A stretch of 64,000 nucleotides of DNA from an uncultured delta proteobacterium (GTDB taxonomy: Bacteria > Myxococcota_A > Polyangia > Palsa-1104): assembly GCA_963785725.1 (NCBI GenBank), contig CAWAWS010000004.1:159739-223738 (forward strand), read 5' to 3'. Numbering within the stretch: the first letter of the stretch is position 1; the number at the start of each line of letters is the position of its first letter. The position numbers were made by a program, and so were the translations under genes. This document shows positions 1 to 64,000 of the stretch, piece by piece. Under the pieces are notes generated by a model. It was not told the DNA's origin and did no database searches. It saw only the letters and a program-made list of their open reading frames with translations.

Positions 1-2
1 AG

Positions 3-416
3 GTGCTACGCTTCGCGCAGGCGGGCGAGCTGGAGAAATTTCGCGCCGGCGAGGACATCGTCGTCGAAGGGACGCTCGGCGACTCGCTCTATCTCATTCT
101 GTCGGGCAGCGCCGAGGTGCACGTGGGCGGCGGCGAGACGCGGCCGTTGGCGACGCTCAAGCCGGGCGAGTTCTTCGGCGAGATGTCGCTGGTCGAGCCG
201 GCGGTGCGATCGGCGACGGTGCGCGCCGTCGACGACGCCGAGCTGTTTCGCGTGCCGCACTACGCGCTCGCGAACCTGCTCGAGGACGATCCGGTCGTCT
301 TGCACCTCGTGCTGGTGACCGTCATTCGCGTCTTGTCGAAGCGGCTGCGCGACACGAACGGGCTCGTCGGCTCGGTCGAGAAGCTGTCGGAGTGGCTGGC
401 GGCGTCGCTGGTCTGA
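3..416 (+). CDS. Cyclic nucleotide-binding domain protein (5' truncated by window edge)
   Basis: cNMP-binding motifs EG..GDSLYLILSG and GEFFGEMSL...RSATVRA. Confidence 0.85.
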   Translation: MLRFAQAGELEKFRAGEDIVVEGTLGDSLYLILSGSAEVHVGGGETRPLATLKPGEFFGEMSLVEPAVRSATVRAVDDAELFRVPHYALANLLEDDPVVLHLVLVTVIRVLSKRLRDTNGLVGSVEKLSEWLAASLV

Positions 417-581
417 CCGCGCCGGCCTGAGGCTGAGCGCCCCGTAGCCGCTGGGAATCCGCCCACCGAGCGACCGGAGCACGAGCGCGTGAGCTCGGCG
501 GCGTCTCGATCGCGAGACGGCGAGGCGTCGCCAACACCTTGCGGCGCAATGGCTTAGGCGCGCTCGCGGGCGTGACCGGCG

Positions 582-597
582 AGGTACGATTGTTGCT
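582..597 (+). promoter_or_regulatory. Putative sigma54 (-24/-12) promoter of the Flp-Hint gene
   Basis: AGGTACG-ATTG-TTGCT; GG(583-584)-N10-GC(595-596), just upstream of ATG 611. Confidence 0.6.
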
Positions 598-610
598 TTT
601 CGCTGGCGCC

Positions 611-2212
611 ATGCGAGTCAGGGGAAGCCTGCGCCGAACCCGCGGCGTGACGGCGATCGAGTACGGCGTGGTGCTGGTGCTGGTGGCGATGAGCGTCATC
701 ATCGGCTACCGCACCTTCGGCAAGCGCGTTCGCTGCGCCATGGCCAGCGCCGGCGACAAGCTCGCCGACTCCGATGGGCCGAGCGAATGCCAGCCGTCGC
801 CCACGGTCGCCCAAAACGGCGGCGGCGGCAGCGGCGGCTGCCAAGGCGCCGCCTGCTTCCTGCCCGGCAAGTGCTTCGTCGCCGGCACGCTGGTGCTCAC
901 CGACGAAGGCGAGCAGCCGATTGAGACCATCACCGTCGGCGAGCGCGTGTTGGCGCGCGACGAGGCCGGCGTGCTCGGCTGGCAGCCGGTGCTGCGCACG
1001 TTCGCGCGCTCGACGGACGCGCTGGTGCGGCTGACGCTCGACGACGACAACGCGATCGAGCTGACGCCCGAGCATCGGCTGTTCGTCGACGGGCGCGGCT
1101 GGGTGGAGGCGCGCGACGTGGCGGCGGGCGAGTCGCTCGTCGACGCCGGCGGCGCCGACGTCGTCGTGGGCGCGGTCGAGTCGGTCGCGCGCACGGCGCC
1201 GGTCTTCAACCTCGAAGTGGCCGAGCTGCACAGCTACTTCGTCGGTGGACGGCAGATCTGGGCGCACAACGACTGCGGCGACGGCGAGGGATCCGGCAGC
1301 GGCGGCAGCGGCGAGGGATCCGGCAGCGGCGGCAGTCCGCCCGCGAGCAGCGGTGGCGGCGGATTGGCGCCGCCGTCGATCGCGCCGCCGACGGTCGCGC
1401 CGCCGACGGTGTCGACGGAGTCGGGCGGTCCCGGCATCCTCAGTCCGCCACCGCCACCGCCGCCGCCGGCTCCGGCCGTGCCGCCGCCGAGCATCATCAC
1501 GCCCAGCAGCGCGGCGCCGCCGGCGGTCACGCAAGGCAGCACGGCCGTGGCGCAGGCGACGCCGCAGCCGACGACGGCGTCAGCCGTGCTGTCGTCGGTG
1601 CCGAGCGGTCACTTGACGCTGTATGCCGACATCGAGGCGACCGGCATGCTGGGCGGCAACATCCCGACCGTGCAGAACATGCAGCAGGGCGCCGTCGGTC
1701 ACGCGTTCATCGGCTTCAACGAAGGCAACGGCAACGAACGGCTCATCGGCATGTGGCCCAACATCTACAACAACCAGTATTACGATCCCAGCCGTCCTTG
1801 GGCGTCGGTCGGCGGCCTCGTCATGGAGCCGGACGAAGACCACTACGACAGCCCGCACCTGCGGCAGCAGCGCTATCCGTTGACGCCGGCGCAGGTCGCG
1901 GCCGTCAATCAGTACATCAACTCGCATCGCAACCCGCAGTCGCCGTACAACCTGTTCGGCTGGCGCGGCGGGCAGAACTGCGTGACGTTCGCCTGCGGCG
2001 CCGTCAGCGCGGCCGGCTATACGCCGCCGCCGTACAGCATCTTCGGCTTTCCCAACCCGAACGCGCTGCACAACAACTTGCCGCCGCGGCCGCCGACGCC
2101 GCCGCGACCGCCGACGCCGCCGTCGCCGTCGCGCAGCAGCAGCTTCGGCAGCATCTACAGCTCGCACAGCTCGGGCAGCGTCTACAGCACGCACAGCAGC
2201 ACCGGCCCCTGA
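611..2212 (+). CDS. Flp/Tad prepilin - Hint domain - Pro/Gly-rich linker - permuted papain-like C-terminal domain fusion (putative effector), 533 aa
   Basis: Leader RRTRG|VTAIEYG plus hydrophobic helix; Hint CFVAGTLV...TPEHRLFV...VFNLEVAELHSYFVG...AHN (872-1270); C-terminal GHAFIG...YNLF...NC. Confidence 0.85.
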   Translation: MRVRGSLRRTRGVTAIEYGVVLVLVAMSVIIGYRTFGKRVRCAMASAGDKLADSDGPSECQPSPTVAQNGGGGSGGCQGAACFLPGKCFVAGTLVLTDEGEQPIETITVGERVLARDEAGVLGWQPVLRTFARSTDALVRLTLDDDNAIELTPEHRLFVDGRGWVEARDVAAGESLVDAGGADVVVGAVESVARTAPVFNLEVAELHSYFVGGRQIWAHNDCGDGEGSGSGGSGEGSGSGGSPPASSGGGGLAPPSIAPPTVAPPTVSTESGGPGILSPPPPPPPPAPAVPPPSIITPSSAAPPAVTQGSTAVAQATPQPTTASAVLSSVPSGHLTLYADIEATGMLGGNIPTVQNMQQGAVGHAFIGFNEGNGNERLIGMWPNIYNNQYYDPSRPWASVGGLVMEPDEDHYDSPHLRQQRYPLTPAQVAAVNQYINSHRNPQSPYNLFGWRGGQNCVTFACGAVSAAGYTPPPYSIFGFPNPNALHNNLPPRPPTPPRPPTPPSPSRSSSFGSIYSSHSSGSVYSTHSSTGP

Positions 2213-2219
2213 CGTCGCG

Positions 2220-3155
2220 TCAGCGGTCGAGCGGCTCGAGGATCGTCGGTTGGCGCGTGAGGCGCGTCAGATCGAAGTCGGCCACGAGCTCGCGCGCGGT
2301 GACGATCGCGTCGGGCGCGCACAGGCCGAGCGAGCCGGCCAGCATGCCGACGACGCGCGCCGCCGGCACGCCGCGCTCGCGCCAGCTGCCGACGGAGATG
2401 GCGCCGTGCCGCTTCGACAGGCGGCTGCCGTCGGCGCCGAGCACGAGCGGCACGTGCGCGAACCGGGGCGCCGTCAGCTCGAGCGCGCGATAGAGCAGCA
2501 GCTGGCGCGCGGTCGAGCCCAACAGGTCGTCGCCGCGCAGCACGTCCGTCATCGCCATGGCCGCGTCGTCGACGACCACCGCCAGCTGATAGGCGGTCAC
2601 GCCGTCGGCGCGGCGGATGACGAAGTCGCCCACCGTCGCCGCCACGTCGTCGGCCTGCGCGCCGTGCACGCCGTCGACGAAGGTCACGACTTCGGGCTCG
2701 ACGCGCAGCCGCACCGACGGCGTGCGACCGGGTGGTCCCGACGTGCGCTCGCGGCAGGTGCCGGGATAGCGCGGGCCGTCGTCGCCGGCGCCGTGGGGCG
2801 CGGTGGCGGCGCGGGCCACTTCGGCGCGCGAGCACCAGCAGCGGAAGGCGCGCCCCGACGCCAGCAGCTGCTCGACGGCGGCGTCATACAGCGGCTGGCG
2901 CTCGGATTGCCGATAGGGCGCGTACGGACCGCCTGGGCGCGGCCCTTCGTCGCAGTCGATTCCCAGCCAATCCAGGTCGTCGAGGATGCGCGCTTCGGCG
3001 CCGGCGATGACGCGCGGGCGGTCCAAGTCCTCGACTCGCAAGACGAACGCGCCGCCGGCCGCGCGCGCCCACAGCCACGCCGCCAGCGCCGTGCGGGCGC
3101 CGCCCAAGTGCAGATCGCCCGTCGGCGAAGGTGCGAAACGACCGCGATGGCCCAT
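2220..3155 (-). CDS. gluQ: Glutamyl-Q tRNA(Asp) synthetase
   Basis: RFAPSPTGDLHLG, RVEDLD, CWCSR, YPGTCR, YQLAVVVDD, LSKR; no anticodon-binding domain. Confidence 0.92.
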   Translation of the reverse strand: MGHRGRFAPSPTGDLHLGGARTALAAWLWARAAGGAFVLRVEDLDRPRVIAGAEARILDDLDWLGIDCDEGPRPGGPYAPYRQSERQPLYDAAVEQLLASGRAFRCWCSRAEVARAATAPHGAGDDGPRYPGTCRERTSGPPGRTPSVRLRVEPEVVTFVDGVHGAQADDVAATVGDFVIRRADGVTAYQLAVVVDDAAMAMTDVLRGDDLLGSTARQLLLYRALELTAPRFAHVPLVLGADGSRLSKRHGAISVGSWRERGVPAARVVGMLAGSLGLCAPDAIVTARELVADFDLTRLTRQPTILEPLDR

Positions 3156-3174
3156 CGCCTGCTAGCATAACGTC

Positions 3175-3753
3175 GTGCACGACTGGGTGGGTCCATTGAT
3201 CCTCGCCGCGGTGGGCTGGTCGGCTTGGCGGGCGCGCTCGCGCGATCGCTGGCTGCAGCGCGAGCTGGCGCGTATTCCCGATGTCACGCTGTCGGATCTG
3301 AAGGAGGGGCTGCGCGTCCGCGTCACCGGCATCGTCGAAGCCGCCGGCACGCCGCTGACCGCGCCCTACTCGGGCCGCGTCTGTCTCGCCTGGTCGACGC
3401 GCGACATCGCCCGCGACAGCCTGGCCGAGCGGCTCGTCCGCTTCGCCGCCGGCGACTTCGTGCTGCGCGGCGACGACGGCGGCCGCGTGCTCGTGCGCGC
3501 CAGCGAAGCCGAGCTCGTCGTCGCCATGAACCACCCCATCAGCGTCGAGCGCGTCGGCGGCGCGGCGGTGCGGCGCGAGTCGGTGCTGCAGCCGGGCGAG
3601 CACGTCACCGTCGTCGGCACGCCGCGCCAAGAGCCCGATCCGACCGGCGTCGGCAGCTATCGCGAGCCGCCGACGCGGCTCGTCTTCGGCGCCGGCTCGT
3701 GGGTGCTGGCGGGCGCCGCGGCGACGCAGGTCGGCGTTCGCGGCCGATGGTGA
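3175..3753 (+). CDS. Membrane-anchored GIDE-like domain protein
   Basis: N-terminal TM; VRVTGIVEAAGTPLTAPYSGRVC pattern; ends GSYREPP. Confidence 0.6.
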   Translation: MHDWVGPLILAAVGWSAWRARSRDRWLQRELARIPDVTLSDLKEGLRVRVTGIVEAAGTPLTAPYSGRVCLAWSTRDIARDSLAERLVRFAAGDFVLRGDDGGRVLVRASEAELVVAMNHPISVERVGGAAVRRESVLQPGEHVTVVGTPRQEPDPTGVGSYREPPTRLVFGAGSWVLAGAAATQVGVRGRW

Positions 3754-4292
3754 TGCACGACGTCTTCGGCGCGCTCATGCTCGGCATCTTCGCCGCGGCG
3801 CCGATCCTCACCTTTCGCGAGCGCTTCGGCTTCTGGCGGGCGACGCGCATCGCCGATCTGGTCGACGGCGAGCGCCTCCGCGTCGACGGCGTCGTCGAGC
3901 CCATCGGCAAGCCGCTGCGCGCGCCGTGGCTCGAGATGGACTGCGTCGCCTACAGCATCTGGCGCGAAGATCCGCCGCTGCCCGAGGAGTCCGGCGAATA
4001 CGACGAGGCGCAGGACTTCATGCTCCGCGACGGCGCCGGCGACAGCGTGCTCGTGCGCGTCGGCGATCGCTTCCAATTGCGCGCCGGACGACAGATTCGC
4101 CTGCCGCCGCATGTCGACGCCCACGTCATTCAGGCGGGCGATTTGGTGAGCGTCATCGGCGTCGCCGCGGAAGTGCCGGCGCTCGACGGCATGGGCGCGA
4201 CCTACCGCGAGCCGCCGCGGCGCTGGATTTTGTGCGGCAGCGACCCGCAGCCGCTCGTCATCGTGGGCCGAACACGACGGGGTAGTCGCTGA
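3753..4292 (+). CDS. Paralogous membrane-anchored GIDE-like domain protein
   Basis: ATG overlaps the upstream TGA; LRVDGVVEPIGKPLRAPW..DC and GATYREPP resemble the upstream gene. Confidence 0.6.
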   Translation: MHDVFGALMLGIFAAAPILTFRERFGFWRATRIADLVDGERLRVDGVVEPIGKPLRAPWLEMDCVAYSIWREDPPLPEESGEYDEAQDFMLRDGAGDSVLVRVGDRFQLRAGRQIRLPPHVDAHVIQAGDLVSVIGVAAEVPALDGMGATYREPPRRWILCGSDPQPLVIVGRTRRGSR

Positions 4293-4417
4293 TCACGCTC
4301 GAGCCGCTCGTCATCGGTCAGCGGCGAGGTCATGAGCGGCGCGATTGCCAGAAGCGGTAGCAGGCCGTCACCAGCGCGGCGCCGGCGAGGAAGTAGAAGA
4401 AGCTCTCGGGAAACAAG

Positions 4418-5530
4418 CTAGACGTTGAAGCGGAAGTGCACCGTGTCGCCGTCGCGCATGACGTACTCCTTGCCTTCGACGTGCAGCTTGGCGGCGGCGC
4501 GGCAAGCCGCTTCCGAGCCCAGCTTGACCAGATCCTCCCACCAAATGACTTCGGCCTTGATGAAGCCCTTTTCGAAGTCGGTGTGGATGGCGCCGGCCGC
4601 TTGCGGCGCCTTCGTGCCGTTCAAGATGGTCCAGGCGCGCACTTCGGTCTCGCCGGCGGTGAAGAACGTGATGAGCCCGAGCAGGTTGTAGCCCGTGCGC
4701 ACGACCTTGTTGAGGCCGGGCTCGTCGAGCCCGAGCGAGGCCAGGAACTCCGGCTGCTCTTCGGGCGGCAGCGTCGAGATCTCGGCTTCGGCGGCGGCGC
4801 TGATGACGACGACCGGCGCGTTCTCTTTGGCCGCCACTTTGCGCAGCGCTTCGACGTACGGATCCTTGCCGGCCACCGCCGCCGCCAGCTGCTTCTCGGC
4901 GACGTTGGCGACATACATGACCTTCTTGGACGTCAACAACGACAGCTCTTTCAGGAGCACGCGCTCGTCGTCGGTCATCTCGATCGCGCGCACGGGGATG
5001 CCGTCGTTCAACCCTTTTTGCAGCTTGTTGCAGAAGTCGAACATCGCCTTCTCGGCCTTGGCGTCGGCGCCCTTCATCGACTTGCCGGCTTTGGCGCCGC
5101 GCTTCTCGACGGTCTCGAAATCCTTCAGGCCCAATTCGGTGTCGATGGTGGCGATGTCACCGGCGGGATCGATGCGCCCTTCGACGTGGACGATGTTCTC
5201 ATCCTCGAAGCAGCGGACGACGTGCGCGATGGCGTTGACCTCGCGAATGTTGGCCAAGAACTGATTGCCGAGGCCTTCGCCTTTGGAGGCGCCGCGGACG
5301 AGGCCGGCGATGTCGACGAACTCGAGCGTCGTCGGCACGACCTTCTTCGGCTTGATGACCTTCACCAGCGCGTCTTGGCGCGGATCATGGACTCCGACGA
5401 TTCCGACGTTCGGCTCGATCGTGCAAAAAGGATAGTTGGCCGCCTCGGCCTGCTGTGTGGCCGACAGCGCGTTGAACAGGGTCGACTTCCCGACGTTGGG
5501 AAGGCCGACGATTCCGCATGCAAAACCCAT
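4418..5530 (-). CDS. ychF: Redox-regulated ATPase YchF
   Basis: [42 protein letters not shown]-terminal FRFNV. Confidence 0.97.
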
Positions 5531-5588
5531 GGGCGAGCAGTCTAGTCGAAAGTTGTAAATGCAAAGGCGAAAAGGTTAACGTCGGACC

Positions 5589-6482
5589 ATGCAAAGGGGG
5601 CTTCTCGTCGTCGCTCTGGTCGTTTCCGCCTGTGCGCACAAGCCGCCGCCGCCGGCGCCCGCGCCGCCGCCGCCGCCGCCGCCCAAAGGCGAGCTCTTGC
5701 GGCTCAAGCCCAAAGCGGGCGAGGCGCTGCGTAGCCATGTGAAATTGCTGATCGAGCAGGAAGTGGCCGGCGAGCAGGGGAGCAAGCGCGCGGCGACGAA
5801 GCCCTTGCTCTTGCAGTTCGGCTTCGGCGAGGAGGAGACGGTCGACTCGGTGGCGCCCGACGGCTCGCAGATCATCTCGGCGCGGCTCGTGGATGCCGTC
5901 GGTCAGGCGTCGGGCGGCGCCAGCCAGGCGATGGTCGACGACATGGCGCTGGCCTTCGACGAGCTCAAGATCAACTTCAAGCGCCAGCCGCGCGGCGAGG
6001 TGATGGCGATCGCGATGTCGGGGCTGCGCAAGCCGCTCGACGACAAGACGGCGCGCCAGGTGTTGAACGCGCTCTACGGCGCGCAGCGGGGCGCGCTGCT
6101 GCCCGAAGAGCGCGTCGAGCTGGGCGCGACCTGGAAGGTGTCGATGGCGATGCCGAGCTTGAGCGGCTACGAAGGCGACGTGCACTACGATTACACCTGG
6201 TCGCGCTCGGACGGCGGCGTCGCCATCATCGGCGGCGAAGGCCACGCCGACGGCAAGAAGGGCGCGAGCAAGCTGTCGGCGAAGAGCACGTCGGAGTACC
6301 GCTTCGACGTCGCCCGCGGCAAGCTGATGGGCTCGATGGTCGATCAGCTGACGCAGGTCGAGGACACGGCGCAGCCGGCCAATGGACAGCCGGTGCAGTC
6401 GGCGGTGCGGCAGCACCTGCGCGTCGAGTGGAGCGCCGAGCCGTCGCCCGATTCCAACGATAATAAGGAAAAACAGGAGTAG
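5589..6482 (+). CDS. Hypothetical lipoprotein
   Basis: Signal with lipobox VVSAC, Pro-rich linker, beta-rich body. Confidence 0.75.
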   Translation: MQRGLLVVALVVSACAHKPPPPAPAPPPPPPPKGELLRLKPKAGEALRSHVKLLIEQEVAGEQGSKRAATKPLLLQFGFGEEETVDSVAPDGSQIISARLVDAVGQASGGASQAMVDDMALAFDELKINFKRQPRGEVMAIAMSGLRKPLDDKTARQVLNALYGAQRGALLPEERVELGATWKVSMAMPSLSGYEGDVHYDYTWSRSDGGVAIIGGEGHADGKKGASKLSAKSTSEYRFDVARGKLMGSMVDQLTQVEDTAQPANGQPVQSAVRQHLRVEWSAEPSPDSNDNKEKQE

Positions 6483-6489
6483 CCCGCGC

Positions 6490-7110
6490 ATGACCGCCAA
6501 TCGTCCGCCGCGCGACATCACGCCGGCCGGCTTCTTCAGTGACTGGCTGCCGCGCGAGTTCGCGGCCGAGTTCGGCGCCGGCAAGCGCGCCGCCGCCGAC
6601 ATTACCGTCGCCGTGAAGCTCGAAGGCGAGGGCGGCGGCGAGTTCATCCTCGACGTCAAAGGCGGCACGCTGTCGGACCGGAAGCCGGGCTCGCCGGGGC
6701 CGGCGCCGATGGTGAGCATGACGCAGTCGGTGGCCGATTGGCGCGCGCTGGCCGTTGGTGAAGATGGCGCGAACGTCGACCTGGCGCCGCCGCAAGCGTC
6801 GCCGCTCGATGTGCTGTTCGTCGATCCGCAGTCGCGGCAGCTGATGAACGCCATCAAAGGGCTGGTGCGCTTCGAGGTGCACGGCTATCACGGGCGCACC
6901 TGGGCGATGGAAGTGAAGTTCGGCACGCAGGCCGAGGGCGACGAGCCGGACGCGACGATCTCCGTCGACGCCGTGACGTACGCGGCGATTCTGGCGCGCA
7001 AGATGGCGCCGCCCGAGGCCTACTTCAGCGGCAAGATTCAGATGCGCGGCAACACGTCGCTGGCGATGCAGCTGGCGATGGGCATGCTGCCGCGCTTCAC
7101 GCAGAAGTAA
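6490..7110 (+). CDS. SCP2 sterol/lipid-binding domain protein (probably tandem SCP2-like)
   Basis: PDATISVD...AYFSGKIQMRGNTSLAMQL; N-terminal LEGEGGGEF. Confidence 0.75.
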   Translation: MTANRPPRDITPAGFFSDWLPREFAAEFGAGKRAAADITVAVKLEGEGGGEFILDVKGGTLSDRKPGSPGPAPMVSMTQSVADWRALAVGEDGANVDLAPPQASPLDVLFVDPQSRQLMNAIKGLVRFEVHGYHGRTWAMEVKFGTQAEGDEPDATISVDAVTYAAILARKMAPPEAYFSGKIQMRGNTSLAMQLAMGMLPRFTQK

Positions 7111-7122
7111 ACAGCGGGTTAC

Positions 7123-9558
7123 TTAGGCCAGCGCGATGACGGTGACGCCGTCGCCGCCCTCTTCGGGCGTGGCCGGGCGGACTTCGGAGACGCCGGGGAA
7201 CGCGCCCAGCTGTTTGCGCAGCGCTTCGCGCAAGGCGCCGGTGCCGTGGCCGTGGATGACGAAGACGGCCTCTTGTCCCGTGCGCAGCGCGTCGTCGAGG
7301 AACTTCTCGGCCAGGCCGACGGCGGCGTCGACGCGCTCGCCGCGCAGGTCGAGCGTGTTGTAGCCGCCGCGCACGACCGCCTTGGGCGGCGGCGGTGCTT
7401 CGAACGCGTTGTGACCGCGTTGCGCGCGCGCCGTCTTCTCGGTCTTCGTCTTGACAATCGTCAGCTCGTCGAGGCCGACGTTGAGCTTGAGCGGCCCCGC
7501 CTGCACGGCGACCGATTTGCCCTTCGGCGGCCCCAGCACCGTCGCGCGACCGTTGATGCGGCGCACCCACACTTCGACGCCGGCGCGCAGATCGTCGACG
7601 GTGGCGGGGCGACCGGGCGGCGCTTCCGGCTGCGGCGCGCGCTCGTGGACCTGCTTCGCCGCTTCGGCGATCTGCTTCTTCGCCTCCTGCACGTTCGCCG
7701 CCGTGACTTGGCCGCCGGCGCGGCGCAACACCGTCGCCGTGCGGTCGAGCTCGGCGCGCGCTTTGCGCAGCGTATCGACGGCTTCATCGTGCGCGCCGCG
7801 CCGCGCCTTTTCCAGCTGCTCCTTGGCGAGGTTGGCGCGCGTCTCGGCGGCTTGGGTTTGGCGCGCGGCCTCCTGCCGCTCTTCTTCGGTCGCCAAACGC
7901 TCGGCGTAGATGCGCTGGCGCTCGCCCTCCAAGTCCATCAGCAGCTGCTCGAGGCTCGCTTGACCGGTGCCCGCCAGCGCCGTCGCGCGCGTGCAGATGG
8001 CATCGCCGACGCCGAGCCGGCGCGCGACGTGGATCGCGCCCGACGCGCCGGGCACGCCGAGATGCAGCTGATAGGTCGGCAGCATGCGCTCCAAGTCGAA
8101 GCCCACCGACGCGTTGACGAAGCGATGATCGGACGTCGGCAGCGCCTTCAATCGATCGTAGTGCGTCGTCGTCACGCCGCTGGCGCCCTTGTCGGCCAGC
8201 GCTTCCAGCACCGCTTGCGCGAGCGCGGCGCCTTCGGTCGGGTCGGTGCCGCCGCAGACTTCGTCGAGCAGGACGAGCACGTTGGGGCCGGCGTCGTCGA
8301 GGAACGTGTGGAGCGCCAGCACGTGCGCCGAGAACGTCGACAGATCGCGCTCGATGCTTTGATCGTCGCCGATGTCGGACAAGATCGTCGTGAACCAAGG
8401 GATGCGCGAGCCCTCTTGCGCCGGAATGTGCAGGCCGGCGCGCGCCATCAACGTCAACAGGCCCGCGAGCTTGAGCGCGACCGTCTTGCCGCCCGCGTTC
8501 GGGCCCGACACGATGAGCGTGTGGCCGACGGCGACGACCACGTCGTTGGGGATGATGACGCGCGGCTCGGGCCGGCCGAGCTCGGCGATCACCATCATCG
8601 GATGGCGCGCGCGACGCAGGTCGAGCTTGGCGCTCGGCGTGACCGGCTCGAGATCGGGCGGCGTGGCGCGCAGATCAATCGACAGGCGCGCCGAGGCGTC
8701 GACGAGATCGAGCACCGACAAGACCTCGAGGTTCGTCTGGATTCGCGGCAGCGCTTCTTGCACGAGCAGCGACAGCTCGGCCAAGATGCGCCGCTCCTCC
8801 TCGGCCACTTCCAGCTCGGCCAGCTTCAGCCGATTGTTGAGATCGACGACGTCTTCGGGCTCGACGAACACCGTTTGTCCCGACTGCGACGTGCCGTGGA
8901 CGATGCCGCGCACCTTCGAGCGCGCGTCGACGCGAATGGGCACGACGTAGCGATCTTCGCGCTGGGTGAAGAAGCGATCCTGCAGGTGCGGCGCGACGTG
9001 GGTGCCGTCGAGCAGCCGCTCGAGCTTGCGCTCCAGCTCCTCGCGAATGCGCAGCGCGTTGCGACGCAGGCCGCCGAGCGCCGGCGACGCCCGATCGCGC
9101 AGGCGGACGCGGCCTTCGCCCTCTTCGAACGAGTCGCCGATGCTGCTGGAGACGTCGTCGAGGTCGCTGATGAGCGCGGCGCGGCCGGTCAGGCGCGGCG
9201 CGTTGCCGTGACGACCGAGGTGGCGGCGGATCTTGGCGCCGGCGAGCAGCGTCTGCGCCACGTCGCGCAGCGACTGCGGATCGAGCGCGCCCGACTTGGC
9301 CGAGCGCTGCAAGGCCTCGTCGATGTTGCGCACGGCCCAATCGGGACCGCTGAACGGCAGCGGCTCACCGACGTCACGTAGGGCGCGCGCCTCGGACACC
9401 TCTTCGTGCCGCGCGCGCGCGTCCTCGAGCCGATCGTAGAGCGCGAGCGTGCGCGCCAGCTCGGCGCCGCGTCCGCTCACGCAACGCCGTTCGAGCTCCT
9501 GCAGGAGGCGGATCCAGCCGAGGTCCGCCGCGGTCTTGTCGGGCACGCCGTTCGCCAT
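7123..9558 (-). CDS. mutS2: Endonuclease MutS2
   Basis: SGPNAGGKT, DIGDDQSIERDLSTFSAH, LLDE..GTDP, Smr domain LDLRG...IHGHGTG. Confidence 0.95.
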   Translation of the reverse strand: MANGVPDKTAADLGWIRLLQELERRCVSGRGAELARTLALYDRLEDARARHEEVSEARALRDVGEPLPFSGPDWAVRNIDEALQRSAKSGALDPQSLRDVAQTLLAGAKIRRHLGRHGNAPRLTGRAALISDLDDVSSSIGDSFEEGEGRVRLRDRASPALGGLRRNALRIREELERKLERLLDGTHVAPHLQDRFFTQREDRYVVPIRVDARSKVRGIVHGTSQSGQTVFVEPEDVVDLNNRLKLAELEVAEEERRILAELSLLVQEALPRIQTNLEVLSVLDLVDASARLSIDLRATPPDLEPVTPSAKLDLRRARHPMMVIAELGRPEPRVIIPNDVVVAVGHTLIVSGPNAGGKTVALKLAGLLTLMARAGLHIPAQEGSRIPWFTTILSDIGDDQSIERDLSTFSAHVLALHTFLDDAGPNVLVLLDEVCGGTDPTEGAALAQAVLEALADKGASGVTTTHYDRLKALPTSDHRFVNASVGFDLERMLPTYQLHLGVPGASGAIHVARRLGVGDAICTRATALAGTGQASLEQLLMDLEGERQRIYAERLATEEERQEAARQTQAAETRANLAKEQLEKARRGAHDEAVDTLRKARAELDRTATVLRRAGGQVTAANVQEAKKQIAEAAKQVHERAPQPEAPPGRPATVDDLRAGVEVWVRRINGRATVLGPPKGKSVAVQAGPLKLNVGLDELTIVKTKTEKTARAQRGHNAFEAPPPPKAVVRGGYNTLDLRGERVDAAVGLAEKFLDDALRTGQEAVFVIHGHGTGALREALRKQLGAFPGVSEVRPATPEEGGDGVTVIALA

Positions 9559-9863
9559 GGGCGATAGCGTGTAGCGCAAATCGGCCGCGAATGCGAACGC
9601 CGCTGCCTGACTTGGGGGCGCGCGTGGGTGCGGAGCGCGTGCGGCCGGAATAAACCTCCCACCGGCGTGGCTCGCTCCCACGATGGCCGATTCCGACGGA
9701 GCGGGCTCGCGCGCGTCCACCGGACGCTCGCGCGAGCCCGCCATGCCGGCCAGAGTCAGCGACCGCTCGTGACCACTTCGTCGTCGGCCGAATCAATCGT
9801 CCCGCCGGAATCGACCGTCAATCTGCTCCGGAATCCGCGCCCGCCGCCGCCTTCGCGCCGACG

Positions 9864-13253
<3,390 letters not shown>

Positions 13254-13304
13254 GGCGAGGGCGTCGAACGAGCATACCACGTAATGGGCGCTGGGCCCGC
13301 CGAA

Positions 13305-13574
13305 TCAGTCGTGGTCGGCGAAGTCGGACGGCGGTGCGACCATGTCGGCGGACGTGGCCGACAGATCGAGCGGCGCGGCGGCGGCGTCCGAGAAGCCGCA
13401 GGTGTCGCTGTTGCCGATCAAGTGACAGTAGTTGTCGGCGCGGCACTCGTAATCGTCGGGGCAGGCGGGTGCGGTGCCCGAGCAGACGAACGAGCATGAC
13501 GGCTTGTCGGGATTGAAGCAGCCGGTGAAACCGAAGAGCCCGCAGACGATCGTGGCGAGGACGATACGGCGCAT
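13305..13574 (-). CDS. Small Cys-rich lipoprotein
   Basis: Lipobox FTGC; CPDDYECRADNYC; acidic tail. Confidence 0.75.
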   Translation of the reverse strand: MRRIVLATIVCGLFGFTGCFNPDKPSCSFVCSGTAPACPDDYECRADNYCHLIGNSDTCGFSDAAAAPLDLSATSADMVAPPSDFADHD

Positions 13575-14656
13575 CAGAAGCTACCTTGCAGCGAGAGGCC
13601 GGCCGAATTCGGGCCGACGGCGGGTGCGAAGCGCAGCGCGGTCGCGGTCTTCTTTTCGGGCGGCCGCTTGGCGTCGACGACGAACAGGACGACGGTGGCG
13701 ACGGCCGAAGCCGCCGACGCCGAGAAGAACGCGATGCCGAGGCCGTTGTAGAGGTTGCCGTCGCTCTTGAGCTGGTTGAGCGTCGAGTTCGTGGCCGACG
13801 TGAACTGATTGGGCTGTCCCGACGTGCTGACGAACGACAGCTGCCGCGTAATCTCGTCGGCGCGCGACTGCGCGGCCAGGCCGAACACGGCGCCGGCCGT
13901 CAACAGCGCCAGCGTCGAGGCCACGCCAATCCAAGCGGCGACGCGCAGACGGGTGGGCGGACCTTCGTCGATGAGGCCGGGCACGGTCGTCGGCGGCGGC
14001 CCCGGCTCGATCGATTTCTCGGGCGCGGACGGATGCGCGGCGCGCTCGGGCGTCGGCGTCGTCGGTGGCGCCATCGTCGTCGGCGGCAGCGCGCTCGTGT
14101 TCGGCTCCGTCGATTCCGGCACCGAGCTCGGCGCCGGCGCCGGCGTCGGCGTCGGCGCGGCCGAGCCGGTCGTCTCGCTCGTCGTCGGCGCGGTCGGCGA
14201 AGGCGTGGCCGGCGCGGCCGGCGAAGGCGTGGCCGGCGCGCTCGGCGTCGCTGCCGCAATCGGCGCCGTCGTCGCCGCCGCGGCCGGCTTGTCATCCGGC
14301 GCCGACTGATCGACGAGCCGCAGATGCTTGGCTTCGATCGCGCGAATCCGCTTTTGCACGTCGGGCTTGTCGGCGGCCTGCGGCTGATCCTTCAAGTACT
14401 GCTTGTAGCTCGCCACCGCTTTGGCGCCGTCGCCGGCCTTCTCGTACGACTCGCCGATGTTGAACAGCACGACCGGATCTTTGCTGATGGCGTAGGCGGC
14501 TTCGAACTCGCCGGCTGCGGTCTTGAATTTGCGCGCGCCGAACGCTTCTTGCGCGGCCGAAAAGTGCTTTCCGGCGGCCTCGAAATCTTGCGCGTGCGCG
14601 ACCGCGGCGAAGGCCGTCACCGTCGCTAACACGAGCGAAAAAAGTACGGTACGCAT
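13574..14656 (-). CDS. Secreted TPR protein with Pro/Thr-rich linker and hydrophobic C-terminal region
   Basis: Signal peptide AHA-Q; TPR FEAAYAI...LFNIGESYE...YKQYL; ends LQGSF. Confidence 0.8.
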   Translation of the reverse strand: MRTVLFSLVLATVTAFAAVAHAQDFEAAGKHFSAAQEAFGARKFKTAAGEFEAAYAISKDPVVLFNIGESYEKAGDGAKAVASYKQYLKDQPQAADKPDVQKRIRAIEAKHLRLVDQSAPDDKPAAAATTAPIAAATPSAPATPSPAAPATPSPTAPTTSETTGSAAPTPTPAPAPSSVPESTEPNTSALPPTTMAPPTTPTPERAAHPSAPEKSIEPGPPPTTVPGLIDEGPPTRLRVAAWIGVASTLALLTAGAVFGLAAQSRADEITRQLSFVSTSGQPNQFTSATNSTLNQLKSDGNLYNGLGIAFFSASAASAVATVVLFVVDAKRPPEKKTATALRFAPAVGPNSAGLSLQGSF

Positions 14657-14702
14657 TTGAAAGCGCATCTTACATGACTCCGCATATACTGCCAGCCCGC
14701 GC

Positions 14703-16779
<2,077 letters not shown>

Positions 16780-16808
16780 GCTCGCCGTAGCGCGTATATA
16801 ATCGTCGC

Positions 16809-17372
16809 GTGCGGTTCCTGTTGCTGGTGGTGGGGTGGTTGCAGGTGGCGGCCGGGCTTCGCGATCGAATATCGTGGGCTATCGCAACCGCTACATCCAT
16901 CGCGAATACGGCAAACGCGACCGGCCTCAAGGCCGAGGGCGTCCGTCTACGCTCGGGCTCGACTGGCTGACGTTCCTCTTCTGCACGCCGCTCGGCTGGT
17001 TGTCGCTGTGGCTGCTCGGTGAAGGGCTGTTGCGCGTCCTGTCGTCGGGCATGGATCAGCCCTTCTCGACGCTGCCGATCGTGCTCTATCGCTTCGCACG
17101 CAAGCACGCGCGGCGTCCGCCGCCGCCACCGCCGCGCGACATTTTGCGCCGTGAAGGCGACGCCATCGTCATCGACAGCGCGCGCGACTACGGCTGGGAT
17201 TCGCTGGCGACGATCGAGATCGACGGCGCGCTGTACACGCGTCGAATACGAGCCGCCCGCGCCGCCGCCGATTCGCGCGTTTCGCTATCGACTGACGCCG
17301 ATCGCGCCCAACCACGTCATCCGCGTCGTGACGCGCTATGCGATCGAGAATTCGGAGGCGAGCAAGCCGTAG
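16809..17372 (+). CDS. Hypothetical membrane protein with several apparent frameshifts
   Basis: TATAAT 6 nt before GTG 16809; hydrophobic segments; frame switches near 16856, 16870 and 17240. Confidence 0.45.
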
Positions 17373-17905
17373 ATGAGCGTATCGCCGTAATTGCGGCCGT
17401 CGAAGTAGGACTGGCGCGTGCAGCCTTCGCGGCGAAAGCCGACGCGCTCGAGCGTGCGCGCCGAGGCGGCGTTGCCGGCGTCGACCTGCGCTTCGACGCT
17501 GTTGAGGCCGAGCGTCACGAAGCCGAAGCGCACGGCGGCGGTCAGCGCCTCGACGCCGAGCCCGCGCCGCCACTGATCGCGGCGCAGGATGAAGCCGATT
17601 TCCGAGCGTGAATGGGTGCGCTGCCACTGCCAATGGCCGATCTTGCCGATGGCGACGTCGGAGTCGGCGCTGGTGATGACCCACTCGATGCCGACGTTGG
17701 CGATGTTGCGCGCGATGATCTCGCCCACCATCTTCGCGGTCACGGCCAGCGACGCGTGCGGCGGCGTCGACCAATAGCGCATCGTCGCCTCGTCGCCGAA
17801 GACGTCGAACAGCGCGACCGCATCCTCGGTGCGCAGCGCGCGTAAACGCAGGCGCGGCGTCGTCAACGTCGGCGGCGCCGGCGGTAAGGTCGCCGGGTCA
17901 ATCAT
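17336..17905 (-). CDS. GNAT family N-acetyltransferase (RimJ/RimL-like)
   Basis: LTTPRLRLR, EIGFIL...WRRGLG, NAASARTLERVGFRREG. Confidence 0.9.
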   Translation of the reverse strand: MIDPATLPPAPPTLTTPRLRLRALRTEDAVALFDVFGDEATMRYWSTPPHASLAVTAKMVGEIIARNIANVGIEWVITSADSDVAIGKIGHWQWQRTHSRSEIGFILRRDQWRRGLGVEALTAAVRFGFVTLGLNSVEAQVDAGNAASARTLERVGFRREGCTRQSYFDGRNYGDTLIYGLLASEFSIA

Positions 17906-17959
17906 CGAAGGACCTGAGAAAAGCACGAGCGGTGGAAGAAAGCGCGGAGAACTGCGTTC

Positions 17960-18250
17960 TTAGTGCTTGTGGGCCTTGTCGACCTTTTGCACTTCCGCTT
18001 CCACCGTCTTCAAGTTGCGCTCGAGGGTGCGGATGGTGTCCTTCAAGTCGCGCACTTCTTGCCGCGTCGCCAGCTTGAACGTCTTGGCCAGCGACTGCAC
18101 GCTCGAATCGAACGACGCCTGCGCCTTGCCGCGCAGCTCGAACCCCTTCATGACGACGTTCATCACCTTCGGGCTCGACATCAGCTTCATCACGCGCGGA
18201 TCGCTCATCAGCCGCATCCCGCGCTCCATCACCGTCTTCTTGATGCTCAT
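17960..18250 (-). CDS. Hypothetical coiled-coil protein (phasin/UbiK-like C-terminal motif)
   Basis: LATRQEVRDL..I..LE motif; typical GC3 coding bias. Confidence 0.65.
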   Translation of the reverse strand: MSIKKTVMERGMRLMSDPRVMKLMSSPKVMNVVMKGFELRGKAQASFDSSVQSLAKTFKLATRQEVRDLKDTIRTLERNLKTVEAEVQKVDKAHKH

Positions 18251-18390
18251 CTTCGCTCGGGCCTCCAACTTGGCGAAGAGATGTCACGCTTGACCGCCTG
18301 TGTCAAACGGCGCCGCCCAGCCGCTCGTGGTGCGGTCGCTTGTCGCCTTCGTCCTTCATTTTCGCTAGGCTAGCCGTCGTAAGGAGATCC

Positions 18391-18669
18391 ATGCGCGCGC
18401 TTATCATCACCTTCGCTTTCGCTTCGTTGCTCGCCGGCTGCGGCACCTCGCAGGACGTCATCGCGTGCGGCGCGTGCAACAGCTTCGCCGACAAGCACGG
18501 CGTCGCCGCCGCCTGCTGCGGTCGCGGCTGCGTCATCCAAGACAAGAGCTGCCCGAGCGGCTATCACTACGTCGCCGGCGACGGCACCTCGTTCGCCGAG
18601 TGCGCGCCCGCCGACGAGTGCTACCAACCGGACGCCGCCGTCACCATCGACATGTCGCAGCAAGACTGA
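18391..18669 (+). CDS. Small Cys-rich lipoprotein
   Basis: Lipobox LAGC; further Cys residues; tail PDAAVTIDMS. Confidence 0.7.
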   Translation: MRALIITFAFASLLAGCGTSQDVIACGACNSFADKHGVAAACCGRGCVIQDKSCPSGYHYVAGDGTSFAECAPADECYQPDAAVTIDMSQQD

Positions 18670-18741
18670 CGCGCCGCCAACGCGAGCGGAGATCGTCCGC
18701 GGCGACGGGCCGATAGGTGCATAATGTGCTAGGAAAAGCGC

Positions 18742-19245
18742 GTGGCAGCCAGCGACCACAAGCAGCACGCAGCAGCGTCGGTTCGCGTCTTCGTCGTCAC
18801 CGTCTCCGATTCGCGCACCGAGGAGACCGACACGTCGGGGCGGGCCGCGCGGACGCTCGTCGAAGCGGCGGGCCACGTCGTCGCCGGCTATCGCATCCTC
18901 AAAGACGAGCCCCATGAAGTGGCCGCGCTCATTCGCCGCATCGCCGACGAGCGCATCGCCGACGTCGTCATCACGTCGGGCGGCACCGGCATCACGACGC
19001 GCGACTCGACGTACGAAGCCGTCAGCTCGCTGCTCGACAAGCAGCTCGACGGCTTCGGCGAGATCTTCCGCATGCTGTCGTTCGCCGAAATCGGCAGCGC
19101 GGCGATGATGTCGCGCGCCGTCGCCGGCGTGCACAAGGGCGTGGCCGTGTTCGCGACGCCGGGCTCGACCGGCGCCGTCACGCTGGCGCTCGAGAAGCTC
19201 ATCATCCCCGAGCTCGGCCACCTCGTGTTCGAGACCCACCGATGA
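18742..19245 (+). CDS. moaB: Molybdenum cofactor biosynthesis protein MoaB/MogA family
   Basis: TVSDSR...DTSG, SGGTG...RDST, GFGEIFR, PGS. Confidence 0.9.
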   Translation: MAASDHKQHAAASVRVFVVTVSDSRTEETDTSGRAARTLVEAAGHVVAGYRILKDEPHEVAALIRRIADERIADVVITSGGTGITTRDSTYEAVSSLLDKQLDGFGEIFRMLSFAEIGSAAMMSRAVAGVHKGVAVFATPGSTGAVTLALEKLIIPELGHLVFETHR

Positions 19246-20279
19246 TGCCGCGCCGCACGCTGCCGCTGTTGCCGTCGGTGTTGAGCGACAGCTTTGCGCG
19301 GCGCGTGACCTATCTGCGCGTGTCGCTCACCGATCGCTGTAACTATCGCTGCGTCTACTGCATGCCGGAAGCGGGCGTCGATCTGGTGCCGCGCGCCGAC
19401 GTGCTGTCGTTCGAGGAGATCGAGCGGCTCGTGCGCGTCATGATGGGCTTCGGCGTGCGCCGCGTGCGCTTGACGGGCGGCGAGCCGACCGTACGCAAAG
19501 ACCTGGTGCAGCTGGTGACGCGCTTGGGCGCGCTCGGTCTCGACGACCTGGCGATGACGACGAACGGCGATCGCCTGGCCGAGCTGGCCGCGCCGCTGCG
19601 CGCCGCCGGCTTGTCGCGCCTCAACGTCTCCATCGATACGCTCGACGCCGACAAGTTTCGCGCGGTCACGCGCCGCGGCGAGCTGGCGCGCGTGCTCGCC
19701 GGCGTCGCCGCCGCGCGCGCCGCCGGCTTTACGGGCACGAAGATCAACGCCGTCGTCATGGGCGGCGTCAACGACGACGAGCTGCCGCGATTGTGCGACT
19801 GGGCCTGGCGCAACGGCGTCGTGCCGCGCTTGATCGAGTCGATGCCGATGTCCGACGGCGCGCTGTTCCACGGCGGCGCCAGCTTCGTCTCGGCCGCGCA
19901 CATGCGGGCGCGACTAGAGGCTGCCTTTGGTCCGCTCGCCGCCGACGACGGTGAAGGCGTGCCCGGCGTCGGCCCGGCGCGCTACCTGCGCGTGACGTCC
20001 GGCGTTCACCGCGGCGCACGGGTCGGCATCATATCGGCGGTCAGCGAGCCCTTCTGCGACACCTGCAACCGCGTGCGTTTGAGCGCCACCGGCCAATTGC
20101 ACACCTGCCTCGCCATCGATGACGACTCCGACTTGCGCACACCTTTACGCGCCGGCGCGACTGACGAGGAGCTGGCACGAAAGGTGCTCACTGCCGTCTC
20201 CGCGAAACAGGAGGGCCATCGCTTCACCCCATGCGGCGCGGGCGGTCCGCGCAAACACATGGTAGCGATCGGGGGCTAG
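19242..20279 (+). CDS. moaA: GTP 3',8-cyclase MoaA
   Basis: LRVSLTDRCNYRCVYC, FCDTCNRVRL...TCL, C-terminal IGG. Confidence 0.95.
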   Translation: MMPRRTLPLLPSVLSDSFARRVTYLRVSLTDRCNYRCVYCMPEAGVDLVPRADVLSFEEIERLVRVMMGFGVRRVRLTGGEPTVRKDLVQLVTRLGALGLDDLAMTTNGDRLAELAAPLRAAGLSRLNVSIDTLDADKFRAVTRRGELARVLAGVAAARAAGFTGTKINAVVMGGVNDDELPRLCDWAWRNGVVPRLIESMPMSDGALFHGGASFVSAAHMRARLEAAFGPLAADDGEGVPGVGPARYLRVTSGVHRGARVGIISAVSEPFCDTCNRVRLSATGQLHTCLAIDDDSDLRTPLRAGATDEELARKVLTAVSAKQEGHRFTPCGAGGPRKHMVAIGG

Positions 20280-20286
20280 TCCCCCG
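20270..20286 (+). terminator. Possible hairpin at the moaA stop
   Basis: CGGGGG-CTAGT-CCCCCG inverted repeat; weak U-tract. Confidence 0.3.
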
Positions 20287-20344
20287 AAATTGGGGTAAAA
20301 TGGCCCCAACCACGAGACCCCTCACGTGAACGTAGCGAGGCAAC

Positions 20345-20827
20345 ATGTCACGCCAGAAGCGTAAGATCATCAGCGGCCTGGTCACGCTCGGCCTGATCAT
20401 CGGCGGCATCACCTATTTGTTCTACTCGTCGGCGGGCGAAGCGTTCGAGTACTACAAGCACGTCGACGAGATCATGGCCAACCCGAGCCAGTGGTCGCAC
20501 AAGCACGTGCAAATGCATGGCTTCGTGCAGCCTGGATCGATCAAGAAGCGCTTCGACAAAGAGCATCAGACGATCGAGTACAAGTTCCAGGTCGTCAACT
20601 GCGGCGCCGAGATGGAGGCACGCTATTCGGGCACTGTGCCTGACACATTCAAGGATCGCGCGGAGGTCGTGTTGAAGGGCAAGCTCGCCGACGGCCGCTT
20701 CGACGCGCGCGAAATCAGCGCCAAATGCCCGTCGAAGTATTCGGCGCGGCCGGATGGCCCGGCGGCGACGCTGTGCACGAAGGGCGACAAGAACATCGAG
20801 ACCGCGCAAGCGCCGGCGGCGCAATAA
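20345..20827 (+). CDS. ccmE: Cytochrome c maturation heme chaperone CcmE (CxxxY variant)
   Basis: N-terminal TM; PDTFKD; AKCPSKY. Confidence 0.92.
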   Translation: MSRQKRKIISGLVTLGLIIGGITYLFYSSAGEAFEYYKHVDEIMANPSQWSHKHVQMHGFVQPGSIKKRFDKEHQTIEYKFQVVNCGAEMEARYSGTVPDTFKDRAEVVLKGKLADGRFDAREISAKCPSKYSARPDGPAATLCTKGDKNIETAQAPAAQ

Positions 20828-23399
20828 TGCACGGCAATCCCATCGCCACGCTCGGTGATGCCGGGCTATTTCTGGCGCTCATCGTCTCCGGCTACGTCGT
20901 CGGCGCCGGTGTCGCGGGCGCGCGGCGGCAGGACCGCCGGCTCGTCCGCTCGGCCGTCTACGCGTCCTACGGCGCCACCGCGCTCATCACGTTCTCGTCG
21001 CTGGTGATGTGGTTCGCGCTGCTCTCCAACGACTACTCCATCAAGTACGTGCAGCAGCACTCGGACGCCTCGATGCCGTGGATCTACAAGATCACGTCGT
21101 TCTGGGGCGGGCTCGAAGGATCGATCGTCTGGTGGCTGCTCTTGCTGGCGCTGTTCTCGTCGCTGGCGATCTACGTCAACCGCGAGCGGCACAAAGAGCT
21201 GATCCCGTACGTGGCGGCGATCTCTGTACGTCGTCATCGGCTTCTTCTTGTTCCTCATCATCTTCCAGAAGCGGCCGTTCGACGTCTTCTTGACCGAGAC
21301 GCCGCACAGCGGAAAAGGCCTCAATCCGCTCTTGCAGAACCCGTACATGGCGACGCATCCGCCGTCGCTGTATCTGGGGTTCGTGTCGGCGACGGTGCCG
21401 TTCGCGTTCGGTCTGGCGGCGCTCATCACCGGCAACCTCGACGACAGCTGGCTCGCATCGACGCGGCGCTGGATGATCGTCTCTTGGTACTTCCTGTCGC
21501 AGGGCCTGATCCTCGGCATGCTGTGGGCGTACGAGGAGCTCGGCTGGGGCGGCTATTGGGCGTGGGATCCGGTCGAGAACGCGGGCCTCTTGCCGTGGCT
21601 GACGGCGACGGCGTTCTTGCACTCGATCATGATCCAAGAGCGGCGCGGCATGATGAAGGTGTGGAACGTCTCGCTCGTCATCATCACCTTCATCCTGACG
21701 ATGCTGGGCACGTTCATGACCCGCTCCGGCATCGTTCAGTCGGTGCACGCGTTCGGTCAGGATACGACGCTCGCCTATATCTTCATCAGCTTCATCGGCG
21801 TCGTCTTCATCTTCTCGTTCGGCTACGTCATCTATCGCTTGCCGCTCTTGCGCTCGCGTAACGAGCTCGACTCGTGGATCTCGCGCGAGTTCTCGTTCCT
21901 CCTGAACAACTGGATTCTGCTCGGCTGCGCCTTCTTCATCCTCGTCGCGACCTTGTTCCCGACGATCAGCGAATGGGCGACCGGCGAGCGCATCACCGTC
22001 GGCCCGCCGTTCTTCACCAAGTGGATGATGATTCCCGGCCTGACGCTCTTGTTCTTGACCGGCGTCGGACCGAACATCGCCTGGCGTAAAGCGTCGACGG
22101 AGAACCTGAAGGCGCAGTTCTTGGGCCCGTTCGCCGTGATGCTGCTGACCGGCATCATCCTCGCGTTCACGCCGCTCGGCGGCTGGAGCGAGTGGCACCT
22201 GTGGAAGTCGGCGGTGCTGAAGCTGCCGATCACCGCGCCGGTCTTGTGCTTCGCGCTGTCGGCGTTCGTCGTCACGACGATCACGCAGGAGTTCTACCGC
22301 GGCACGCGGGTGCGTCAGGCGCACACGAAGCTCGACTTCTTCACGTCGCTCATCGGCCTCGTCGCGCGCGGCAAGCGTCGTTACGGCGGCTACATCGTCC
22401 ACATCGCCATCGTCCTCATGTTCGTCGGTTTCGCCGGCGACGCTTACAAACAAGAGGGCGACTTCACGGTGTCGCAAGGCAAAGAGGTGACCCTCGGTCG
22501 CTACACCTTGCGCTACGACGGCGTCGAGCAGACGTCGTCGCCGGAGAAGGACATGACGACGGCGACGCTGCCGGTGTTCGTCGACGGCAAGCTGTACGCG
22601 ACTATGCATCCGGCCAAGTGGGCCTTCCGCCATCACGAAGACGAGCCGCCGACGACCGAAGTCGACATGCATCGCACGGCGCGCGAGGACCTGTACGTCG
22701 TCTTGAACGGCGTCGACTCGCAGGCCGGCTTCGCCAACGTCAAGGTCGTCATCAACCCGCTCGTCGACTGGATCTGGGTCGGCTTCATGCTGCTCGCGTT
22801 CGGCACCATCATCGCGTACATGCCGGACCGCGCGTATGTGTTGGCGGGCGCGGCGGCCAAGTCAGACAAGACCAAAGCAGCGACGACGGCGACGCTCGTG
22901 ATCTTCATGCTCGTCGGCCTCGGCTCGGTGGCGCGCGCGCAAGCGCCGGCGATGGCACCCATGCAAGGCTCGCTGATGCATTCGGCGCGGTCGCCGCGCG
23001 AGCAGACGCTGTTCAGCAAGTACAAATGCGGCTGCGGCACCTGCACGCACTCGCTCGATCAGTGCGAGAGCGAGTGCGGCTCGGGCGAGATGCGGCGCGT
23101 CGAGATCCAAGGCTTCGTCGATCGCGGCCTGACCGACGACCAGATCAACGACCTCGAGATCAACAAGTACGGCGAAGAGACGCTGCGGCTGCCGCTCGAC
23201 AAAGGCTATCGACGCATTCTCTACATCTTGCCGCTGGGCGTGATCTCTGGGTGCCGTGGGCGTGCTCGTGCTGGTGGCGCGCCGCTCGTCGTCGTCCAAG
23301 TCGCCGACGCCCACGCCGCCTGTCACGAACGACAAGTCCGCCAAAGAAGACGATGACTACAATGCCCGCCTCGACGACGAGCTCGACGAGCTCGACTAA
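20827..23399 (+). CDS. ccmF: Heme lyase CcmF fused to a CcmH-like domain; +1 frameshifts near 21223 and 23246 (probable artefacts)
   Basis: WGGLEGS, GLNPLLQNP..HPP, WGGYWAWDPVENA, TRSG..SVHAF; C-terminal CGCGTC...KYG..LRLP, ending RLDDELDELD. Confidence 0.9.
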
Positions 23400-23402
23400 C
23401 GC

Positions 23403-23975
23403 GTGAGACGCTACGCTTATCCTGCCGTCGTCGTCGTCGTCGCCGCTGGCGTCGGTGTGTACGCGGCTTCCGTCGGCGGTCGTGCATCGACGCCGTTTTT
23501 GGTCGCGGCCACGGCCGCGCTCGGCTGGATCTGCTGGCTCTTGTTCCGCGCGGCGGCGGCGCTCGTGCGCGAGCCCGACGTCGGCGACAACGTCGTCGCC
23601 ACCGGCCGGCGGCGCAAAGAGCTGGAGCGCGAGAAACAGTCGCTCTTGAAGGCGCTCAAGGAGCTCGAGTTCGATCACGAGATGGGCAAGGTGTCGCAGA
23701 AGGACTTCGAGGACATCGGCGCGCTCTATCGCGCCCGCGCCATCGGCGTCTTGCGCCGGCTCGATGACGCCGGCGGCGACTATCAGAAGATGATCGCGGC
23801 CGACGTCGCCAAGCGCCTGAAGAAGGCGCCGGCCGCGACCGCGACGACGCCGGCGACGGCCGCCGAAGCCATCGCCGGCGACGGCTGCGCCAAGTGTCAG
23901 ACGCGGAACGACGCCGACGCCGAGTTCTGCAAGAAGTGCGGATCCAAGCTGCACAACAGCGAGGCGGCGTCATGA
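23403..23975 (+). CDS. Membrane protein with CcmI-like helical segment and C-terminal zinc ribbon
   Basis: Two TM; LKELEFDHEMGKVS; CAKC...FCKKCG. Confidence 0.75.
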   Translation: MRRYAYPAVVVVVAAGVGVYAASVGGRASTPFLVAATAALGWICWLLFRAAAALVREPDVGDNVVATGRRRKELEREKQSLLKALKELEFDHEMGKVSQKDFEDIGALYRARAIGVLRRLDDAGGDYQKMIAADVAKRLKKAPAATATTPATAAEAIAGDGCAKCQTRNDADAEFCKKCGSKLHNSEAAS

Positions 23976-25493
23976 AGCTGCGGGTGATCGTCGGTCTCGT
24001 GCTGCTGTCGTCGACTGTGTTGGCGCAGCCGATGATGATCGATCCGTCGAAGATGTCGGGGATTCCGCGGCCCGATCCGCAGGTTCCGCCGGGCACGGTG
24101 ACGGTGCGGCTCATTCGCGGCGAGCTGTCGAACCGCATGGTCGGCGTCGACGTCGGCCTCGCCAGCGCCGACGGCAAAGTCACGATCCAGAAGACGAACG
24201 ACGAAGGGCGCGCGACCTTCAGCGGCTTGCAGATCGGCGCCACCTATCAGGCGCGCTCGACCGACGGCCTGCAGGAGCTGACGTCGCAGCCGATCGAGCT
24301 GCCGAGCTCGGCGGGCGTGCGCGTCATGCTGGTGTTCGCGGCCAAGCCGGGCGAAGGCGCTGCCGAAGGCCAGGCAGGCGCGGCGCCGGCCGGCGCCATG
24401 CCGACGACTGCAGCCGCCGCCAACGACAACGGCGTGGCCCATCCCGACAAGTCGCTGCCGGGCGGCACGCTGATCGTGCGCGCCGTCGGCGAAGGCGGCG
24501 TGCCGCTGCCCGACTTGACGGTCGTGCTCGGCCACGCGCGGCAGGGCGAAAAGGGCGTCCAAGAGCGCAAAGCCCAGACCAACAAAGACGGCGAGGCGAA
24601 GTTCGAAGGGCTCGATGCCAAGCCGACCTCGGGCTACCTCATCGAAGTGCAAAAAGAGGGCGCGCGCTTTCCGTCGCGGCCGTTCCGCTTGCAGGAAAAC
24701 ATCGGCATGCGCCTCAGCGTCGACGTGCGGCCGGTGTCGAAGGACTTGGGCGCGCTGCACATCGGGCCGGGCTCGCACTTCATCATCGAGGTTGCGGACG
24801 ATGTCGTGCAGATCTTCGAAGTGCTGCGGCTCATGAACACGTCGCAGAACGCCATCGATCCGGGGCCGGCCGGCTTGCATTTTCCGCTGCCGGACAAGGC
24901 GCTGCAGGCGCAGGCGGGGCAGCAGAGCTCGCCGTCCTTGCGCGTCGTCGGGCACGAAGGCATTTGGACGGGCCCGATTCCGCCCGGCGACACCGAGCTG
25001 CAGATTCAGTTCATGCTTGCCTTACGAGGGCGGCGCGCTCGACATCGTGCAGCGGACGCCGGTCATGTTCGACGACTCGGCGGTGGTGACGGAGAAGATC
25101 GACGGCTTCAGCGTCGAAGGGCAGAACTTCACGGCCGAAGAGAAGGAGCTGCAAGGGCGCAAGCTCGTCCTCTATCGCGGCTCGGGCACGACGGCGAACG
25201 GCACGCTGGTGTTGCACCTGCTCGGCCTGCCGCACGCCGATCCGACGTGGCGCTACGTCTCGCTCGCGCTGTGCATTGCCTTCGTCATCGGCTTCGGCAT
25301 CTACGCGTTCGGTCCCGGCACGCGCAAAAAAGGGCGCGAGAAGGCGCTCGTCGAGGAGCGCGAGCAGCTGCTCGGTCAGCTCGTCGCGCTCGAGCAAAAA
25401 GGCGGCGACGACGCCAAGCGCGCCAAGAAGCGCGAGCAGCTGACGGCGCAGCTGACGCGGATCTATCGCGAATTGGACGAGGTCGGCCGCTGA
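23972..25493 (+). CDS. Exported protein with carboxypeptidase-regulatory-like beta domains and C-terminal TM; +1 frameshift near 25017
   Basis: Signal peptide; repeated TNDEGRATF / TNKDGEAKF; second frame 25017..25493 supplies the TM and helical tail. Confidence 0.75.
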
Positions 25494-26242
25494 CGTTCGA
25501 CGCCGTCGAGGCGCGCGGCCTGACGAAGGTCTACGGACGCCAGCGCGCGCTCGCCGGCGTCGACTTGACCTTGCGCGCCGGCGAGGCGACGGCGCTGCTC
25601 GGGCCCAACGGCGCCGGCAAGTCGACGCTCGTCGGCATCCTGGCGACGCTGACCACGCCGTCGACGGGCGAAGTGCGCTACGGCGGCGCGCGCGCCGGCG
25701 ACGACGACGACTTGCGGCGCGCCATCGGCGTCATCGCGCACGAGTCGCTCTGTTACGGCGATCTGACGGGCCGCGAGAACCTGGAATTTTTCGCGCGTTT
25801 GTACGACGTCGCCGATGCGCGTAAAGCGGCGGCGTCGCTGCTCTCGCGCGTCGGGCTCGACGACGCCGCCGGCCGGCCGGCGCGCACCTATTCGCGCGGC
25901 ATGATGCAGCGCCTGGCGGTCGCGCGCGCGCTCGTCCATCAGCCGCAGCTGCTCTTGGCCGACGAGCCGTTCACCGGCCTCGACCGCAGCGGCGTCGAGC
26001 TGTTGGCCACGCTGCTCGACGAAGAGCGCGCCCGCGGCTGCATCCTCGTCGTCGTCACGCACGACTTCGACGCCGTGGCGCCGCTGATCGATCGCGTCGT
26101 CGTCTTGGCGCGCGGTCGCATCGCGCACGACGCGCCGGCGCCGTCGCCGCGCAGCCACGCCGCGCTCGCCGACGTCTACCGAACGGCGGTCGCCGGCGTC
26201 GCCGCCGCGCGCCCCGTCCGCCGCGTATCCGCGCTACAATGA
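25490..26242 (+). CDS. ccmA: Heme exporter ATP-binding protein CcmA (apparent CTG start)
   Basis: GPNGAGKST, YSRGM, LLADEP; directly upstream of ccmB. Confidence 0.88.
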   Translation: MTFDAVEARGLTKVYGRQRALAGVDLTLRAGEATALLGPNGAGKSTLVGILATLTTPSTGEVRYGGARAGDDDDLRRAIGVIAHESLCYGDLTGRENLEFFARLYDVADARKAAASLLSRVGLDDAAGRPARTYSRGMMQRLAVARALVHQPQLLLADEPFTGLDRSGVELLATLLDEERARGCILVVVTHDFDAVAPLIDRVVVLARGRIAHDAPAPSPRSHAALADVYRTAVAGVAAARPVRRVSALQ

Positions 26243-26922
26243 CGGCGATGCGCGCGCTCGGCCTGCTCCTGTGGAAGGACGTGCTCGTCGAGCTGCGCGC
26301 CAAGGAGCTGGTCTACGCCACGGTCTTCTTCGCGGCGGTGGTGCTGCTCGTGTTCTGCTTCGCGTTCTTGGGCGGCCCGAAGCCGACGGTCGACGTCGCC
26401 GCCGGCGTCTTGTGGGTGGCCATCGCGCTCGCGGGCACGATGGGCATCTCGCGCGCGTTCGAGCGCGAGCGCGAAGGCGACACCTTGCGCGCGCTCTTGC
26501 TCTCGCCGGCGCCGCGCGCGAGCTTGTACCTGTCGAAGCTGGCCGCGATCTCGCTGTTGATGGTGATCGTCGAGCTGGTGACGACGCTCTTGACCTCACT
26601 TTTGTTCGGCGTCTCGCTGCCGTCGGGAACAGTGTCGCTGGTCGCGCTGTTGCTGCTGGGGACGGTCGGGTTCGCGGCGGTGGCGGCGCTCTTCGGCGCC
26701 TCGCTCGGCCGTGCCCGCTCGCGCGACGTGCTCTTGCCGCTGCTGGTTTACCCGCTCGTCGTGCCGGTGCTCATCGCCGGCACGCGCGGCACGAGCGCGC
26801 TGCTCGTCGGCGCCGAGCCGGCGGTCATCGCCTTCTGGCTGAAGTTTCTGTTGGTTTTCGACGCCATCTTCGTATCGCTCGGCGTCTGGGTCTTCGAACC
26901 GCTCGTGGCAGGTGACGCATGA
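26239..26922 (+). CDS. ccmB: Heme exporter protein CcmB
   Basis: WKDVLVELR, FEREREG..L, LLPLLVYPLVVPVLI; about 6 TM. Confidence 0.9.
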   Translation: MTAMRALGLLLWKDVLVELRAKELVYATVFFAAVVLLVFCFAFLGGPKPTVDVAAGVLWVAIALAGTMGISRAFEREREGDTLRALLLSPAPRASLYLSKLAAISLLMVIVELVTTLLTSLLFGVSLPSGTVSLVALLLLGTVGFAAVAALFGASLGRARSRDVLLPLLVYPLVVPVLIAGTRGTSALLVGAEPAVIAFWLKFLLVFDAIFVSLGVWVFEPLVAGDA

Positions 26923-27602
26923 AGCTGAGACCGTATTTCCTCGTCGTTCTGGCGCTGGCCATGCTCGGCATGCTGGTGGCGCCGTCGCTCATCCTGTCGG
27001 CGCCGCGCGAAGCGACGATGGGACTCGTGCAAAAGATTTTCTACTATCACGTGCCCTCGGCGTGGACCTGCTTTCTGGCGACGTTCGTCTGCGCCTTCGG
27101 CAGCGGGCTCTACCTGTTCAAGGGCAGCGAAGCCGGCGATCGCTTGGCCGTCGCCGCCGCCGAGCTCACCGTGCTCTTCGGCCTGTGCACGCTCGTGACC
27201 GGCCCGTTGTGGGGACGCAAAGCCTGGGGCGTCTACTGGGTTTGGGACGTGCGCCTGACGACGACGCTGCTCTTGTGGATGATCTTCATCGCCTACTTGT
27301 TCGCGCGTAAATATGGCGGCCCCGGCTCGAAGAAGCTCGCCGCCGGCCTCGCGCTCTTCGGCGCCGCCGACGTCCCGCTCATCTATTTTTCGGTCAGCAT
27401 CTGGCGGACGATTCATCCGAAGACGAGCGTCGTGCCGTCGGTGTTGTCGCAGCCGGGGATGGCGATGCCGTTCATCGTCGCCATGTTGGCGTTCACGATC
27501 ATGTTCTTCGCGCTCTTGGAAATGCGCGTCGGTCTCGAGCGAGCGCGGGCGCGTGTCGACGAGCTGCACCTGGCGGCGGAAGACGCCGGATTGGAAAACT
27601 GA
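26919..27602 (+). CDS. ccmC: Heme exporter / cytochrome c assembly protein CcmC
   Basis: IFYYHVPSAW, WGRKAWGVYWVWDVRLT, WRTIHP. Confidence 0.93.
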   Translation: MKLRPYFLVVLALAMLGMLVAPSLILSAPREATMGLVQKIFYYHVPSAWTCFLATFVCAFGSGLYLFKGSEAGDRLAVAAAELTVLFGLCTLVTGPLWGRKAWGVYWVWDVRLTTTLLLWMIFIAYLFARKYGGPGSKKLAAGLALFGAADVPLIYFSVSIWRTIHPKTSVVPSVLSQPGMAMPFIVAMLAFTIMFFALLEMRVGLERARARVDELHLAAEDAGLEN

Positions 27603-27603
27603 C

Positions 27604-27870
27604 ATGAAACGGCTATTTCAGGCGCTCTTGATCGTCTGCTTCTTGGGTGGCATCGCGTCGGCGCAGGCGCAGCCGAAGAAGGACGACGAAGGCTTCGAGG
27701 CGGTCAACGGCGACATGATGCAGTCGGGCGAGACCATCCCCGGCTCGCGGCTCGTCGGTCTCGCGTACGGGTTCATCTTCGTCGCCGTGTTGGTGTGGGT
27801 GGCGACGGTGGCGCAGCGTTCGCGCAAGCTCGAAGACGAGGTCGAGGCGCTGAAGAAGAAGCTCGGCTAA
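27604..27870 (+). CDS. CcmD-like small membrane protein with N-terminal signal peptide
   Basis: Follows ccmC; LAYGFIFVAVLVWV TM plus charged helix. Confidence 0.65.
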   Translation: MKRLFQALLIVCFLGGIASAQAQPKKDDEGFEAVNGDMMQSGETIPGSRLVGLAYGFIFVAVLVWVATVAQRSRKLEDEVEALKKKLG

Positions 27871-28076
27871 TGCCGACGACGGCGCACTTCATTTACATTC
27901 CGGCGGTGTTGTCGCTGGGCGTCGTCATCGGATTCGTGTTGGGTGGACGCGCGGCGCGCGATGCGCAAGTCGCGCAAGCGGCGCGCGAGGCCGCGCGCGC
28001 GGCGCGGCGGGCGGCCAAGGGGGCGACGGCGGCGGGCGCGAAGGATGGCGACGGCGGGACGTCGCAGCCGTCGTAG
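27870..28076 (+). CDS. Small single-TM protein ending the ccm operon
   Basis: ATG overlaps TAA; MPTTAHFIYIPAVLSLGVVIGFVLG. Confidence 0.65.
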   Translation: MPTTAHFIYIPAVLSLGVVIGFVLGGRAARDAQVAQAAREAARAARRAAKGATAAGAKDGDGGTSQPS

Positions 28077-28138
28077 GCGTACGGCAGCGGACGTCGCAGG
28101 CTCGGTTGTCGCCGACGGTGAACCGCTCGGTGGAGATG

Positions 28139-28280
28139 ACGCGACCCGCGCGTCGCAGAGGTCGCTGGTACGCGACCCGCGCGTCGCAGAGGTCGCTGGT
28201 ACGCGACCCGCGCGTCGCAGAGGTCGCTGGTACGCGACCCGCGCGTCGCAGAGGTCGCTGGTACGCGACCCGCGCGTCGC
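28139..28280. repeat. Perfect 31-bp tandem repeat, about 4.6 copies
   Basis: ACGCGACCCGCGCGTCGCAGAGGTCGCTGGT starting at 28139, 28170, 28201, 28232; partial at 28263. Confidence 0.95.
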
Positions 28281-28594
28281 GGACTCGCTACTACGCGACC
28301 GCTCGTCGTCGCGGTCGAGAACACGCGAGCCGGTGAGCGGCCGGGCGGCGACGAGCAGTGTACCGATGGGGCTGGTGTCGCAAGGGAGCCGGCAGGCGGA
28401 GGCGCGCGGGCGGGCTGTGCCCGCGCGCGCCGGAGCCCCGTCGTGCCGGCCATCGGTGGAGCGAGCAAAGCGGTGATTGGTTTATCGCGGGCTCGGTCTC
28501 GCAGCGCCGACGTTCGCCCCCAAACGCAGCGCTAGAGACGAGCACAGCCGCGCGCGGGGCCGCGGCTACATTGACCTCGCGGGGTGTGACGCGG

Positions 28595-31500
28595 TCAGCG
28601 GAGGTTGAAGTGCAGCGGCATGCGTTCGCCCGCCGACAGCGCGGGGACGTGCAGGCGGCGCAGCGAGTGGCCCGGCCGCTGAACGGTGACGACGTGCTCG
28701 ACGCCCGGCTGCACGCTGACGGCCGCCGACGTGCCGAGGCCTTGCACGCGGCCGTCGACGGTGATGTTCGCCGGCGCGTCGGTGTGGATGACGAGCAGCG
28801 CGGTGCCGGCGGCGACGGGCGGCTCGGCGGCTTCGGTCGCGCCCGCATGGCTCGCGGCGGCCGATCGCGCGCCGGCGGCCGTCGGCGTCGTGGCGCCGCC
28901 CGGCGCGGCGTTCCCATCGGTGGCGGCGGTCGACGGCGACTTGACGATCGACGCGGCGGCAGTCGTGCCCGCGGCGTTCGGCGCTGCCGATCCCGCGCTC
29001 GGCGACGAGCCCGCGTTCGCTGGTGTAGCCGAAGACGGCGCGCCTGAAGTCTGCGCGGCGCCTGCATTCACGGACGTGGCGTTGGGCGACGAGCCCGTGC
29101 CATTCGGCGACGAGCGGTTTGCGGCCGCCGACGCGCCCGTTGCCGGCGCGCCAGTCGCGTTCGGCGCGCCCGCCGCCGGCGCGCCCGCCGCCGACGCGCC
29201 CGCCGCCGACGCGCCCGTCGCGTTCGTCGCGGCCGCTGCAGGCGAGCCGTTCGCGTTCGTCGCCGGCGAGCTGTTCGCGTTCGTCGCGCCGGCAACGTTC
29301 GGCGTCGCCGTCGGGTCGCCCGGCGCCACCGTCGGCGGCTCGCCGCTTGGCCACAGCGCGACGAGCGCGACCGCCGCCACCGCCAGCGCCGCCGACGCCG
29401 CGACGAGCACGCGCTTGAGCGGCGGCGTCTTCGGCTCGGCCCACGCCGGATGCTTCAGCGTCGACTTCTCGGCGCCGAAGCGCTGCCCGTCGCTCGTCCG
29501 CGGACGCGCGATCGATCCCGTCGTCGGGCTCGTCAATAAGCCGCCACCGGGCACGGTCGCGCCGTCGTCGGCGAACTCTGCCAGCGGCGGCGGCGGCGTG
29601 GCGCGCGCGGCGGCGAGCAGCTCTTCCGAGGCCTTCGACGTCGGCCCGTCGGCATAGTCGGCGGAGACGGCGTGCTCGGTCGGTCCGTCGTCGAAGTGCG
29701 CGGGATCGACGGCCGACATCGCCGGCGTCGTCGGCGCCGACATTGCCGGCGTCGGCGTGACGGCCGGCGCGCTCGGCGGCGGCGGCGTCGCGCTCGCGGC
29801 CGTCGGTGGCGGCGGCGTACGCGGTCCGCCCCAACCAGCCGCCGACGGCATCGACCAGCCCGCCGCGCCCGGCATGACGCCGCCCGTCGGTGGCGGCAGC
29901 GTACCCGCGGCCGGAGTCGGCGCCCGCGGCGGCAGCGTACCCGCGGCCGGAGTCGGCGCCCGCGGCGGCAGCGTACCCGCGGCCGGAGTCGCCGCGCGCG
30001 CCGTCGGTGGCGCCGGCGTCGCGCTGCCCGTCGGCGCGCTCGCGTTGCCCGCCGATGCCGCACTCGGCGCCGGCGAATGCGCCGCTGAACCGTCGGCAGC
30101 GCCCGACGACGCACCCGCTGCTCCAGCCGCATTCGAGGACGCGCCGGCTGCATTCGAGGACGCGCCGGCTGCATTCGGCGACGCGCCCGCCGGATTCGAC
30201 GACGCGCCGGCTGCATTCGGCGGCGCGCCCGCATTCGGCGGCGACGCGCCCGCATTCGGCGGCGACGCGCCTGCATTCGGCGACGGCGCGCCCGTGGTGA
30301 ACGGCGTGCCGAACGCCGGCGTGCCCCCTTTGGCCGCGCCCGCGAACGCCGCGTTCATCGCCGCCGACATCGCCGACGCCGTCGTCGGCGGTGGCGGCGT
30401 GCGCGTCGGCGGCGGCGGCGTGCGCGTCGGCGTAATCCGCGCAAGCGGCGACGGCGACTTCGTCAGCGGCGATGCCGCCGGCGGCTTGGCTACGCCCGGC
30501 AGATCCACCGCGATCGGCCCCGACACGCCGCGCGCCGACGGCAGCCCCGTCGACGGCGTCGGCCGATGCGTGATCGGCGACGGCCCCATCCACGAAATCG
30601 AGGTCTTCTCCTCGACCTTCAGCAGGAAATCCTCGAGCGACGCCAGCCCGGCCGCGCGAATGTCCTCGGCCTGCCGCTTCAGCTTCTTCGCGAACAGCCC
30701 GCGCATCCACTCCGACAGCGCCATCGCGTCCGCTTCCCAGCCGCTGGTACGAATGAGCGCCTCGAGCGCCGCGCGCAGCTCCTGCGCCGACTGAAAACGA
30801 TCGTCGGGATTACGCTCCAGCGCCTTGACGATGATGCGGTTGAGCTCCACCGGCATCGTCTTGTCGATGGTGATGGGCGCGCGAATCGGCTCCTCCGCCA
30901 CCGCCATCAGCGTCGCCATCTCCGTCGAACGCTTGAACAGCCGCTGCCACGTCACCATCTCCCACAGCAAAATCCCGGCGCAAAAGACGTCGGCGCGCGC
31001 ATCGATGGGCAAGCCGCGCGCCTGCTCCGGCGACATATAGGCGTACTTGCCCTTCAAGAGGCCGGCTTGCGTCTGCGCGGCGTTGGCTTCGCGCGTGGCC
31101 TTGGCGATGCCGAAGTCGACGATCTTGACGCCGCCTTCGTAGGTGACGATGACGTTCTGCGGCGACACGTCGCGGTGCACGAGCCCGAGCGGCTTGCCGT
31201 CGGCGCCGGCGCGCGTGTGCGCGTAATGCAGGCCGGCCATGGCGTCGGCGAGGATGCGGCAGCACAGCCCGAGCGGCAGCCGCGCGCCGTGCTCGGTGGC
31301 CTCGCGAATGACCGCGCGCAGGTCCTCGCCGTGCACGTACTCCATGGCGATGAAGAACTGCTCGCCCAACTTCCCGAGGTCGAAGATCTGCACGACGTTC
31401 GGGTGATTCAGCCGCGCCGCCACGCGCGCTTCGTTGAGGAACATGCGCACGAACGAATCGTCGGCACAGAGCTGCGGCAGGATGCGCTTGACGACGACGA

Positions 31501-31606
31501 GCTTCTCGAAGCCCTCCATGCCCTCTTGTTTGGCCAGGAACAGCTCGGCCATGCCGCCTTCGGCCAGCTTTCGCTGCAGCACGTACTTGCCGAACTGGGT
31601 GCTCAC
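28595..31606 (-). CDS. Ser/Thr protein kinase with long Ala/Pro-rich linkers, TM and PEGA-like C-terminus
   Basis: GGMAELF, VVVK, HRDVSPQN, DFG, GKYAYMSPEQ. Confidence 0.92.
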   Translation of the reverse strand: MSTQFGKYVLQRKLAEGGMAELFLAKQEGMEGFEKLVVVKRILPQLCADDSFVRMFLNEARVAARLNHPNVVQIFDLGKLGEQFFIAMEYVHGEDLRAVIREATEHGARLPLGLCCRILADAMAGLHYAHTRAGADGKPLGLVHRDVSPQNVIVTYEGGVKIVDFGIAKATREANAAQTQAGLLKGKYAYMSPEQARGLPIDARADVFCAGILLWEMVTWQRLFKRSTEMATLMAVAEEPIRAPITIDKTMPVELNRIIVKALERNPDDRFQSAQELRAALEALIRTSGWEADAMALSEWMRGLFAKKLKRQAEDIRAAGLASLEDFLLKVEEKTSISWMGPSPITHRPTPSTGLPSARGVSGPIAVDLPGVAKPPAASPLTKSPSPLARITPTRTPPPPTRTPPPPTTASAMSAAMNAAFAGAAKGGTPAFGTPFTTGAPSPNAGASPPNAGASPPNAGAPPNAAGASSNPAGASPNAAGASSNAAGASSNAAGAAGASSGAADGSAAHSPAPSAASAGNASAPTGSATPAPPTARAATPAAGTLPPRAPTPAAGTLPPRAPTPAAGTLPPPTGGVMPGAAGWSMPSAAGWGGPRTPPPPTAASATPPPPSAPAVTPTPAMSAPTTPAMSAVDPAHFDDGPTEHAVSADYADGPTSKASEELLAAARATPPPPLAEFADDGATVPGGGLLTSPTTGSIARPRTSDGQRFGAEKSTLKHPAWAEPKTPPLKRVLVAASAALAVAAVALVALWPSGEPPTVAPGDPTATPNVAGATNANSSPATNANGSPAAAATNATGASAAGASAAGAPAAGAPNATGAPATGASAAANRSSPNGTGSSPNATSVNAGAAQTSGAPSSATPANAGSSPSAGSAAPNAAGTTAAASIVKSPSTAATDGNAAPGGATTPTAAGARSAAASHAGATEAAEPPVAAGTALLVIHTDAPANITVDGRVQGLGTSAAVSVQPGVEHVVTVQRPGHSLRRLHVPALSAGERMPLHFNLR
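29892..30290 (-). repeat. Coding tandem repeats in the kinase linker (36-bp and 21-24-bp units)
   Basis: (PRAPTPAAGTLP) about x3; NAGASPP/NAAGASS units. Confidence 0.85.
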
Positions 31607-31671
31607 GAGAATGGCCGCGCATATCGTACCACCCTTGACACTCCGCAGTAAAAGGAATGACCATCCGGCGC

Positions 31672-32833
<1,162 letters not shown>

Positions 32834-32925
32834 CAGCGAACGCAACCGAGAATCCCGCCCCAGTAGCACCGAAGCCCCGCAAAAAACCGCGCCAAACCGC
32901 TCGCGTCTACCGACATATTCAGTTG

Positions 32926-33151
32926 GTCAACCTGCTTGACTAGCCGAGTCAAGCAGGTTGACTAAATGGTCAAGTCGCTTGATTTAATAGTCAAGCAGGT
33001 TGACTAAGTGGTCAAGCTGCTTGAATTCATAATCAAGCAGGTTGATTGAATGGTCAGGTCGATTGATTAAATGGTCAGGTCGGTTGACTAAGTGGTCAGG
33101 TCGGTTGACTAAATGGTCAGGTCGGTTGACTAAATGGTCAAGCGGGTTGAC
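32926..33151. repeat. Degenerate 21-bp palindromic tandem array (TTGAC-N6-GTCAR-N5), about 11 units
   Basis: TTGA(C/T/A) at 32936, 32958, 32979, 33000, 33021, 33042, 33063, 33084, 33105, 33126, 33147. Confidence 0.92.
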
Positions 33152-33188
33152 GACATGGGAGTGAGGCTTGCGCGTCGGGTCGCGCGCG

Positions 33189-34856
33189 TCAGGCGGGATT
33201 GCGGCGCTGCGGCGTCGTCGGGATGATGGCTTCGGACGGCGGGCCGGCGCGGCGATGGCCGAGCAGCGTCGGCGCGAGCAGCGGCAAGGGCGGCGCGCCG
33301 GCGTCGTCGGCGAACTGCGCCAGCGCGTAGGCCAGCTCGGACGCCGCCGGCCGTGCTGCCGGCTTGTCGGCCAAGCAGCCGCGGACGAGCTGCGCCAGCG
33401 ACGGCGGCGCCCACGACGGCGTGGCTTCGAGATCGTGCGGCGGCGGCGTGACCAGCTGATGCAGGAGCACGCCGACCGCGTAGACGTCCGCGCGATCGCC
33501 GACACCGGCCGCGCCCATGGCCTGCTCGGGCGCCATGTAGCCGGGCGTGCCGACGATCATGCGCGCCTCGGTGCCGTCGCTGTCGCGGACGATGACGGCG
33601 TCGGACAGCTTGGCGATGCCGAAGTCGAGCAGCTTCAACCCGGGCGCGGTCGTCGTGAGCATGACGTTGTCGGGCTTGACGTCGCGGTGGATGATACCGA
33701 GCGCGTGCGCCGCCGCCAGCGCCTCGCACAAGACGGCGCCGACGCGCGCCGCGACCGGCAGCGGCCACGGCTGACTCTGGTCGCGGCCGGCCAGCGTCTC
33801 GCCGTCGACGAGCTCTTGCACTTGAAACAGCAGCCCATCGTCGGAGACATCGACATGTAGTGTGCGCACGACGGCGGGATGATTGACCGTCGCGGCGGCG
33901 CCCGCCTCGCGGATGAAGCGCCGCATGGCGTCGAGCTGGCTCGTGCTCGACGCCTGGATGACCTTGATGGCGACGCGTCGGCCGGTGGAACGATCGATGC
34001 CGGAGTAGACGGTGCCCATGCCGCCGCGTCCGATGGGCTCGTGCACGAGGAAGCGACCGGCGAGCAGGTGACCAGGCATCAGCGTGCCGTCGGCTTCGCG
34101 ATGGCGCGCGAGACGGGAGAGCGCGATCGACAGCTCGCTCGAGCGCTCGCGGACTTGCGCCTGCAGCTGCGCGTTGAGCCGCTCGACCTCGTCGGCGCGC
34201 GTGACGATCTCGCGCACCTGATCGCGCACGCGCTGCTCGAGGTTGGCGTTGAGCGTGGCCAGCTCGTCGCGTTGGCGATCGATCGTCCAGCGCTGGGTCA
34301 TTTCGCGGCGCCGGCCGTTGTCGAGGATCCAGCCGATGGCGATGCTCACGAGCGCCACCGTGACGCTCGTCGGCAGGTTCGTGATGCGCGCCGTGGCGGC
34401 GTGCTGAAAGTTGGCGAGCCCGACGAGCAGCGTCATCTCGCCGAGCGCATAGACGACGATGAGCACGCGCGGCGGCAGCGACACGATGACGGCGATGCCG
34501 ATGCAATAACCGATATAAGCGCTGATATTCGACGACACCAGCTGATCGATCCCGGCCACGAGCGCGCCGTGCATGACGTAGAGCAGGGCGGTGGCCGGCC
34601 CGAGCAGCGCCGACAGCGACGGGCGGCGGACGCGATAGGCGAAGATGGTCAGGACGATGACGATCGGCAAGGTGACGGCGTGCGCGAGGACGAGTGAGTC
34701 GCGCCAGCGCAGCGTGTCCGCCGTCAAGGTCTGGCGTTGCGCCGCGGTCACGTGAAAGAAGGCGATGTGCAGCGTGTGCAGCACGATCATGAGCGGCCCG
34801 AGCGCGCGCAAGCGCCGCCGGTTCTGCTCGGCAATCGCCGTCGACAGCTCGGTCAC
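33189..34856 (-). CDS. Ser/Thr kinase with N-terminal multi-TM sensor and coiled coil
   Basis: About 5-6 TM; NANLEQRVRDQ coiled coil; GRGGMG, VAIK, HRDVKPDN, DFG, GTPGYMAPEQ. Confidence 0.9.
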   Translation of the reverse strand: MTELSTAIAEQNRRRLRALGPLMIVLHTLHIAFFHVTAAQRQTLTADTLRWRDSLVLAHAVTLPIVIVLTIFAYRVRRPSLSALLGPATALLYVMHGALVAGIDQLVSSNISAYIGYCIGIAVIVSLPPRVLIVVYALGEMTLLVGLANFQHAATARITNLPTSVTVALVSIAIGWILDNGRRREMTQRWTIDRQRDELATLNANLEQRVRDQVREIVTRADEVERLNAQLQAQVRERSSELSIALSRLARHREADGTLMPGHLLAGRFLVHEPIGRGGMGTVYSGIDRSTGRRVAIKVIQASSTSQLDAMRRFIREAGAAATVNHPAVVRTLHVDVSDDGLLFQVQELVDGETLAGRDQSQPWPLPVAARVGAVLCEALAAAHALGIIHRDVKPDNVMLTTTAPGLKLLDFGIAKLSDAVIVRDSDGTEARMIVGTPGYMAPEQAMGAAGVGDRADVYAVGVLLHQLVTPPPHDLEATPSWAPPSLAQLVRGCLADKPAARPAASELAYALAQFADDAGAPPLPLLAPTLLGHRRAGPPSEAIIPTTPQRRNPA

Positions 34857-34938
34857 GACGCCATCGTATCACGGCGCCGGCAGCCCGGCGCCGACCCCGG
34901 CGACCGAAGTCGGACCGTCACTCCTTCATCGATCTCCC

Positions 34939-35010
34939 TAGACACAACCGGTCAGGCTGCTTGACCAGTCGGTAAGGTAGCTTGACTAAATAGTAAGGGT
35001 TCTTGACTAC
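34939..35010. repeat. Second array of the 21-bp family (3-4 units)
   Basis: TTGAC at 34961, 34982, 35003, with GTCAG/GTAAG half-sites. Confidence 0.85.
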
Positions 35011-35137
35011 TTCGTCGCGGGGATGCACATCGTGCCCGCCACGATGCGCGCGTGATCCACGCCTTAGTGGAGCGGAGCGTGATCGCGCAGGGCCTTCATG
35101 AACCGACGCGGCCTTCGAGCTCCGCTTCGCACCCGCC

Positions 35138-35824
35138 TCAATACGAGCAGCCGTTCCCGCTCTCCGTGCCGCACAGGCAGCTGCCGTTCGTAAGGCAGCG
35201 CGCGCACGACGAATGGCTGCACGTCTTGTCGCAGTCGGCGTCGGTCGAGCACTCGTAGATGACGTCCTTGCACGACGCCACCTGCATGGAGAGGCCCAGC
35301 TGGTTGTCGCTGCACGCCACGCTTGCGTTCTTGACGGTGCAGTCGGCCACGCGCGTGCCGTCGGCCGTGTCGCACTGGTCGTTGTGCCCCGGCGTGCACG
35401 TGCACACGCCACTGGCGAAGGTGCAGCAGTCCATCGTGGAGTCGGGATTGCAGTCGGTGACGGCGGTGTCGTCGTCGGCTTCGCTCGAGCTCGTCGGGAC
35501 CGACACGTTGCAGATGCACTCGCCGGTGACGCCGACGGAGCAGTGCGGGCTTGCGCAGGCGCAGGCGCTCACACCGCCGAACTGGGCGCAACACACCGTG
35601 TTCGGCGGCAGCTCGCTCGCCCCGCACGACGTGTTGGCGTTCCAATCGCTGCTCGCAAAGCTCGCTTCGTCGTCGGCGGAGGCCTGACACTCGCACTGCC
35701 CCGTCGTCTCGAACGAGTGCGTGCTCGCGTAGCAGTGTGGCCGCAGCTTGACCTCACTCGAGACGTTGCAGCTCGCGAGCGCGAGGCACAAGCCGACCGC
35801 TTGGATCCAACGCAGGTGGCCCAT
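35138..35824 (-). CDS. Highly Cys-rich lipoprotein
   Basis: Lipobox LASC; very many Cys (CECQ, CC..F...CAC, ECSTDADC). Confidence 0.78.
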   Translation of the reverse strand: MGHLRWIQAVGLCLALASCNVSSEVKLRPHCYASTHSFETTGQCECQASADDEASFASSDWNANTSCGASELPPNTVCCAQFGGVSACACASPHCSVGVTGECICNVSVPTSSSEADDDTAVTDCNPDSTMDCCTFASGVCTCTPGHNDQCDTADGTRVADCTVKNASVACSDNQLGLSMQVASCKDVIYECSTDADCDKTCSHSSCARCLTNGSCLCGTESGNGCSY

Positions 35825-35826
35825 GC

Positions 35827-36990
35827 TCAGAACCTCCCGCTCATGCCCAGGCTGCCTGGGCCGACGGTCAGGTTTGCCGTCGGCTGTGTGGCCGCGTGCG
35901 CACGCACCGAGGCGGCGCCGGCGCCACTGTTGATCACGATGAGCGGCACGCCGATGGCCACCATGGCCGCGCCAATAGAGAGGATCGTCGCACCGGCGAC
36001 GAGCGGGGCGTGCGCGTACTGGTGCGAGGTGATGACCTGTCCCGACACGGTGGTGACCTTCTTGGTGGTGGGCGCCGCGACTCCGAGGACGATGGCGCCG
36101 CCCAGCGCGGCGATCGCGCCCGGCCAGATGAGGGCGCTGCCGAAATAGCGGCCCACCGGCGAGGTCACGCGCAGTCGGACGTCGGCACCCGTCGGGGGGA
36201 CGTTCACGGTCGTGCCATAGCTGGCGACGCCTTGACCGTCGACGCCGATCGCAAGCTTCCCCGGCGCGAGCTGGAGCGTGCACGGCGTGATGCACAGCGG
36301 CTGATACTGCGAGTTGATCGCGAGATAGGTGCCGTGGTGGCGGCTGCTCTCGATGCTGGTGTACGAGCCTTCGTAGGCGCTGAGCCGCAGCGGGACTTGC
36401 GCCGAAGCCGACGTGAAGGTCACCGGCACGGTGCCCGGAGGTGGCGTGGGCACGGTCGTCGCGGGCTGGGCCGAGGCCGGCGGGGCGTCGACGCTGACAT
36501 GCTCGGCCGTCGGCGCTGCGTTGTCGGGCGCCGGCTCGGGCGGCGGCGGCGCGGTCGACGAGAGCGGTCGCCCTTTTTCGGCGCTCGCCGACCCGAGCGA
36601 GCGTCCCGACTTGTCATAGAAGGCGACGACCACGCTTGGACGATCCCCGCCAGGGAACACGCGGACGATCGCGAAGGTCGCTACGGGCTCACCCGCGGCG
36701 CGCCCGACGATCGTTCGATCGTCGAGCGCAGACACGTCGCCGAGCGCCGACGAGTCCACCACCAGCGAGACGGTCCCCGAGGTGCGCAGCGCGGCGAGGA
36801 GCGCCGCCGCGGCGGGCCCACGCGCGCCCTCGGCACCAGCGGGGATTACCATCACGGTGTTGAGCGGCGCGGTAATCGCCGACAGGCTCTGAGGCGAGAA
36901 CGTCGCGCCCCAGCCCTCCTGCGCGTCGGCACGCCCGAGCAGCGCCGTGCAGGCGATGGCGATCGCGAGACCGCGGACTATTTGGCTCAT
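35827..36990 (-). CDS. Secreted protein with Pro-rich linker, PEGA-like domain and hydrophobic C-terminus
   Basis: RBS GGAGG; signal ADA-Q; LCITPCTLQLAPG; ends SGRF. Confidence 0.75.
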   Translation of the reverse strand: MSQIVRGLAIAIACTALLGRADAQEGWGATFSPQSLSAITAPLNTVMVIPAGAEGARGPAAAALLAALRTSGTVSLVVDSSALGDVSALDDRTIVGRAAGEPVATFAIVRVFPGGDRPSVVVAFYDKSGRSLGSASAEKGRPLSSTAPPPPEPAPDNAAPTAEHVSVDAPPASAQPATTVPTPPPGTVPVTFTSASAQVPLRLSAYEGSYTSIESSRHHGTYLAINSQYQPLCITPCTLQLAPGKLAIGVDGQGVASYGTTVNVPPTGADVRLRVTSPVGRYFGSALIWPGAIAALGGAIVLGVAAPTTKKVTTVSGQVITSHQYAHAPLVAGATILSIGAAMVAIGVPLIVINSGAGAASVRAHAATQPTANLTVGPGSLGMSGRF

Positions 36991-37016
36991 TCTGGGTTCC
37001 TCCCGTGCGTCGCACT

Positions 37017-37033
37017 CTGCACCGCGCGTGCCG
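37017..37033 (-). promoter_or_regulatory. Putative sigma54 promoter
   Basis: Minus strand CGGCACG-CGCG-GTGCA; GG-N10-GC, about 30 nt before ATG 36990. Confidence 0.55.
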
Positions 37034-37088
37034 ACGTAAGTGGGTGAAACTGCGCAAGCGGACTGTATCGCGCGCCGACAGATGTACT

Positions 37089-37500
37089 GCAAGCGTTCGT
37101 CGAGCCACGTCGCTGAGAGTGGCCCGAGGCGCCGAGCCGTTGTCGATCGATGCAGACAACCGCGTCGACCGGACCAAGGGACACGACGGTAGACCTGGCA
37201 CCCAGCCACTGCTGCACATCGGGCCGCAGCAACGTCTGACGCTAGCGCAGCGACGCCAGCTCCAGCACGCGACTTCGCGGTCGTCGGCATCAGCAGAACC
37301 GGTCCCGCAGGTATCTCAACGGCTCGACGCCGTGCACTTGGCAGCTGGCTAGCAGCGACAGATGCACTTGGCAGCTGGCTAGCAGCGACAGAAGGTCGCG
37401 TCGACTTCGCCGGCGCCGTCGTTGCCGACGAACAACCAGCTCTTCCGGCCAACCACTTCACGCCTCGACGTGTTCTCCGATTCATTGTCGTGCCCCAGCA
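37089..37500 (-). mobile_element. Decayed IS66-family transposase 3' remnant with possible terminal repeat and an internal 30-bp duplication
   Basis: DNESENTSRREVVGRKSWLFVG and SLLASCQVHGVEPLRYLRD match the IS66 TnpC C-terminus; duplication 37333-37362/37363-37392; GCAAGCGTTCGTCGAGCCACGT at 37089 resembles an IS66 end. Confidence 0.8.
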
Positions 37501-37593
37501 AGCGGGCGTCTTCGGAATCGCTCGAGTGCGGCGCGCTGCGCAGCGGATGCCCTTGGCCAGCGGTTCTCATCGAGCACGCTGCCGCCGCGACAT

Positions 37594-37677
37594 GGTAAGT
37601 CTGCTTGACTAAGTAGTAAGGTCGCTTGACGAAGTAGTAAGGTCGCTTGACGAAGTAGTAAGGTCGCTTGACTAAGA
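37594..37677. repeat. Third array of the 21-bp family (4 units)
   Basis: GCTTGAC(T/G)AAGTAGTAAGGTC; TTGAC at 37605, 37626, 37647, 37668. Confidence 0.92.
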
Positions 37678-37740
37678 GGTGAGCTTCGGGCGACGAGGCG
37701 CTGTGCGGCGGCGGCTTCGCTGCTGGCGCGCGCAGGCGGC

Positions 37741-39114
37741 TTAGGCGGCGGGCTTACCGGCGGGCGCTTCGGGCTGCGAGCGGCGATGACCGACCGCGCC
37801 CCAGAGCACGATCGCGGCGAGCATCGGGCCGGCGAGCGAAATGGCGATGACGGGCCAGTCGGCGGCGGGAGCGCGCGGGCCGTCGTACAACGCGACCTGC
37901 AGCGCCGTCAGAAGCGCGTCCATGCTGATCGCCGACGCCACGAGCACGCCCACCCAATGGCGCCAGCGCAGCGTGAGGCTGAACAGCACGGCCACGAGCG
38001 CGACATCGAACGTCACCCAAGCCGTCTGCACCCACGGACGCGGGAACCAGCGGCTGTCGGCGAGCGCCAAGAGCAGCGTCCAGGGCACGAGCAGCGTCGC
38101 CAAGAGCCGCACGATCAGCGCCGGTCCGCGCAACAGCGTTTCGCCGCCGAAGCGCAGGAAGCTGCCGCGCGCGAACGCCGCCAGCGCGTCGACGAGCGCG
38201 ACGTGGCTCGAGGTCCCCGGCGGATGCGCCAGGAAGATGGGCTCCCAAGCGTGCGGCTTGAGCTTGGCTTTGAAGGCGCGCAGCCCGTCGAAGTCGTAGA
38301 GCGTCGCCGACAGCGTGCGCACGACGCGCAGCCAGCCGGACACCGGACCCGACAGCGGCGCCAGGCCCAGCGTCACGTAATGCGCGCCTTCGGCGGCGAG
38401 CGCGCGCATCGCGGCGTCGATGAGGAGCTCGGCGCTGCCGTTGGGCGCGGCCGGATCGCGCAGGAAGTCCTCGAAGAGCCAGCCCTTGCGCGCGTAGATC
38501 GGCACGGCGGCCAAGAAGCCGACGACGGCGCCGTCGCGTTCGGCCACGAAATAGCGGCGCTCGGCCGGGAGCTCGAACGGCTGCACGTCGACGAGGAAGC
38601 CCATCGGCGCCATCGGGCGGGCGTGCTGCCAGCGCTCGATGAGCGTCGTAATCGCGCCGCGCAACGGACGCTCGGACGCCAGCTCGTCGGCGGCGACGGC
38701 GCGCACGCGTACGCCTTTGTTGGCCGCGCGGCGCAGCTGTTCGCGCAGGCTGCGCGCGCCGGCGAGCGTCGCCTCCCAGCGCGCCGGATCCCACACCGGC
38801 TGCTCGCCGACGGGCATGGCCGCGAGTCCGGCAGCCTCGACGAGGCGGGCTTCGGCCGCGAAGAACGCGCAGCGGCGCCCGTCGGCGCGGGCGGCCGCGA
38901 CGAAGCGGCGCGCGACCTCCCCCAGCCGCTCGGGCGCACACAGCGGCGCGCCGGCGACGACGCGGGCGCCGCGCGTCTCGACGTAGGCCACGCAGGCGTC
39001 GTCGCCGTCGAACCAATATTCGAAATCCGCCTCCAGGCTCTGGAACGACGTGGCGTTCCAGCCGTGGCGGCGCACGAGGGCGAGGACGCGGGCGCGAACG
39101 TCGTCGGTCGTCAC
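37741..39114 (-). CDS. MprF-like aminoacyl-phosphatidylglycerol synthase domain (DUF2156) protein with C-terminal TM helices
   Basis: AGAPL, RDPAAPNGSAELL, LGLAPL, YDFDGLRAFKAKLKP..WEPIFL. Confidence 0.85.
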   Translation of the reverse strand: MTTDDVRARVLALVRRHGWNATSFQSLEADFEYWFDGDDACVAYVETRGARVVAGAPLCAPERLGEVARRFVAAARADGRRCAFFAAEARLVEAAGLAAMPVGEQPVWDPARWEATLAGARSLREQLRRAANKGVRVRAVAADELASERPLRGAITTLIERWQHARPMAPMGFLVDVQPFELPAERRYFVAERDGAVVGFLAAVPIYARKGWLFEDFLRDPAAPNGSAELLIDAAMRALAAEGAHYVTLGLAPLSGPVSGWLRVVRTLSATLYDFDGLRAFKAKLKPHAWEPIFLAHPPGTSSHVALVDALAAFARGSFLRFGGETLLRGPALIVRLLATLLVPWTLLLALADSRWFPRPWVQTAWVTFDVALVAVLFSLTLRWRHWVGVLVASAISMDALLTALQVALYDGPRAPAADWPVIAISLAGPMLAAIVLWGAVGHRRSQPEAPAGKPAA

Positions 39115-39243
39115 GGGGCGCGCCTGAAGATGAGCCGTGTGCTCCGCGACCGACGCGACCGTCGCGCGCCCGCGTCCGAGATCGATCGTCCGGCGCTCAC
39201 CGCAGCCCCGTCACGCACGCGATCATCAGTACGCACGCGGGCC

Positions 39244-39699
39244 CTACTTGACTAGCTTGAGGTGTCCAGGCCGCTTCTTCGGCGGCGGCTCCGGCTTCGC
39301 TGTCGGGCTCGCTTCGCCGCCGCTGCCGCTGCCGCCGCCGCCATCGCCGCTGCCACCGTCGGGCGGCGACTTCTCGACCGGCAAATCGGCGGGGATGTCA
39401 TCCTGCCAGACGGCGCCGTTGCCCTCGAAATCGGCGATGACATAAACGGCCGTCCACGGAATGAACGTCGGGAATGGCACGCGGCTGAACGACAGCGTCG
39501 CGTGGATCCCGTCGTCGTCGATCGTCAGATCGGGAATCGGCGGCGCGAAACCATAGCCATAGTCGAGCCGCAGATGCGCTTCGCTCAAGAAGCGCGCGGG
39601 CAGCCGCACGCCCTCGCGGCGCGCGTCGAGGTGGACCCGTGCCTCTGCTCGCTCGAGCAGCGCCAGCATGACCTCTTTTTTCGACGGTGGCGAAGACAC
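39244..39699 (-). CDS. sspB: ClpXP adaptor SspB family protein
   Basis: HLDARREGVRLP, IPDLTIDDDGIHATLSF, IPWTAV, C-terminal HLKLVK. Confidence 0.85.
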   Translation of the reverse strand: MSSPPSKKEVMLALLERAEARVHLDARREGVRLPARFLSEAHLRLDYGYGFAPPIPDLTIDDDGIHATLSFSRVPFPTFIPWTAVYVIADFEGNGAVWQDDIPADLPVEKSPPDGGSGDGGGGSGSGGEASPTAKPEPPPKKRPGHLKLVK

Positions 39700-39724
39700 C
39701 TACGGGATTTGTATCACGACGCGC

Positions 39725-40138
39725 TCAATCGCGGTAACCGCGCGGTGCGCTGCCACGCCGCGGAAACAGCCTATTCCACAGCTCGGCGGCCGGCCGGCCC
39801 ACTTCGACGGCGAGCCGCGCGAAGACGACGACGTTCAGCCGTCCATGCTGCGGGCGCGCCACCTCGGCGGCGAAGGTGGCGTCGACCGTGCTCGGCGACT
39901 CGCCGCGCCGGATGGCCAAGGCCGCGCGCATGAGCTCGTGATAGCGCGCCATCCAGCCGACCCAGTCGGCGCTCGCGCCGTCGCCGCGGCAGGCCGCGGC
40001 GCGGCGCTCCAGTTCGTCGGTGGCGAGGCTGTCGAGCTCGCGCAGCGCGCCCGGCCATTGGCGCGCGACGGCGCGCAGCTCGGCGCGGGCCGCGTCGTCG
40101 GGCCGACCGCCGACGCCGAGCGCATGGCGCAGCGCCAA
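39725..40138 (-). CDS. Hypothetical protein (start uncertain)
   Basis: Coding-like content RQWPGALRELD...GRLN..VF; frame stays open upstream without a clear start. Confidence 0.55.
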   Translation of the reverse strand: MALRHALGVGGRPDDAARAELRAVARQWPGALRELDSLATDELERRAAACRGDGASADWVGWMARYHELMRAALAIRRGESPSTVDATFAAEVARPQHGRLNVVVFARLAVEVGRPAAELWNRLFPRRGSAPRGYRD

Positions 40139-40550
40139 CAGCCGCGCGTATTTCTCGGCGAGCGCCGCGGCGATGGCGTGGCCGGCCTGCGCTTTTGCTC
40201 CGTCGTCCGCCAGGTTGTGCTCCTCGTCGCCCGTCGCTGGCCGTTGCCGCCGTCAGGTTGCGACCGCGACCAGTGGTGCGCCGCGCCGACCGCGGCCGGC
40301 CGTCGCGACCGTCAAGGCTGTGCCGTAGGGGATAGCGTACTGCAGCAAGTGTCGGTCCGCCCGCGCTTCGGGGCGGCCGATCGCAAGCGCTCCGATTGGC
40401 GCGTCTCGATCGGTGGTGGTGTGTACGCTGGTCGGGATACGGCGCGCGAACCGCGACGATCGATTCCGGAGGATGGTGGGTTCCCGGCGGACTCCGACTA
40501 GCGACCCCCAGCCGCCCTCCCTAGTCATCGCGCCGCGCGCAAGAAAGTTG

Positions 40551-41549
40551 CTACTCCGTCGCCACCTTCGCGCACTCCGTCAGCAGCGCATCCATCGTCG
40601 CCGGCAACTTCACCCAGCTCGCCGTGTGCTCGCTCTTTCCCCACACGTCGCTCGCCGCCGCGGCCGGCGTGGACGTCGCCGTCGCCGGCGCGGGCGCCGG
40701 CAGCCGTCCCAGCTCGAGGAAGCCCTTCGGCTTGCCCTTCCACGTGTACCCGACCTTGCACACGAGCTCGGGCGTCCCACCCGCCGGCATCTCGCCCTTG
40801 CCGAGCACCTCGGTGACCATCGTGCGCCAGATCTTGTCGTGCCAGTTCTTGGCCTGCTCGTCCGGCTTGCCGCCTTTGCCGACGAGCTTGGCCGTGAACG
40901 CGTTCTCCGACGCCGGCACCGTCAGCTCGCGGCTCTTGCCACCCGCCGACACCGTCACGCCGTCGAAGTCACCGGCCTTGAACGCATGCAGCGTGCGATC
41001 GACCAGGCGCACGCCGGCCGAATCCAGATCCGACAGCACGCCGCCGCCGAGGACATAGACGCGCTTGTCATGCTCGTCGCGAACGTAGGGATCGCTGACG
41101 CCGAACGGCGACGTCCCGATCACGAACGTCGACAGCCCGCCGCGCGCCGTCACTTCCAGCTTCTTCTTCGGCGCGTCGAGCCCGAGCTCCTTCTGCTTGG
41201 CGTCCGACAACACGCCGAGCCCACGCGTCGCATGCAGCGGCGCGAACTTGTCCCACAATCGCTGGGCGCCTTCGTTGCCCGGCACTTCGCGCGCCGGCGT
41301 CTTCCTCGCCGCGTCCGCCGACAGCTTCAACCAGATGCGCGGCTCTTCGCCGCTCTCCGTCCGCCGCTCGAGCTCGACCGTCTTGCCCTTGTCGTCGGAG
41401 TAAAAGACTTTGCTGACCTCGTTCTTGCTGGCGTCGACGACGACCACTTCGCCCGGCGCCCGCTCCGGCTCGCGCTGCCACGTCCCGTAGGCCACGACCA
41501 GCCCGAGCGCCGCCAGACCGCTTTGCACCGCAGCCCCGCGCACGTTCAT
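40551..41549 (-). CDS. DUF4340-like protein of the Gld-type ABC operon
   Basis: N-terminal TM; ELGLDAP motif; overlaps the gldG-like stop. Confidence 0.72.
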   Translation of the reverse strand: MNVRGAAVQSGLAALGLVVAYGTWQREPERAPGEVVVVDASKNEVSKVFYSDDKGKTVELERRTESGEEPRIWLKLSADAARKTPAREVPGNEGAQRLWDKFAPLHATRGLGVLSDAKQKELGLDAPKKKLEVTARGGLSTFVIGTSPFGVSDPYVRDEHDKRVYVLGGGVLSDLDSAGVRLVDRTLHAFKAGDFDGVTVSAGGKSRELTVPASENAFTAKLVGKGGKPDEQAKNWHDKIWRTMVTEVLGKGEMPAGGTPELVCKVGYTWKGKPKGFLELGRLPAPAPATATSTPAAAASDVWGKSEHTASWVKLPATMDALLTECAKVATE

Positions 41550-43396
41550 GACTGCTTCTCCTTCTTGAGCTGCTTGCCGCCGCGGCGGCGCGTGACGAAA
41601 TAGCCGAGCGCGAGCACCAGCGCCGGCATGAAGAACGACGAGCCGTAGAACCACACCTGATCCTGCTTCTTCGTATGTACGATCGGGACGTCGTTCTCGC
41701 TCGAGACTTCGCCGGTGATGCCCTCTTCGCCGATGAGCCACTTCATGCCGTCGAGCGCGAACGCGGGATTGCCGGCGACGTCGATGACGCCGTCGCTGAG
41801 CAGATCGCTGTCGGCGACGGCGATGGCGCGTCCTTCGTCCTTCTTGTCCTTGTCCGTGCCCTTTTTCGTGACGGCGAGGGCGAGCGGCCACTGCTTGCGC
41901 TGCTCGGCCGGCGGATCGAACGCGAAGTTGCCGTTGAGGTCGGCCCACGTCGACGCGTGCGACTTCACCGTCGCGTCCGAGCTGACATGCGCCGGCTTGT
42001 CCTTCAGCTCCTCGTAATGGCCGGCGCCGACGAGCACCAGCGGCGCCCGCGAGCCCAAGCGACCGAGCGTCGTCACCGACGGATGCGACGAATACGTCGC
42101 CGTCATGATGTTGGCGCGATCGCTGATCTGATTCGTCCGCCGCGCGAACGCCTGATCCGTCACCATCACCACCGGCACGTACTTGATGCCGAGATGCGCC
42201 AGCAGCTCCTTCTCGTCGACGCCCGCGTCCGGCTCGAGCGCGATCAAGAGCCGCCCGCCGCGATCGAAGTAGCGCTGCAGCGCCGCCGACTCTTCCGCCA
42301 GCAGCGGCTTTTGCGGCCCGATCAGCACCGCCACCGTCGCATCCGCGGGCAGATCTTGCGCCAAACCCTCGGCCGCGCCGAACGACTTGATGTTGTAACC
42401 CTGCGACGAGAGCATCTCCTTGAGCGATCGCAACGTCGGCCGCTTGTCGCTGTCGCCGCCCGGCTCGAAGCTGCGCTCGCCGTGGCCGGTCACGAAATAG
42501 ACCGTCCGCGGCGGCCGCGCCACCTTCAACAGGCGCGTCTGCACGTCTTTGTCGAGGTTGCGCAGCTGATTGCGCGCGCCTTCCAGCTCGAGGCCCACCG
42601 ACATCGGCTCTTTGTGCCCGCCGCGGTTGACGACGATCGTGCCGTTGGCGCTGACCCCGAGCTCCTTGGCCTTCGTCACGTCGACGTCGTGGTCGTAGCT
42701 CTGCACCTCGAGCAGCTTCGACTCTTTTTGCAGATCCTCGAAGTAGCCGAGCACCTGTTCGCGCACTTCGTTCGACGGCGGGAAGAACAGCGACACTTGC
42801 ACCGGCTGATCCATCGTCGCGATGATCTTGCGCGTCGACTCACCCGGCTTGGCCGTGCGGAAGTAGCTGAGATCGACCTTCTTGTCGCGCTCCGACGCCA
42901 CGTAGGTCAGCGCGAACGCGAACACCAGCGCGCCCGCCAAGCCGACGCCCGACCACAGCGCGTCGCGAATGCGCGCCAGCTCCAGCTTCGGCGCGCGCGC
43001 GACGTTGGCGTAGCTGAACTCCGACATGAAGATCGGCAGCGCCGCGAACAGCCACACGGCCGGCCACAACGCCGCCAGCACCGTCGACAGCTTCGGCCAG
43101 TCGTGCTCGAGCGGATGGCCCAGCACCGTCGACGACAAGTCCGACTGCGCGATATAGAGCGCGACCGCGACGAGGCCGAGCGTGTACAGCGCGAGCAGCA
43201 TGCGCTCGACGGCACGGCGCTCGACGTCCGCTTGCCGCGTGCGCGCCGCGCGAATGGCGATGGCCGCGCCGATGACCGCGACGCCGACGGCCGTGAGCGC
43301 GCGCCCGGGGCCGGCGCCATAGATGCGCTCGCCAACGAACACGAACAGCATGCCGACGAAATAGACGGTAGAGACGAACCAACTCGGGCGCGACAT
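41546..43396 (-). CDS. GldG-like ABC auxiliary component
   Basis: N-terminal TMs; DLS, VYFVTGHGE, GPQKPL...GGRLLI, ADSD; C-terminal TM. Confidence 0.82.
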   Translation of the reverse strand: MSRPSWFVSTVYFVGMLFVFVGERIYGAGPGRALTAVGVAVIGAAIAIRAARTRQADVERRAVERMLLALYTLGLVAVALYIAQSDLSSTVLGHPLEHDWPKLSTVLAALWPAVWLFAALPIFMSEFSYANVARAPKLELARIRDALWSGVGLAGALVFAFALTYVASERDKKVDLSYFRTAKPGESTRKIIATMDQPVQVSLFFPPSNEVREQVLGYFEDLQKESKLLEVQSYDHDVDVTKAKELGVSANGTIVVNRGGHKEPMSVGLELEGARNQLRNLDKDVQTRLLKVARPPRTVYFVTGHGERSFEPGGDSDKRPTLRSLKEMLSSQGYNIKSFGAAEGLAQDLPADATVAVLIGPQKPLLAEESAALQRYFDRGGRLLIALEPDAGVDEKELLAHLGIKYVPVVMVTDQAFARRTNQISDRANIMTATYSSHPSVTTLGRLGSRAPLVLVGAGHYEELKDKPAHVSSDATVKSHASTWADLNGNFAFDPPAEQRKQWPLALAVTKKGTDKDKKDEGRAIAVADSDLLSDGVIDVAGNPAFALDGMKWLIGEEGITGEVSSENDVPIVHTKKQDQVWFYGSSFFMPALVLALGYFVTRRRGGKQLKKEKQS

Positions 43397-44118
43397 CAGC
43401 GCCACCTCCGGGCTTCGACCACGCGCGTGGCCGCGAACAGCGCGACGTAAGTAATCGCCAAGTAGTAGACGACGTCGCGCAGATGAATGATCCCCGACTG
43501 GAACGGCGGAAAGTGCATGTTCCACAAGGCCAAGCTCTCGAAGATGCTCGACAGCGGCCGCTCCGTCACGCGCCCAATCCACCACGACACGAGCAGGCTC
43601 ACCACCATCACCGCCGACAAGATGACGCTCAAGATCTGCGAGCGCGTCAGCGCCGAGCCGAGGGTGCCGACGGCGATCGTGGCCGCGCCCAGCAGCAAGA
43701 GGCCGACATAGCCGGCGAAGACGTGGCCGAAGCTGATCTTGCCCGCCGTCATGAGCAGGAGCGGCAGGTACAGCGACGCCAGCAGCATCACCGAGAGGAA
43801 CGCGAACGCCGACAAGAACTTGCCGGCGACGATCTCGCCGTCACGAATCGGCGACGAGTAGAGCAGGTTGACCGTGCCCGCTTCGCGTTCGGCGGCGAGC
43901 AGGCGCATGGCGATGAACAGGGATGCGATGATGGTCACGCCGCTCGAGAAGAAGAAGAACTGCGACAGGACGTCGGTCGTCTTCTTGTCGGTGCCCATCG
44001 CGAAGGCGTTGAAGAGCAGGCCGTCGACGAAGAGGACGGTGGCGATGATGATCCAGCCCGTCCAAGTCCTAAAGTAGTTGCCCAGCTCGCGGCGGGCGAT
44101 CAAGAGCGCGGCGTTCAT
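43396..44118 (-). CDS. ABC-2 permease (GldF-like)
   Basis: IARRELGNYF, MRLLAAEREAGT.NLLYSSP, GKFL. Confidence 0.88.
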   Translation of the reverse strand: MNAALLIARRELGNYFRTWTGWIIIATVLFVDGLLFNAFAMGTDKKTTDVLSQFFFFSSGVTIIASLFIAMRLLAAEREAGTVNLLYSSPIRDGEIVAGKFLSAFAFLSVMLLASLYLPLLLMTAGKISFGHVFAGYVGLLLLGAATIAVGTLGSALTRSQILSVILSAVMVVSLLVSWWIGRVTERPLSSIFESLALWNMHFPPFQSGIIHLRDVVYYLAITYVALFAATRVVEARRWR

Positions 44119-45050
44119 GCGTGCCTCGTCTGCGTCAGCTTCATGAAGATCGACTCCAGCTGCAAAGCGCCGCGATCGACGCGCAACACGTCGACGTTGG
44201 CCTGCACCAGCGCGCGCACCAGCTGCGGCCGCAGCTCGGCCGCCGCCTGCACGCGTATATGCGGCGCGCCCGCCTCGTTCGCGGTGGCGCGCACGATCTC
44301 GACCTGCTTGACGCCCGTCACCGCGCTCAGCGCCGTCTTGGCCGTCTCGACATTGCCCACGATCTCGATATCCACCGTCACCACCGAGCTCTGCGCCAGC
44401 TCCGCTTCCGAGCCTTGCGCGACCAGCGTTCCCTCGTTGATGACCAAGAACCGGTCACACGTTTGCGAAATTTCCGACAAGATGTGACTCGACAACAGGA
44501 TCGTGTGTTGCCCGCGCAAATCCTTGATGAGCTTGCGCATCTCCACGATCTGCACCGGGTCGAGCCCGCTGGTCGGCTCGTCGAGGATGAGCAGCTGCGG
44601 GTTGTGCACCATCGCCTGCGCCAGGCCGACGCGCTGCCGATAACCGTGCGACAGCGTGCCCACGACTTGGTCATGCACGTCGACGAGCGCCGTCTTCTCC
44701 TCGACCTCGCGCACGCGCTTGCTGACATCGGCCGCGGCCACGCCGCGCAATTGCGCGACGAACGCCAAGTAGCCGCCGACCGTCATCTCGTTGTAGAGCG
44801 GCGGCACGTCGGGCAAAAAGCCGATGCGCTTGCGCACTTCGTGCGGCTGGGTCGCCAGATCGAGCCCGTCGATGCGCACCTGCCCGGCCGTCGGCAGCAG
44901 CACGCAGCCGAGGACGCGCAGCGTCGTCGACTTACCGGCGCCGTTGAGGCCGAGGAAACCGATGACCTCGCCCTTTTGGATGTTGAACGACAAATCGCGG
45001 ATGGCCGCGTGCTCGCCGTAGTATTTGGTCAATCCCTGTACTTCGATCAT
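44115..45050 (-). CDS. ABC transporter ATP-binding protein (GldA-like)
   Basis: GLNGAGKST, LSHGYRQRVG, LDEPTSGLDP. Confidence 0.92.
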   Translation of the reverse strand: MIEVQGLTKYYGEHAAIRDLSFNIQKGEVIGFLGLNGAGKSTTLRVLGCVLLPTAGQVRIDGLDLATQPHEVRKRIGFLPDVPPLYNEMTVGGYLAFVAQLRGVAAADVSKRVREVEEKTALVDVHDQVVGTLSHGYRQRVGLAQAMVHNPQLLILDEPTSGLDPVQIVEMRKLIKDLRGQHTILLSSHILSEISQTCDRFLVINEGTLVAQGSEAELAQSSVVTVDIEIVGNVETAKTALSAVTGVKQVEIVRATANEAGAPHIRVQAAAELRPQLVRALVQANVDVLRVDRGALQLESIFMKLTQTRHA

Positions 45051-45105
45051 CGGGCGGAAACGTATGGCCATTGCCCGGGGGTGCGTCAAGAGGTAAAGTC
45101 CGCGC

Positions 45106-45489
45106 GTGTCTTCCGTTGTGACGCGCGGCATTCGCGTGACCGTTCGCAGTCAGTACATTCCCGAGCGCTCGTCGCCCAAGGCGGGCCAATACGCGTTCGC
45201 TTACACCGTGCGCATCGCCAACGAAGGTGACGACACGGCGCAGCTCAAGACGCGCCACTGGATCATCACCGACGCCGACGGCAAAGTGCAGGAGGTGCGC
45301 GGCGACGGCGTCGTCGGCGAGAAGCCGCTGCTCAAGCCCGGCCAGGCCTTCGAGTACACGAGCTGGTGCATGTTGGCGACGCCGCACGGCAGCATGCGCG
45401 GCACGTATCAGATGGTGCGTCCGACGGGCGAAGCGTTCGACGCGCAAGTCGCGCCGTTCGCGCTGGCGCTGCCGTATTCGCTGAATTAG
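45106..45489 (+). CDS. apaG: ApaG protein
   Basis: YAFAYTVRIAN, RHWIITD, VRGDGVVGEKP, GSMRGTY. Confidence 0.95.
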   Translation: MSSVVTRGIRVTVRSQYIPERSSPKAGQYAFAYTVRIANEGDDTAQLKTRHWIITDADGKVQEVRGDGVVGEKPLLKPGQAFEYTSWCMLATPHGSMRGTYQMVRPTGEAFDAQVAPFALALPYSLN

Positions 45490-45662
45490 CGCGCGTCGCC
45501 GGCGTTCGCACTGGCGCTGCCGTATTCGTCGAATTCGCGCGCGCAGTCGCCGGCGCTCGCGTTCGCGCTGCCGCATTCGCTGAATTCGCACGCGCAGTCG
45601 CCGGCGCTCGTTTTGCGCTGCCGTATTCGTCGAATTCGCGCGCGCAGTCGCCGGCGCTCGCG
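45442..45662 (+). repeat. Degenerate repeat of about 50 bp reiterating the apaG 3' end (about 4 copies)
   Basis: GCGCTGCCG(T/C)ATTCG(CT/TC)GAATT occurs in apaG and three more times downstream. Confidence 0.85.
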
Positions 45663-45663
45663 G

Positions 45664-46872
45664 TCAGCCCGTCGTGACTGGCGCCTCGTAGCGCGGCAGC
45701 TTCGGCGCGTGCGCGCGCGTCGGCGGCAACAGACGCCGCAGCCGCACCAGCTGCGCCACGACGCGCACGATCCGATCGCGCGCCGCGATGCCCAGCCGCG
45801 AGCTCGGCACCAGGTGCGCCGCGCCCGCGTGCACCAGCCGCTGGCCGAGCCGCACCGGCCGTCGCAGATGCGCCTCGTAACGCGCGAATGCCACGTCGTG
45901 AGCGCCGTTCGCAGCCAAGAGCTCGCCCGCCAACGTGTACGCGCCCAGCATCGCCAGCGACGTCCCTTGTCCCGACAAGAGCGCCGGCGCGTGCGCGGCA
46001 TCCCCGACGAGCACGACGCGGCCGCGCGACCAGCCGCGCATGCGAATCTGGCTCACGGCGTCGAAGTAGAAGTCGGGCGCGCTCGTGATCTGCGCCAGCA
46101 GCGCCTGCGTCTGCCAGGCGGCGTCGGGAAACTGCGCGCGCACGAGCGCCTTCTGCGCCGTCGTATCGCGCGGATCGAACGGCAGCTGCGCCGCATGCCG
46201 AAACACGAAGATGCCGGTCGCGCGCCCGCGATAGTTATAAATACCCGCCATTCGTCCGGGCTCGTTGTGCTGCAGGTACTGCTCGGGCTCGCCCAGCGCC
46301 GGATCGACCGTCGCCGCCGCCACGTAAAACCCGAGATGACGCGTGAACTCGGCCTCGCGTCCGAACGCCAAGCGGCGCACGTTCGAGTGCAGCCCGTCGG
46401 CGCCGACGACGAGGTCGAACCGCCGGCGGTCGCCGCGCTCGAACGTGACGTTGACGCCCGCGTCATCTTCGTCGATCGCGGCGATGGAGTCGTCCCACCG
46501 ATAGTCGACGTCGTTGCGCGTGGCTTCGTAGAGGATGCGCACGAGATCGCCGCGCGGCAGCTCGAGGTCGCGATGCGCGTCGCCGTCGCGCGGCGCGGTC
46601 GTGTCGATGGTGGCCGTGCGTCGGCCGGCGGCGTCGACGAAGCCGATGGCGGTCGTGGCGATGGCGGCCGCGCGCAGCGACGCGCCGAGCCCCATGCGAT
46701 CGGCGATGACGACGGCGGCGCCGCGCACGTCGATGGGATAGCCGCCGTCGCGCGGTCGCGCCGCGCGCTCGACGATGACCGGCGTGAATCCGTGGCGCAC
46801 CAGCCACCAGCCGAGCATCGGCCCGGCGACGCTGGCACCGGAAATGAGGACGTGACGGTTGCGTAGCGGCAT
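45664..46872 (-). CDS. FAD-dependent monooxygenase
   Basis: ISGASVAG, DLVVGADGLHS, LVGDAAH..LSGQGTSLA. Confidence 0.9.
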   Translation of the reverse strand: MPLRNRHVLISGASVAGPMLGWWLVRHGFTPVIVERAARPRDGGYPIDVRGAAVVIADRMGLGASLRAAAIATTAIGFVDAAGRRTATIDTTAPRDGDAHRDLELPRGDLVRILYEATRNDVDYRWDDSIAAIDEDDAGVNVTFERGDRRRFDLVVGADGLHSNVRRLAFGREAEFTRHLGFYVAAATVDPALGEPEQYLQHNEPGRMAGIYNYRGRATGIFVFRHAAQLPFDPRDTTAQKALVRAQFPDAAWQTQALLAQITSAPDFYFDAVSQIRMRGWSRGRVVLVGDAAHAPALLSGQGTSLAMLGAYTLAGELLAANGAHDVAFARYEAHLRRPVRLGQRLVHAGAAHLVPSSRLGIAARDRIVRVVAQLVRLRRLLPPTRAHAPKLPRYEAPVTTG

Positions 46873-46902
46873 GGCGCGCTCCTGCGTTGTGTTGGGATTG
46901 TC

Positions 46903-46950
46903 CTGACCATCGGTCAGTAGATTCACCGTAACTCCTGACCTCGGGTCAGG
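46903..46950. promoter_or_regulatory. Two TetR-type operator palindromes between the divergent genes
   Basis: CTGACC-ATC-GGTCAG (46903-46917) and CCTGACC-TCG-GGTCAGG (46934-46950). Confidence 0.75.
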
Positions 46951-46969
46951 CAAGTGCTATCGTGCGGTC

Positions 46970-47866
46970 GTGCCCGATCCACTGAACGACACGACCGCAC
47001 CTTCGACGCGACTGCGCATCCTCGCGACCGCGCGTCAGCTGTTTGGCGAATACGGCTACCAAAATACGTCGCTGCGCCAGATCGCCGAGCAGCTGCAGCT
47101 GACGAAGACCGCGGTGCTCTACCACTTTCCGACCAAGGCGCACCTCATCGAGGCGCTGGCCGAGCCGCTGGTGAACGATCTGTCGCGCGCGCTGGACGAA
47201 GCTGTCTCATATGATTTTGAGACAGTGCGCTGGCAGGTGTGCACGGGCTTTCTCGACGTCTATCTGGCCCATCGCCAGTCGCTGCAGCTGTTGCTACGCG
47301 ATCTGGCGCTGTTCGCGCGCGCACCGATGTTCGACCGCTTCGTCGCCGTCACGACGGAGGCCAACCGCCGCGTCGCCGGTCCGCGGCCCGACTTGGCGGC
47401 GCGCGTGCGAGCGGCGCAAGCGATCGCCATGCTCAGCGATCCGGTGATCCTGCTCGCCGACGCGCCGACGCCCACACTGCGCCGTGAAGTGCTCTCCGGC
47501 CTGGCGCGACTCTTGGGTCCGCCGCCCCTCGATTTCACGGACGATCGCACGATCGACGCGCCCGACGAACGCAGCGCTGCGCGTCCCGACAGTCGCAGTC
47601 CAGCGCGCGCGGACCATCCCGACAGCCGCAGTCCAGCGCGCGCGGCCCCGCGCGGCGATCGCGGCGGTGGCGCCGGTCAGCGTCGCGACCGCGCTGCCGT
47701 CGAATACGGCCGACCGTCGCAGAAGCGCGCGGTCGGCCGTCCGACCGCGATGAGCCCCGAGCTCGTCGCCGCCGCGCACCGCTTGCGGCGCGGCGGCAAG
47801 CACACGATGGCGCAGATCGCGGCGCAGCTCGGCGTCTCGCGCGCCACGCTCTATCGTTATTTTTGA
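46970..47866 (+). CDS. TetR family regulator with an extra C-terminal Hin/resolvase-type HTH
   Basis: N-terminal GYQNTSLRQIAEQLQLTKTAVLYHFPTK; C-terminal GRPTAM...IAAQLGVSRATLYRYF; 33-bp duplication in the linker. Confidence 0.88.
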   Translation: MPDPLNDTTAPSTRLRILATARQLFGEYGYQNTSLRQIAEQLQLTKTAVLYHFPTKAHLIEALAEPLVNDLSRALDEAVSYDFETVRWQVCTGFLDVYLAHRQSLQLLLRDLALFARAPMFDRFVAVTTEANRRVAGPRPDLAARVRAAQAIAMLSDPVILLADAPTPTLRREVLSGLARLLGPPPLDFTDDRTIDAPDERSAARPDSRSPARADHPDSRSPARAAPRGDRGGGAGQRRDRAAVEYGRPSQKRAVGRPTAMSPELVAAAHRLRRGGKHTMAQIAAQLGVSRATLYRYF

Positions 47867-47940
47867 GACATGATGAGACAGTGTCGCAAATCCCACGGCG
47901 ACAGGCGTTTACGAGGCTGGATCGGCTGGAGCTGCGCGGC

Positions 47941-48083
47941 CGGCGGCGACTGCGTCACGCCGGCGCGCGCAGGTGTCGGCGGTGACTGCGTCAGGCCGGC
48001 GCGCAGGTGGTCGGCGGCGACTGTGCGTCAGGCCGGCGCGCGCAGGTGGTCGGCGGCGACTGCGTCACGCCGGCGCGCGCAGG
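47941..48083 (-). repeat. Degenerate 35-39-bp repeat reiterating the metallophosphoesterase 3' end (4 copies)
   Basis: CGGCGGCGACTGCGTCA(C/G)GCCGGCGCGCGCAGG-like units at 47941, 47977, 48012, 48051. Confidence 0.88.
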
Positions 48084-49213
48084 CGAATGCGCGTAATCTC
48101 CGACGGCGCGCCGAGTCGCATCGGCGGTCCCCAATAGCCGGTGCCGCGGCTGACGTAGATCTGCGTGTCCTTGTGCTTGGCCAGGCCGGCGACGAACGGC
48201 TGCTGCAGATAGACCGCGAAGTTCCACGGCCAAATCTGCCCGCCGTGCGTGTGACCCGAGAGCTGCAGGCCGACGCCGTGCGCCGCCGCCGTCGTGATCG
48301 CGCGCGGCTGATGCGCCATGAGCACGAGCGCATGCTTGTCGTCGCGACCGGAGAGCGCGCGCGGCAAGTCGGGGCCGTGGCCGGGCACGCCTTTGGCGCT
48401 GACGTCGTCGATGCCGGCCAAGTCGAGCCCGTCGGCGAGCGCGACCCGCTCGTTGCGCAGGACGCGCACGTCGAGCGTCGTCAGGTGCGCCAGCCACTCG
48501 TCGACGCCGGCGTAATATTCGTGGTTGCCGGTGACGAAGAAGACGCCCTTCTTCGCGCGTAAATTGGCGAGCGGCGCGATCGCCTGGCGCAGCTCGGCGA
48601 CGCTGCCGTCGACCAAGTCGCCGGTGATGGCGATGACGTCGGGTGAAAGCTCGTTGGTGCGCGCGACGACGTCTTGCAGGAAGTCGTGCCCGATGGTCGG
48701 GCCGACGTGCACGTCGGTGAGCTGCACGATCGTGAAGCCGTCGAGCGCGCGCGGCAGCTTGGCGAGCGTGACCTCGACCTCGTGCACTTTCGGGCCGCGC
48801 GTGCCTTCGCGCACGGCCAGCGCGCCCAAGCCGGCCGCCACCGTCGCCGCCGCGGCGCCGAGCGCGCGCTTGAACAAGAGGCGCCGCTCGGGATCGTCGC
48901 TGCCGCCGCCGAAATGCAGCGCCAGCCGCACGACGTCGGCGGCCACCAGCACCAGCGGCAGGATGATCAGCATGCCCATCCAGATGAACGCCGGCCAGGC
49001 CAAGCGACGACCGAGATAGGAGTGCGTGCGCCACAAGATCATCGTCAGCGGCATCGACAGGCCGAGCAGCCACAAGAGGCCCGTCGCCAGGCCGCGCCAG
49101 GGCGGCGGCAGCGCCGTGTCACGGACGAGCCGCGCCCAGAAGTAGTAGTGCAGACCGCCGATGAACGAGAGGGCGAAGACGAAGAAGAACGCGATACCAC
49201 CGATACGCGACAT
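48065..49213 (-). CDS. Membrane-bound metallophosphoesterase
   Basis: TDVH, TGDLVD, GNHE, AHQP, SGHTHGGQ. Confidence 0.93.
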   Translation of the reverse strand: MSRIGGIAFFFVFALSFIGGLHYYFWARLVRDTALPPPWRGLATGLLWLLGLSMPLTMILWRTHSYLGRRLAWPAFIWMGMLIILPLVLVAADVVRLALHFGGGSDDPERRLLFKRALGAAAATVAAGLGALAVREGTRGPKVHEVEVTLAKLPRALDGFTIVQLTDVHVGPTIGHDFLQDVVARTNELSPDVIAITGDLVDGSVAELRQAIAPLANLRAKKGVFFVTGNHEYYAGVDEWLAHLTTLDVRVLRNERVALADGLDLAGIDDVSAKGVPGHGPDLPRALSGRDDKHALVLMAHQPRAITTAAAHGVGLQLSGHTHGGQIWPWNFAVYLQQPFVAGLAKHKDTQIYVSRGTGYWGPPMRLGAPSEITRIRLRAPA

Positions 49214-49247
49214 CCCGACTATGATGCGCGATGTTTGGTCGAAAGTC

Positions 49248-50654
49248 TCACGCGGCCGTGGGCGTGTCGCGGCGCGCCGCAGCGCCGCCGGCCGCGCTCT
49301 CGCCCGCCGCCGCGTCGGCGCGCGCGTCGCCGATGGAGCGCGCTTCCGACGGTATTTCGCCGAGAAATTGCTCTTTGGCCGCCGGTCCCGTGATGAGCCG
49401 CGCGCCGCGCTGGAAGGTCAAATAGGCCCAGGCCCACTCGATGAGCACGAGGATGCGGTTGCGAAAGCCGACGAGAAACAGCACGTGGATGAACAGCCAC
49501 GTCAGCCACGCCGGCGCGCCCCACAACTTGAGACCGCCGGGCAGCTCGGCGATCGCTTTCCGCCGTCCGATCGTCGCCAGCGCGCCTTTGTTGAAGTATT
49601 TGAACGGGTGGCCGAACACCGGCTTGTCGTGCAGCAAATCCTCGATCAAGCCGGCGACATACGCGCCCTCTTGCATCGCCGCCGGCGCGACGCCGGGCAC
49701 GAGGTGACCCTTGTCGTCGTGCACGGCGGCCAAGTCGCCGATGACGAAGATGCGCTCGTAGCCGGGCGCGTTCAGCGTCGGCGTGACGAGCACGCGGCCG
49801 GCTTTGTCGAGCGGCACGCCCAGCGACTTCGCCAACGGTGACGCCGCCACGCCCGCGCCCCACAAGACCGTGCGCGCCGTGAGGTGCTCTCCGGCGACGG
49901 TGACGCCGGTGGCGTCGATGGCGCTGACCTGCTTGTTGGTGCGCACGTCGACGCCGAGCTTGCGCAGCTGCTGCGCCGCTTTCTCGCGCAATTCGGGCGC
50001 GTACGACGCCAACAGATTGGGCGAGCCTTCGAGCAGGATGACGCGCGCCGCCGCCGGATCGATGCGGCGGAAGTCGCGCTTGAGGCTGGTGAACGAGACC
50101 TCGGCGATCGCGCCCGCGAGCTCCACGCCCGTCGGACCGCCGCCGACGACGACGAACGTCAGCCACGCCTGCTGCACCGCCGGATCTTCGGCGCGCTCGG
50201 CCTCCTCGAACGCCGACAGGATGCGCTTGCGGATCTCGATCGCGTCTTCCAGCGTCTTCAGCCCCGGCGCGCGCGCTTGCCACTCGTCGTGCCCGAAGTA
50301 CGAATGCGTCGCGCCCGTCGCCACGACCAAGTAGTCGAAGGGAATCGGCTTGCCGTCGGCGACGCGCACTTGGCGGCCGGGCGCGTCGATGGCCGTCACC
50401 TCCGCCAGCAGCACCTCGACGTTCGACTGCTTGCGCAAGATCGAGCGAATCGGCTGCGCGATGTCCGACGCGTTCAGCGCCGCCGTCGCCACTTGATAGA
50501 GCAGCGGCTGAAACAGGTGATGATTGCGCCGATCGAGCAGCGTCACCTGCACCGGCAGCTTCGCCAAGGCGCGCGCGCAATAGAGGCCGCCGAAGCCGCC
50601 GCCGATGATGACCACACGCGGACGCGCATTTTCGCTCGGGCTCATGTCACTCAT
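49248..50654 (-). CDS. ndh: Type II NADH dehydrogenase family FAD oxidoreductase
   Basis: IGGGFGG, FQPLLYQVAT, VVGGGPTGVELAG, IGD. Confidence 0.9.
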   Translation of the reverse strand: MSDMSPSENARPRVVIIGGGFGGLYCARALAKLPVQVTLLDRRNHHLFQPLLYQVATAALNASDIAQPIRSILRKQSNVEVLLAEVTAIDAPGRQVRVADGKPIPFDYLVVATGATHSYFGHDEWQARAPGLKTLEDAIEIRKRILSAFEEAERAEDPAVQQAWLTFVVVGGGPTGVELAGAIAEVSFTSLKRDFRRIDPAAARVILLEGSPNLLASYAPELREKAAQQLRKLGVDVRTNKQVSAIDATGVTVAGEHLTARTVLWGAGVAASPLAKSLGVPLDKAGRVLVTPTLNAPGYERIFVIGDLAAVHDDKGHLVPGVAPAAMQEGAYVAGLIEDLLHDKPVFGHPFKYFNKGALATIGRRKAIAELPGGLKLWGAPAWLTWLFIHVLFLVGFRNRILVLIEWAWAYLTFQRGARLITGPAAKEQFLGEIPSEARSIGDARADAAAGESAAGGAAARRDTPTAA

Positions 50655-50749
50655 ATAATGACGCAGGACGTCGAATGCCAGCCATGCCCGCTCGCCGTGA
50701 GGCCGAGCGGTGGGGTTGTCGTGCGGATGAGGCGAGCGACGGCGAACGC

Positions 50750-53700
50750 TTACGGCGTGTAGATGTTGGCGGCGCCGGGCGTGATCGTCTTCGTGACCTT
50801 CAAGTCGGCCGTGTCGTTGTTGGTCTTCTGGCCGTTCGGGTTGCGAATGATCGACGCCGCCACCGACGAGCTGTCGATGAGGCCGGGCGGCGTGCCTTGG
50901 TTCAAGTCGACGGTGCCGGTGATGCCGGTGATGGTGGCCGCCGGCACGCCGCCGACGCCCCACGCCAGCGCGTCGACGATGGTGTTGGTCGACGTGTCGA
51001 GGAGCACGATGGCGCCGACGTCGGTGCCGTTGGTGATGTTGTCCTGCGCGGCGGCGAAGTTCACTTTGATGACGCCCGCGGGCACGGTCATCGCCGGCGG
51101 GCCGAGCACGAGGTAGTTGCCGGCGGTGAGCGAGCCGGTGAGCGGATAGCGCTTGTACTCTTTGGTGGCGTTGACGAGGACGACCGAGAAGGTGCTCAGA
51201 TCCGCGTCGATCTTGCCCGGGTTGTAGATCTCGATGAACTCGGCGGTGTCGGTGCTGGGCTGGTTGTAGTCGACCTCGTTGACCACGGGCGCGGTGTAGA
51301 TCGAGACCGACGCCGTCAGCGTGACCGCGCCGAGCGCGGCGGTGATGGTGTCGGTCGTGGCGCCGGTCGCGCCCGGCTGCGTCGCCGTGAACGTGCCCGT
51401 CAGCGTGTCGGGCGCCGTCGTCAGCGTCGAGAGGATCCAGCCGTTCGCCGACAAGAGGTTCAGCGGCGGCGGCGTGGCGCCGATCGGCAGCGAGAAGGTC
51501 ACCGCCAGCGGGGCCGCGTCGCCATAGTCGGCGACGTGCGACGTCTTCGGCGTCAGCGACACCAACGCCGGCACGTCGAGCGTGCCGTCGTCGAGCACCT
51601 GCACGGTCGCGGTCATCGTCGCGCTCGCCAACGTCGCCGTCACCGTAATCGGCGTCGTGTTGCGCACGATGCCGGTGACCGGCACGACCACCGAGCTCTG
51701 GCCCGCCGGCACAGTCACCGTCGCCGGCACGGTCAGCGTCGTCGGATCGGACGACGTCAGCGCGACGTCGGTCGCCGTCGTCACGACGCCGCTCAGCTGC
51801 ACCGTCAGCGGCGCCGACGCCGGGATGGTCGGCAGGCTCGTATAGCCGACGCGCGTGAAGCCGTTGGGCCCGAGCGCGGTCAACACCGGCGCGCCGAGCA
51901 CGTAATCGGCGGCCGCGCGCGGCTCCAGCTTGGAGTTGGCGTTGCGGAAGGCGAGGATGCCGGTGAGCGTCGTGTAGTTGACGCCGACGACGGGCAGCGG
52001 CAGCGTCGTGAACAACAGATCGTCGACGCGCAGCGAGGTGCCGACGACGAACTCGTTGGTCGGGGCCGTGTCGCCGCCGGCGGGCGCGGGCGCGATGTCG
52101 GTGACGCTGACGTTGGCGACCTGCACGAGCGCGCCTTCGAGCGCCGTGGCTTTGGCGCCGCCCGTCGTGACGTCGTCAGCCGTGACCAGCACCGGCGGCG
52201 GCAGCGCTTCGACCGCGCCGTTGTTGAGGATGGTCGGCGTGCCGTACTCGAGCTCGATCTCGCCGTGGAAGTTGGTGACCTGCGCCGGATTGACGTCGAC
52301 GCGCTGGCCCGGCAAGAGCTTCACGCTGGCATCGAGCGCGCCGTAGACATAGAGCCCCGAGTTGTTGGCGTCGACGTAGCCCGGATCGCTCGGCGCCACC
52401 TGCACGAAGAACGCGGCCACGTGGCCCGTCTGATTCGCGCCGCTCCACTGCACCGCCGTCACCAGCGCGTTCGTGAGGCCGACCGTCGTGTTCAGGAGCG
52501 CCGTGTTGGTCTTGATGTCGTAGATCGAGGCCGGGCACGCGAGCGTGCCGGCATTGGGGGTATTCGGGCAGGCGTCGCAGGCGTCGCCCTTGCCGTCGGA
52601 GTCGCTGTCCTTCTGGTCGGCGTTGGCGATGGTGACGCAGTTGTCGACGTTGTTGAGCACGCCGTCGCCGTCGAGATCGTTGGGATCGACTTTGGCGCAG
52701 GTCATGGCCGCCTTGTCGAGCGGGCAGGCGTCGCACATGTCGCCGATGCCGTCGCCGTCGGCGTCCGCCTGCACGCCGTTGTCGACGGGCCGAATGGGGT
52801 TGAACACCATCGGGCAGTTGTCCATCGTGTTGGGCACGCCGTCGCCGTCGGAGTCGGTGGCGCTGGGCATGCCGGTGTAGATGGTCGAGCCGTTGACCGA
52901 CGCCGGACGCACCGGCGCGCAGCTCGGCTCGGCGTCGGGCACGCCGCAGAAGAAGTTGGCGTAGTTGGCCGCATTCGCCGTCTGAAGCGCGCTGTAGGTC
53001 GTCTTGACGTCGCTCGTGCACAAGGCCTTGTTGGCGCTGCAGACGCTGAGCGTGTCGCAGCCGGTGGCGAGCGCGTTGACGAGGGTGGCGTCGCCGTACA
53101 GCGCCGTGCCCGAGCGCTCGACGAGCAAGACGTCCTGCGGCTGCGCGTCGAGGATGGCGCGGTGATCCTTGTTCGTCGTGCCGTCGAAGATGGCGAGGTC
53201 GCCCTGCTTGCCGACGTCGAGCGTGCCGAGGACGTCGTCGAAGTGCGCGCTGGCGGCGGCGTTGCGCGTCACCATCAGCCACAGATCCTCGTCGGTGAAG
53301 TAGTTGCCGTAGTAGGTCTTGTTCCAGGCGTCGGCGCAGGCGATCTCGCGCTGCAGGTTCATCGAGCCCGAGTAGGTCCAGTCGGTGCCGAGCGCGATCT
53401 GCACGCCGAGCCGCGCCGCGACGGTGATTTGCGCGGTGTTGCCGTAGAGGCGGGTGTTCGAGCGCGGCGACCAGACCATCGCCGTGCCCGTCTGCGCCAT
53501 GATCTTGTAGTCGGGCGGGGTCAAGCCGACGGTGTGCACCATCGACGTCTGCGGCATCGTGATCGTCTCGCTGCCCGTCTGGCCGCCCGACAAGCACAAG
53601 AACTCGTTGCGCGCGACCGAGTCGATGCCTTCGGAGACGTGGCCTTGGTACGACGCGTCCTCGTCGAGGTCGAACATCACCGGCAAGCTCGGGTAGGCGC

Positions 53701-54490
53701 AGCCGGACGTCAGCTGCGTGCCGTCGCTGTCACCGAGCGGGAACGTGTTGTTGTCGACCGCCGCCTTCGACAGACCGCCGTTGTCGGCCGCTTCGTCGAG
53801 GTTGCGCAGGAAGCCGGCGACGCCGCCCGAGCCGATCATGGCCGTCGCGCCGCCCATCATGAAGCGCAGCTCGCCCCACTGCATCTCGGCGGTGGTGGCG
53901 CTGCCGACGGCTTTGATCTTGGTGTGACCGCGCAAGCCTTCGCGCCAGTCGTTGCGCTGCTCGTAGCGCTCGCCGGTGTCGGGCGTGGGCGCGTTCTGCG
54001 TATAGGTAATGTGGTCGTGCGCGTTGATGAGGCCGGGCGACACGACGCCGGTCGGGCAGTCGATGGTCGTCGCGCCCGCGGCCGCCGCCGCTGTCGAGCA
54101 GTCGCACGCCGAGCAGCTGATGACGCCGGTCGTATCGACGAGCACTTGGCCGCCGTGCAGCACCTTGCCGGGCAACAGCACCGTCGCCGTGATGAGCTGC
54201 GCCTTGTTGCCGGTGGCGCCCGGCGTGATGTGGCAGACGGCGTCGCTGAACGGCTTCTCGCTGGCGCGCGCGCACTCGGTCACCACCGGGCCGGTCGATT
54301 GACCGGGCGTCGGCGTCTTCGTGCAGTCGTTCTCGCAGCCGTCGCCGGAGACCTGATTGCCGTCGTCACACTGCTCGCCGGCCTGCACGATGCCGTCGCC
54401 ACAGCGGGCGGTCGGCGTCGGATTTTTGTTTCCAGAGTGTCCGCAGCCGGCGATGGCCAATACAGAAATAAAACAGGTCCAAAAACGCAT
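50750..54490 (-). CDS. Large lipoprotein: Myxococcus Cys-rich repeat, amidohydrolase, thrombospondin type-3 repeats, OB-like region, lamin-tail domain
   Basis: IAGC lipobox; [33 protein letters not shown]; DxDGDGVxxxxDNC repeats; [19 protein letters not shown]. Confidence 0.88.
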
Positions 54491-54613
54491 GCGCGCACTG
54501 AACCACAGGCGTGCACGACTGCCAAGCTACGGATTGGCAAACGCAACAAAAACGGGAACCATCGGCTGAGTGACGTCGTCAGACGCGCTACGGCGCTGTA
54601 TGTCGCTGAGGGA

Positions 54614-56256
54614 CTAGCGCTTGCGCTCGGGCAAGGGGCCGATCGTCGGCTGCGGCGCCGGGTTCGGTCGGCCGATGCTCGACGGCGGCGGCGCGCCGAA
54701 GCCGCCCAGCCGGTGGACGACGCGGCCGCCGACCATGGTCATGAGCACGTCGATCTCGCCGAGATGCTCGGGCGCGGTCGTCAGCGGATCGGCCGACAGG
54801 ACGATGAGGTCGGCGAACATGCCGGGGACGAGGCGGCCTTTGTCGTCGCCTTCGCCTTCGGCCGCCGCGCTGCCGGCGGTGTACGCGGTCAGCGCCTCGA
54901 GTGGCGTGATGCGCTCGACGGTGCCGAAGCCGCCGTGCGTGACCGCGGTCTGTAGCGACGCCAGCGGCGACAGCGGCCGCGGCGGCGTGTGCCGGCCCAG
55001 CCAATCGGTGCCGAGGCACAGCTGGACGCCGGCATCGATGAGCGTGCGCAGCGGAAAGGCGTGATCGGAGCGCCATTGCGGCAGCATCGCCGGCGTCGCG
55101 CAGACGATGACGTGCAGCTTGGCCAGCCGCTCCGCCTGCGCGCGCGTCGCTTCGTCGACATGATCGATGCGAAACCAGCGCGTCAGCTCGGGATGCGCCT
55201 CTGCGAAGAGCTCGAGCTCGTCGAGGAACGTCTGCAGCGCGTGGCGCGACAACACGTGCAAGACCACGAAGTGCCCGGCTTTGGCGACGTCGTCGAAGAT
55301 GCGCTGGAAATCGAGCCGCGTCAGCCGCGCCCAGTCGTCGTGGAAGTATTTGGCGCCGTCGACGCGCACCCACTCCGGCGCCGCGGCGTGCCAATCGGAC
55401 GCGTACAGCCGATCGCCGAAGCGCAGGCCGAACGGCACCATGCGCACGCGCACGCCGAGGCGACCCTCCTGGCGCAGCGACTCGAAGATGTCGGGCAATT
55501 CGTCGTGCGCGATCAGCTGCACCGACGTGATGCCGAGCCGCGACAGCTCGCCCAAGAAGCTCACGGCTTCGGCGGCGAGCTCGGCTTTCGGCTGCGCGCG
55601 GACGGCGCGCGCGATCACGATCGACACCTCGCGTCCGCCGATGAAGCCGTGCGGCGCTTCCGACGCTTTGACGTGCGCCAACGCCATCGCGCGATGGTTG
55701 AGCACGCCGCCGTGCCGGCTGACGACGAACACCGGACGGCCGAGAAAATCGAGCGCCTCGGCGCGCTTGACGCCGGCGGGCAGCTCCGGCGTCGTCACGA
55801 ACAGCCAATCGCGCCCGGGTTCCTCGCTGGTGCGCGGTGTCGACGATAGTCGACGCCCGGGTTCCTCGCTGGTGCGCGGTGTCGACGATAGTCGACGCCC
55901 GGGTTCTCGACGGTCGATGGGGCGAGCGCGATGCGCGCCGCTTCGGCGACGGCGGCGAGCCACTTTTTCGCGGGCAGCTCGGGCACGTCGATGCCTTTGC
56001 TGCCGCCGAACGTGATGGCGACGCCGAAGTGCACGTGCGCGTCGTTGAAGCCGGGCATGATCGTGCGCCCGCCGACGTCGAGCTCGGCGGCGTCGGGCCC
56101 AGCGGCGCGGCGCGCGGCCGCTTCGTCGTCGCCGACGTAAGCGACGCGACCGTCGACCACCGCCAGCGTCGTGGCTGTCGGCTGCGCCGGCGACATCGTG
56201 AGCACGTGGGCGTGGGTGAGCACCACGGCCAAGACGGAGAGCATCGCGCGCTTCAT
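54614..56256 (-). CDS. Amidohydrolase-3 family protein; frameshift near 55906 at a 42-bp repeat
   Basis: N-terminal frame MPGFNDAHVH; C-terminal frame GTDW, AYTAGSA, GRLVPGMFADLIVL. Confidence 0.82.
55812..55906. repeat. 42-bp tandem repeat (2 full plus partial) inside the amidohydrolase gene
   Basis: CGCCCGGGTTCCTCGCTGGTGCGCGGTGTCGACGATAGTCGA at 55812 and 55854; partial at 55896. Confidence 0.92.
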
Positions 56257-56280
56257 GTTAGCGCAGCTTTGGCGTTGTGC

Positions 56281-57345
56281 TTACTTCCAGCGGAACAGCT
56301 TGAGCGCCAACGCGAACGACACGACGCCCCACACCGTCACGATCGTCAGCGGCTGCCACAGCTGCAGCGCCGTGCGCCCGTCGATCATGACGCCGCGCAT
56401 GGCTTCGTTCAGCGCCGTCAGCGGCAGCGCGCGAATGACCGGCTGGACGAACGCCGGGAAACGCTCGGACGAGAAGAAGACGCCCGAGAACATCATCATC
56501 GGCAGCTGCACCAAGTTGATGAGCCCGTTGGCGGTTTGCGTATTCTCCGCGCGCGCCGCCGTCAACAGGCCGAGGCCGGCGAACGTCAGCGAGCCCAGCG
56601 TCGCCGTCGCCAAGAGCAGCGCGATGGAGCCGTGGATGCCGACGCCGAACGCCAGCCAGCCGAAGCCGAGCAAGAGCGGCAATTCGCCGAGCAAGAAGAG
56701 GCCGCGCATGGCCGCGAAGGCGATGAGAAAGTGCGACTTCTTCATCGGCGTCGCGAGCAGGCGCTTGATGAGCTTGCGCGTGCGCATGTCGACGATGACG
56801 TAGCCGATGCCCCACATGCCCGACGACATCAAGTTGAGGCCGATGAGGCCGGGCACGAGGAAGTCGATGTAGCGCGAGCCGCGCGCGGTCAATTTGCCGT
56901 CGGCGACGCGGACGGGATCGACGCGGCCGGCGGCGCGCTGCAAGACGTCGTCGACGACGGCGCGGGCCAGGCGCGACTCGGGTCGCGTCGGGTCGTACAA
57001 GTAGCGGCGGGGCGCGCCAATCTCGTCTTTGTCGCCGAAGCCGGGCGCGACGATGATGGCGACGCGGCCGATGCGCAGCGCCTCTTCGGCCGCTTTGCGC
57101 GCCAGGCGCTCGACTTTGACCTCGCCCAATCGCGTCAGCGCGTCGGCGATGGCGCCGGCGTCGTCGCCCTCTTCGACGGCCGCGAACACCTGCTCGGGCG
57201 GCTTGTTGCGAAAGGCGACGCCGAGGACGACCGCGAGCAAGATGGGGAAGACGAACGCCCAAAACAGCGTCGACGGCTCGCGATAGAAGCTGCGCCAGCG
57301 GGCCAGCACCAGCTGCCACAGCGGCGATTCGTGGCGATCATTCAC
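56281..57345 (-). CDS. ABC-2 type permease
   Basis: FWAFVFP, YIDFLVPG, FSGVFF, LPLT. Confidence 0.9.
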   Translation of the reverse strand: MNDRHESPLWQLVLARWRSFYREPSTLFWAFVFPILLAVVLGVAFRNKPPEQVFAAVEEGDDAGAIADALTRLGEVKVERLARKAAEEALRIGRVAIIVAPGFGDKDEIGAPRRYLYDPTRPESRLARAVVDDVLQRAAGRVDPVRVADGKLTARGSRYIDFLVPGLIGLNLMSSGMWGIGYVIVDMRTRKLIKRLLATPMKKSHFLIAFAAMRGLFLLGELPLLLGFGWLAFGVGIHGSIALLLATATLGSLTFAGLGLLTAARAENTQTANGLINLVQLPMMMFSGVFFSSERFPAFVQPVIRALPLTALNEAMRGVMIDGRTALQLWQPLTIVTVWGVVSFALALKLFRWK

Positions 57346-58270
57346 GGAGCTGCCTCCCGGTGAGCGAGACGAAGACGTCTTCGAGCGTCGCGTGGTGCGT
57401 CGACAAGCGGGTGAGCGGCGCGTTGGCCGACGTCAAATGCGCCAAGAGAGCCGGGATCGCCAGGTGCACTTCGTCGACGGTGAGCGCCCACGCGTCGGCG
57501 ACTTTGCGCACGCTGCGCACGCCCGGCAGCGACGACAGCGGCGCCTCGGGCACGGGCACGTCGGAGGTGAACTCGATGACCTGCTGGCCGCCGAGCGACG
57601 CGATCAGCTCGCGCGGCGTGCCGAGCGCGATCATCTTGCCCTGATCGACGACGCCGACGCGATCGCAGAGCCGCTCGGCCTCGTCCATATAATGTGTGGT
57701 CAAGAGCACTGAGCGACCTTCGGCGCGCAGGCCCGTGATGATGTCCCACAGCTGCCGGCGCGACTGCGGATCGAGACCGGTCGTCGGCTCATCCAAGAAG
57801 AGCAGCTCGGGATCGCCGACGAGCGCGCAGGCCACCGCCAGCCGCTGCTTTTGCCCGCCGGAAAGCCGCGAATACCAGGCGTCGCGCTTGTCTTCGAGCG
57901 ACACGAGGCGCATGACCTCTTCGACATTGCGACCGTGCGGATAGAAGCTGCGAAACAGCCGCAACGTCTCGAACACCGTCAGTCGCTCTTGCAAGTGCGT
58001 CTCTTGCAGCGAGATGCCGAGCCGCGCGCGCAGCCACGGCTCGTCGTCCTGCCAGCGCTTGCCGAGCACCTGCACGTCGCCGGCGGTCGGCTGATTCAGC
58101 CCTTCCAGGATTTCGACGGTCGTCGTCTTGCCGGCGCCGTTCGGACCGAGGAGCCCGAAACATTCGCCGCGTCGCGTCGACAGATCGAGCCCGTCGACGG
58201 CGGTGACGGCGCCGTAGCGCTTGACCAACCCGCTGACCTGAATCGCCAGCTCGCTGCGTGGCTCCGGCAT
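57338..58270 (-). CDS. ABC transporter ATP-binding protein
   Basis: GPNGAGKTT, LSGGQKQR, LDEPTTGLD, TTHYMDEAE. Confidence 0.93.
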   Translation of the reverse strand: MPEPRSELAIQVSGLVKRYGAVTAVDGLDLSTRRGECFGLLGPNGAGKTTTVEILEGLNQPTAGDVQVLGKRWQDDEPWLRARLGISLQETHLQERLTVFETLRLFRSFYPHGRNVEEVMRLVSLEDKRDAWYSRLSGGQKQRLAVACALVGDPELLFLDEPTTGLDPQSRRQLWDIITGLRAEGRSVLLTTHYMDEAERLCDRVGVVDQGKMIALGTPRELIASLGGQQVIEFTSDVPVPEAPLSSLPGVRSVRKVADAWALTVDEVHLAIPALLAHLTSANAPLTRLSTHHATLEDVFVSLTGRQLRE

Positions 58271-58395
58271 CCCGTGGTGATAACGAAGCCGGCGCCGTAA
58301 AGCCAGCATTCGTAACGCGCCGCAGCTTGTCGGCAAACGACGTCTGTCGCGCTACCGAAACGTTACGCACGATCGTGATATGCTTTCCGAGCCCC

Positions 58396-59733
58396 ATGGA
58401 AAATGCCACTCGCCGGCTCACCGGGCAGCTCTGTCGGCTCGTGGCGCGCGACGGCGCCGAAGTGCGCCTCATGCACACGTGCAGCGTCGAGATCTTGAGC
58501 GGCCGCGACGTCGGCAAGGTCGCGCAGATCGACAAGCCGCTCTATCGCATCGGCGCGCACGAATCGAACGATCTCGTGCTCGCCGACGACGCCGTGTCCA
58601 AGCATCACCTCGAGGTCGGCGTCGGCAGCGACGGCTATCGCATCGTCGATTTGTCGTCGTCGAACGGCACGTTCATGGGCGGCGTGCGCGTCGCCGACGT
58701 CACGATCTGCGAGCCGGTGACGCTGCAATTGGGCACGACGAGCATTCGCATCGTGCCCGCGTCCGCCGAGGCCGAAGTGCCGGCCTCGACGCGCACGAGC
58801 TTCGGGTCGGTGCTCGGCCGCTCGGTGGTCATGCGCGAATTGTTCGAGCAGCTCGACGCCGTCGCCAAGAGCGAGTGCTCGGTGTTGATCGAAGGCGACA
58901 CCGGCGTCGGCAAGGAGCAGGTCGCCGAGAGCATTCACAACGAATCGGCGCGCCGCGAAGCGCCGTTCGTCGTCGTCGACTGCGGCGCCATCGCCGGCGA
59001 CTTGATGGAATCGGAGCTGTTCGGCCACGCCAAAGGCGCGTTCACCGGCGCCGACGCGGAGCGTCGCGGCCTCTTGCAGCAGGCCGATAGCGGCACCATC
59101 TTCCTCGACGAAGTGGGCGAGCTGCCGCTGCCGCTGCAAGCCAAGCTGCTCGGCGTGCTCGAACGGCGCCGCGTGACGCCGCTCGGCGAGTCGGCGTCGC
59201 GGCCGCTCGACGTGCGCGTCTTGGCGGCGACCCACCGCAACCTGGCGCGCGAGGTGAACGAAGGCCGTTTTCGCGCCGACCTCTTCTTTCGTTTGGCGGT
59301 GGTCCGCTTGCATGTGCCGGCGCTGCGCGAGCGGCTCGACGACATTCCCATGCTCGTCGAAGCCTTTCTCGTCGACCTGCGGCAGCGCGAAGGCGCGCAC
59401 ATCCCGCCGCAGCTGTCGGCGCTCGAGCTGGCCCGGCTGAGCGCGCAGCCGTGGGCCGGCAACGTGCGCGAGCTGCGCAACGCCGTCGAGCGCGCGGCGC
59501 TCAAGCTCGGCAGCCCGACCGCGCGCGACGCCGACGCCGATCGTCCCGAGCCGTTCATGCAGTCGCGCGATCGGTTCGTGGGCGCCTTCGAACGCCGCTA
59601 TTTGACCGACATTCTCGAGCGCTGCGACGCCAACGTGTCGGAAGCGGCACGCCAAGCGGGCGTCGATCGGCGCAACTTTCAACGCCTATTGCGACGGCAC
59701 CACATCATTCCGCGGGAGCTCAAGCGCAAATGA
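58396..59733 (+). CDS. FHA-domain sigma54-dependent enhancer-binding protein
   Basis: FHA VSKHH...DLSSSNGT; GDTGVGKE, ESELFGH, GAFTGA, LDEVGE, GNVREL; C-terminal HTH. Confidence 0.93.
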   Translation: MENATRRLTGQLCRLVARDGAEVRLMHTCSVEILSGRDVGKVAQIDKPLYRIGAHESNDLVLADDAVSKHHLEVGVGSDGYRIVDLSSSNGTFMGGVRVADVTICEPVTLQLGTTSIRIVPASAEAEVPASTRTSFGSVLGRSVVMRELFEQLDAVAKSECSVLIEGDTGVGKEQVAESIHNESARREAPFVVVDCGAIAGDLMESELFGHAKGAFTGADAERRGLLQQADSGTIFLDEVGELPLPLQAKLLGVLERRRVTPLGESASRPLDVRVLAATHRNLAREVNEGRFRADLFFRLAVVRLHVPALRERLDDIPMLVEAFLVDLRQREGAHIPPQLSALELARLSAQPWAGNVRELRNAVERAALKLGSPTARDADADRPEPFMQSRDRFVGAFERRYLTDILERCDANVSEAARQAGVDRRNFQRLLRRHHIIPRELKRK

Positions 59734-59963
59734 AAATCGGCGAGGGTGAGAACGTATTGCGGCGATGTCCGCGCTGTAAGCTGCTCTTCGAAGCGCGCGC
59801 CAACGTCAGCGCCAGCTGTCTCGGCTGCGGCGATCGCGTCGACGGCATGGCGCTGCCGGTGCAAGCGGCGCAAGGTCCGGGCGTGCGCCGGCTGCGCGAG
59901 GAAGAGAGCGTGCCGCACGAAATCCACGATCACGAGCCGACCGAGCCCCTCCGGCGACGTTGA
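59730..59963 (+). CDS. Small zinc-ribbon-like protein
   Basis: ATGA overlap with the activator; CPRC...CLGCG. Confidence 0.6.
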   Translation: MKIGEGENVLRRCPRCKLLFEARANVSASCLGCGDRVDGMALPVQAAQGPGVRRLREEESVPHEIHDHEPTEPLRRR

Positions 59964-60043
59964 CGCGACGTTGACGCGCGACGTCGACGGCAGGGTGAGC
60001 GCGTCACGTGACAGCGCTGGGGTCGCGGCTTAGACTGCCTCCC

Positions 60044-60466
60044 ATGAGCTCGCCTGAGTCGAAGGATCCGAAAGCGCCGGGCGCCGACGTCGTCTCGATC
60101 GAGGACGCGCGGCTCAAGGCGCAGGCCAAGGACGCGCCGTCGAACGCGGCGGAGGTCGGCGAGCCGACGGCGGTGAACGTCGACGCCAACGAGTTCCTGA
60201 AGCCGGTGATGGCGGCGATCGCGCGGGAATTGGCCGGCGTGGCCGATCCCGACGGCACCGTGCGCGTCGGCGGCAGCGACGAGGCCTCGCGGGCGAAGAC
60301 GGCCGCCGTCGTCAAAGGGCTCGGCGTCGGCCTCGGTCAGGCGCTGGCCGAGGCGTTCGGCAAGTGGGCGCAGAAGATCGAGGCGCCGCCCGCCACGATC
60401 GACGCGAAGCCCGAGCCGCCGCCGATGACGACGAACGACGACGACGAGACGAAGAAGCCGAGCTGA
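60044..60466 (+). CDS. Hypothetical protein
   Basis: Coding bias; DVVSIEDAR motif; TAGACT 7 nt before ATG. Confidence 0.65.
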   Translation: MSSPESKDPKAPGADVVSIEDARLKAQAKDAPSNAAEVGEPTAVNVDANEFLKPVMAAIARELAGVADPDGTVRVGGSDEASRAKTAAVVKGLGVGLGQALAEAFGKWAQKIEAPPATIDAKPEPPPMTTNDDDETKKPS

Positions 60467-60886
60467 TTACTTGGCGCGACCGCGACGGCGCAGCTGATTG
60501 CGCCGCTCGGCCGGGTCGCCGGGCTCGATGACGTAGTTCTTGCGCCGCTCGCGCGCCAAACGCCGCTCGCGCGTCAAGAGCGCGCGCAATTCGTCGAGCG
60601 TGCGCGCGCGTGGCCGGGCTTTGTCGGCGATGAAGCCGCAGTTCTGACAGGTGACGACGCGAGCCGAGCCGAGCCGCGTCCAGCGCAAGACCAAGCGGCG
60701 CCGCTCTTTACACGAGACGCACGACGCGCCTTCGGGCAGCGCCGTGCCGCGCCAATGGCGCAGATAGCAGGCGCGACACATGCCGCGCCGCAGGCCGACG
60801 CCGAGCGAATCGGCCGACTTGCGGCACACCGTGCAGCTGGCGGTTGCGCTGGTTCCCGAAGATGCTGACGGCGGCGACGCATCCAT
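60467..60886 (-). CDS. Cys-rich putative double zinc-finger protein
   Basis: Four CxxC pairs (CTVC, CRAC, CVSC, CQNC); basic ERR tail. Confidence 0.7.
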   Translation of the reverse strand: MDASPPSASSGTSATASCTVCRKSADSLGVGLRRGMCRACYLRHWRGTALPEGASCVSCKERRRLVLRWTRLGSARVVTCQNCGFIADKARPRARTLDELRALLTRERRLARERRKNYVIEPGDPAERRNQLRRRGRAK

Positions 60887-61062
60887 TGTCCACACCATCG
60901 CCGCGCAACCGCTCGCACGCAATTTTTTGGACGACCGCCCTCTCGTTTCGAGCCTCGCGTCGCGCGAACGCGGCGCAAGCTGGCGACAAATAACCGTACT
61001 AACTGGGGCCGGCGCTCCCAGCTTCATCGCGTAAAGTGCGCGCGAATACAGACCGAAGTGGT

Positions 61063-61078
61063 GGGCGCGTGATTTGCT
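61063..61078 (+). promoter_or_regulatory. Putative sigma54 promoter
   Basis: GGGCGCG-TGAT-TTGCT; GG(61064-65)-N10-GC(61076-77). Confidence 0.5.
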
Positions 61079-61093
61079 CAGGGTGAGGCCATC

Positions 61094-62170
61094 ATGACCA
61101 AGACCGCCTTGCTGCTGGGTCTGGGAACACTGCTCTTAGTCGCCCCGCCCGTTCACGCCTGCCCCAACGACCGCGCGGCCTTCGTCATCGACGGCATCCG
61201 AGTCGTCCACTGCCTGGCCAACTGCGGCACCGATTGACGACAGTGGTCGACGTCGACCATCGGCGTCGCCGACCGCGAGACGCTGCTCGACGAAGGCTTG
61301 CGCCTGTCCGACAGCCTCTACGGCGGCAGCGGCGACGACGACGCGGCCATGGAAGCGGCCTTCCAAGCCGAGGAGTCGGCGACGGCGACGGCGATGCACG
61401 CCTGGATGCAGTCGCTGGCGTCGGGCCTCCTGGCGCTGCTGGCGGTCGCGCTGGCGGGCGTCGGCTTGGCGCGGCTCGGCCAGATGCGCCGTCCACTCGC
61501 GATGACCGTCTTGGCGCGGCGTCCGGTGCCGGCGGCGGTCGTGCTCAGCCTGTTGTCGCCGGTGGTGCCGCCGCTCGTGTTGATGCACGCCGAGCGCGAG
61601 ATCTTGCCCTCGCCGGTGCTGTTGATGGCGTCGGCGCTGGCTTGCATGGCGCTCTCGATGCTGCTGGCGCGTAAGCGGCTGGCGTCGCGGCTGCGCTGGG
61701 CGGCGATGGGTCGGCTCGGCGGCCTCGAAGACGGCACGCTCGTCCTCGCCGAGCTCGAGCCCAAGAAGCTGTTGCCGCCGCCCGGTGCGCGCGGTCGCGT
61801 CCCCTGGTTCATGGCCGATCTGTCGGCTTCGAGCGACGGCGAATTGGCGCGCGTGGCGCTGGCGCAAGCCGACGTCGACGATCGCGCCGCGCGCATCCTG
61901 TCGCGCCTCGCCAACGGCATCTGCGTCGCCGGCGAGACGTTGACGGTGCTGGGCGCGGCCGTGCGCGTGCCCGCCGATGCCGCGGCCGCCGATCCGCTGT
62001 GCCGCTCGGCGTCGACGCAAGCGCGCGTCGGCCGCGCCACGATCGGCCGCGCCATCGTCGCCGCCGGCACGCCCGCCATGCTGCTGCGCCGCTTGCACAT
62101 CGAGTGCGTCCTGCTCGGCGTCTTGTGCGGCGTCTGCCTCGCCGCCGCCGGTCTCGCCTTCTTCAGCTGA
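61094..62170 (+). CDS. Hypothetical membrane protein interrupted by an in-frame TGA at 61235-61237
   Basis: GAGG then ATG 61094; signal peptide; same frame as ORF 61298..62170, which has several TMs. Confidence 0.6.
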
Positions 62171-62201
62171 TACTCGGCTGATTCTTCGCCGATCCTCTAC
62201 A

Positions 62202-63065
62202 ATGTCGGGCGACATGCCCGCCGAGACGCTGCGCGTCCTCACCCTCAACATTTGGAATAACCAAGGTCCGTGGCCCGAGCGGCTGCGCCTGATTCGGCGT
62301 GAGCTCGCCGAGCTTTCGCCCGACATCGTCGGCTTGCAGGAGGTGCTGCACCTCGAGCAGCCGGCGCAACAGGCCGCGCCCGACCAAGCGCAGGCCATCG
62401 GCGACGGCCTCGGCTACTACAGCGCGTTCGCGTCGGCCTGGCACATCGGTGGCGGCCTGCAGTTCGGCAACGCGCTCTTGTCGCGCTGGCCCATCGTGCA
62501 CGCCGACAATTTTCAGCTGCCGTGCGAGCCCGACGACGAGACGCGCGGGCTCCTGCATTGCGTGCTCGATTCGCCGCATGGTCGCATCTCGGTCTTCGTG
62601 ACGCACCTGTCCTGGAAGCTGCATCAGTCCGACATTCGGCAGCAGCAGGTGGCGTTCATCGCCGGCAAAGTGCGCGACCTGGCGCCGATCGACGGCCACG
62701 GCTTTCCGCCCATCCTCATGGGTGACTTCAACGCCGAGCCCGAGTCGGACGAGATCCGTTATCTGCGCGGCTTCAACTCACGCCTCGGCAAGAGCATCTA
62801 CTTCGCCGACTGCTTCGCCGCCGCCGGCGACGGCTCGCCCGGCTACAGCTACGCGCGCGCGAATCCTTACGCGCTGCGCGCGCACGAGCCCAATCGCCGC
62901 CTCGACTACATCTTCTCGCGCGGCCCCGATCGCGAGCTGCGCGGCGAGCCGTTGTCGGCGCGGCTCTGCTTCAATCAGCCCAACGGCGACGGCATCTGGC
63001 CTACCGATCATTACGGAGTCGTCGCCGATATTCAGGCCGCGCCGCGCAAGCTCGATCCGCTCTGA
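62202..63065 (+). CDS. Endonuclease/exonuclease/phosphatase family protein
   Basis: TLNIW, DIVGLQEV, THL, MGDFNAEP, RLDYIF, TDHYGV. Confidence 0.92.
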   Translation: MSGDMPAETLRVLTLNIWNNQGPWPERLRLIRRELAELSPDIVGLQEVLHLEQPAQQAAPDQAQAIGDGLGYYSAFASAWHIGGGLQFGNALLSRWPIVHADNFQLPCEPDDETRGLLHCVLDSPHGRISVFVTHLSWKLHQSDIRQQQVAFIAGKVRDLAPIDGHGFPPILMGDFNAEPESDEIRYLRGFNSRLGKSIYFADCFAAAGDGSPGYSYARANPYALRAHEPNRRLDYIFSRGPDRELRGEPLSARLCFNQPNGDGIWPTDHYGVVADIQAAPRKLDPL

Positions 63066-63312
63066 CGCCTCCGTACACTTCCCAAGCGATTGCGGTCACC
63101 GGTCTGGGAGCGTTTTCCCCAGTGCCCCCTCGTTTGCGCATTCTCCGTCGAGCACTCGCATTTCCTGGGTCCATTTGTCCCCACGCGATGCGCCTATTCG
63201 GCTTTCGACGCTGGTGACTGCCCCCCCGGTGTGACAACTTTCGTGTTACCGCTTCGATTTTATAACTAACCGTAAGAATTATTAAAATTTAAGGAATAAA
63301 AAAATGTAAACG

Positions 63313-63328
63313 CGGCACGCGACTCGCA
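63313..63328 (+). promoter_or_regulatory. Putative sigma54 promoter preceded by an AT-rich tract
   Basis: CGGCACG-CGAC-TCGCA; GG(63314-15)-N10-GC(63326-27); AT-rich 63255-63310. Confidence 0.6.
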
Positions 63329-63344
63329 ATGGGGGTCTGGAGTC

Positions 63345-64000
63345 ATGAGCGTCCGCCCTCTCTGCTTCGCGCTGCTGCTCTTGGTCGCCGTCTCCGGCTG
63401 CCTTGGCTCGGCGCTCAACGGCACCAACGGCGGTGGCGGCGGCGGCAGTGGCGGCAACGGCGTGGGCGGCACGCCCGACATGGCGCCCGACGTCTCGGCG
63501 CTGTTCTACGCGAACGTCGCGCCGATCATCATGCCGGCCTGCGGCGGCTGCCACGGCGTCACCGGCGGCGCGGGTCCGCCGTTCATGTTGTCGACGCCGG
63601 ACATGCTCAAGAACATCCTCGCGTACCCGGGGCTCGTCAGCAATCCGCCGGCGCAGTCGCTCTTGTATTCGAAGGGCGCGCACGAAGGTCCGGCGTTCAC
63701 GCCGGCGCAGCTGCCCGTCGTGCTCGATTGGCTGACGACGTACGACGCGACGCTCGCCGTCGACGCCGGCGTGGCCAAGCCGCAAGTGACGCCGTTTGCG
63801 CCTTCTTTCACGGCCACGAACACGGTCGACCTCTCGGTGCTCGACGCGACGCTCGCCGGTCAGAAGCTGACCTTCAGCGCCAAGATGGTGGGCACGTCGA
63901 TCGAGCTGTCGGACATCATGCTGGTGACGCCGGCGACGGAAGGCGTGCACGTCTCGCATCCGCTCTTCGTCGTCTGGGATCCGAACTTGGTCGCGCATCC
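63345..64000 (+). CDS. c-type cytochrome lipoprotein (3' truncated; absent from the ORF track)
   Basis: GGAG RBS; MSVRPLCFALLLLVAVSGC lipobox; FYANVAPII..ACGGCHG heme motif at 63540; frame open to the window end. Confidence 0.8.
   Translation, partial: MSVRPLCFALLLLVAVSGCLGSALNGTNGGGGGGSGGNGVGGTPDMAPDVSALFYANVAPIIMPACGGCHGVTGGAGPPFMLSTPDMLKNILAYPGLVSNPPAQSLLYSKGAHEGPAFTPAQLPVVLDWLTTYDATLAVDAGVAKPQVTPFAPSFTATNTVDLSVLDATLAGQKLTFSAKMVGTSIELSDIMLVTPATEGVHVSHPLFVVWDPNLVAH

Follow-up and report, generated by a model that had tools for sequence, protein, structure and literature searches.

A Tad-type pilin joined to a Hint domain and a toxin-like tail in Polyangia: a candidate pilus-trafficked class of polymorphic toxins

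Introduction

Polymorphic toxins of the PT-HINT type (Rhs, MafB, CdiA and the WXG/LXG carriers) place a conserved trafficking head and a Hint domain ahead of a variable toxin, with cognate immunity genes downstream and tandem arrays of such units (PMC3482391). In the 300,000 of 357,715 characters of that survey that were covered here, the words pilin, Flp, pilus and TadE occur 0 times. A second point of reference is the Kil pilus, with which Myxococcus xanthus kills on contact and which has the tips KilL, KilM and KilN and the adapters KilK and KilO (PMC8460266, PMC12075869). According to the sections available, Kil has Tad genes split over two clusters, an FHA-fused ATPase, many FHA proteins, a short secretin, a single ATPase and no TadD pilotin (PMC8460266). 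The accessible parts of three reports leave the killing toxins or effectors unidentified (PMC8460266, PMC12075869, PMC12428579). Within the available text of PMC12075869 and its 8 supplements there is no mention of a Hint or intein, and no toxin-fused pilin is reported for Kil. Minor pilins that carry a cargo or adhesin (TcpB-TcpF, PilB/PilC and the type II pseudopili) also present or export a protein at the pilus tip. As far as the same source describes them, what they carry is either a non-covalently bound cargo or an unvarying adhesin, and they are without a self-cleaving linker, toxin polymorphism or immunity genes (PMC12075869).

Here we analyzed a gene in a 64,000-nucleotide stretch of DNA (the window) from an uncultured member of the Polyangia. 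Its product resembles the PT-HINT polymorphic toxins in general plan, and its family shares toxin families with them, but the head is a Tad-class type IV pilin. The architecture had originally been put forward as one not recognized from earlier descriptions. For the family this stands as far as our literature search went, with subscription papers mostly outside its reach: the pilin-Hint toxin family was found nowhere described. A single member, however, is already in print. WP_394825747 of Pendulispora albinea, which we recovered as locus L184 with a pilin head, Hint, ARC tail and Imm74 gene, is listed as an ARC toxin homologue in Fig. 5A of PMC12605009. In the available text of that paper Flp pilins are named once, as anchoring elements among ARC-toxin partners, and neither a Hint domain nor Tad delivery nor the family is mentioned.

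Architecture of the pilin-Hint-tail gene

The gene at 611..2212 (+) is an open reading frame of 533 amino acids. It begins with a basic class III leader (611..646, +) ending in Gly12 (codon 644-646), behind which a prepilin peptidase is predicted to cut. The Flp-type pilin helix that follows (647..754, +) has a hydrophobic core, Glu17 at +5 and Tyr18 at +6, and its mean hydropathy reaches 2.37 in a 19-residue window. Arg11-Gly12 and Glu17 are conserved to at least 90% in a 30-row alignment (A5). In size the protein is unlike a plain Flp, which is small and without a globular domain, and it is best described as a pilin-domain fusion.

Between the helix and the Hint lies a spacer (734..871, +) with four cysteines, Cys42, 60, 77 and 82, which are likely to form two periplasmic disulfides. 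Cys77 and Cys82 are invariant in alignment A1, and of 101 members of the family, 93 have a CxxxxC-type pair directly ahead of the Hint. The PT-HINT or type-A BIL-like domain (872..1270, +) contains Cys1 (Cys88), a TxxH motif (Thr152, His155) and a terminal His219-Asn220 (1265-1270) with Asp-Cys directly behind it. Among solved structures its sequence is closest to that of 2lwy, a bacterial intein-like domain (E 4e-17). A flexible Gly/Ser/Pro-rich linker (1271..1603, +) then leads into the toxin-type tail (1604..2086, +), and the protein closes with a Pro/Ser-rich, low-complexity end (2087..2209, +).

The original prediction, made from the window's letters, had read a leader Gly, Glu+5, Tyr+6 and hydrophobic helix at the start, a complete Hint from a Cys at 872 to His-Asn followed by Asp-Cys, and a long Gly/Pro linker. 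All of these are present, with the Hint coordinates exact and 109 post-Hint residues that are chiefly Pro, Gly, Ser and Ala. It had also looked to profile matches for both named domains, and here the outcome is divided: Pfam PT-HINT scores well over its cut-off on residues 94-220 (70.4 bits against 27.7), but Flp_Fap matches residues 10-48 below its curated cut-off (E 1.4e-6, 28.4 bits against 32.2). The genome's own short Flp, in its Tad cluster, is likewise without a Pfam Flp_Fap match.

A predicted permuted NlpC/P60 tail

Sequence searches with the tail returned little. It has no Pfam match, a comparison of the tail alone with 10 candidates of similar length found no relative, PDB sequences gave no useful match, and NCBIfam gave weak intein matches only. 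Across four homologous tails, His364, a Trp, a Tyr-Asn-Leu and Cys457 are invariant. The predicted structure (pLDDT 74.5) matches the Vibrio cholerae effector TseH best (6v98; Z 10.4, rmsd 3.6 over 123 residues, 15% identity). TseH, the deSUMOylase DUF862 and YiiX lead the top 8 structural matches (Z 6.0-10.4), which also include PLAAT4. Foldseek ranks TseH first as well (E 0.06), and the Atlas assigns the tail to a TseH-like cluster (73% PF25218) at 0.96. The model shows a papain-like fold in which a catalytic-type His (His364, 1700) comes before the Cys (Cys457, 1979), the arrangement that defines the permuted NlpC/P60 group.

Within that group phospholipase activity has been shown for TseH and Tox-Act1, according to the available part of PMC12994826, and lipid attack is therefore the likeliest activity of the tail. 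Going by the model, we consider it most likely a phospholipase or acyl-hydrolase acting on lipids; it may alternatively be a peptidase. The tail shares with TseH and Tox-Act1 both the fold and the His-before-Cys order. It differs in that those two are type VI secretion cargo with immunity proteins, whereas this tail is only 15% identical and its activity is a prediction.

Neighbors and paralogues

A convergent glutamyl-Q tRNA synthetase-like gene (2220..3155, -) lies 7 bases past the stop codon, which leaves no room for an immunity gene behind the 611..2212 gene. The downstream immunity expected of a polymorphic toxin is thus missing at this copy. In three congeners (G001, G002, G004) the genes that flank the 611..2212 gene here are neighbors without it, the glutamyl-Q tRNA synthetase-like gene sitting near a cNMP-binding gene with no toxin gene between them, and a fourth (G003) has a different neighbor at this site. 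Further along the window, at 3175-4292, two tandem genes with weak GIDE-like matches have the glutamyl-Q tRNA synthetase-like gene on one side and a gene for an Obg-family ATPase on the other.

PT-HINT matches number six in the genome, and all six genes have the head of pilin, Cys spacer and Hint. The paralogue heads are 41-46% identical to that of the 611..2212 gene, and a tail-versus-tail comparison of the four intact genes among the six detected no homology. One paralogue tail matches a papain-fold glutamine deamidase family and two have no Pfam match. Two of the six change frame past the Hint. Frame-changing pilin-Hint genes are found at L009:7973-9530 (-), L012:8432-11008 (-) and L055:2705-4025, and the change may be an assembly error or decay. 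At none of the six loci of this genome does a small same-strand gene follow the pilin-Hint gene, so that toxicity of the 611..2212 copy is presumed from its fold and from the family to which it belongs. One of the six genes is 3 kb from the Tad cluster, and the other five lie away from it. Tail to tail with the paralogue on contig C7 are a gene with a phage-baseplate/type VI OB-fold and two unknown genes (L012:6920-9328).

A family with a constant head and variable tails

We searched 1.84 billion cluster representatives with a profile and examined the best 150, of which 77 have a pilin segment ahead of the Hint. A looser profile raised the number to 101, and part of what it added was inspected. 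Since the same head recurs in those 77 and in every PT-HINT gene of the genome, the pilin-Hint architecture is not a chance arrangement. In the set from other genomes (L148-L232), no long Rhs-type locus gained a score with the profile. The head gave no usable match in the Atlas and no match to phage records.

Within the Hint, Cys1 is kept in 80 of 80 family members and His-Asn in 79 of 80. The residue behind the Asn varies, in keeping with cleavage and not splicing. The strict Gly-x4-Glu-Tyr/Trp motif is found in 67 of 97 members. Some members lack Glu+5, and those of the L055 and L075 operons, which are among them, have Gln.

For clustering the tails, 97 of 107 members were kept after those with two Hints, no His-Asn or a short tail were dropped, and these 97 tails fell into 65 clusters. 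Of 26 pairs with heads 60-70% identical, only 2 share a tail. Pfam identifies barnase-type RNases, HNH/GH-E nucleases, Ntox15/16/21, ADP-ribosyltransferases, a deaminase, glutamine deamidases, an M91 peptidase, a lipase and a glycosyltransferase. These names cover a minority of the family's tails; most have no Pfam match, and this group offers dozens of candidates for new toxin domains. A comparison of four DNA stretches brought up no more than fragments of relatives, and no tail swap. Three proteins (P0031, P0033, P0062) have two Hint domains in series and possibly carry two payloads.

Immunity genes and linkage to Tad operons

The L148-L232 set holds 39 pilin-Hint loci, of which 4 end at the locus edge and 35 could be judged. 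At 24 of these 35 a same-strand gene lies within 200 bases behind the pilin-Hint gene, and 11 of those 24 genes match named immunity families, several under the cut-off. Many of these loci come from three related genomes (G514, G571, G608) and are not independent; each of the three has 9 to 11 Hint matches, and a pilin head precedes most of them. Barstar comes next after 6 of 7 Pfam RNase tails, Imm74 lies behind an ARC tail, and CdiI_N behind Ntox21. Barstar with barnase and Imm74 with ARC are cognate pairs in the part of PMC3482391 available.

Several of these genes are built directly into Tad operons. In G443 one Tad operon closes with three pilin-Hint-toxin genes, and behind each of them stands a small gene (DUF4279, CdiI_N and DUF6334); in L075 the Tad operon runs directly into a pilin-Hint-Ntox16 gene and then DUF6714. 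In G263 (L147:9823-11642) the TadE pilin belonging to a complete Tad operon itself carries a Hint and Ntox21, with CdiI_N next, which suggests a second family of tip-pilin toxins. Within Tad operons, two pilin classes thus bear the same Hint-toxin unit, and this is the strongest argument for the pilus as the route.

A Kil-like Tad machine

The genome's Tad cluster, on contig C15, contains TadE, Tad, a second TadE-like gene, the short Flp, RcpC, an FHA-fused ATPase, two T2SSF genes, FHA proteins and a second ATPase. A second operon encodes a 405-aa secretin, a TPR lipoprotein and an A24 prepilin peptidase. The last gene of the Tad pilin operon is a 77-aa pilin without a toxin, 35% identical over 80 aa to the head of the 611..2212 protein and with its cysteines aligned. 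TadB, TadC and CpaB share 34-36% identity with their counterparts in a Myxococcus kil-like cluster.

The machine resembles Kil in its two separate Tad clusters, FHA-fused ATPase, many FHA proteins, short secretin and TadE/G-like tip pilins. It departs from Kil in having two T2SSE ATPases against the one of Kil, and a TPR lipoprotein beside the secretin. By gene content it is Kil-like, not strictly Kil. The idea that the toxin head is a KilK adapter was dropped; a different 42-aa pilin of the genome resembles, by eye, the small pilin of the Myxococcus cluster. Also unsupported was a proposal that pilin-fused toxins replace the needle-less T3SS*: FHIPEP was found in 5 of 5 genomes tested, carriers among them, with flagellar and T3SS types unsorted. 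A lone FlhA/SctV-family gene lies at C7:204881-206857 with no other export-apparatus genes nearby, and the flagellar copy is on contig C29.

An upstream element in common with the Tad promoter

Sigma-54 promoters have a -24/-12 consensus of GG-N10-GC, which we used to score sites. Such a promoter-like site (582..597, +) lies 29 bases ahead of the ATG of the 611..2212 gene, and farther upstream is an imperfect 17-bp palindrome, YGAGGCTG-N-CAGCCTCR with 3 mismatches (428..444, +). A 9-base motif had been spotted by eye upstream of all six pilin-Hint genes, that is, after the fact. By our own gene calls it stands upstream of 35 of 7795 genes, both divergent Tad operons among them. The motif is half of a perfect 17-base palindrome in the divergent promoter of the Tad cluster, and this palindrome occurs as a single copy in the 8.9 Mb genome, with two further copies at 2 mismatches. 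Neither the Tad promoter nor the long Flp gene described below had been used in finding the motif.

With up to 3 mismatches, the palindrome is found at -77 to -183 of all six pilin-Hint genes against 98 of 7765 called genes. A sigma-54-like site scoring at least 9 lies at -28 to -44 of all six against 548 of 7765. A gene for an FHA sigma-54 activator directly follows the C15 paralogue. The palindrome is likely an upstream activator site common to the toxin genes and the Tad cluster promoter. It was absent near the 7 congener cpaB loci examined. A reading of the upstream motif as a known RNA was dropped, Rfam having given no match in 7 loci.

Adjoining the Tad cluster on C15 is a gene for a protein of about 1170 amino acids (L008:10205-13681, -) with a Flp-type start, long Gly/Thr/Pro repeats and no Hint, and with the same palindrome and sigma-54-like site upstream. 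Its product is possibly a pilus-borne fiber or adhesin.

Proposed delivery route and alternative readings

The pilin-Hint family is genuine and widespread, and we take it to be a new way of delivering polymorphic toxins: at family level we found a constant head with variable tails, tails from toxin families, a processing peptidase and downstream immunity. We put at roughly 0.75 the probability that these proteins form a polymorphic toxin class that is trafficked as Tad minor pilins and would be freed by Hint cleavage. The original prediction had proposed such a class, with the pilin as its trafficking domain, a Tad/Kil pilus as its vehicle and C-termini that differ behind the His-Asn. It has fared well. 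The tails do vary, and matches to toxin families are frequent among them; the genome encodes both a Kil-like Tad machine and an A24 peptidase; and unrelated tails, cognate immunity genes and Tad-operon linkage all speak for the class.

In the sequence of events that we envisage, the toxin genes and the Tad cluster would be co-expressed through their common sigma-54 promoter type. By analogy with type IV pilin biology, the protein would then be inserted in the membrane and the leader cut at Gly12 by the A24 peptidase, with the passenger on the periplasmic side. The pilin helix would insert the protein at or near the pilus tip, since so large a passenger cannot pack along the fiber. Given the chemistry of PT-HINT and BIL domains, the Hint would cut after Asn220 and possibly also before Cys88, with no splicing. 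A minor subunit of the Kil-like Tad pilus would in this way cut itself and free its tail at a neighboring cell, and the tail of this copy is predicted to attack membrane phospholipids there, as TseH and Tox-Act1 do. Among the points that weigh against the pilus route, a passenger of 500 residues must pass the secretin, and those tails that act in the cytoplasm must enter the target. We give even odds to the further proposal that Polyangia-type Tad/Kil pili would be a toxin-delivery machine of their own, using dispersed, co-regulated Flp- and TadE-type toxin pilins with Hint release on contact.

The pilin helix could instead be a borrowed export signal or membrane anchor, with the Hint freeing the tail in the periplasm as a diffusible, contact-free toxin that would leave through the type II-like piston action of Tad, a type II system or vesicles. 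This we regard as improbable, since most members retain the leader Gly and Glu+5, the same Hint-toxin unit has been independently fused to a TadE pilin inside a Tad operon, and a promoter element is held in common with the Tad cluster. Nor do we think it at all probable that the tails are surface-displayed hydrolases or adhesins serving feeding or attachment. Some tails are indeed lipase-, peptidase- or adhesin-like (Stv), the 611..2212 copy has no immunity gene, and permuted NlpC/P60 proteins include housekeeping lipid enzymes in the available part of PMC12994826, but RNase, DNase, deaminase, NAD-acting and ADP-ribosylating tails with cognate inhibitors would be senseless as scavengers.

Other alternatives keep the pilus route and concern the target. 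The toxins may be aimed mainly at kin or competing myxobacteria, a kin discrimination like that of SitA or CdiA/Rhs, which overlaps with our preferred explanation and which we hold tentatively, at somewhat less than an even chance. Cognate immunity genes, tandem toxin-immunity arrays, a patchy presence with insertion at a variable site between conserved genes, and the intra-specific reading given to ARC/Imm74 pairs (PMC3482391, in the part available) all point this way. Against it, the six genes here, and several in three large Polyangiaceae genomes, have no immunity neighbor, immunity could merely protect the producer during synthesis, and Kil pili have been shown to kill unrelated prey (PMC8460266, PMC12075869, as available in part). 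Copies without immunity genes, the 611..2212 gene included, might conversely be directed at microbial eukaryotes, fungi or protists, as prey or grazers. The absence of immunity genes at six of six loci would fit this, as would the papain-fold glutamine-deamidase-like tail in the genome; missing immunity is taken as a sign of anti-eukaryotic action in the available part of PMC12994826. We think such a target unlikely, because TseH, whose fold is the nearest, acts against bacteria, as does the related Tox-Act1, and immunity genes may lie elsewhere in a genome that is 88% complete.

If delivery as Tad minor pilins is correct, type IV filaments would join the delivery routes of polymorphic toxins, with the pilin itself as the trafficking domain; if release on contact holds as well, Kil-type contact killing would gain its first named effector class. 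With the family come candidate Kil-type effectors, the immunity genes cognate to them and, in Pendulispora, carriers that are in culture, so that the toxin question of Tad/Kil becomes directly testable, at least outside the Myxococcaceae.

Distribution of the family and other Hint proteins

The nearest named carriers are Polyangia, Polyangiaceae, Kofleriaceae and Myxococcales records, and Pendulispora species, P. rubella and P. albinea, carry members. Four congeners have RcpC and gave no pilin-Hint match. Within the order, matches came from 2 of 41 further genomes, and in one of the two the pilin head is divergent. At family level, matches were found in 24 of 301 Polyangiaceae genomes, part of them Rhs-type, and in 26 of 208 Myxococcaceae genomes. 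None of the 20 Myxococcaceae loci examined, with 9 candidates scored per genome, has a pilin head, and the family is accordingly not shown in the group in which Kil killing has been demonstrated. A sample of 400 other genomes from the phylum gave matches at E 1e-25 in 21 of them, with 6 candidates scored per genome. There, 17 of 29 loci gave an ORF under the pattern used, one of which is a TadE fusion, and the narrow Flp profile scored no phylum-sample ORF outside the genome studied here.

Relatives also carry other Hint proteins (G003, G006, G012, G031, G032, G036 and G040; loci L016, L017, L019-L023, L031 and L032). Some are Cys-rich, lipoprotein-like repeats that end in a Hint, and others are lipoproteins with the Hint right behind the lipid-anchored Cys.
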